A DNA stretch of 43,482 bases from Chrysochromulina tobinii (Eukaryota), in the NCBI GenBank assembly GCA_001275005.1, contig JWZX01003312.1, forward strand, positions 1-43,482. Reading direction: 5' to 3'. The position numbers and the translations under genes were made by a program. Every line of letters starts with the position of its first letter. Positions within the stretch are counted from its first letter, which is position 1. The notes under the pieces are model-generated. The model was not told where the DNA came from. It did not search any database and worked only from the letters and a program-made list of their open reading frames with translations. Positions 1-43,482 of this stretch are shown one piece after another.

Positions 1-1555
1 GCCGCCATCGCCATTGCCTCCCCCCCCTTCCCCTTCGCCGCCGCCGCCGAGTGCACGCCGACTTATGCAGGTCGAAACTACCTCTTTGCCGCCGCCGAGT
101 GCACGCCGACTCATGCAGGTCGAAACTACCTCTTTGCCGCCGCCGAGTGCACGCCGACTCATGCAGGTCGAAAATACCCAGCTTGACATGACTAGAGTCA
201 CGACAGTTCGGCTGCCACGCCACCCTGGCGGAGGTCATTGTACCTACGACTACCAGTGCGGCACTACTTCGCGGGGCGTGGCGGTTGTCGGTCGCTGTAT
301 GAACAACCGCTGCACCTGTCCGATGCCATGGGCCGGATCGGCATGCAAGGAGACATCGCGCTGTGCAATGTGGTCCAGCACGACCAGCTGGTTGTACAAC
401 GTCTGCGAACTGGATCCGGATGCAAGCACCGACGACTTCGCGGTCTGCCACTGCAGAGTGGCGGGATCGTTTGACGTGGCAATCGTTGAGCAGAGGACAG
501 ATCCTCCCTTGGATACAACCGAACTCTTGCCGCCGGAGCAGAACCTCTCCTTGCAAGGGACGTGGTACGGCTCGCTCGCGATCTTTATGATCTTTGTGAC
601 GGGAGTACTCGTCGCATCGGCCATTGTCTTCCTCGCCCTCCGGCACGCCGCGAGCCGCAAAGGGCAGAGCATCCTCGAGTACACCCGCGAGAAGAGCAAC
701 AACGCGCGTGAGGGCTTGCGCAAGCTGCTCAACAATGCGCGTGAGGGCTTGCGCAAGCTGCTCAAGAATGCGCGTGAGGGCTTGCGCAAGCTGCTCAGCA
801 GGGCGCGCGAGGCCCTTCGCGAGCTGCGCAACAGCCTGCGCGAGCGGGCTTCCTCGCCACTGCGCGTGCTCGCAGTTCAGCCGAAATGGGATAAGATGGT
901 AAGGCCATCGGATGCAACGGCCGAGCCCGCAGACACGAGCACGGTGGTTTTCGCCCTCACTCACGTCATGGATGAAGCCGAGCGCCTGAAGCGCGAGGCC
1001 CTCGCTATGCGCTTGCACTTTAAGATCAATCGCGAAGCGGCACGCCAGATGTACACCACTGATGCGACTGAAGCTGATTTAGAGGAGGATGGTGTCAGGA
1101 CTCGGCTGGAAGGCCCGATGCCGAGTCCTGACGTCGAGGATGGCGTCAGGAATCGGATCGAGGCCCCGATGCCGAGTCCTGAGAGGGCTCGTACGGAAGT
1201 GCTGCAGAAGATGAACCCTTACGACGAGGATGGCGTCCGGGCTGGGATGGACGCCCCGAAGAGCTCAGTTGGGGGAGCGGATAAAGTTCCGGTCTTCGAT
1301 GTGAAAAAGCCGGTCATCCCCAGGGCGCCTGGCATCTCCAGCGATACGGGTAACTGGAAGGCACTACAAGCTTCGGCACTAGGCGCGCCAGGCGGGCAGG
1401 AGCTGCGCTTGGCAGAGCTCAAGGCAGCTGTGCGTCTCCAAATGCAAGAGCTGCGCTCCCGCCTGCAAGTGAGAGAGGCGATGGAGAACCCTACGTCCTA
1501 CCGGGCGACGATCCCCTCGATAAAAAGTGCATTTGAAGATCCCCAGCCTTTATAG
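1..1555 (+). CDS. 3' part of a single-pass membrane protein: Pro-rich stalk, EGF-like domain, GPS-like motif, TM helix, 11-aa repeat cytoplasmic region (5'-truncated by window)
   Basis: Frame open from window edge to TAG at 1553-1555. EGF-like Cys pattern CTYDYQC...CMNNRCTCPMPWAGSAC (~239-346). GPS-like CAMW..W...C..CHC..SF (~362-487). Hydrophobic SLAIFMIFVTGVLVASAIVFLAL (~572-640). Confidence 0.75.
   Translation, partial: PPSPLPPPPSPSPPPPSARRLMQVETTSLPPPSARRLMQVETTSLPPPSARRLMQVENTQLDMTRVTTVRLPRHPGGGHCTYDYQCGTTSRGVAVVGRCMNNRCTCPMPWAGSACKETSRCAMWSSTTSWLYNVCELDPDASTDDFAVCHCRVAGSFDVAIVEQRTDPPLDTTELLPPEQNLSLQGTWYGSLAIFMIFVTGVLVASAIVFLALRHAASRKGQSILEYTREKSNNAREGLRKLLNNAREGLRKLLKNAREGLRKLLSRAREALRELRNSLRERASSPLRVLAVQPKWDKMVRPSDATAEPADTSTVVFALTHVMDEAERLKREALAMRLHFKINREAARQMYTTDATEADLEEDGVRTRLEGPMPSPDVEDGVRNRIEAPMPSPERARTEVLQKMNPYDEDGVRAGMDAPKSSVGGADKVPVFDVKKPVIPRAPGISSDTGNWKALQASALGAPGGQELRLAELKAAVRLQMQELRSRLQVREAMENPTSYRATIPSIKSAFEDPQPL
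41..173 (+). repeat. 48-nt coding tandem repeat, ~2.7 copies (PPPSARRLMQVETTSL)
   Basis: Near-identical units start at 41, 89 and 137. Confidence 0.9.
698..829 (+). repeat. 33-nt coding tandem repeat, 4 copies (NNAREGLRKLL)
   Basis: Units at 698, 731 and 764 are near-identical; the unit at 797 is diverged. Confidence 0.9.
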
Positions 1556-1821
1556 TGGTCGCGAGAGACCAGAGGGGGTTTCGAGCGCGCGAAGAGATGT
1601 CCCATGCCATACCCAGGTAAGGTTGTACTCTTTCGATTCCGCCGTGGATTCGGAGCGTTCAGGTTGCATGTACATGTTCTCGGGCCGAATCAAACTGCAA
1701 TCTGCATGCATTGCAATCTTCCAAGTTCCTTTATCCAAACTTGATAAACCTACCGAAACACGATCTCGTCTGCACACACTCACCAACTCACACACCATCA
1801 TTTTAGCAACAAGCGCGTCAC

Positions 1822-3213
1822 ATGCAGGGTTTCATTCACATCCTGCTACTCACCGTGCCGACAATTACACGCCCGCCTTCGCCGCCGTCACCACCTCCGC
1901 CATCTCCACCACTCCCATCTCCTCCACCACCATCTCCACCGCCGCCATCTCCGCCGCCACCTTCTCCACCTCCACCCTCTCCGCCACCGCCCTCCCCTCC
2001 GCTGCCGTCGCCACCACCGCCGTCACCACCGCCCCCGACGCCCCCCCCTCCGCCCTCACCAGCTCCTCCACCTCCGTCACCATCTCCGAGACCATCACTG
2101 CCCCCGCCTCCGCTTCCGCCTCCACCTCCGGTTCCCTTCTCAGCCATGCTGGTTGAGGCGATGATTCTCGTGCCAAGCCGGACATTTGGTTCTTACTACT
2201 TGGTCCCTATCGTGAACGAGCTGCGAGTTCGCGTGGCGCAGGTACTGCAGATCTGGATGGTGCTCGTGTCGACCTCCCTCGATGTTCCCGATGACGCCAC
2301 CGTGCGCATCTGCATCCACATCCTCTGTGACAATCCATCGGACGGAATGACCACGATGCAAGGGCTGTCGCAGCTGCTCGCCAACCCAAGCCAAAGCCTG
2401 AATTCTGAGATGATCGATGTGCTGCGATTCTCACCGACGCCCGCACTGCGCCTGGTAGCTCTCTCTCCACCGCCACCGAGCCCAAGGCCGCCCCCGCCGA
2501 CGGCGCCACCCCCAACGCCATCTCCGATGCTCATCTACTTCTACACTCTCGTCGGCGTCACGGTCGCACTCATGCTCACGACGGCGCTCTTCTTTCGCCT
2601 CTACCTGCGCCATCGCAAGCTAGCGCGCCGCCTAGCGCGGGTCGGACCTGTGGGGTCTGTGCCCGTCCAGGTTGGACGGGTCGTGCAGCAGCACCCCCCG
2701 CAGCCTCCTGCGCCGCAGCAGCACCCCCCTCAAATCGGCATGATCCGTAGCGGGTATAGAGCGATCCTTGGCGGCTGCGGCAGCACGAGGCGCGTCGCTG
2801 CCATGCCCATCGCTACCGAAGACAGAAGCCGCTCGCTTGCCCTCCCAACAAGAGCTCCCGTGGTCGAGCACGTCTTTGTGTCGAACACCGAGCCGCGGAC
2901 CGCGGTCTTGCTGGAGCAGATGCAGGAGTCGTTCCGCAACCCGGAATCTGAAGAAGCTTCTGACGACTCCGCCAATGAGGCCTGGGCCGAGGGACAGCAC
3001 GACCTGGTCGTACAGGCTCCGGAGGATCTGGCAATTCTGGCGGCGACCACTGGGGAAGCTGTCTCAGTTCCCGCGGCCACGACGGCCGTCCTCGAGGAGC
3101 TTGATGCAGTTGGCCAGGCTCCTGTTTTCCCCGCCCGGGGCGTAATGTACCAGGATCTGGTCCCGGAGATGGATTGGCGCAGCGAGTCCGGGTTGGGTCA
3201 GGGAGCGTCATGA
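1822..3213 (+). CDS. Extensin-like (SPPPP-repeat) type I membrane protein, 463 aa
   Basis: Intronless ORF. Hydrophobic N-terminus (MQGFIHILLLTVP), long Ser-Pro4 repeat tract (~1876-2130), ~105 aa globular segment, second Pro tract, TM helix LIYFYTLVGVTVALMLTTALFF followed by basic residues. Confidence 0.8.
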   Translation: MQGFIHILLLTVPTITRPPSPPSPPPPSPPLPSPPPPSPPPPSPPPPSPPPPSPPPPSPPLPSPPPPSPPPPTPPPPPSPAPPPPSPSPRPSLPPPPLPPPPPVPFSAMLVEAMILVPSRTFGSYYLVPIVNELRVRVAQVLQIWMVLVSTSLDVPDDATVRICIHILCDNPSDGMTTMQGLSQLLANPSQSLNSEMIDVLRFSPTPALRLVALSPPPPSPRPPPPTAPPPTPSPMLIYFYTLVGVTVALMLTTALFFRLYLRHRKLARRLARVGPVGSVPVQVGRVVQQHPPQPPAPQQHPPQIGMIRSGYRAILGGCGSTRRVAAMPIATEDRSRSLALPTRAPVVEHVFVSNTEPRTAVLLEQMQESFRNPESEEASDDSANEAWAEGQHDLVVQAPEDLAILAATTGEAVSVPAATTAVLEELDAVGQAPVFPARGVMYQDLVPEMDWRSESGLGQGAS

Positions 3214-3541
3214 AAAACGAAGCTAGTGCAGAAAATGAGACGCTCTCTCGCGCTCATTTATCTACGTACACGCTGTGGGTCCCTAGATATGACTCCCTCC
3301 AGTGAACCTCCAGCTTTACTGTTACAGTTCTCAGTTTCGGCCGCGCCTCGTTTACGCGTTTGACCGAGCGAGTGTAAGCGAGTGCGGAGGTCGGGAGACA
3401 ACTACGCTCGGATCTCCGGTAGAGCTCAGCAACCCCTCGTAACTCCCTCGTTCTGATGGATCTCCGTGCCCAGGCACCTGAAATACATGTTGTAGCCGTA
3501 GCATGCATTCGTATGTACAGTGAACTCTGCACATTTGCCAA

Positions 3542-6500
3542 ATGTTTTGGTGGTTGGCATTTCTGATGGCTCCTCGAAAGCCGTCTTCGAAGGCACTAGC
3601 AGCTGAGGTTGTGCCCGTCATCATTGACGAGCCGCAGCTACAGGTACTGCCAGTCGCCAGTGACGATCGCCCCACGGTCGTGGAGAAATGCCGCCTGAAG
3701 GGCAAGTGTTTCGAGGAGCAGGTGACGGTGAGAAGCGAAGCGTCCTATGTAATTGAGGCCTGCAACGAGGATGGCGTCCAGCGCCCAGTGGGTGGCGACC
3801 CTTTCTTCGTGTACATTCGTGGACCGTCCATGATTCGTGCGAGGGTCACCGATAACAACGATGGGACGTACCTTGTGCAGTGGAAGCCGTCCACATCAGG
3901 CACGTACACAGTTGCCGTCTCGCTCCTCGGCGTGAACTTGCCCGGCTCGCCGGCTACGGTTCACGTGACCACGACGAAACCCTGTCCGATGAAGACGGTC
4001 GTGCGCGGTGAGCACCTTCATCACGCAGTCTCGCGCCAGCAACACAACTTCGACGTCCTCTTCAAGGATAAGTTGGGGAAAGTGGCACATGCGGTCGACC
4101 TCGACGTGTTCGTCGAGCCGCTCCCGCCAAACAGCCCGCGCTTCCGCCTTCACGAGACCTTGGTCGCCGCCAAAGAGGCCGCGGCCGCCGCCGTGGTTGC
4201 GACCCCCGCGCCCAAGGCCAAGAAGACCAAAGCGACAGGCGCTACAAAAGGTAAGGACGCGCAGCTCAAGGCGCAGCAGGAGCGCGAGAAGGAGGAAGCC
4301 GAGCAGGCTGAGAAGGAGTTGGAGGAGAAGCTCGTACGCGAGCGCAATGCAAACAAAAGAAACAAGAGACCTTCCAAAGAGTTCCCGCCCATGCCAGCCC
4401 TTCTCAATCTAGAGAAGCTGAGCAGTGGCGGTGGCGGCACCCCGCGCCGTGAGTACTCGGCCCAACGCGAGGCCGATCGGCAGGGCAGTTCCCGCACCGG
4501 CACGGCGCGAAGTGCTCGCCCGGACCGACGACCAGAGAAGCAGGTCACGGTGCGCCATCGGATGATGCGCGTGAAGGTGGGCGACAAGCCGTTGCTCGTG
4601 CGCGCTGAGGCACACAAGGGATCGGAGGAGGTAGGGCGCCTGTTGCCGGGGCAGGTGGTCACAATCATCGAGGAGCAGATCGACGAGGATGGGGAGGTGC
4701 GCGCATGCATCTCGCTCGATTCGATCGGCGATGCGGTTGACGACGCGGCCGCCTCCTACCGCTCGGAAGTCCCCGACGCTCACTACGACGCCGCGCTCGG
4801 CACGCTCACGACGACGCCCAATCCGTCGCATCGAGGGGTAGGGACCGTCCGTCCACTCGCGCCGCGCATCGGGATGGGCATGCTCAGCTCGGCTGCAGCC
4901 TCGCTCGGCCTCGGCGGGAAGCTCCTTGGCGCCGTGGACCCCGCCCTTGGCGCCAAGGACCCCGCCCTCACGGCCCCCACCGTCGCCATACGCAGCTCCG
5001 ACGGTGCGAATGCCGCGCCGGAGTCCGCCGTGGTGAGCGCGGGGGTGCCGACGGCGGCCGTTTTCGTGGACGCGTCAGACACCGCGCGGTCCCGAGAGGC
5101 CGCCAGCGAAGAGGGCGCCGATTTTCGCAGAGGCAGCAGCAGCAATAGGAGCCGACCCTCCAATCAAAACGCATCGTTCGTGCCGGTGAGTGGCGCCAAG
5201 GCGCGTGCGCCTAGCGCCGCCCAGCCCAGCGCAGCACGCACGACGGGATGGGTGACGCTAGTCAAGAACGGCCAGAAGCTCGTCTCGTCCCGTGTGCAGC
5301 TCGGCCCCGGCTCCCGCCGGCAGTACATGCAGCAATGGGCTCGTCGTAAGGCGAATGACCGCGCGATGTCCGCGCCCGTCGGCGCCGACGGGCGCCCAAC
5401 CGAGGCGCCCGCCGTGTTCAAGAATATGCCCACCCGCAACGAGATCGAGGCAGATCCATCGGGGATCGCGTTTGCCTTTGGGGGAGTCGAGCCCGGTACA
5501 CTGCATGCACGTGGCCAGTTGCTCGAGGTGCACAAGGCCGCGTACTCGGTCGGGCGTGCCGGCCAATACCTGCTGCACGTGCGCATGCGCCAAGCGGCGT
5601 GCTCCCTGCCAGGCTCGCCCTTTGTACTCACGGTCGTACCGGCAGGCGCGTATGCGAAATCCTCCAAGCTCCCTTCCCATCCGCTGAGTGGGATGGTGGG
5701 TACGGCGGAGAAGGACGGGTGCGAGTGCGAGCTGAAGACGTCGGATAAGATGGGGAATCCCTGCATCCTTGGCGGTGCCAAGGTCGAGATTCTCATCGTC
5801 GAGAAGGCGGGCGACCCGAACGGCCGCACCAAGCCCTCCAAGCCCGCCAAGGGCGGATCAGACCTTGCAGTGGGCTCGACCGAGGCACGCGAGAAGGCCA
5901 TCAACACTGTGGTGGTGGACAGGGGCGATGGCACGTACACGTTGCGCTGGACCTCGAAATTCTCGGGCACCTTCCGCACGCGCGTCGTGATCGACGGCGA
6001 GGACGTCGTCGGATCACCTACCATCTTCAAGCTCATCTCGTCCACACCGGACCTTACCAAGACCGTGCTCACCAGTGAGGGGCTCAAGAGCGCCATGGCG
6101 GGCCGCCCCTCGACGGTGCAGATCGCCTTCGTCGACCAGTTCCTCAACACGGCCTCCCCTAACTCAAAGTTCCAATTCGGCATCGCTCTCGTGCCGCGCC
6201 ATGGTGGCGAGCGTGATAAGGTGGCCAAGGTGCCCGAGCATAAGTTCCAAGGGTCGTGGACGGGCGGCGCGACGGGCATCTTTGAGCTCCAGTACGTGCC
6301 CACGCAGGCGGGCCAGGCGGATCTGCACGTGTGGTGCATCCCCGAGGGAAAGGGCGAGCGGCTCGCCCTTCCGGGCTCACCCTTCCATCTGCACATTGCC
6401 GAGGGCCCCGCGAGCGCCGTCGCATCGGTCGTCGAGGGCTGGACGAAGGTCATGAAGGACGATAAGAATGAAAAGTTCGCCAAGGACAAGAATGCGGACC

Positions 6501-7603
6501 TGTCAGTGCTGTATACGTCGGACACAATCTCCATCCGGCCGCTAATCTATGATGAGTTTGGGAACGGCGCCGCGCTGCCCGAGGATGCGCTTGTCATCGT
6601 GCACGACCTGCCGTCCGGCGTGAAGCATCCCCTAGGGTTCACTCAGACAACCAAGGGCGGTCTGACGACGTACGACATCCGGCACGACCTGACGAATGCA
6701 GGCGAACACGCGGTGCATATCTTGCTTCATGGGAAGCCCATCCGTGGTTCCCCCGTCACGTTCAGCGTCCAGCCGAGCAAGCCGGACCCGGGCTTTTGCA
6801 AGATCCTCTCTCCCGACGACACGACGTTCTGGACAAACCGCAGCTACTGCTTCACTCTGAAGACGTACGACCGCTTCGGCAATGAGTGCAAGCTGGGCGG
6901 TCTGGCCATCTCGAATCGTCTCGCGCTCGTCAAGCAGAATGCGCGCGATCAGACGTCCCTCGTCCCCTCGAACCATAAGCTCTCGTGGGACGATAACCAG
7001 GACGGCACGTATGAGATCCTCGTCATCCTCAACATCCCGTGCACGGTCCGGCTCATTGTCAACGTGGATAAGAACATGCAGGCTGGCATGGGCGAGCTGC
7101 CGGCGGTCTCGCTCGCGTTCCTCGACTCAAACACGGCCACCGAGGAGAACAACCCCGAGAAGAAGCTTACGCCGGCAGCCAAGAAGGCCTCGCTCACGAG
7201 GTCTAACACGAAAACACTGTCCACCAGCGCCGTTACGGGCGAATCAGCCACAGGCAGCATTGGCAGCGAGGTCACGGACGAGAACGAAGAGCGCCCTTCC
7301 CCCCAGCAGGGCTCGCCCACGGGCTCGCCCTCGGCGCAGCGGCGCACTATAGCGAGCAGCAACGGCACCAGCGAGAAGCGGCAGGGCGAGGCGGCGCTGG
7401 CCGAAGATGTGCCGTCCTTCAATAACTGGCTTGCTGGCCTTGTCGATGGCAGTGAGACAATCGCCGACAGACCTCCCTCGCCACCACCGTTCACGTCGAG
7501 CACGGGCAGCACCAGGAAGCTGGTCCAGGAAGCAAACATCACACCGCGCAATACCGCAGAGCTCGAGCAGTGGCGCCGTAAGCAGGCGTTGCAAGCCAAG
7601 TGA
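3542..7603 (+). CDS. Filamin/ABP280-repeat protein (~6 Ig-like repeats) with an inserted SH3b-like domain, 1353 aa (start may be 3566)
   Basis: Repeated filamin signatures: VTDNNDGTYLVQW..SGTYTVAVSLLGVNLPGSP, VVDRGDGTYTLRW..DGEDVVGSP, HGKPIRGSPVTFSV, DNQDGTYEI, KTYDRFGN. Confidence 0.88.
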   Translation: MFWWLAFLMAPRKPSSKALAAEVVPVIIDEPQLQVLPVASDDRPTVVEKCRLKGKCFEEQVTVRSEASYVIEACNEDGVQRPVGGDPFFVYIRGPSMIRARVTDNNDGTYLVQWKPSTSGTYTVAVSLLGVNLPGSPATVHVTTTKPCPMKTVVRGEHLHHAVSRQQHNFDVLFKDKLGKVAHAVDLDVFVEPLPPNSPRFRLHETLVAAKEAAAAAVVATPAPKAKKTKATGATKGKDAQLKAQQEREKEEAEQAEKELEEKLVRERNANKRNKRPSKEFPPMPALLNLEKLSSGGGGTPRREYSAQREADRQGSSRTGTARSARPDRRPEKQVTVRHRMMRVKVGDKPLLVRAEAHKGSEEVGRLLPGQVVTIIEEQIDEDGEVRACISLDSIGDAVDDAAASYRSEVPDAHYDAALGTLTTTPNPSHRGVGTVRPLAPRIGMGMLSSAAASLGLGGKLLGAVDPALGAKDPALTAPTVAIRSSDGANAAPESAVVSAGVPTAAVFVDASDTARSREAASEEGADFRRGSSSNRSRPSNQNASFVPVSGAKARAPSAAQPSAARTTGWVTLVKNGQKLVSSRVQLGPGSRRQYMQQWARRKANDRAMSAPVGADGRPTEAPAVFKNMPTRNEIEADPSGIAFAFGGVEPGTLHARGQLLEVHKAAYSVGRAGQYLLHVRMRQAACSLPGSPFVLTVVPAGAYAKSSKLPSHPLSGMVGTAEKDGCECELKTSDKMGNPCILGGAKVEILIVEKAGDPNGRTKPSKPAKGGSDLAVGSTEAREKAINTVVVDRGDGTYTLRWTSKFSGTFRTRVVIDGEDVVGSPTIFKLISSTPDLTKTVLTSEGLKSAMAGRPSTVQIAFVDQFLNTASPNSKFQFGIALVPRHGGERDKVAKVPEHKFQGSWTGGATGIFELQYVPTQAGQADLHVWCIPEGKGERLALPGSPFHLHIAEGPASAVASVVEGWTKVMKDDKNEKFAKDKNADLSVLYTSDTISIRPLIYDEFGNGAALPEDALVIVHDLPSGVKHPLGFTQTTKGGLTTYDIRHDLTNAGEHAVHILLHGKPIRGSPVTFSVQPSKPDPGFCKILSPDDTTFWTNRSYCFTLKTYDRFGNECKLGGLAISNRLALVKQNARDQTSLVPSNHKLSWDDNQDGTYEILVILNIPCTVRLIVNVDKNMQAGMGELPAVSLAFLDSNTATEENNPEKKLTPAAKKASLTRSNTKTLSTSAVTGESATGSIGSEVTDENEERPSPQQGSPTGSPSAQRRTIASSNGTSEKRQGEAALAEDVPSFNNWLAGLVDGSETIADRPPSPPPFTSSTGSTRKLVQEANITPRNTAELEQWRRKQALQAK

Positions 7604-7950
7604 AAATGTTACTGCTTCAGTAACGACTAACTCGTGTCCACACCGCGTCGTGTCACAAAGATGGTACATGTAGTGTACATGTACAAGCTGAAAGCAGCCA
7701 CTTACTACGCAGCCACTTACTACTAAAAACACAGTGCTGCTGATGCTGTTCAACACAACGCGCAAAACCTCCGGACTCCATACAGGGGCCCGCTATCGCA
7801 TGGACGCAGCGCGACGCTGCTACGCGCTCAACACAGCTCCGAAAGTTGACTCGCCTTACCGGTACCGTACTGCGGCGTTGGACGTCCCGGCCGAGAGGAG
7901 GAGGTGGTGCGCTGCGCGCCCCGGCACTCGAGGCCACCACCATATATTAA

Positions 7951-10437
7951 ATGCGCCGCCGCCGCCATCGCGGCGGCCTCGCTCACGCCCTGATTATTGC
8001 CGTGTGCTGGCCAAGCGCACGTGGCCGAGATTCCACTCCATTCACTGTGGACGTCGTTGCCAACTGCACGCCATTTGCTGAGGAAGTGCTGCGCGCCCAC
8101 GCTGGATCGCCAATCATCCTGACCTACTGGACCAATGCGCCTACGGACACCTGGCTGCTCGGTCTCACAGCTGCAGCGCACGGCCTGCCGCTCGTTGTCG
8201 TGGGGCATGGTCGAGGCCGTTTTAACATAGCGAGTGGCACGGGAGCCAAGATCACTGGCTACCTACGAGCGTTGCAGATCGTTGAAGCCGTTGCACGGAG
8301 TGCTGCAGTCGTGGTGACAGACGCAACCGACACTGTCATCGTGAACGCGCCAAGCGGCCAAACTTCTGCCACTAAGGCGATCAAGCAAGCCTTGGAAACA
8401 TCAGCCGTGCTGACCTCTGCCGAGTGCGGCTCATGGCCAAAATGCTACGCCCCGCTGTATGCACATGATTTGGTGCACCAGCAGTGCCGCGCGGAAGGCA
8501 ATCCTACGTGCTTTGCCAACTCAGGCGCTTACCTTGGTTCCGCGGCCGCGCTCAAGGCTATGTTCGCGGAGCAGGTGCGAATGATGACCAGCTTTGCCGC
8601 TTTGCGGAAGAAGAGGCGGGGAACGCTCCGGAACATGAAAGTTGGCGAGGTGCACAACCATTCAATCGGTGGCGTGGAGCTTAACGACGATCAGGCTGTA
8701 CTGCACTACCTCTACCTCAACCAGTCACGAGACAACCTTGGCGTGACACTTCGGATGGACGTGCACAGCTCCTTCTTTCTCAGCACCTGGAGATGCCACG
8801 ACCGTGTCTGGCCACGTGTCCATACTGTCGTCGGTCCTTTTGAGCGGTGCCACGAGATGAAGCACGATCCCGCAGCGCGAATCATTCAGCCGCATCCAGG
8901 TTCGGCTTCTTCGCTGCGATACAACGCGAGTGACGGCAGTGAGCAGCAGCCCTTTCTTCTGCACGCCAATGGGAAAGATGGCTTCCTGCAACCAAGCCGC
9001 GTGCGAGCCAACCCGAGGCTGAAGCACCTCGCTGACACCCAGGAGCGCATGCGCAACGCCCCTGAAGCGCTTTTACGACACCCAGTGTTGTTCCTCGACT
9101 CGCACAGCCAGCCTTGCCATTCCATGAGCTTGGCGGACTTTCTTCGCACCGGGTCCTCCTCTATACTGAATCGTCGCGCGCGTGCCACGCGAGTTTCTGT
9201 ACCGCCTCCGGCTCCTTCTGCTCCGCTGTCTCTAATTACGAACTCCCCGGGCGCCACCGGCCGATCAGAGCACAGGTGTTGCGCATTCAGCGACCACCCG
9301 ATGGTGGGCCCGGCCTTGGGCTTCAACTGCGACGCCAAAGGAGGGGACGTGCATGGGGGGTGCCGCAATGCCTGTTGCGAGGGGAAGTGTTGTGTGCCGA
9401 TACTACAATGCCGATACTACAATGCTGGTGCACTCGGCGGAACAGTCTGCGCCGATACGGCCTCCAACCCAGAGCTCAAAGCGGGACGGGGTCCGAACTA
9501 TGCCCACTTCATGCTCGCACTGGTGTACCCGCTACTGACGGCCATGGACGCGGGCATGCTTCGCGATGGCTCCGCGAGCCAACTGATGCTCGTCTACGGC
9601 AGTCAGAACATGGTCCTAGTCGCACGCCATAAGCTGGAGCGCATCCTGGGCTCAAACGTGACGTGCAAGCGAGCACTCATCTCGGAGGACGAGCTTAAGG
9701 CAGCGTGCAGCAGGGAACGGGTCATCACGGTACGAGTGCCGGTCATGAGCTTCTACAACCGAACCTTTTACTCTCGCGCACGCCTCTTTGCGGATGTGGT
9801 GTCGAGCAGGCTGGGCCTCTATCGGCTGCCGTTGGTGCGGCCTGCACGGTCCGTGGGCCAAGTCACAGGCCTCGATCTGCGAATTGTGGTCCTCTTGCGT
9901 GCGAATAGCACCAACTCGAAATCGCTCGAGGTGCGCGAGCGGCAGGTGCACAATCTCTCTCTAGCGTGCGATCCGCAGTATGCACGTGCACTGGGAGAGC
10001 GCGCTGGTGTGCAGCTCGAGTGCGTCAGCCTGGGTGCGCAAAGTTCGATGGAGCAGAATGCGCGCGCGATTGGTGGCGAGAGAACCATCGGGCTCTTGGC
10101 CGGGCATGGCGCAGGGCTTGCAAACCTAATCTTCATGCGACCCGGCGCCGTGTTGGTCGAGATCGATTCGGTGGCGAACAAGGACACTGATCGCAACATG
10201 TATCAGATGCTTGCACACGCCGTCGGTGTGGTGCCGACGAAGTTGTGGCTCGACAACGCTGGGCGCCATTACCCCGGCTTGCAATCGCAGCCCGTGCGCC
10301 ATCGGATCTCGCCTAAACGGCCGGGCTCAACGGGAGGTTGGCTCAAGGGGAGATACTCGTCCAACGTGCTCCTCAAAGAGGCTGTCCTAGCAGCCACGGT
10401 ACACAACATCACCCGGCGTGTGATAGGAACACGTTAG
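7951..10437 (+). CDS. Two-domain glycosyltransferase: N-terminal PLOD/LH3-GT-like domain plus C-terminal GT61 (DUF563) domain, 828 aa
   Basis: N-terminal signal/anchor. GT-A-like motifs VVVTDATD, SAECGSWP, FANSGAYLG, DDQ, LHANG. GT61 motifs NYAHFM, GHGAGLANLIFMRPGAVLVEI, MYQMLAHAVG. Confidence 0.8.
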   Translation: MRRRRHRGGLAHALIIAVCWPSARGRDSTPFTVDVVANCTPFAEEVLRAHAGSPIILTYWTNAPTDTWLLGLTAAAHGLPLVVVGHGRGRFNIASGTGAKITGYLRALQIVEAVARSAAVVVTDATDTVIVNAPSGQTSATKAIKQALETSAVLTSAECGSWPKCYAPLYAHDLVHQQCRAEGNPTCFANSGAYLGSAAALKAMFAEQVRMMTSFAALRKKRRGTLRNMKVGEVHNHSIGGVELNDDQAVLHYLYLNQSRDNLGVTLRMDVHSSFFLSTWRCHDRVWPRVHTVVGPFERCHEMKHDPAARIIQPHPGSASSLRYNASDGSEQQPFLLHANGKDGFLQPSRVRANPRLKHLADTQERMRNAPEALLRHPVLFLDSHSQPCHSMSLADFLRTGSSSILNRRARATRVSVPPPAPSAPLSLITNSPGATGRSEHRCCAFSDHPMVGPALGFNCDAKGGDVHGGCRNACCEGKCCVPILQCRYYNAGALGGTVCADTASNPELKAGRGPNYAHFMLALVYPLLTAMDAGMLRDGSASQLMLVYGSQNMVLVARHKLERILGSNVTCKRALISEDELKAACSRERVITVRVPVMSFYNRTFYSRARLFADVVSSRLGLYRLPLVRPARSVGQVTGLDLRIVVLLRANSTNSKSLEVRERQVHNLSLACDPQYARALGERAGVQLECVSLGAQSSMEQNARAIGGERTIGLLAGHGAGLANLIFMRPGAVLVEIDSVANKDTDRNMYQMLAHAVGVVPTKLWLDNAGRHYPGLQSQPVRHRISPKRPGSTGGWLKGRYSSNVLLKEAVLAATVHNITRRVIGTR

Positions 10438-10852
10438 GCGTGCAGGTATCTTATAGTTGTTAGGTCACCACAGCTCCTGTGCAGTTACCGGTGTCCCGGC
10501 TCCCCCCGGTGTTTATTGAACCGGTGCCGGATGACGATTGACGTCATCCCTTTTGGATGTGTAAACTCAAGCTCGCATGCATTGTGTTCCATATCCATAT
10601 GCGTTCAAAGGGCGAACTCCGTCACGTCCGCCCGGTTGTCCGCTTCCCTACCCTGAGCGACGAGGCCCGCCTCCTACGCCAGCCAGCCATCGCGTGTTGT
10701 TGTTGTTGTCGTGTCCCACACTCCCTTCCCTGGGGGTTTCTGAGGAATTGGGGGGACGTCGTGTTCGTAACTCTTCACATCCCAAACAGAGCCCAAGGGC
10801 TGTTTAAATGCTGCAAAGTTGATGCGCTTTCCAAAACAAGAAGGTCCGCTGT

Positions 10853-13110
10853 ATGCTCGTCGGCGAGCTGGGAATGCCTCTCGGCGAGCTGGGAGTGCCT
10901 CTCAGCACTTTGGTCAAAGCGCGAGTCGGCGACGTCTACAGTGGTCAAAGCACGAGTCACGGGAGTGCATGTGTAGACGTCGCCGACTGGACTAATGGGC
11001 ACGGTAAGACGTGCACAGACTACGCCTTCGCGTGCGCCGACGGCGACTTCAAGCCCGAGTTCCGCTGGCTGGCTGGAATGGAGTTCCACTCGCCCGAGAC
11101 AGCGTGCTGCGCGTGCGGTCGGCAGACGCATGGACGGTCGCGGCCGCCGCCGCCGCCGGAAGTGCCCAAAACCGTGCACGGGTACTCTTTCCACATCTCG
11201 TCGTACTGCCGCGGCGCCGACCGCGAGGTGAAGAAGCCCACGTTCGCAGATTGCGAGTCGCACTGCGCGAGCAGGAAGTGCGCGTGCGCGCACTTTGGCA
11301 ACGGCCTGTGCCGCATGGGCTACACGTACCTCGGGCTGATCCACTCCAAAGGTGACTTCAGCGCGATGGTGCGGCCCGACGCGGTGTCGGACCCGGGTGC
11401 GCTCGCGGCGCAAGCACGCGAGGAGGCTACGCCAGCGGAGACGTGCAGAAGTTCGCTCGCGCGCCGCATGCCGCCGAAGTTCTACATGTACGACGGGCCC
11501 GAGTTCCTCTGGGGCGAGCGCCTTGCTGCGTGCTACCATCGCAAGTATGGGCACGCACCGTGGGCTATGGCCAAGTTCTTCAAGAACAACACGGGCTACA
11601 CCGAGGCGGGGCCGGCGCCGCAGGAGGATCTGTCACACGCGCTCTGGCTGCACACGAGCCTCGTGCGCCACCGGCATCGCACCAAGGACCCGTCCGCCGC
11701 CATGCTGTACGTCGTTCCAGCCTTCGGCTCCCTCTCGGAGGCGACCGGTACGTGTGAAGGGAAGACTCACACCGAGCGTCTGGCGGACGCTGCGGCGACG
11801 ATGAAGCGGAGTCCGTGGCTAGCCACGGCGGCCGCGCGGCACGTCGTGTACGCGGCCGCGGACCGGTCCGACCTGTCTCCCCTCGGCGAGCTGGGCATGC
11901 TGCTCAGCAAGGCTGGCGTGATGGCCTGGTGCACGAGCCCATCGCGCTGCTTCGGGCGCTTCACGAGGCGCGTCGAAATCCCTATGCTACCGTTGCTCTC
12001 GCTCATGCACCCCAGAGTGCACCCGCGCCTCGTCGGCGAGGCATGCCCGCGGGAGCGCGATGGGAGCGCGCGAAGCGGCGTGCCGCGCCGTCACACCACC
12101 GTCTTCTTTCGGGGCTCGCATTGCGATTCGGTCGCGGCCCAGCAGGTACGCGTCAAGCTCGCCGACCTTCGCTGCATGCAGGTGCTCACCACGGCGCCCT
12201 CTTTCCACAGGTACGCGTCAAGCTCGCCGACCTTCGCGACCTAGGCGAGGGCACGACAGTGGACGTCAAGTTCACGCGCGGTGGGCCCAAGCTCAGCTCG
12301 TCGGCGCGCACCGCGCTCGGAGGGAAGGACGTGCGGATGCCGTACAACACGGACCTGTACGCCCAAGGGATGCTCCTTCGCGGCATGCAAGTGCTCACCA
12401 CGGCGCCATCTCCCCACAGGTACGCCCAAGGGATGCTCCGCGCGGACTTTTGTGTGCTGCCGAGAGGGGACGAGGCCAACCCGGGTCGACGTCTTTTGGA
12501 CGCAGTCGCTGCTGGCTGCGTGCCGATGATCATTGGGGATACGATTCGGCTGCCTCTCGCGCCGCTCATCGCGTACAAGAACTTCACCGTTCGTGTGCCC
12601 GAGTCCGAGTTCCTGCGCGACCCGCACGCGGCCGTGAACGAGGTGCTCACGACGGCGCTCACACGCTGATGACCTCTGATTGCCTCTGATTGCCACTGAT
12701 TGCCTCCCTCATTGCATGCAGGTGCTCATGACGGCGCTCCCCACGCTGATGACCTCTGATTGCCTCTGATTGCCACTGATTGCCTCCCTCATTGCATGCA
12801 GGTGCTCCGGACGGCGCTACCCCACCTCGGGGCGCTGCGCCGAGCGCTCCTCGGGGCACGCGACCAGCTGCTGCTCGGCACGGGTACCGGCCCGCTCGCG
12901 GCCAACCACACGGCAACCGCGCACGGGTCCGACCTCGCACTCCTCGCGGCGGGGCGCACTTTCTGCCCGAGGGCGCCTGCCACATTTAAGGCGTGCGGCT
13001 TCGACGGCCTCGAGCAGGTGGTCCCGCGCTCAGCACCCGCCACCAGAGGCAGTACTGCACCCCGTCCCGCACACGGCACACCACGCGCAACAATCGTAAA
13101 GTATGTGTGA
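10853..13110 (+). CDS. Exostosin / GT47 family glycosyltransferase; predicted exons 10853-12145, 12211-12356, 12420-12642, 12802-13110 (~656 aa; start uncertain)
   Basis: GT47 motifs KFYMYD, RTKDPSAAMLYVVP, VFFRG and, after splicing, YAQGMLRADFCVLPRGD...RRLLDAVAAGCVPMIIGDTIRLPL. Three GT-AG introns restore one frame. Cys-rich N-terminal modules (~10970-11310). Confidence 0.85.
12146..12210 (+). mobile_element. 65-nt intron, introner-like (27-nt copy of downstream exon start + shared 38-nt cassette)
   Basis: GTACGC...CCACAG. 12146-12172 is identical to 12211-12237. 12173-12210 is the cassette. Removal repairs the frame. Confidence 0.75.
12357..12419 (+). mobile_element. 63-nt intron, introner-like (20-nt copy of downstream exon start + shared cassette)
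   Basis: 12357-12376 is identical to 12420-12439. Cassette at 12382-12419. Removal restores the GT47 motif YAQGMLRADFC. Confidence 0.72.
12643..12801 (+). repeat. 159-nt intron made of two head-to-tail GT...AG units (79 and 80 nt) with TGATTGCC(T/A)C microrepeats
   Basis: Units 12643-12721 and 12722-12801 are nearly identical, each GTGCTCA...ATTGCATGCAG. Contains an in-frame stop; removal joins ...AVNE|VLRTALPHL. Confidence 0.85.
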
Positions 13111-13305
13111 TCTTACCTTGTGTTCCTTTTACTCGAACGAGAGTGTCGACAAGACAAAAGTGTTTTTTAGTGTCAAGAAGTTCCGCCAAAGTATCCGGAT
13201 ACCGAAAGCGGCCGCTTTTAATTTGATTTTGGACCAAAATTGGAAAAAAAGGTACTTGAAGCGGCGTCTCGGTTCTCTCATTGCGCACGTCCATCAAGGC
13301 ACTCA

Positions 13306-16300
13306 ATGTCGAATCAGGCCTTCCTCGCACGGCAGCGTCGGATTGCCCAGGAAGCGCCCGAGGCTCTGTTTCTTGAATCTTTTACGACAAAGAAGCCACC
13401 AGTGCCAACAAACGTGTCGTCGGTGAAGACCCTTCGTCAGCCCAAAGAGCAAGAGCCGCCACCACCGCGAACCGCGATGCGTAGATTCGTAATCGAGCCG
13501 CTACAGGCACTCAACATGATGCTCAACTCGAAGACGGTTCAGACGCTGCTGTACGCAGCCTTCGTGTTCACCACGCAGTTAGTCATATACACGCTGCGTG
13601 CTCAGGAAGAGTACTACCTCGACAAGTTCTACACTGACACGCTCATGTGAGTGACGCGACCGCGACCGCGACCGCGACCGCGACCGCGACCGCACGCGCA
13701 CGCACACGCGCGTGGAGCCCCTCTTGCCCCCCCCCGCTGTTGCTGAGCTGCCGCCGCGTGCGTGAACAGCGCCAACGTCTTCGACGGAGATCTCAATAAA
13801 TTCTTCACCATCCGCCGCCCTGCGGACATCTGGCAGTGGGGCAATGCGGTGCTGTGGCCTGGCCTGCTCGGCAACCTCGGCCCCGAGAACTCACAGCAGC
13901 AGGACGAGGGCGGCCGCTTCCAGTCATGGCAGCCGGACATGGCTGGGACGACCAACTTGACTAGACCTGGAAGCCCCTTTTACAACAACGACCTTCTGCC
14001 CGATGGCGAGGGTTACCTGGGGACCGGTGGCGGAGGAACTCCTCCGACGGTGGCGGAGGTCGTCGACCGCATGAACCAATTCGATTGGACGGACGGCTTA
14101 CGCATCCTGCAGGTACGTGCCGCGCCAACGAGCGCGGAAAGCTGTGGTTCAGCGACCATCGGTGGCAAATGCTATCCAGAGATGGGCAGAGATGGGTACA
14201 ATGATGACACGGCGCCGTTTGGATTCAATTGGACTCACAAAGAAGGCAATGCGCCCCTGAGCTACCCATTCCTCTGGCACTCAGCGGTGGAGATGGGCTC
14301 GGCCCCGTTTATTAGCTCGTCAGCACCCTCGAGCCACCGCGAGTTCTCTGGCGACGGCTACGCCTCCTTCGTCATCCCCTTCTTCTCGGATGAGTACTTG
14401 CCAGATCAGCGGGGCAAACCTTGCGTGAGCGGACGCACGGCTTCCGGGCCCTGTGTGAGGGACTTCACGCCGCACCGCATCATGCGTGCGAAAGCTCTCA
14501 CGAGAGTGCCTCGCTACTTCTGTGTACGGCTCTCGTGGGATGCTGAGCACGTACACCAGCTGTGTGACCCGAACGATCCCAATAACAACAACCGGACCAC
14601 AGGCATCGTGCGTGGCGCGACTGTCGAGTTCTGGAACGATATGAGGCGCGCGCAGTACGTGGACCCGGCGACACGGATGCTCGAAGTTCGGGTCCCCCTA
14701 GCTTCGAATCCCGCGGGCGTGCGCTCCACCGCACGGCTGATGTTTGAGTTCACCTCGACAGGCGGGGTGCTGCCGTCGTATGACACGATGACGCGCGTCG
14801 CAAAGGACTCCTCGCTGGACGATCTGGAGTTTTTGGTCCTCATCGGCCTTGCATTCTGCATCTACTTCGGTGCGATGGAGATTTTTGAGATCATCTCAAT
14901 CGGCATCAGCAGGTACGCCGCTGCCGCCCCCCTCCTTCAAGCCCCATCAACCCCTTCTATCACCCTACCCCTGCTTCAACGACCTGCCTTGCCGATGCCT
15001 GAGGCCCCTCCACGCTACCGTCTATTCACAGCTACATCTCGGATATGTGGAACTTGATGGACTGGACGGTGTACAGCCTTTACGCCTTTGTCTTCCTCCG
15101 ATCGAAGACCTACGTCGAGCACGTGCGCAACCCGGTCTGCGGAGGGATCTGCACCACGATTGGCTTCCTCGACGACCATGTGCAGGTGGAAGATGCACGT
15201 TCGCTCAAGTTTTCCCTCGCGCTGTGCGTCTGCGTGCAGCTGCTCAAGATCATGAAGATCTCGGCGATCCTCGTCCCGAAAATGGGCTTGACGCCCTCGG
15301 TGCTCAAGAAGGCGCTTCCAGACATGATCTTCTTCTCGTTCGTCTTTGCTGTGTCGCTCTTCGCATTCTCCAACATGCTCTTCATCCAGCTCGGCACGGG
15401 CATGAAAGAGTTCTCCACGCAGTTCACTTCCTTAATCACCCTCGGGCGTGCCCTCTTTGGCGACTTCGACATGACCGAGGTCATCTCCAACTCGCCGAAT
15501 TGTGCGTCGTCACTCCATCTTGCCCTCCTTGGGCGCTCGTTGCGTCCGCCCGGACCTACCCAACGGCTAGCCAGCCCCCCTTCACCCTCCACAAACTAGC
15601 CCATCACCGCTGCTATTCATCGGAGTATAACGGGTTGTGGGGTCGAATCTCGTGACCGGGCAGACGGCAACACGATCCTCTTCCTGCTCTACCTCTTCTG
15701 CTCGATCTTCGTCCTGCTCTCCATGTTCCTCGCGATGCTCGGCGAGGCACAGGCCAACTTTCGTGACGACCAGCTCAACGCGCGCAAAGAGGCTGCCCGA
15801 AAAGGCGAGCAGCTGCCACCAGAGTACGGCATCCTCCACGAAGGCCAAAGGGCGATCGTGAAGGGTTTGATGCGAGTTCCAGTACTTAGGAAGCTTGTGA
15901 AGGATCCCGATGCCCACTTGGAAATGCACGAAAAGGGCACATTGATGTCCGTGTTCCAGGAGCAGATGGAGCAGATCGACCGCCTCGATGAGCGCTTGCT
16001 CGGTCTGAACGACAAAGTTGAAGACCTCATGGCCGCCTTCAAGGCTAGTATGAGGGGTGGCCCCTCCGCCTCGCTGCAGTCGCAGCAGTCCCAGGCGAAC
16101 TCACGAGGCAGTGACGGAACGCTCGAGCGCGTCGAGCGCCTGCTGCTCGAGATGCGGGAGATGCACGAGATGCGGTGGGAGAGCGACCCACGGAGACGGC
16201 ACAAGGCGAGCGGCAGGGAAAGTTCGTTAACGAGGTCCTTCAAGGAGATTAACGGACCGGGGGAAGAATCTCGGGGAGAATCTCGGAATGCCCGACCAGA

Positions 16301-16523
16301 CGATCGGAAGGCACCAGAAGCCACTCACACTCAGGGAGAATCTCGTCCGGGACATTCTCGTCGGAGAGACTCCTCCGGTGAACGCCGGGATCAACACCAC
16401 AGGCATGGCAGTAGAGAGCACCCGGGGAGGAGCACGTCAAGCATCACCAAGGAGCACACCTATACCAGGGAGCGTGCCCACAACGGATCGCCGGTTCTCG
16501 CCAGTCACAAGCTTCGAGCGTGA
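13306..16523 (+). CDS. Polycystin-2 (PKD2/TRPP)-like cation channel; predicted exons 13306-13646, 13770-14912, 15032-15501, 15664-16523 (~937 aa)
   Basis: Three GT-AG introns (13647-13769, 14913-15031, 15502-15663) give one frame. S1 helix, large extracellular loop (IRRPADIWQW, FWNDMRRAQYVDPATR, FEFTSTGGVLPS), YISDMWNLMDW, S4 LLKIMKI, pore FSTQFTSLITLGRALFGDFD, S6 LLSMFLAML, coiled-coil tail. Confidence 0.88.
13655..13690 (+). repeat. (CGCGAC)6 microsatellite in PKD2-like intron 1
   Basis: Six direct hexamer copies. Confidence 0.9.
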
Positions 16524-17577
16524 TGGAATAGGGCTACAAGGGCAAGGATACAATACGTTAATACAATACGGGGTTAAATACGGGGTACTGACATGCTGCA
16601 CTCGCGCCAGAACTCGCAATTTTCTTTGGGCTTTGAGTTGTGGCAGCGGAGCGCGGCCACGTTCGTCGTACTGAGCACCCTCCCGGACCCGTACTATCTC
16701 CAGAATAGGGGGATTCAGAGCTCGGCCCCTGGCCAGCTCTCGGGTATGAGTGTTTAATGAGTGTTGAGTCGACTAAAATCATCATACCTTCTAACTAGAA
16801 ACACGTGCGGTGATTGGACTGATTTCTGATCGTGCACAGACCACAGAAAGACCTAGCTCCTAGGCGGGAAACAATCATCATGAATCTAGCGAGCCATAAG
16901 CAATGTCGACGCGTGCGGCAAGAACGAAGAAGCCCCCGGACTTGAACGACGTAAAAAGGTCAGGGGCAGCGGGACCCACGCGCCTCCCCGTCCCCAAAAG
17001 GCGCGGCAAATTAGTAACACATGTAGTAACGTTTGGCTTTGGGCGCCCGGCCGGGCGCCCGCGCACAAACGTACAACCCGACCCGCGACCGCAGGTCACT
17101 GGTTACAGCACCGAGATCCGCGCGCACCATGTCCATGTGCTATGTTCAGTGCTATGTTCTCGGCTCAGCCTCATACTCACACAAGCCCCGCTGCTTTCCG
17201 ACACAGCCGCACCGCCCCCGGCCGCTCGGGGGCCCCGATGCAGGTTGCAGCCAGCGATCGATGGCAGCCGGCCTGCTTCGCGCCCGCATGCCGCATCTGT
17301 CTCCGACCTGCACACAAACGCCGTGCTAAACCGAACTGCGGTCCTTACGCCCACTCGAGGCACTCCCACTTTGTACCGGTACGCGTGCTCCATGCCTCAC
17401 CACATGCGCCGCCCCTTCCCCGGCTTCCATCTGCCCGACAGCGCGGTCGCTACGCCCACGACGGATGCCCGCGCCCTTCTCTGCTCTTCGAGAGAGCCCG
17501 TAAAGCGCCAGGGTAGGGGCGGAGCATCTCGTCCCCATCTCTTCAAATCTCGTCCTCATCTCCCCACTCGGCCCGTT

Positions 17578-20500
17578 TCAGATCGCGAGCATCTCGTCCT
17601 CACGACCTCTCGACTCGTCAAAGCGCGGCTGCGGCGGCAGCCCCGCCGTCGCGCGCTCTTGCGCAAGCGGCGCGGCCGTGAGGTCGGAGAAGATGGCCGC
17701 GGGGGGCGAGGCAAGCAGCCCGTGCGAGCCCGCGAGGGTGGAGGCGCGCGGCTTCATATTGGCCTCCACTTTGACCTGAGGCGCGCGCAGCCCCCGCGCA
17801 GCTGCCGGCACCGGCCCGGCGCTCGGCGAGGCGGTGGCTGGTCCCATGGCCGTGAGAGTCGCGGCCCACGAGCTCTTCGAGAGCATATCTCCGGGAGAGA
17901 GCCCGAGGAGATCGCCCTCGCGCGCTGTCTCCATCGGAGGGAAGTCCTCGAACTTCATCAGCATTGGCGACTCGGGCGGCGGCGCTGGCGGCGGCGGCGG
18001 CGCCCGTCGCTGGCTGAGCGGCGGCGACAGCAGCGAGGCTAGCGATAGCTTCTCCTCGGCCACGGGCGGCGCGGCTGCCTTGGCCTGCAAAGCAGCTGCC
18101 GCCATGCTGGACGTGGTCGGGGGCGGCGGCGGACCAGGCAGCTTCGGCACGGTCTGCTTCAGCATCGAGGCACGCCGGTGAACCGGCAGTTTCGAAGTGG
18201 CGGCGCCTGGTACAGCGGCGCTCGGCAGCAGCGACTGGCGACCTGCGAGCGACTGGCGACCGGCGAGCGACTGGCGACCGGGGTTTGGCAGCAACGACGG
18301 GCGCGGCAGCAGCGACTCGCGTACCTTTGCGGGCGGCTCCTCCGCCGGCGGCGGCGGCGGGGGCGGCGCCGGCGCCAGCGGTGGAGAAAGGAGCTCGCCG
18401 AGGGGGCTCAGCAGGCTCGAGCCCTCGACTGGGCTCCGCAGCTGTCCATAGGCGGCGGCGCTCACGGCGGCGCTCTCCATCCCGGACACGTGGCTCGCCG
18501 TCCTCAGAAGCCGCCCGGGCGTGTCGAGGAGCCGCCCGGGCGTGCTCACGACGGCGGAGACGGCATTCGAGAGCTCAAGGCGGCATGCTTCGAAGAAGCC
18601 GAACGGGGTGCGCGCCTTAGCCTTGCTATTGGGCGTCGGTTGCGGGCGCGCGTGTACCTTGCTGCTGGGCGTGGGTTTCGGCTCGGGCATGGCCTGCAGC
18701 ATCACGCCCCTTGGCTGCTGATACGGCGGCGCCTCGACCACAGGAGCCGCCTCCTTGTGCTTCGCGCCGCCGCCTTCGGCGCCGCCCTCGGCTTCACCCT
18801 CGCCGCCGTTGGCATTGGCCGCGGAGCCGAAGCCAGCAGGCGGGATGCTCACGCGAGGGGAGAGCGGCGCACGGCGTGCGGAGAAGGGCTGGCTAGACGG
18901 CGCTGTCGTGGGCGGCGGCCCTCCGTCTGTGGAAGGAGTCGTCGTCGGCTGCGCTTCGAGAGCGGCCTCCGGCGCGGGCGTCGCGGCCAGTCCCGCCGCC
19001 CACGACGGCGCCCCTGGGCTCGTGAGCGAGGCTGGGGGGGGCAGCGGGGCGAGGTCGTCCGCCCACGACGGCACCCTAGGGCTCGTCAGCGAGGCTGGGG
19101 GAGGCAGCGGGGCAAGGTCGTCGTCGTCGTCGATGTCTTTGTCAATGGCAGCAATGGCCGCCTCGGCGGCCGCCTTGGCCCGGGCCGCCGCCGCCACCTC
19201 CGCCGGCGACGCCGCCACCACCCCTCCCGTGGCCGTGAACTGCCGGCTGCCCAGCACGGCGCTGCCCAGCACGGCGCTGCCCAGCACGGCGCTGCCCGGC
19301 ACGCGCGGCGTCAGGGCCTCTCGGAGCTCACGGTCCTTGCGCATCGCCTCCTCCCGAGCAGCCAGCAGCTCGGCGTCCTTGCGCTGGGCCTCCTCCGCGA
19401 GCGACGAGAGCTCCGACTCGAACTCCATGAACAGCCCGTGCTTCTCCTCGCGCTCGGCCTGCGGGTCGGTCGGTGTCGAACGCGCAGAGCCGTCAGCGCA
19501 ATCACAGGGCCAACATAGAGGCCATCCGAGTGGCCATCAGAGGCCATCCGAGAGGCCATCAGAGAGGCCATCAGGGAGGCCATCAAGCGCACTTGTGCAC
19601 GCCGCTCCGCCTCGAGCATCTTCTCTTCCAACTCCAGCTTCTCCTGCTCCATCCTTTCCATCTTCTCGGCCATCATCACCTTCTCCTCGAGCTCGCGCAG
19701 CTCCACGCGTACCTGTGGGGAGAGGGCGCCGTGATGAGCACTTGCATGCAGCGCAGGGCACGGGCAGCTCGACGCGTACCGCGAGCAGCCGGCGCCAGCG
19801 CCCTTGCAGCCGCATCGCCGCCACCATCGCCGCCAGCTCGGCCGGCATCGCCGCGAAGTAGCCGCCAACGCGCATGCCGCTGCGCATGCCGCTGCCGCCC
19901 GTGCTGCCCGTGCCGCAGCCGCCCGCCCCCGCGTTCGTCGCGATAAGTGCAATCGTCGCGCGTGTGTGCCGGTCGTACGCCGCGCGCTCGCGCTCGCGCG
20001 TCTTGCGTCGCTCCTCGCGCAGCCGACGTGCGGACAGCCGAGCTTTGAGCCCTCGAGCGCCCGCCTCGAGCTTCGTCGCCGCGCCCGTCCGGTGCATTTG
20101 CGATGCGAGGGCACGGGCGGCCGCCTCGCGTTGCTTGACGGCTGCGTTCGTCCGTCCCTCGAGCGACGCACGCTTCATGGAGTAGTGCTTGCGAGCGAGC
20201 GCGCCGCGCACCGCCGTCTGCACCTTCACCACCGCGAGCAGACGATGGACCTGGCGTGCGCGTTCCTTGCGCGCCGCCGCCGCCGCCTCGCGCTTGCTAG
20301 CGGCCACCGCTCTGAGTGCCGAGAGGGCCTTGCGGGCGAGCGCCGCGCGCCACACGCACTGCAGGCGCACGCACGCCGCGCGCTCGGCCTTGGCTTGCCC
20401 TTTCGCCTCCCGCTGTGCCCGCGCCGCCACCAGCCGGCGCTGCTTCTCGGCCTTCTCGTCGGCCACCGCTGCGCGGCGCGTCGCCGCGACGCGACGACCG

Positions 20501-32140: not shown

Positions 32141-35100
32141 CCAATCGCAGCAGCCACGGCCGCAACGCGAGCGCTTCTGCTTCCTTCTCCATGTCGTCGC
32201 TGCCTGCGCAGCCGCCCAGCGTCGTGGATCTCTTCCTCTCGCTCAACGGACAGCAATTCACACCGCTCGGCTTCGCAGGGGAGCGGTTCACATACTACAG
32301 CGAGCCGATGATCTCTGCAATCTCGCCCTCGGGGGGTGCCATCGAGGGCGGCACGCGTGTGACACTCTCTGGCTCCTGGCCAGTCGAGACCGACGAAGAG
32401 GGCGATTCGAGGCGCCTGCTTCGCTGCCGCTTTGGGCGCGAAGTGGTGCGTGCGCAGCGCTCGGCCCACGGCGACCTCGTGTGTGAGTCGCCGCGGTTGG
32501 CTCGAGTCTTCGAGGCGGAGCTCACGAGCGTCGCCGAGCAGATGGCGCCCGACCTGCGTAATGCGTCGGTGCTGCCGCTCACGCAATGGCAGCTGGGAGA
32601 GGCGACGCGCGCCGGTAATGCATTCTACGCGCAGGACACTGCCCTCGAGCTGAACGCTGTCGCAGACCATGGTGTGGCACAGCCTCTCAGGGTCAGCTTC
32701 AACGGGCTCGACTACACCCGTTCACAGTTGCCGTTCCGATGGCTACTCCCGCCGCGCCTCGTCGATGTGCGACCCATCCTTGGCCCTGCGGACGGCGAGA
32801 CGATCGTGAGGCTGCGTGGCGAAGGGCTATGGGACGTGCCGCACTTGCAATGTCGCTTCGGTCCCATCGCTGTAGATGCGACCGTCGTCTCCGAGTGGGT
32901 TCATGCCGACGGCACGCCACAACGCCAGCTCGAGGCAACCTGTATCTCGCCTCCAATGGTGACCTTTGCCAATGCCACCTCCACGGCCACCGTCTCCGTC
33001 CCCTTTCTCGTCTCTTCGAACGCGCAGCAGTTTGTGGGCGAAGGCTTGGCGTTCACGTACTACGCCCCCACGCCGCTCAGCCAGCCGATGCGCCCGACTC
33101 TCGGCCCCCACTTGGGCGGCACGTACATTGGCCTGCCCCACGTACCCATCATCCGTGGAGCACGCTACCTGTGTCGCATCGGCGGCCCTGAGGGGCAGCT
33201 GGTGCCCGCGCAGATCGGACGTAGGGCGGGCCTGCCGAGCGCCCAGTACAGCGCCTACTTCGGAGATGCCGAGGACGACAACAGCATCGCCGCCGGCCAG
33301 GGTGCCCAGTACAGCGCCTACTTCGGAGATGCCGAGGACGACAACAGCATCGCCGCCGGCCAGGGTGGCGGCGATGCCGAGGATGCGAGGAGCGACGATG
33401 GCGTGGCCGTGCGGCCGGAGTTGATGTGCGCGATGCCCTTCGTCCCCGTCATGGCCGACGTCGGCATCGAGGTCTCCATGAACGGACAGCAGTTCGCGAC
33501 CGTCGATGCCAACTTCAGCTACCACTCCCCGATGGTCACCGCGGGCCTCGCGCCGCTGAGCGGCCCTTCCGACGGCGAGACGGACGTCCTCGTCCGCCTG
33601 GTCCACGTGTCGCTCAGCCCGCGCCAGCTGCTCGCGACGGCGCCCCAGATGCCTCCCGAGTACGTCTGCCGCTTCGAGGACACGTGGCGAGCCGCCGCGT
33701 TGGCCGAGCCGCCGCCGCTGCTCCGCGCGGATGAGCAGCTCAGTCCGAATCGAGGCGAACTCGGAACGACCATCTCACATGAGAACCGCTCGTCGCACTA
33801 TGCTCTTGAGGCTTTGCGCGCCCTCGAGTGCACGAGCGGGGGAGCCGAGAGCGACGTGGCCGCATGCGCGGCGCCCTTGGGCATGCTCACGCTACGCTGC
33901 AGCACGCCGCCCATGAGGGCCGTGCGCACCTCTGGCGTCGGCCCAGTGGTGACCGTCCCAATCGTCTCCGCCTCGGTCAACGCTCAAGACTTTGCCGAGG
34001 CGCGCAGCGCCGCGTTCCATTACTATCCGCCACCGCACGTCTCGTCCGTCCATCCGACGCTGGGGCCGCGCGCGGGGCGTACCATGCTGACCGTTCGTGG
34101 TTCCGGCTTGTACGGGCGAGGTGAGCACCACCTGTGCCGCTTCGTGATGAGGGATGATGAGCCTTCGAACCCGCTGCGCGGTGTGCCTCGTAACGCCACC
34201 GAGCGCTCGCTCGTGGCGCTCTCTCAGCAGCCTCCTCCCCTGATGGATTCGGAACCGTTCTACCCTCTGGCTGGGGCGGACGCCCTTTATGAGCCGCTGC
34301 CGCTGCTCACGCCCGCCAGTTATGATGCGCCCAGCCGCACGCTGCGCTGCGTCACCCCCGCCATCTGGCCAGCCGAGAATGCTGCCCAAACGGACGCACC
34401 GTCGATTCGGTTACGTCTCGAAGTGAGCGCCAACGGGCAGCAGTACACCTCTGATGGCGTCGAGTTCCTCATGCATGCAAGCGCCGTCCTGAGCCAATTC
34501 ACACCCTCGGGTGGACCAGCGGCCGGCGGCACGGCCATCCGCATCAACGGCTTCGGGCTGGCCAACGGCTCCGAGTACGTCTGCCGCGCGGGCGCCGCGC
34601 GCGTCCTCATGGGCGGCCGAATGGACTATGGGACGGGCCAGCTGCACTGCACCATGCCGTCGCATGCAGCATGCGAGCTCGCGGGCACTGAGATCGGCAT
34701 GAGCGCCGTCGCGGTCTCCACCAACGGGCAGCAGTTCTCGGCCGACTTTTTCTTCGAGTTTGCCGCGCCGGCCGCGGTCTCCCGCATCACGCCCGCCGCC
34801 GGCCCGCAGCTGGGCGGCATCCTCGTTCAAGTCCAAGGCGCCAACTTGCGAGCAGGCCACGCCATCTCCGGCAGTGCGCTGCCTGCGCTCTCGTGCCGCT
34901 TCGGCGAGACTTCTGTGCCGGCCACCTTTGAGAATGCGAGCGCCTCCGTGCTCTGCACCTCGCCCGCGCGCCCGCCCGGCGCGCTCGCCTTTGAGCTGAC
35001 GAGCAACGGCCAAGACTACACGCGCTCATCGATGGTGTGGGTGCAATACGTCGCGCCGAGCCTCTCCGCGCTCCAGCCGCCCGCGGGCCCGCAGCGCGGT

Positions 35101-38100
35101 GGCACGAGGCTCACGATTGCGGGCACTCATCTGCGCGTCTCCGAACTTGCGACGGACGCGCGGTACGTCTGTGGCTTTGGCTCTGGCCCGCCAATGTACG
35201 TGTGGCCTGAGCCTGCGGTCGGGATGGTACCCTCGGAAGGTGCCCTCCCCCCCAACGGCACGAATGCGACTGAGACCGTGGCAACTGGCAACGTGACGAT
35301 GCCACCGACGAACCGTACAGCTGCTGCGAACGCCACTGAGACCTCGGCACCTCCAGGCTCGCCTTCCCCTCTCGCGCCGCCGTCGATACCGCCTGGACTC
35401 CCGCCATTCCCATCACCTCCGCCCGACCGATCGCTCGCCACCGTCATCATCTTGCCCGCCGCCATGAGCATTGCCACCTACGACCCCAGCACTGGACTCC
35501 TCAGATGCCGTTCCCCCTCCATCGACCTGGCCGTGCTAGCCGCTCAATACGGCGCCAACGTTTCTTCGGGCGGCGACGCTCAGTACGACGCGAACGCGAC
35601 CAACCCCCGCTCGCTGCCGCTGCAGGTGCCGGTGCGCGTCGCACTACATGACCCACCAGACCAGCACTGGTCACCCCTCGAGGGCGCACTGCAATTCGGC
35701 TACTATGAGGACGGCGCACTCAACGTCATGAGTCCGCGCACTGGACCGGTAGCCGGCGGCACGCGGCTCGTGATCACCGGTGGGCCATTCGCACGCTACC
35801 TGAGCAGCTCCTCCCCCTCTGGAGGATCGTCTGGAGGGTCGTCGATGCCGATCGGCGCGGAGGCCTCCCTGGAGGAGGGCGACACTGAGCTGCAACGGTG
35901 CATCCTAGGCGACCCGTCCTCGGTCCATTCGCTTGCCTTCCCTCGTATTGACTCGGGCAGCCATCTCGTGTGCACCACGACGGCGCTCGCACGGAGCGCG
36001 AACGGTGCCGAGCCGCTCCTCTCATTCACAGGTGAGTCGCTCCTCTCATTCACAGGTGGGCAGGAGGACGTGGGCGCTCTCTTGGGCGGCTCGGTGACGC
36101 TCCTCGGAGGTGGTCGGCTGTGGAATGGTCTGCTCGAGCTGCCCGAGGTGCGCCCGGGTGGCCTCGTCTATGGCGGCGCGATCGTGACGCACGGCCTGCA
36201 GGCTCCGCACGCCGCCGCGTTCGACGTCACGTTCGAGGTGGCACTGCATCGACCGACAAGTCCGGAGGGCACCGCCGTGAGCGGAGGTTCAGTGGCCGGT
36301 GGCGTCTCTTTCAACTTTGGCCCCATTCCAGACGACGCGATTTTGGACGACGGTGGTTACGAGCAAGGCTTTGTGCTCACGCTGCTGCCTGCGGATGGGC
36401 TGCGCGTGCGCTCGAACGGGATCGAAGTTGGCTTCGACCCGAGCGCGCGCAGCAACGGCTGGACTCTGATGCGCGTGCGCAGCAACGGCACGCATGTGAG
36501 CGTCGCCCAGGACGGCACGTGGGTGCCCAATCTCATCGACGTCGCCGTCGCCCTCCAACCCGCCACCACCCCCGACGGCTTCGCGACGCACGAACGCTGG
36601 CGCTTCGCCTTCGGTGGGCGCCCGTCGGGGGACGTCGCGCATCAAGTGACGCATTTCCACGTGCGCAGCGTGAGCTTGCTCTCTTCTCTCACTCTACCCG
36701 TCCTCCATGCCGCCAATGGACAGCAGTTTGGTCCCTCCTCGCTCAATTTCACCTGGCTGCTGCCTCCGGTCACCTCGCACGTCTACCCGAGCAGCGGCGC
36801 CCGATACGGCGCCACGACCGTGCACGTGTACGGTGCAAACCTGGCAGGCGGTGACGACTACCGATGCCGCTTCGATGCACCCATGCTGCGCTCGCGTCCT
36901 CTCATCATGCCGGCGATCGAGGTGCCCAGCACGACGTCCTCGGGTACGTCGGTGCGCTGCGTGACGCCCGAGCTCCTCTCGACCGGATGGGTGTTGCTCA
37001 CTCTGACACTCAACGGCCAGCAGTACAGCCACACGGCCGTCAACTTCACCGTGCTCGGCAACGGCGCCGTCGGCGCCTCGGCCGCCCCCAGTCCCGCCTG
37101 GGCCAACCTCTCGTTATCCAGCTACTCGTGGGGGGCGGCGCATCTGGAGACGCTGCAGCTCTGGCCCGTGCTCGGACCGACGGACGGTCAGACCACCATA
37201 CAGGTCTTCGGTGCGGGCTTCGACGGCGGCACCGAGTTCCGCTGCCGCTTCCTCTCGCACTCTGGAGAGGTGCTCGGCACGGTCAACGCGACGCTTGAGA
37301 GCCCCTCAGCTGTCGTCGCAGCGTACCATCGTCACGTCCTGGCCTCGAATCAGACCGTGGGCCGACCGGTGCAACCCAATGCCGCCGAGGGCAGCTTGGT
37401 GACGACCTCGCCGACTGGCGGTGTGGTCGAGTCCGGCGGCTGGCTGGACGCTGGTCAAGCGCATCTGCTCACCTGCACCACTCCAGCGCACAACCAGAGC
37501 GACTTTGACAATGCAGACCCGACCGCTGCAACGCGCGTCGCCATTTCGGTCAACGGCCAGCAGTATTACTCGTCCGAATCGATGCGCTTCCGATACCACA
37601 CGCCGTCGCTCTTGCGCGTGTCCAGCCCACAAACGGGCCCAACCGACGGCGGCACGCTGCTGACCATCGCCTTCGCCAACGGCACGCTACCCCGAGCTGG
37701 AGGGCCCGTGCTGTGCAGGCTGGACGGCGTGGCGGTCGACGGCACCATCGCGGGTGCCGCCAACGAGCTCATCCGGTGCACCACTCCCGCCGAGCTGCCT
37801 CTCGTGCTCAACGAGACCTACCCGCAGCGTCTCGCGCTGTCGGGCTCGGCGCACCTCGAGCAGCCGGGATGGGCAGGGCGGCACAGCCTGCTGCACCTGA
37901 CACGCACGACGAGCTCCTACGGGCAGGAGTCCGACAGCGGCAGCGCCTTTCTGCATGCCCAGATGCTTTGGACGGCGCCGCACACCGTCGACCAGCCCCC
38001 GCCGCGGATTCCGCCGTGGCTGCGCGCGACGCTGCGACTGCGGCTGCGTGGCACCGCCTCCGAGAGCTCTTTCTCCTTCTCATACGGACAGTTGCCCGGG

Positions 38101-41100
38101 GGGGATGGAGCGGGCCGCGGCTTGGGCTTCTTCGGCATCGGCAGCGGCCTTCGCGTCAACATGATCACCAGACGAAGCGCCGCAGTTCGCAGGCCCACAA
38201 TAGTCTCCCAGCTCCTATACGTTGTCTACGACGGCACGACGCTCTACGGCCCAATCAACATCACATCGCCCCTCAATGGTGATGTGGGCCGTATTTTCGA
38301 GGTGAAGTACGACGGCAGGGGGTTGCATGTGCTCGTCAACACGCAGCAGGCCGTGAGCAACGCGTCGGTTCCCGGCTGGGCACCACGGCCTGGCTGGGGT
38401 GTGGGAATAGGCAGCTACTCTCGGTGCGAGGGTGAGGGCTTCTCTGGCATCGATGAAGCCGACGTGCTCGAATGGGATGTTGAGCGTGGCGCGAATGTGG
38501 GGCCTATTTCGACGCGACTCGAGGTGCACTGCTTCCACGGATTGCACTGATTGCACTGATTGCACCGCTTGCCTATTTCGACGCGACTCGAAGTGCGCCT
38601 CAATGGGCAGCAGCGACGGATTCCACTGATTGCACTGACAACCTCCCTAATTTGGAACGTATTCTCCCTCGTCTGACAGGTGAGCCTCAATGGGCAGCAG
38701 ATTGCGGACCACGCGCTAAGCTTTGTACGGTACCACGGCGCCCATATCTCGACCGTCTTCCCCACCTCGGGCCCCGTAGCTGGTAACTCGGAGATCACGC
38801 TCATGGGCGCCAATCTGGCGGGAGGTGATAACTACACGTGCCGCTTTGGCACAGAGGTGTCGCTCGCCGCGCTCCGGCCTGACGGGTCGGTCACGTGCTA
38901 CTCGCCGCCCAATTGCGCCGGATCGATGTTGGCGCAGGTCGCCCTCAATGCGCAGCAATACGCGCCGGGGGTCCAATACACTTATACGGGCGGCACAGCG
39001 TGCACGGGCACAGGTGGCCTGGCAACGGGCGGCGCCGCTAGCGATAAGGAGGGCACGCGTATGTACAGCCTGAGCCCGAACAGTGGCCCGCAGCTCGGTC
39101 AGACGCGGATCGTTGTGAGCGGCCAGGCCTTCAGCTTCGGCTCCGAGTACGTGTGCCAGGTCAATCGCAGCGCCACGTTCCAGCCCGCCTCGTACATAAG
39201 TGACTCCGAACTGGCGTGCTTCACTCCGTCAAGCAACCTGGGTGCGGTGAGCGTGCGCGTGTCGCTGAACGCGCAGCAGTTCGTGGGTAATGCCTCGGTC
39301 GACTTTGTTTTCCACGAGCAGCCGAGCGTCGCCTCGATCAGCCCGAGGAGCGGCGCGTCCGTGGGCGGCACCCTCGTGAACGTGAGCGGCAGCGGCTTTG
39401 CCGACGGTTCGCAGTACACTTGCGCCTTCGGCTCGTCCGTGGTGGGCGCGACGTTTGTGCCGTCGCTGGGCGTGATTTCGTGCTATGCACCAGCGGGGCT
39501 GTACGGCAGCGCGGTGGCGCTGAAAGTGTCGCTGAACGCGCAGCAGTACAGCTCGGAGGTGCACACGTTCGGGTACCACGGGGTGACGACGGTTGGGACG
39601 TACAGCCCGAGCTCTGGTCCGAGCGCGGGCGGCACGCGCGTGGTGGTGCGCGGCGCCGAGCTGTACGGCGGGAGCGACTACCGGTGTCGTTTCGGCGCGT
39701 GCGGCGCGTGCGAGGCAGCATGGAGCTGCGGCGCTTGCGTGGTGAACGCAACGTACGTGGCCGAGTCTGCGTTGGGTTTGGGCGACGACGCGATCGAGTG
39801 CGTGTCACCGTCTGGGAGCGCGGCCGGGGTCGCGTTGGAGGTGTCGCTCAACTCGCAGCAGTACACTCGTACGAACTTGAGCACGCTGGCGTTCACCTAC
39901 TACGAGGCGGCGGTGGTGTCGAGCGTGAGCCCGAGCCTGGGCCCTCGCGACGGCGCCACGCTCGTCACCATCCTGGGCAGCGGGCTGAACAGCGTGGCCA
40001 CCAACCTGAAGTGCCGCTTTGCAGTATCGGCCGGCGCGACGTCGTTCTCTTCCACGGCCGACGCGACGTACGACAGCTCAACAAACGGAATCCTTTGTCG
40101 CGCAACCTCTTCGGCCACCATTGGCTCCGCAGGGCTGCAGATCTCCTTGAACGGGCAGCAGTTCGGTCCATCGGCGCTCTCGTATCGCTATTACGCTCGG
40201 CCGCGCGTCTCGTCGCTTATGCCTGGGGCTGGGCCAATAGGAGGCAACACGACGGTGCAAGTCAGAGGCTTTGGCTTGGCCGGGGGCGACGGCGCCAGCC
40301 CGCACTACGTATGTCGCTTCGGCCTCTTGTCTGTTTCGGCGACCATGACGCTTTCAACTCCAGGTGAAGGCAAATTGACCTGCCTGTCACCCGCGAACAC
40401 TGCCTCTTCTCGTGCGCTCGAGGTGTCCATCAACGGCCAAGACTTCTCGGCCGACGGTGTCCTGTTCCGATGGGTGCCTCCGATTACTCTTGATGGTGGA
40501 AGTTCAAGCGGTACCTCCTCAAGTGGCACTTCTTCTGGTGGTATCTCCTCTGGCGGAAGCTCTGGAGGCCCCTCGCCTGGTTCAAACAGTACAGGTGTGC
40601 CGGTGCCACCAGGGTACCTCGCCCCTCCGTCGCCACCCTCCATCGACGAGGTGACCTTGCGCGAGGCCGCTTCGATCCGTAGCTTTGGGTTGTGCCCACT
40701 CTCCGGTCCGGATTTGGGTGGGACGCTCGTGCGTATCTTTGCGCCGAGCTTCCAAGGGGGCACGGACTACCGCTGCCGTTTTGGGGAGGGGCCGTCCGCG
40801 CTTGTCGAGGCGAGTTACTTTGCTCCTACTGAGATCCTTCGCTGCGTGACGAGCCCTCTGACGGCCGATGGCGCAAAGACGGTGGCCATCTCGCTCAACG
40901 CTCAAGACTTTGCGACGTACCCGGTCGCTTTCGCCGTCTTCCCACATCCACAACTCTTGACCTTTGTGCCCATGTCGGGTCCGCGTGCTGGAAACACGAG
41001 CGTGCTCATCAGCGGCTCTGACTTTCTCATCCCGGCGACGCCCACCGCGGCGCTTGTGGCGGCCGTTGCTAGCCACGGCCTCGACTTTCGTTGCCGATTC

Positions 41101-43482
41101 GGCCGCACCGCCGCGTTCCACATTGCACCGGCTACCTACTTGAACGCGAGCACGCTGCTATGCGCGTCGCCCGCGCGCGAGTGGCTCTTCGAGGAGACTG
41201 TTCTACCCATGACGGAAGACCTCTATCTCGGCTTCGACCCGGCGTTGCTAGTGCCGCTGCCGCACGTGGCGACGGGCCCGCTTGAGCTCTATGGGAACGC
41301 CTTTTGGGGGCCGACCTCCCTCGTGCTCACCCCGAGCGCACCCGGCAAGGCGGGTGGCCTGTCCATTGGGCTGCCAAACCCGGAGATGCCCATCACCTCG
41401 ATCAGGCTCCACTACCATGCTGTATTTGGAGGCGACGAGCTGCGGCTTGTAGAGGAAACACTGACCAGCAGCAACAGCAGCAGCGCTGTTGGTGCCACCG
41501 CCCTGGACGCGGTCCTTGCGCAGAATGTCACAAGCGGCGGGCGCGGGATCCACTTCTTCTACGGAGCTGGTGACCTCGAGGTCTTCGACAAGCCGCTCAG
41601 CCACGGCCTTTCACTCATCATGCACACGCGCGCGCCCGATTTGGAACACTCCACGCACAGCCGGCAGCTCTACATGCAGCACGCGACGCTTTACTACGAC
41701 GGGGCGCAGCTGTGGCAGCGGCGCATGAGCGTGCGGCTTCGTACGAACCTGCCCCGCGACCTCATCATTGAGGTGCTCAGGAGTGGGGACAGCCACGGGG
41801 TGACGGTGCGACACGGGGTGACGGTGCGATTTGATGACGAGGCACTTGTGAGCAACCTGGCCGTACCTGGCTGGCTGCCGCAGCCCAGGTGGCGCGTGGG
41901 CGCCACGGCCGCCACTGGGGAGCGCGAGGGCGACCTCCACTCGCTGCGCACGCTCTCCATCATGACGAGGCGCTTGCCGTCAGTGGTACCGGTAGCTCTC
42001 GCCATCTCAACCAACGCGCAGCAGTATACGCACGAGGTGCGCGGCTTCACGTACTTTGGCGGCAGTTACATGGAGGGCCAGGAGCGCTCGCCGCATGCGG
42101 CGCCACTCCACCTGTCGGCTGTCAGCCCATCCTCGGGGCCGATTGCGGGCGCGACCGCCCTCACGGTCACCGGCCAAAACTTCGCGGGCGGCAGCGCGTA
42201 CGTCTGCCGCGTTGGCGCGCAAGAGGTGGCTGCCGAGTTTGTGCCAGCCGCCGGCGAGGAGGCTTGGACTGGCCCCTCGGGCAGCACAGCCCACCCAGCG
42301 GGGAAAATGCTCTGCACCCTGCCCTCAACGTACGGTCCTGGGCAACGTCACGCTGCAGATCGCGCTGGTGTCCGAGCAGTACACGCCCCCCCGTCAATTT
42401 CACTTACCATGGGGAGTCGAGCATCGAGCGCCTCGTGCCAGGTAGCGGGCCCCGGCACGGCGGCACACGGGTGCAGATCAGCGGCGAGATGCTCGAGCTC
42501 GGCTCGCACTACGTGTGCGAGTTCAATGGCTCGCACGTGCCGGCTGCCCTCGCGCCGTCGACAGTGACTGAGTACTTGGACTTCACCCGTTCCAGGTCCG
42601 ACTTCCATCTGTCGCAGGCACTGCGACGGGTGGGCGCACCTCCGCACGACTGCCAACTGTATCACTCGAATGACCGCAGCCAGACTCCGAGCGCTCTACC
42701 AGCCATCGGAGAGAGTCGCGAGCAGCAGAGGGTCGGCGCGGCGCTCGAGGAGTGCCGCAACTCCCCTAATTGCGAGTCCGTCTACTACAACGAGTGCGAC
42801 GTCAGCCCGCATCCACTCTATTTGTGCAGCCGCGCCCTCGGCTTCGAGATGCGCGGACCCCCGCACAATGAGACTCACTGTGCGTTCCACAGACTCGGCT
42901 ACTACCACCGGGCCTACGGCATGCATTGCCTCGGTGCTTACTACGGCGCTTACCCAAGCGTCGAGGCGGCAGTGCAAGCATGCAGCATCGACCCAGGGTG
43001 TGGCGCCGTGTACGACCACCAGTGCGATTCCAGTGCCGGTGACGTCTACCTGTGTCCCAAGGAGACCATGTACGCATACGAGCACGAAGCCTCCCTGGCG
43101 TACACGCCGCCACACCAAGACCGATCGATGCGCGGGTCGTGCCTCTACCTGCGCCCACCCTGGCGCAGCACGCTCACGTGCACGACGCCCGCGGTCGAGA
43201 CAAACTCGACGGGTGCGGTTAGCGTGCGCGTGTCCCTGAACGCGCAGCAGTTCGTGGGCAATGCCTCGGTCGACTTTGTTTTCCACGAGCAGCCGAGCGT
43301 CGCCTCGATCAGCCCGAGGAGCGGCGCGTCCGTGGGCGGCACCCTCGTGAACGTGAGCGGCAGCGGCTTTGCCGACGGCTCGCAGTACACTTGTGCCTTC
43401 GGCTCGTCCGTGGTGGGCGCGACGTTTGTGCCGTCGCTGGGCGTGATTTCGTGCTATGCACCAGCGGGGCTGTACGGCAGCG
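27287..43482 (+). CDS. Giant IPT/TIG-repeat cell-surface protein (>5,000 aa, 3'-truncated) with EGF, FG-GAP/VCBS-like, EF-hand and lectin-like domains; predicted exons 27287-27416, 27536-30947, 31026-38523, 38680->43482 with two apparent +1 frameshifts (~42331-42335 and 42386-42392)
   Basis: Signal-like N-terminus. EGF CENDCSFHGVC..CECDIGWSGTDC after splicing. Roughly twenty repeats of P..GP..GGT.V...G...Y.CRFG...C..P...VS.NGQQF. Three GT-AG introns join the large ORFs in frame. Frame is open from 42393 to the window end. Confidence 0.88.
27441..27464 (+). repeat. (TC)12 microsatellite in intron 27417-27535
   Basis: Direct dinucleotide run. Confidence 0.9.
28501..28572 (+). repeat. CAG/CAA/CCG tract encoding polyQ/QP
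   Basis: Encodes QQQQQQQPQPQQPPPPQPQPQQQP in the IPT protein frame. Confidence 0.85.
30948..31025 (+). other. 78-nt intron whose first 22 nt copy the downstream exon start
   Basis: GTATGTGGACGAGTTGGGAGCT vs GTACGTGGACGAAATGGGAGCT at 31026 (19/22). Contains a stop; removal gives DG|YVDEMGAG. Confidence 0.85.
32104..32139 (+). repeat. (AGC)12 trinucleotide repeat encoding poly-Ser
   Basis: Perfect triplet run. Confidence 0.9.
33241..33366 (+). repeat. Exact 63-nt in-frame tandem duplication (AQYSAYFGDAEDDNSIAAGQG x2)
   Basis: 33241-33303 matches 33304-33366. Confidence 0.9.
38524..38679 (+). other. 156-nt intron containing TGATTGCAC microrepeats and an internal copy of its own exon-exon junction
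   Basis: GTGCAC...TGACAG. Removal gives STRLE|VSLNGQQ, the standard IPT end motif. 38571-38613 matches the spliced junction at 41/43. Confidence 0.85.
43211..43482 (+). repeat. Intragenic duplicate of 39240-39511 (>=272 nt, runs off window)
   Basis: Five differences counted by eye, all synonymous third-position changes. Confidence 0.92.

Follow-up and report, generated by a model that had tools for sequence, protein, structure and literature searches.

The exostosin (GT47 glycosyltransferase) gene in the window, by which we mean the whole 43,482-nt stretch of GC-rich eukaryotic DNA from Chrysochromulina tobinii that was analyzed, is interrupted at positions 12643 to 12801 (+) by two intron-like units lying head to tail. 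We interpret this 159-nt stretch as two copies of a predicted repeat-flanked intron. The ~22 nt with which the intron opens are nearly identical to the start of exon 4, and local re-copying between these two repeats, whether by a second template switch, unequal exchange or slippage, probably produced the dimer. In our view intron formation in this family is unusual, and dimers such as this one are a frequent side product of it. The origin of new spliceosomal introns is an open question, and its footprints are unusually legible here: the target duplicates are long, a site may be filled in one strain and empty in another that is ~98% alike, and both chimeric starts and dimers occur.

The gene model was built from PF03016 matches, homologs and ortholog alignment (all features +). 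Exon 1 (10823 to 12145) is a stop-to-stop open reading frame from 10823, with a PF03016 match (E = 1e-6) across 10994 to 12145 and support from homologs; exon 2 spans 12211 to 12356 by ortholog alignment, and exon 3, the GT47 C-terminal part, spans 12420 to 12642 (PF03016, E = 1e-17, and ortholog alignment). Exon 4 (12802 to 13110) again matches PF03016, and its first 16 nt, which encode VLRTAL, align with orthologs. Between exons 3 and 4 lie unit U1 (12643 to 12721, 79 nt, type B as defined below) and unit U2 (12722 to 12801, 80 nt), each running GT...AG; the earlier note's description of two near-identical units abutting without an exon between them is exact in its coordinates, and TRF reports a period of 80 with 94% matches. 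U1 comprises an imperfect, core-like copy of the exon 4 start of ~22 nt, CTCTGATTGC decamers, CCCTCAT and TGCATGCAG, and U2 shares this anatomy. The final 35 nt of the two units are identical and their starts differ, each agreeing with the start of exon 4 at 15 of 18 positions, a resemblance that had also been noted. Removal of both units together with introns 1 and 2 leaves a 609-aa frame from 10994, and stops arise if neither unit or only one of them is removed. The spliced product is gap-free at 12642/12802, and likewise at the other two splice points, against P0002, P0004, P0009 and P0010, the 4 full-length proteins among 9 aligned homologs. The dimer is confirmed as two units interrupting the exostosin gene.

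Raw reads carrying a single unit had been proposed as grounds for discarding the dimer, and DNA run X10, possibly from the same culture as the window, contains three distinct boundary contexts instead. Mismatch-free contigs cover exon 3|U1 (12396 to 12691, depth 70), the internal junction (12698 to 12771, depth 77.2; it reaches 24 letters to the left of the junction, short of the 31 required for bridging) and U2 end|exon 4 (12789 to 13200, depth 78.9), where the upstream reference depth in exon 1 is 79.5; single-copy depth in all three contexts fits exactly two units. The possibility that assembly duplicated a single intron draws on the short-read origin of the assembly, on the near-identity of the 80-nt tandem and on the short left side of the junction contig. 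Against this stand the three contexts themselves, the differing starts of the units and the common occurrence of dimers in other assemblies, and we consider such an artifact largely refuted, with a likelihood close to negligible.

The units belong to a family in which many introns share sequence. A metagenome scan with the core pattern gave at least 132 stretches, yielding 126 loci (635 kb) that come from several related assemblies or strains and were selected by that pattern; scans of viral contigs gave no matches. These 635 kb plus the window hold 283 cores and 131 type B modules among the matches listed, and 1980 contigs of one DNA run map onto 1.5 kb. A type A intron consists of a variable exon duplicate, the core and CCCCACAG, and a type B intron of a variable exon duplicate, decamers and either CCCTCATCAG or TGCATGCAG. 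Type C mirrors this layout: its GT is its own, and its 3′ end duplicates the end of the upstream exon; inspection of 29 matches gave about a dozen clear cases. The window has three predicted type A introns: intron 1 of the exostosin gene (12146 to 12210, +, 65 nt), with a 27-nt exact copy of the exon 2 start, a G-variant core (12173 to 12197) and a pyrimidine/CCACAG acceptor; intron 2 (12357 to 12419, +, 63 nt), with a 20-nt exact copy of the exon 3 start, a core (12382 to 12406) and CCCCACAG; and a 67-nt intron in a myosin gene region (19713 to 19779, −), with a copy of the downstream exon start, a core and CCCCACAG. Ortholog alignment supports the first two. The window's myosin shares 99% identity with P0041, which falls in a 90% cluster together with a Chrysochromulina parva protein, and the source is accordingly a Chrysochromulina-like haptophyte. 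We note that cores also occur between direct repeats without the CCCCACAG tail (e.g., L018 10170, L005 251 and L015 8991), and that on its reverse strand the core ends in TGCATGCAG (a palindrome) and contains GGTGAG; judging from these motifs, it may be spliceable in the opposite orientation.

These introns share an anatomy in which the flanking exon is duplicated. Exact direct repeats of at least 15 nt flank 147 of the 273 cores listed; random positions reach 6.6%, and shuffled pairs 1.1%. At 90/134 type A and 59/128 type B acceptors among the loci listed, the 20 nt that open the downstream exon have a copy upstream (at least 15/20), compared to 0.7% and 2.8% in the respective controls. Duplicates at the sites listed have a median length of 25 nt (10 to 90% range, 16 to 39) and ~4% mismatch, as scored at nonredundant sites with a scorable repeat (79/124 type A and 37/120 type B) over a range of 10 to 80 nt, with shorter repeats falling below the cutoff. 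GT starts 77 of 87 exon copies in type A at the loci listed, and 45 of 79 type A copies have 0 or 1 shared base left of the GT. Median intron lengths are 76 nt (type A) and 79 nt (type B), within a family range of 63 to 94 nt.

The family was compared with several established routes of intron gain. Similarity does not reach both intron ends, since types A and B open with 20 to 40 nt that duplicate the local exon and, by inspection, type C closes with a duplicate of the upstream one. The duplicates behave as variable-length TSDs of 10 to 40 nt, and their median lies well outside the fixed short TSD (3 to 9 bp) of a DNA-transposon (MITE) introner. By inspection, the listed inserts end in CCCCACAG or CTCATCAG, with neither the poly(A) nor the simple-repeat 3′ tail of a non-LTR retroelement (SINE/LINE), and terminal inverted ends amount by eye to only 5 to 7 nt plus the TGCATGCA palindrome. 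Nor do the introns fit tandem genomic duplication, in which both splice sites derive from a duplicated AGGT exon segment with no foreign insert, as the acceptor lies within the shared module. Folding of 12620 to 12830 was not better than that of shuffled sequences (z = 0.86), and a search of Rfam gave a single chance-level match (E = 4.2).

Other intron-like features occur in the same window (all +). In a composite intron-like stretch at 38525 to 38679, the first part is flanked by a duplicate of the end of the upstream exon, and its adjoining 87-nt part (38593 to 38679) begins with a copy of the downstream exon, with modules that differ from those of the dimer. A 78-nt intron candidate at 30948 to 31025 repeats the start of the downstream exon imperfectly over ~22 nt and has a 3′ module of another kind, ending in TAATTAG, while an acceptor-like sequence of 24 nt at 36010 to 36058 is duplicated in tandem to give two AG|GT sites 24 nt apart. 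The window also encodes one or more very large proteins with many IPT/TIG domains and FG-GAP and EGF repeats (27502 to 42567), and a 272-nt repeat, 98% identical, recurs in IPT/TIG-domain genes at 39240 to 39511 and 43211 to 43482.

Comparison of related strains points to recent activity. Two of 12 aligned orthologous pairs differ by one whole core intron with the frame otherwise intact (a 78-nt intron in L013 that is absent from L015, and a 63-nt intron in L109 that is absent from L019), and other orthologous pairs have unequal numbers of units or decamers. Filled and empty sites thus coexist, with their direction unpolarised because flanking repeats permit precise loss as well as gain. The suggestion of a mobile family is supported. 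Intron 2 of the exostosin gene and both strain-polymorphic introns (L013 ~836; L109) are stop-free multiples of three, with the core reading CMQVLTTAP in the stop-free frame, and intron 2 would, if retained, stay in frame without stops; young inserts may be tolerated unspliced. Intron lengths across the family have no overall bias toward multiples of three (34/27/26 and 21/17/12).

The internal AG|GT junction (12721/12722) is embedded in a 25-nt segment (12713 to 12737, +) that is present in the X10 junction contig and matches the G-variant of the core at 23 of 25 positions. With up to 6 mismatches allowed, this segment retrieves the cassettes of the three short introns (12173, 12382 and, on the minus strand, 19750), the U2/exon junction (12793) and one unrelated repeat (29369). 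The reported resemblance of junction to cassette is therefore real, but the reading placed on it, that the cassette is an intron 3′ end fused to an intron 5′ end, fails: CAAGTG is found in 200 and CAGGTG, with its AG|GT, in only 13 of the 283 distinct cores among the matches listed (the search pattern permitted both), and a core with the consensus CAAGTG is not an acceptor fused to a donor. A cut inside the G-variant core of intron 1 would give pieces of 36 and 29 nt, far under family lengths.

The junction is core-like because the start of exon 4 resembles the 3′ half of the core (13/16), the right half of the junction being an exon copy; the starts of U1 and U2 match the same half at 15/16 and 14/16. 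Among 189 family acceptors followed directly by GT at the loci listed, the two window junctions rank at the top (14/16 and 13/16), with 12/16 the best elsewhere, although L001 (14/16) and L086 (13/16) equal them under a broader acceptor definition. The complete junction of a type B end plus core is found in the window only, among the 126 loci listed; TGCATGCAG is a minor type B acceptor (3/129 outside the window among the loci listed, in L017, L019 and L030), and a dimer in L028 also has a TGCATGCAG acceptor junction.

The core-likeness of the junction might simply be a coincidence in which this minor acceptor precedes an exon whose VLRTA codons happen to resemble the core, a reading that bears on nothing but the junction and leaves room for slippage as the origin of the dimer. 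The use of TGCATGCAG elsewhere in the family, a bias of exon starts to GT(G/A)CGC, the genuine coding function of the exon 4 letters and the fact that this locus was chosen because of the resemblance all speak for it, but the unit starts lie nearer to the core than exon 4 itself does, and chimeric starts in L071 and L007 show the same core-ward shift. Exon starts behind the TGCATGCAG acceptors outside the window are unlike the core (5 to 7/16). With three thresholds tried, core-like exon starts at the loci listed are enriched behind family acceptors at 12/16 or better (6/222 versus 19/3705, p = 0.001) and not at 13/16 or better (2/222 versus 12/3705, p = 0.16). We regard coincidence as unlikely, and favor the reading that the exon 4 start, already resembling the core, drew core-derived letters into the copy, so that every boundary here reads core-like.

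Head-to-tail units with at least 75% identity stand behind 6/134 type A and 10/128 type B acceptors listed (16/262, the window included), although of the 10 on the type B side two or three are not clean dimers but short internal repeats. A broader census found 32 adjacent module pairs among the 273 sites listed, 25 of them flagged as tandem, and in 20 of these 25 the second unit starts like the following sequence or local exon (at least 14/18), with the other 5 not matching. For the 13 pairs with a resolved U1 start, the start of U2 resembles the exon more closely in 6 and U1 more closely in 3, with 4 ties. The window dimer is one of the 3 that favor U1, its U2 start matching U1 at 17/18 and the exon at 15/18. 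Trimers and tetramers of core-containing units also occur (L018 ~9868 to 10021, L048 ~4427 to 4542 and L118).

These counts bear on the proposal that the family spreads through circles or concatemers, in which excised introns joined 3′ to 5′ would be reverse transcribed and integrated by homology to give permuted units and dimers. This model predicts that the second unit equals the first, whereas slippage or reinsertion permits exon letters in the second, and the window dimer taken singly, with its U2 nearer to U1 than to the exon, is what a circle would also give and counts against local re-copying. Full-length intron circles are described from yeast and human (PMC10996645). The idea of a permuted unit holds in part: decamers lie upstream of 36 and downstream of only 3 of the 283 cores among the matches listed, and the dimer, one of those 3, does read in the permuted decamer-core order, but any insert between core-like repeats would read that way. 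The core consensus is not AG|GT, the full type B end plus core junction does not recur at the other loci listed, and the 5′ parts of the introns are locus specific; because the first 20 to 40 nt copy the local exon, whole introns do not travel. The local exon is copied at 20 of the 25 tandem junctions, and in 6 of 13 resolvable pairs U2 has exon letters that are absent from U1. We thus find spread by circles very improbable; circles would have been the bigger surprise, and they are unsupported. Local re-copying at the exostosin locus remains our preferred reading, with the dimer likely arising later than the intron itself, either through the template switching proposed below for the intron or because one repeat slipped against the other.

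How the modules reach new sites is suggested by the exon starts they adjoin. Introns that are nearest neighbors by module share more of their exon starts than expected, both in matches (3.86 versus 3.38 of 10, p = 0.004) and in the length of the exact run (1.49 versus 0.84, p = 0.0005; n = 99 for each, by permutation), a modest effect obtained with loci from several strains. Significance persists without the closest clan (p = 0.01 to 0.04), and exon nt 20 to 30, used as a control, show no such excess; across all pairs, module and exon-start similarity are uncorrelated (Spearman, −0.01). Chimeric starts switch from exon copy to core at shared bases (L071 +15452 and +16636; L007 −2509), and in these two loci the core-ward switch occurs where exons begin with GTGCTC or GTAAGCG. 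Exon-start sharing and these microhomology chimeras lend moderate support to homology-guided copying, as had been suggested.

We envision that, during repair or replication, the polymerase abandons its target strand, primes on the acceptor of another intron, with which the exon start shares a few bases, copies 40 to 60 nt of module and returns behind its exit point, which would duplicate the target by re-copying 10 to 40 nt. A duplicate that begins with GT would yield a spliceable intron, and selection would keep usable donors. In its general form, continual intron gain without a transposase, in which template switching primed by microhomology brings existing 3′ splice-site modules into new sites, each chosen through the donor's exon start, and the second splice site comes from the long target duplicate, we put this forward tentatively, as a possibility short of an even chance. 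A LINE-like RT could instead use a staggered nick to prime on a short RNA that has the acceptor at its end, and leave a long variable duplication, with the dimer as a second insertion at the same site or a later slippage. The variable duplications of 10 to 40 nt would suit such an element, as would the fixed 3′ end and the left-truncated cores in L029, L045, L052, L058 and L071, and the tandem decamers recall LINEs with repeat ends. It accounts less well for the listed copies, which have poly(A) at neither end, and for type C, whose fixed end is the 5′ one and whose 3′ end is host derived, and the chimeras and local copying of modules would require template switches regardless. We consider it distinctly unlikely, somewhat more so than coincidence at the junction. 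If homology-guided repair rather than transposition is at work, introns could be gained en masse by a route to which published introner screens are blind by design, and one-ended introners would escape any screen that needs similarity at both ends. The copying route is testable in this culturable alga.

At 12721/12722 an acceptor AG is followed directly by a donor GT, the sequence signature of a recursive site or zero-length exon, and both unit lengths lie within the family range of 63 to 94 nt. Recursive splicing at this position is plausible: from their lengths and splice sites, the two units could be spliced out separately, whichever goes first, or all 159 nt could leave in one step, and all three routes would yield the same mRNA. 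In RNA runs X11 to X16 no contig spans any splice junction of the gene, where coverage is thin, consists mostly of repeat-derived contigs and is uninformative on splicing; two RNA contigs end at 12162 to 12163, within the duplicated part of intron 1, and are ambiguous. The dimer offers a compact test of stepwise splicing of abutting 80-nt introns, and if spliced in this way such dimers would be natural zero-exon recursive introns.

Introners have been reported in Chrysochromulina, Emiliania, Prymnesium and Phaeocystis (Gozashti et al. 2022, PMC9860276), with TSDs of 3 to 9 bp, and of 4 bp in the Chrysochromulina family of Fig. 2C (PMC9860276; bioRxiv 10.1101/2022.06.06.494994), using a pipeline that demanded similarity within 10 intronic bases of both ends (PMC9860276). 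Like those described there, the introns studied here are short, repeated haptophyte introns that carry one splice site, co-opt the other from the duplicated target and, judged by eye, have no clear TIRs; unlike them, they have variable duplicates of 10 to 40 nt, and types A and B fail the both-ends filter, differences drawn from the published description only. Haptophytes are absent from the main text of the 2025 introner follow-up. Neither the motifs nor haptophyte introns with long copies of an exon start were described in the literature that we searched, and published introner sequence sets may contain these families.

The introner-like elements of Polarella and Symbiodinium, described as several classes with a fixed TSD of 3 to 8 nt per class (bioRxiv 10.1101/2020.10.14.339549), similarly take the 5′ splice site from the TSD and the 3′ site from the element, but in that description differ from the long variable duplicates, chimeras and dimers seen here. 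Intron gain by tandem genomic duplication and double-strand-break repair, as reviewed with the direct repeats of Daphnia (PMC3443670), shares with our family the flanking direct repeats and the use of duplicated exon letters as a splice site, whereas the filler here is drawn from a small set of shared splice modules, present hundreds of times, and lies between long repeats. Nested or merged Introner Elements in Micromonas (PMC3879977) likewise insert at or in one another, though as whole elements, while the second unit here repeats locus-specific exon letters. Full-length intron circles, which arise from the intron-lariat spliceosome according to PMC10996645, would read AG|GT at their 3′-5′ join as the dimer junction does, but the genomic pattern here is explicable without circles. 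The system lacks the similarity at both ends and the short TSD of an introner, yet it works like one.

Follow-up and report, generated by a model that had tools for sequence, protein, structure and literature searches.

The birth of introns is still a matter of debate, and few clear footprints of the process exist. Several described systems resemble the locus reported here. In Daphnia pulex, staggered-then-staggered neointrons combine a direct repeat of exon sequence of 4–17 bases, a further event within or at that site and internal repeats, and the gains were shown by means of alleles (PMC4202315). In tandem genomic duplication or insertion at an AGGT protosplice site, the duplicated exon supplies the splice sites and the protein stays unchanged (PMC3443670). 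In intron 7 of human F7, the exon end together with the intron start is repeated in a plain tandem array; the copies of exon end and donor lie silent within the intron and the most upstream donor is used (PMC1557585). Introners take one splice site from a target duplication fixed at 3–8 bases and carry the other in the insert (10.1101/2022.06.06.494994; 10.1101/2020.10.14.339549). Class 2 templated sequence insertions are short templated patches with microhomology and no poly(A), which come from a distant source and lack a target duplication (PMC5110952). Finally, fungal stwintrons and complex introns are compound introns formed via donor duplication, possibly during break repair, with duplications of 4–7 bases and demonstrated two-step splicing (PMC7138796). 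Among the titles and abstracts of non-subscription papers searched, none dealt with an intron carrying a copy of its own spliced junction, and the Daphnia supplement may hold one.

We analysed a window consisting of the whole 43,482-nucleotide stretch of Chrysochromulina tobinii contig JWZX01003312.1 (assembly GCA_001275005.1), in which the intron at 38524–38679 contains a near-copy of its own exon-exon junction. It is a real, RNA-confirmed and unusually legible compound intron, and it appears to behave as the compound break-repair introns of Daphnia do. The features discussed below are collected in Table 1.

Table 1. Coordinates of the host gene, the compound intron with its parts, and the introns compared with it in the window
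Feature	Coordinates	Strand	Description	Basis
Host gene	27502..42567	+		Reading frames, Pfam, single-base contig differences at 42329 and 42384
Compound intron	38524..38679	+	Spliceosomal-type, 156 bases, GT..AG, phase 0, three in-frame stops	RNA contigs
Upstream exon end	38502..38523	+	Upstream exon, final 22 bases; the left half of the copy derives from it	End set by RNA contigs
Filler A	38524..38570	+	About five degenerate 9-base units; starts with the used donor GTGCAC; two CTGAT motifs	
Internal repeat, copy 1	38537..38559	+	23 bases	22/23 match to 38616–38638
Upstream exon end copy	38571..38592	+	21/22; ends AA, not AG	Sequence match
Downstream exon start copy	38593..38613	+	20/21; begins with donor-like GTGCGC	Sequence match
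Filler B	38614..38679	+	About 2.5 of the 9-base units, branch-point-like motifs, pyrimidine tract, used acceptor	Acceptor by RNA
Internal repeat, copy 2	38616..38638	+	23 bases	22/23 match to 38537–38559
Downstream exon start	38680..38700	+	Downstream exon, initial 21 bases; the right half of the copy derives from it	RNA contigs
Intron of host gene	30948..31025	+	78 bases; starts with downstream exon copy, 19/22	RNA-confirmed
Inferred intron	12146..12210	+	Starts with downstream exon copy, 27/27, then shared 3′ module	Frame and splice signals
Inferred intron	12357..12419	+	Starts with downstream exon copy, 20/20; shared 3′ module	Frame and splice signals
Inferred compound intron	12643..12801	+	Two tandem units of 79–80 bases; intact inner AG|GT	Frame and splice signals
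Inferred intron	19713..19779	-	Starts with downstream exon copy, 15/16; shared 3′ module	Frame and splice signals

By Pfam, the product of the host gene is a very long protein with many IPT/TIG domains and with EGF-like, FG-GAP and EF-hand-like stretches. RNA and DNA contigs have one base fewer than the window at each of positions 42329 and 42384; these are likely two single-base assembly slips that shift the frame, and if they are allowed for, the gene runs on beyond 42567. The RNA evidence consisted of assembled contigs, from which rare forms are dropped; three lake runs with next to no matching words were left out. In the contigs of all three RNA runs mapped there, 38524–38679 was removed whole as a 156-base skip with GT..AG ends, at depths of 9.4, 6.65 and 7.12, and these contigs showed no alternative joint and no use of the donor-like GTGCGC at 38593. 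Among the listed pieces of a fourth RNA run, none reached the junction. The contigs of two DNA runs (X5 and X7), possibly the source of the window itself, spanned the intron without differences, which rules out a one-off assembly slip and supplies no second allele. The joint was present in RNA and absent from the DNA run, and 38524–38679, being removed from RNA as GT..AG and present in DNA, is an intron of the U2 spliceosomal type. The inner donor scores well by the matrix described below, and a rare form using it could be lost from contigs; nevertheless, an assembly artefact is highly improbable, and so is a regulated alternative exon or donor, since two sets of DNA contigs span the region unchanged, all three RNA runs show the 156-base skip only, and a transcript from the inner donor would carry two in-frame stops. 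The junction copy itself likely has no function.

The first-pass annotation, made from the letters alone, had described an internal copy of the spliced junction with two mismatches at the joint and repeats on both flanks, and all of this was borne out. The stretch 38571–38613 equals 38502–38523 joined to 38680–38700 at 41 of 43 positions, and the DNA contigs of both runs agree with it, so that the outcome named there as grounds for rejection, a copy not supported by reads, did not occur; the RNA check proposed there likewise gave one-piece splicing in the contigs of three of three runs, with the internal copy not used as an exon. The chance of such a junction copy is about 3e-19 per intron of 156 bases, and none of 200 shuffles came close (observed score 37, shuffled maximum 9). 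The two differences from the spliced junction are G to A at −1 and A to C at +4, and the probability that both lie inside the 9-base donor window by chance is 0.04. The repeat common to fillers A and B agrees at 22 of 23 bases, whereas the best match to this repeat outside the intron within the window reaches 16 of 23. Filler A has short overlaps with its flanks, TGC on the left side and GC on the right side, and the two ends of the intron share 5 bases. When filler A was tiled on filler B, the result was modest, as 30 of 7848 control tiles equalled or exceeded it. The CTGAT of the 9-base units resembles a branch-point motif. The intron showed no special RNA folding (z-score +1.04, with 169 of 200 shuffles folding as well). 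The downstream exon goes on with GATTGC, the core of the filler repeat, at 38697–38705, exactly where the internal copy ends; this overlap is not used by the observed joint.

The two mismatches had been taken to weaken the internal splice signal, a claim that the donors of the window do not support. A matrix was built from the 12 other candidate sites in the window, so that it is rough and small and scores those 12 in-sample. It gave 7.7 for the inner site, 8.0 for an exact copy and 4.4 for the donor in use. Eight of the 12 other candidate donors have C at +4 and 11 have G at +5, while the A at +5 of the used donor GTGCAC occurs in none of them. No weakness of the inner site was seen, and it is the donor in use that is the odd one. 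Selection against a cryptic site, also suggested in the first-pass annotation, was rejected, since the local matrix attributes no weakening to the +4 change. The C at +4 is common to the outer donor and the inner copy and is not found in the exon. The corresponding motif position in the repeats of the host protein is Ser, the exon state, in 15 of 23 cases and Arg in 0 of 23, and for this reason the C is considered derived. Because −1 is a synonymous position of a Glu codon, the change there could be read in either direction, as a loss in the inner copy or as a gain that strengthened the outer donor; it removes the AG that would make the inner site an acceptor.

For comparison, 13 candidate introns were collected in the window, two of them RNA-confirmed and 11 recognized by frame and splice signals. 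A genome-wide search of introns for their own spliced junctions had been proposed; carried out on these 13 in place of the genome, it found a copy derived from both exons in 38524–38679 only, and none of the 12 others contains a copy of its upstream exon. Copies of the downstream exon start are common. They are present in six of the 13, at 27/27, 20/20, 18/21, 15/16, 19/22 and, in 38524–38679, 20/21, and each was reached by 0 of 200 shuffles; in the other seven, the match to the exon start was reached by 24 to 195 of 200 shuffles. Four of the six copies start at the first base of the intron. Thus, the inner 87 bases of the compound intron (38593–38679) are an ordinary member of a common type. 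A 3′ module of about 38 bases, placed behind the downstream-exon copy of 16–27 bases, is common to the inferred introns 12146–12210, 12357–12419 and 19713–19779, which belong to two genes, and a related module is present in the locus L011 (600–650). Duplications spanning a junction occur elsewhere in the window at 12641–12825 and 40–178.

Several details of these neighbours were observed in passing. Two of the three differences in the copy of 30948–31025 are synonymous in the coding frame. The shared 3′ module itself contains an inner AG|GT or AA|GT. No exon lies between the tandem units of 12643–12801, which is a candidate for two-step splicing in tiny introns. At 40–178, a 48-base unit covering an acceptor-like CAG|GT and the start of the next exon is present in 2.9 tandem copies. 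The inferred intron at 19459–19592 on the minus strand consists of 10–12 base repeats alternating TGAT and CGGAT, in a style like that of the 9-base filler, and its candidate donor is AA|GTGCGC, like the silent inner site of 38524–38679.

Taken as a whole, the anatomy is best read as the outcome of two successive short local duplications with filler, the junction copy being their by-product, a reading to which we assign a probability of about 60%. The duplications probably arose in the repair of staggered DNA breaks, for which the staggered-then-staggered introns of Daphnia are a precedent (PMC4202315) and which also draws on reviews of templated insertions (PMC7407515). In the first step, the first 21 bases of the downstream exon would have been duplicated around a 66-base filler carrying the 3′ splice site, producing an 87-base intron of the type common in the window, with the GTGCGC at the start of 38593–38613 as its original donor; this step may have been performed by an insertion machinery making long, variable duplications. 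In the second step, some 25–26 bases over the donor of the 87-base intron (exon end plus GTGC) would have been duplicated, with 43–44 bases of filler copied from the intron's own 9-base repeats and overlaps of 2–3 bases at both ends. The upstream copy would then have taken over as the functional donor, and the intron would have swallowed the old exon end and old donor, where they read like a spliced junction. The upstream donor would win over the inner one by position, as it does over the silent downstream donor copies of human F7, a precedent from a distant organism (PMC1557585). Such a donor-spanning duplication would survive because the added bases fall within the intron, and any transcript from the inner donor would presumably be destroyed because of its two stops. 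The data show the anatomy, the removal in one piece and the existence of a class of simpler introns; we infer the order of events, the repair mechanism and the positional advantage of the upstream donor. The evidence for a stepwise origin includes the inner 3′ part, which shares its anatomy with five window introns having downstream-exon copies of 16–27 bases, one of them RNA-confirmed; the shared derived C at +4; the 22/23 filler match; the short overlaps at both ends of filler A; and the junction-spanning duplications at other places in the window. The low score and rare +5 A of the outer donor are expected of a newer donor made from filler. Against it, the second step is without an exact local precedent, given the absence of upstream-exon copies from the 12 other candidate introns, and the outer donor may owe its C at +4 to the 9-base unit and not to descent.

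The 23-base repeat can equally be read as the duplication left by a single insertion into an older 77-base intron, and we regard this single DNA-templated patch as unlikely, though the least so among the alternatives. Here, a staggered break would have duplicated the repeat, and repair would have copied the exon end plus GTGC and then jumped the intron at the 5-base overlap of its ends, or would have copied an intron-less homologue. The junction copy with linkers of 11 and 2 bases does lie between the 22/23 direct repeats, subtraction of 79 bases leaves an intron of the normal size of 77 bases, the shared 5 bases at the intron ends offer a place for the jump, and the C at +4 would be explained without mutation; moreover, local templated insertions from multiple sources have been described for alternative end joining (PMC7407515). 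This account needs three template jumps, makes an old donor of GTGCAC, the least typical of the 13 at +5, and leaves as a coincidence that the right half of the copy matches the common window intron type in length and in its GT start.

The first-pass annotation had also offered an mRNA- or cDNA-templated patch. This would be repair in cis, in which 43 bases of the gene's own spliced mRNA or its cDNA were patched into its own intron at a staggered break; we consider it quite improbable here. RNA-derived patches at breaks are known (PMC5110952), the copy is a precise exon-exon joint with the junction at its centre (22 + 21 bases), and it sits between 23-base direct repeats. The precise exon joint fits an RNA origin, but the inner +4 base follows the donor of the intron and not the mRNA, which makes the patch less likely. 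In addition, the type of duplication found in five other window introns suffices to build the joint from DNA without RNA, no poly(A) is present, and the sequence copied is a local one, unlike the distant sources of the published patches (PMC5110952).

About as improbable as the RNA patch is a reverse order, in which an intron of 69 bases was made first by the upstream duplication, or the independent arrival, twice, of a mobile element that makes introns. Two insertions with long target duplications at a single AG|GT would temporarily have made two abutting introns with a zero-length exon, removed by two-step splicing until the inner AG was lost. In favour of such histories, the CTGAT motifs of filler A lie 36–45 bases before the inner junction, and filler A together with the exon copy amounts to 69 bases, a workable intron size; the compound intron 12643–12801 retains an intact inner AG|GT; and the 3′ module in three window introns and L011 shows that a mobile family exists. 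The fillers of 38524–38679 are not this module, and the reverse order leaves the shared C at +4 unexplained. With standard sites, two-step splicing is impossible today, since the inner AG|GT is gone.

Searches for relatives of the filler bear on the same question. An exact-match scan of metagenome collections, which possibly hold only part of this genome, recovered the shared 21-mer at 10 loci, namely the locus in the window, a high-GC locus in three copies and six unrelated low-GC loci; in the high-GC locus, tested in two copies (L003 and L005), an open frame of the opposite strand contains the motif. None of the 10 loci was another intron-like locus, which makes an independent arrival unlikely, and the viral collection gave 0 loci. 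Fillers A and B look like local copies of each other and not like two members of an abundant family. In the earlier proposal of two successive duplicating insertions, the two events stand as the best reading, whereas the repeats do not look like two arrivals. Scans for the shared 3′ module or its neighbours gave one viral-collection locus and 12 loci without the rest of the module; one scan returned 0, and there were 0 prokaryote contigs. Protein searches for an orthologue over the junction yielded one of 957 candidates, which stopped short of the junction, 0 of 3739 and 0 of 179, and two weak viral protein hits of 10–15 residues were dismissed. In these narrow metagenome and protein searches, no simpler or intron-less allele or orthologue was found, including the 87-base intermediate of the preferred two-duplication reading.

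Compared with the described systems, the intron comes closest to break-repair neointrons, as it has exon-derived direct repeats and internal repeats beyond chance. It differs from those of Daphnia in its longer repeats (21–26 bases) and in being known from one sequence state, and section 19 of that study does not describe a rebuilt exon-exon junction inside an intron (PMC4202315). Relative to the gains at protosplice sites (PMC3443670), filler separates the duplicates here and two events overlap at one junction. Relative to the F7 array (PMC1557585), there is one copy, which is interrupted by filler and continued by the start of the next exon. With introners, 38524–38679 shares the origin of one splice site in a target duplication and of the other in the insert, and the module common to three window introns is an introner-like trait. 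The duplications in the window are longer and variable, at 16–27 bases, with 21–26 bases in this intron instead of a short fixed length, and the exact-match scans (10 metagenome loci, 0 viral loci) did not reveal its fillers as a multi-copy family with many similar bodies at unrelated sites. Because neither a multi-copy body nor a short fixed duplication was found, we do not file it as an introner. Among 24 inverted pairs listed, none lies at the intron ends, where introners often have terminal inverted repeats, and an insertion of the replitron type, considered for the variable duplications (PMC10288648), was rejected in view of the lack of element ends or copies. Assignment as a class 2 templated insertion was also rejected: the donor is the junction of the host gene itself, and the copy is local and flanked by a 23-base direct repeat (PMC5110952). 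A recursive splice site or twintron fits no better. The inner junction has AA|GT, TG comes directly after the one AG in its vicinity, which ends at 38593, and in contrast to stwintrons (PMC7138796), the inner AG has been lost and removal in one piece is all that was seen.

These results suggest that this genome makes introns by duplicating 16–27 exon bases around filler, as seen in six of the 13 candidates of one window, and that 38524–38679 likely records a second round at the same site. An exon-exon junction within genomic DNA need not derive from RNA. If RNA-templated repair in cis were nonetheless true and recurred throughout the genome, introns would preserve traces of a routine route of repair from RNA to DNA in this alga, and such a route could also explain precise intron loss. 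A single locus with no second allele proves no mechanism and serves as a pointer to a genome where a survey could separate the alternatives.

Other repeats were noted within the host gene. The segments 39240–39510 and 43225–43482 form a near-identical repeat of several hundred bases, with contigs linking 43150 back to 39240, and represent either a recent internal duplication or an assembly issue. A 24-base tandem repeat at 36010–36057, which ends in CAGGT and resembles a doubled acceptor, is retained in RNA contigs and therefore exonic, and it was rejected as such an acceptor. An exact 63-base tandem duplication is located at 33241–33367, inside the reading frame of the host gene.
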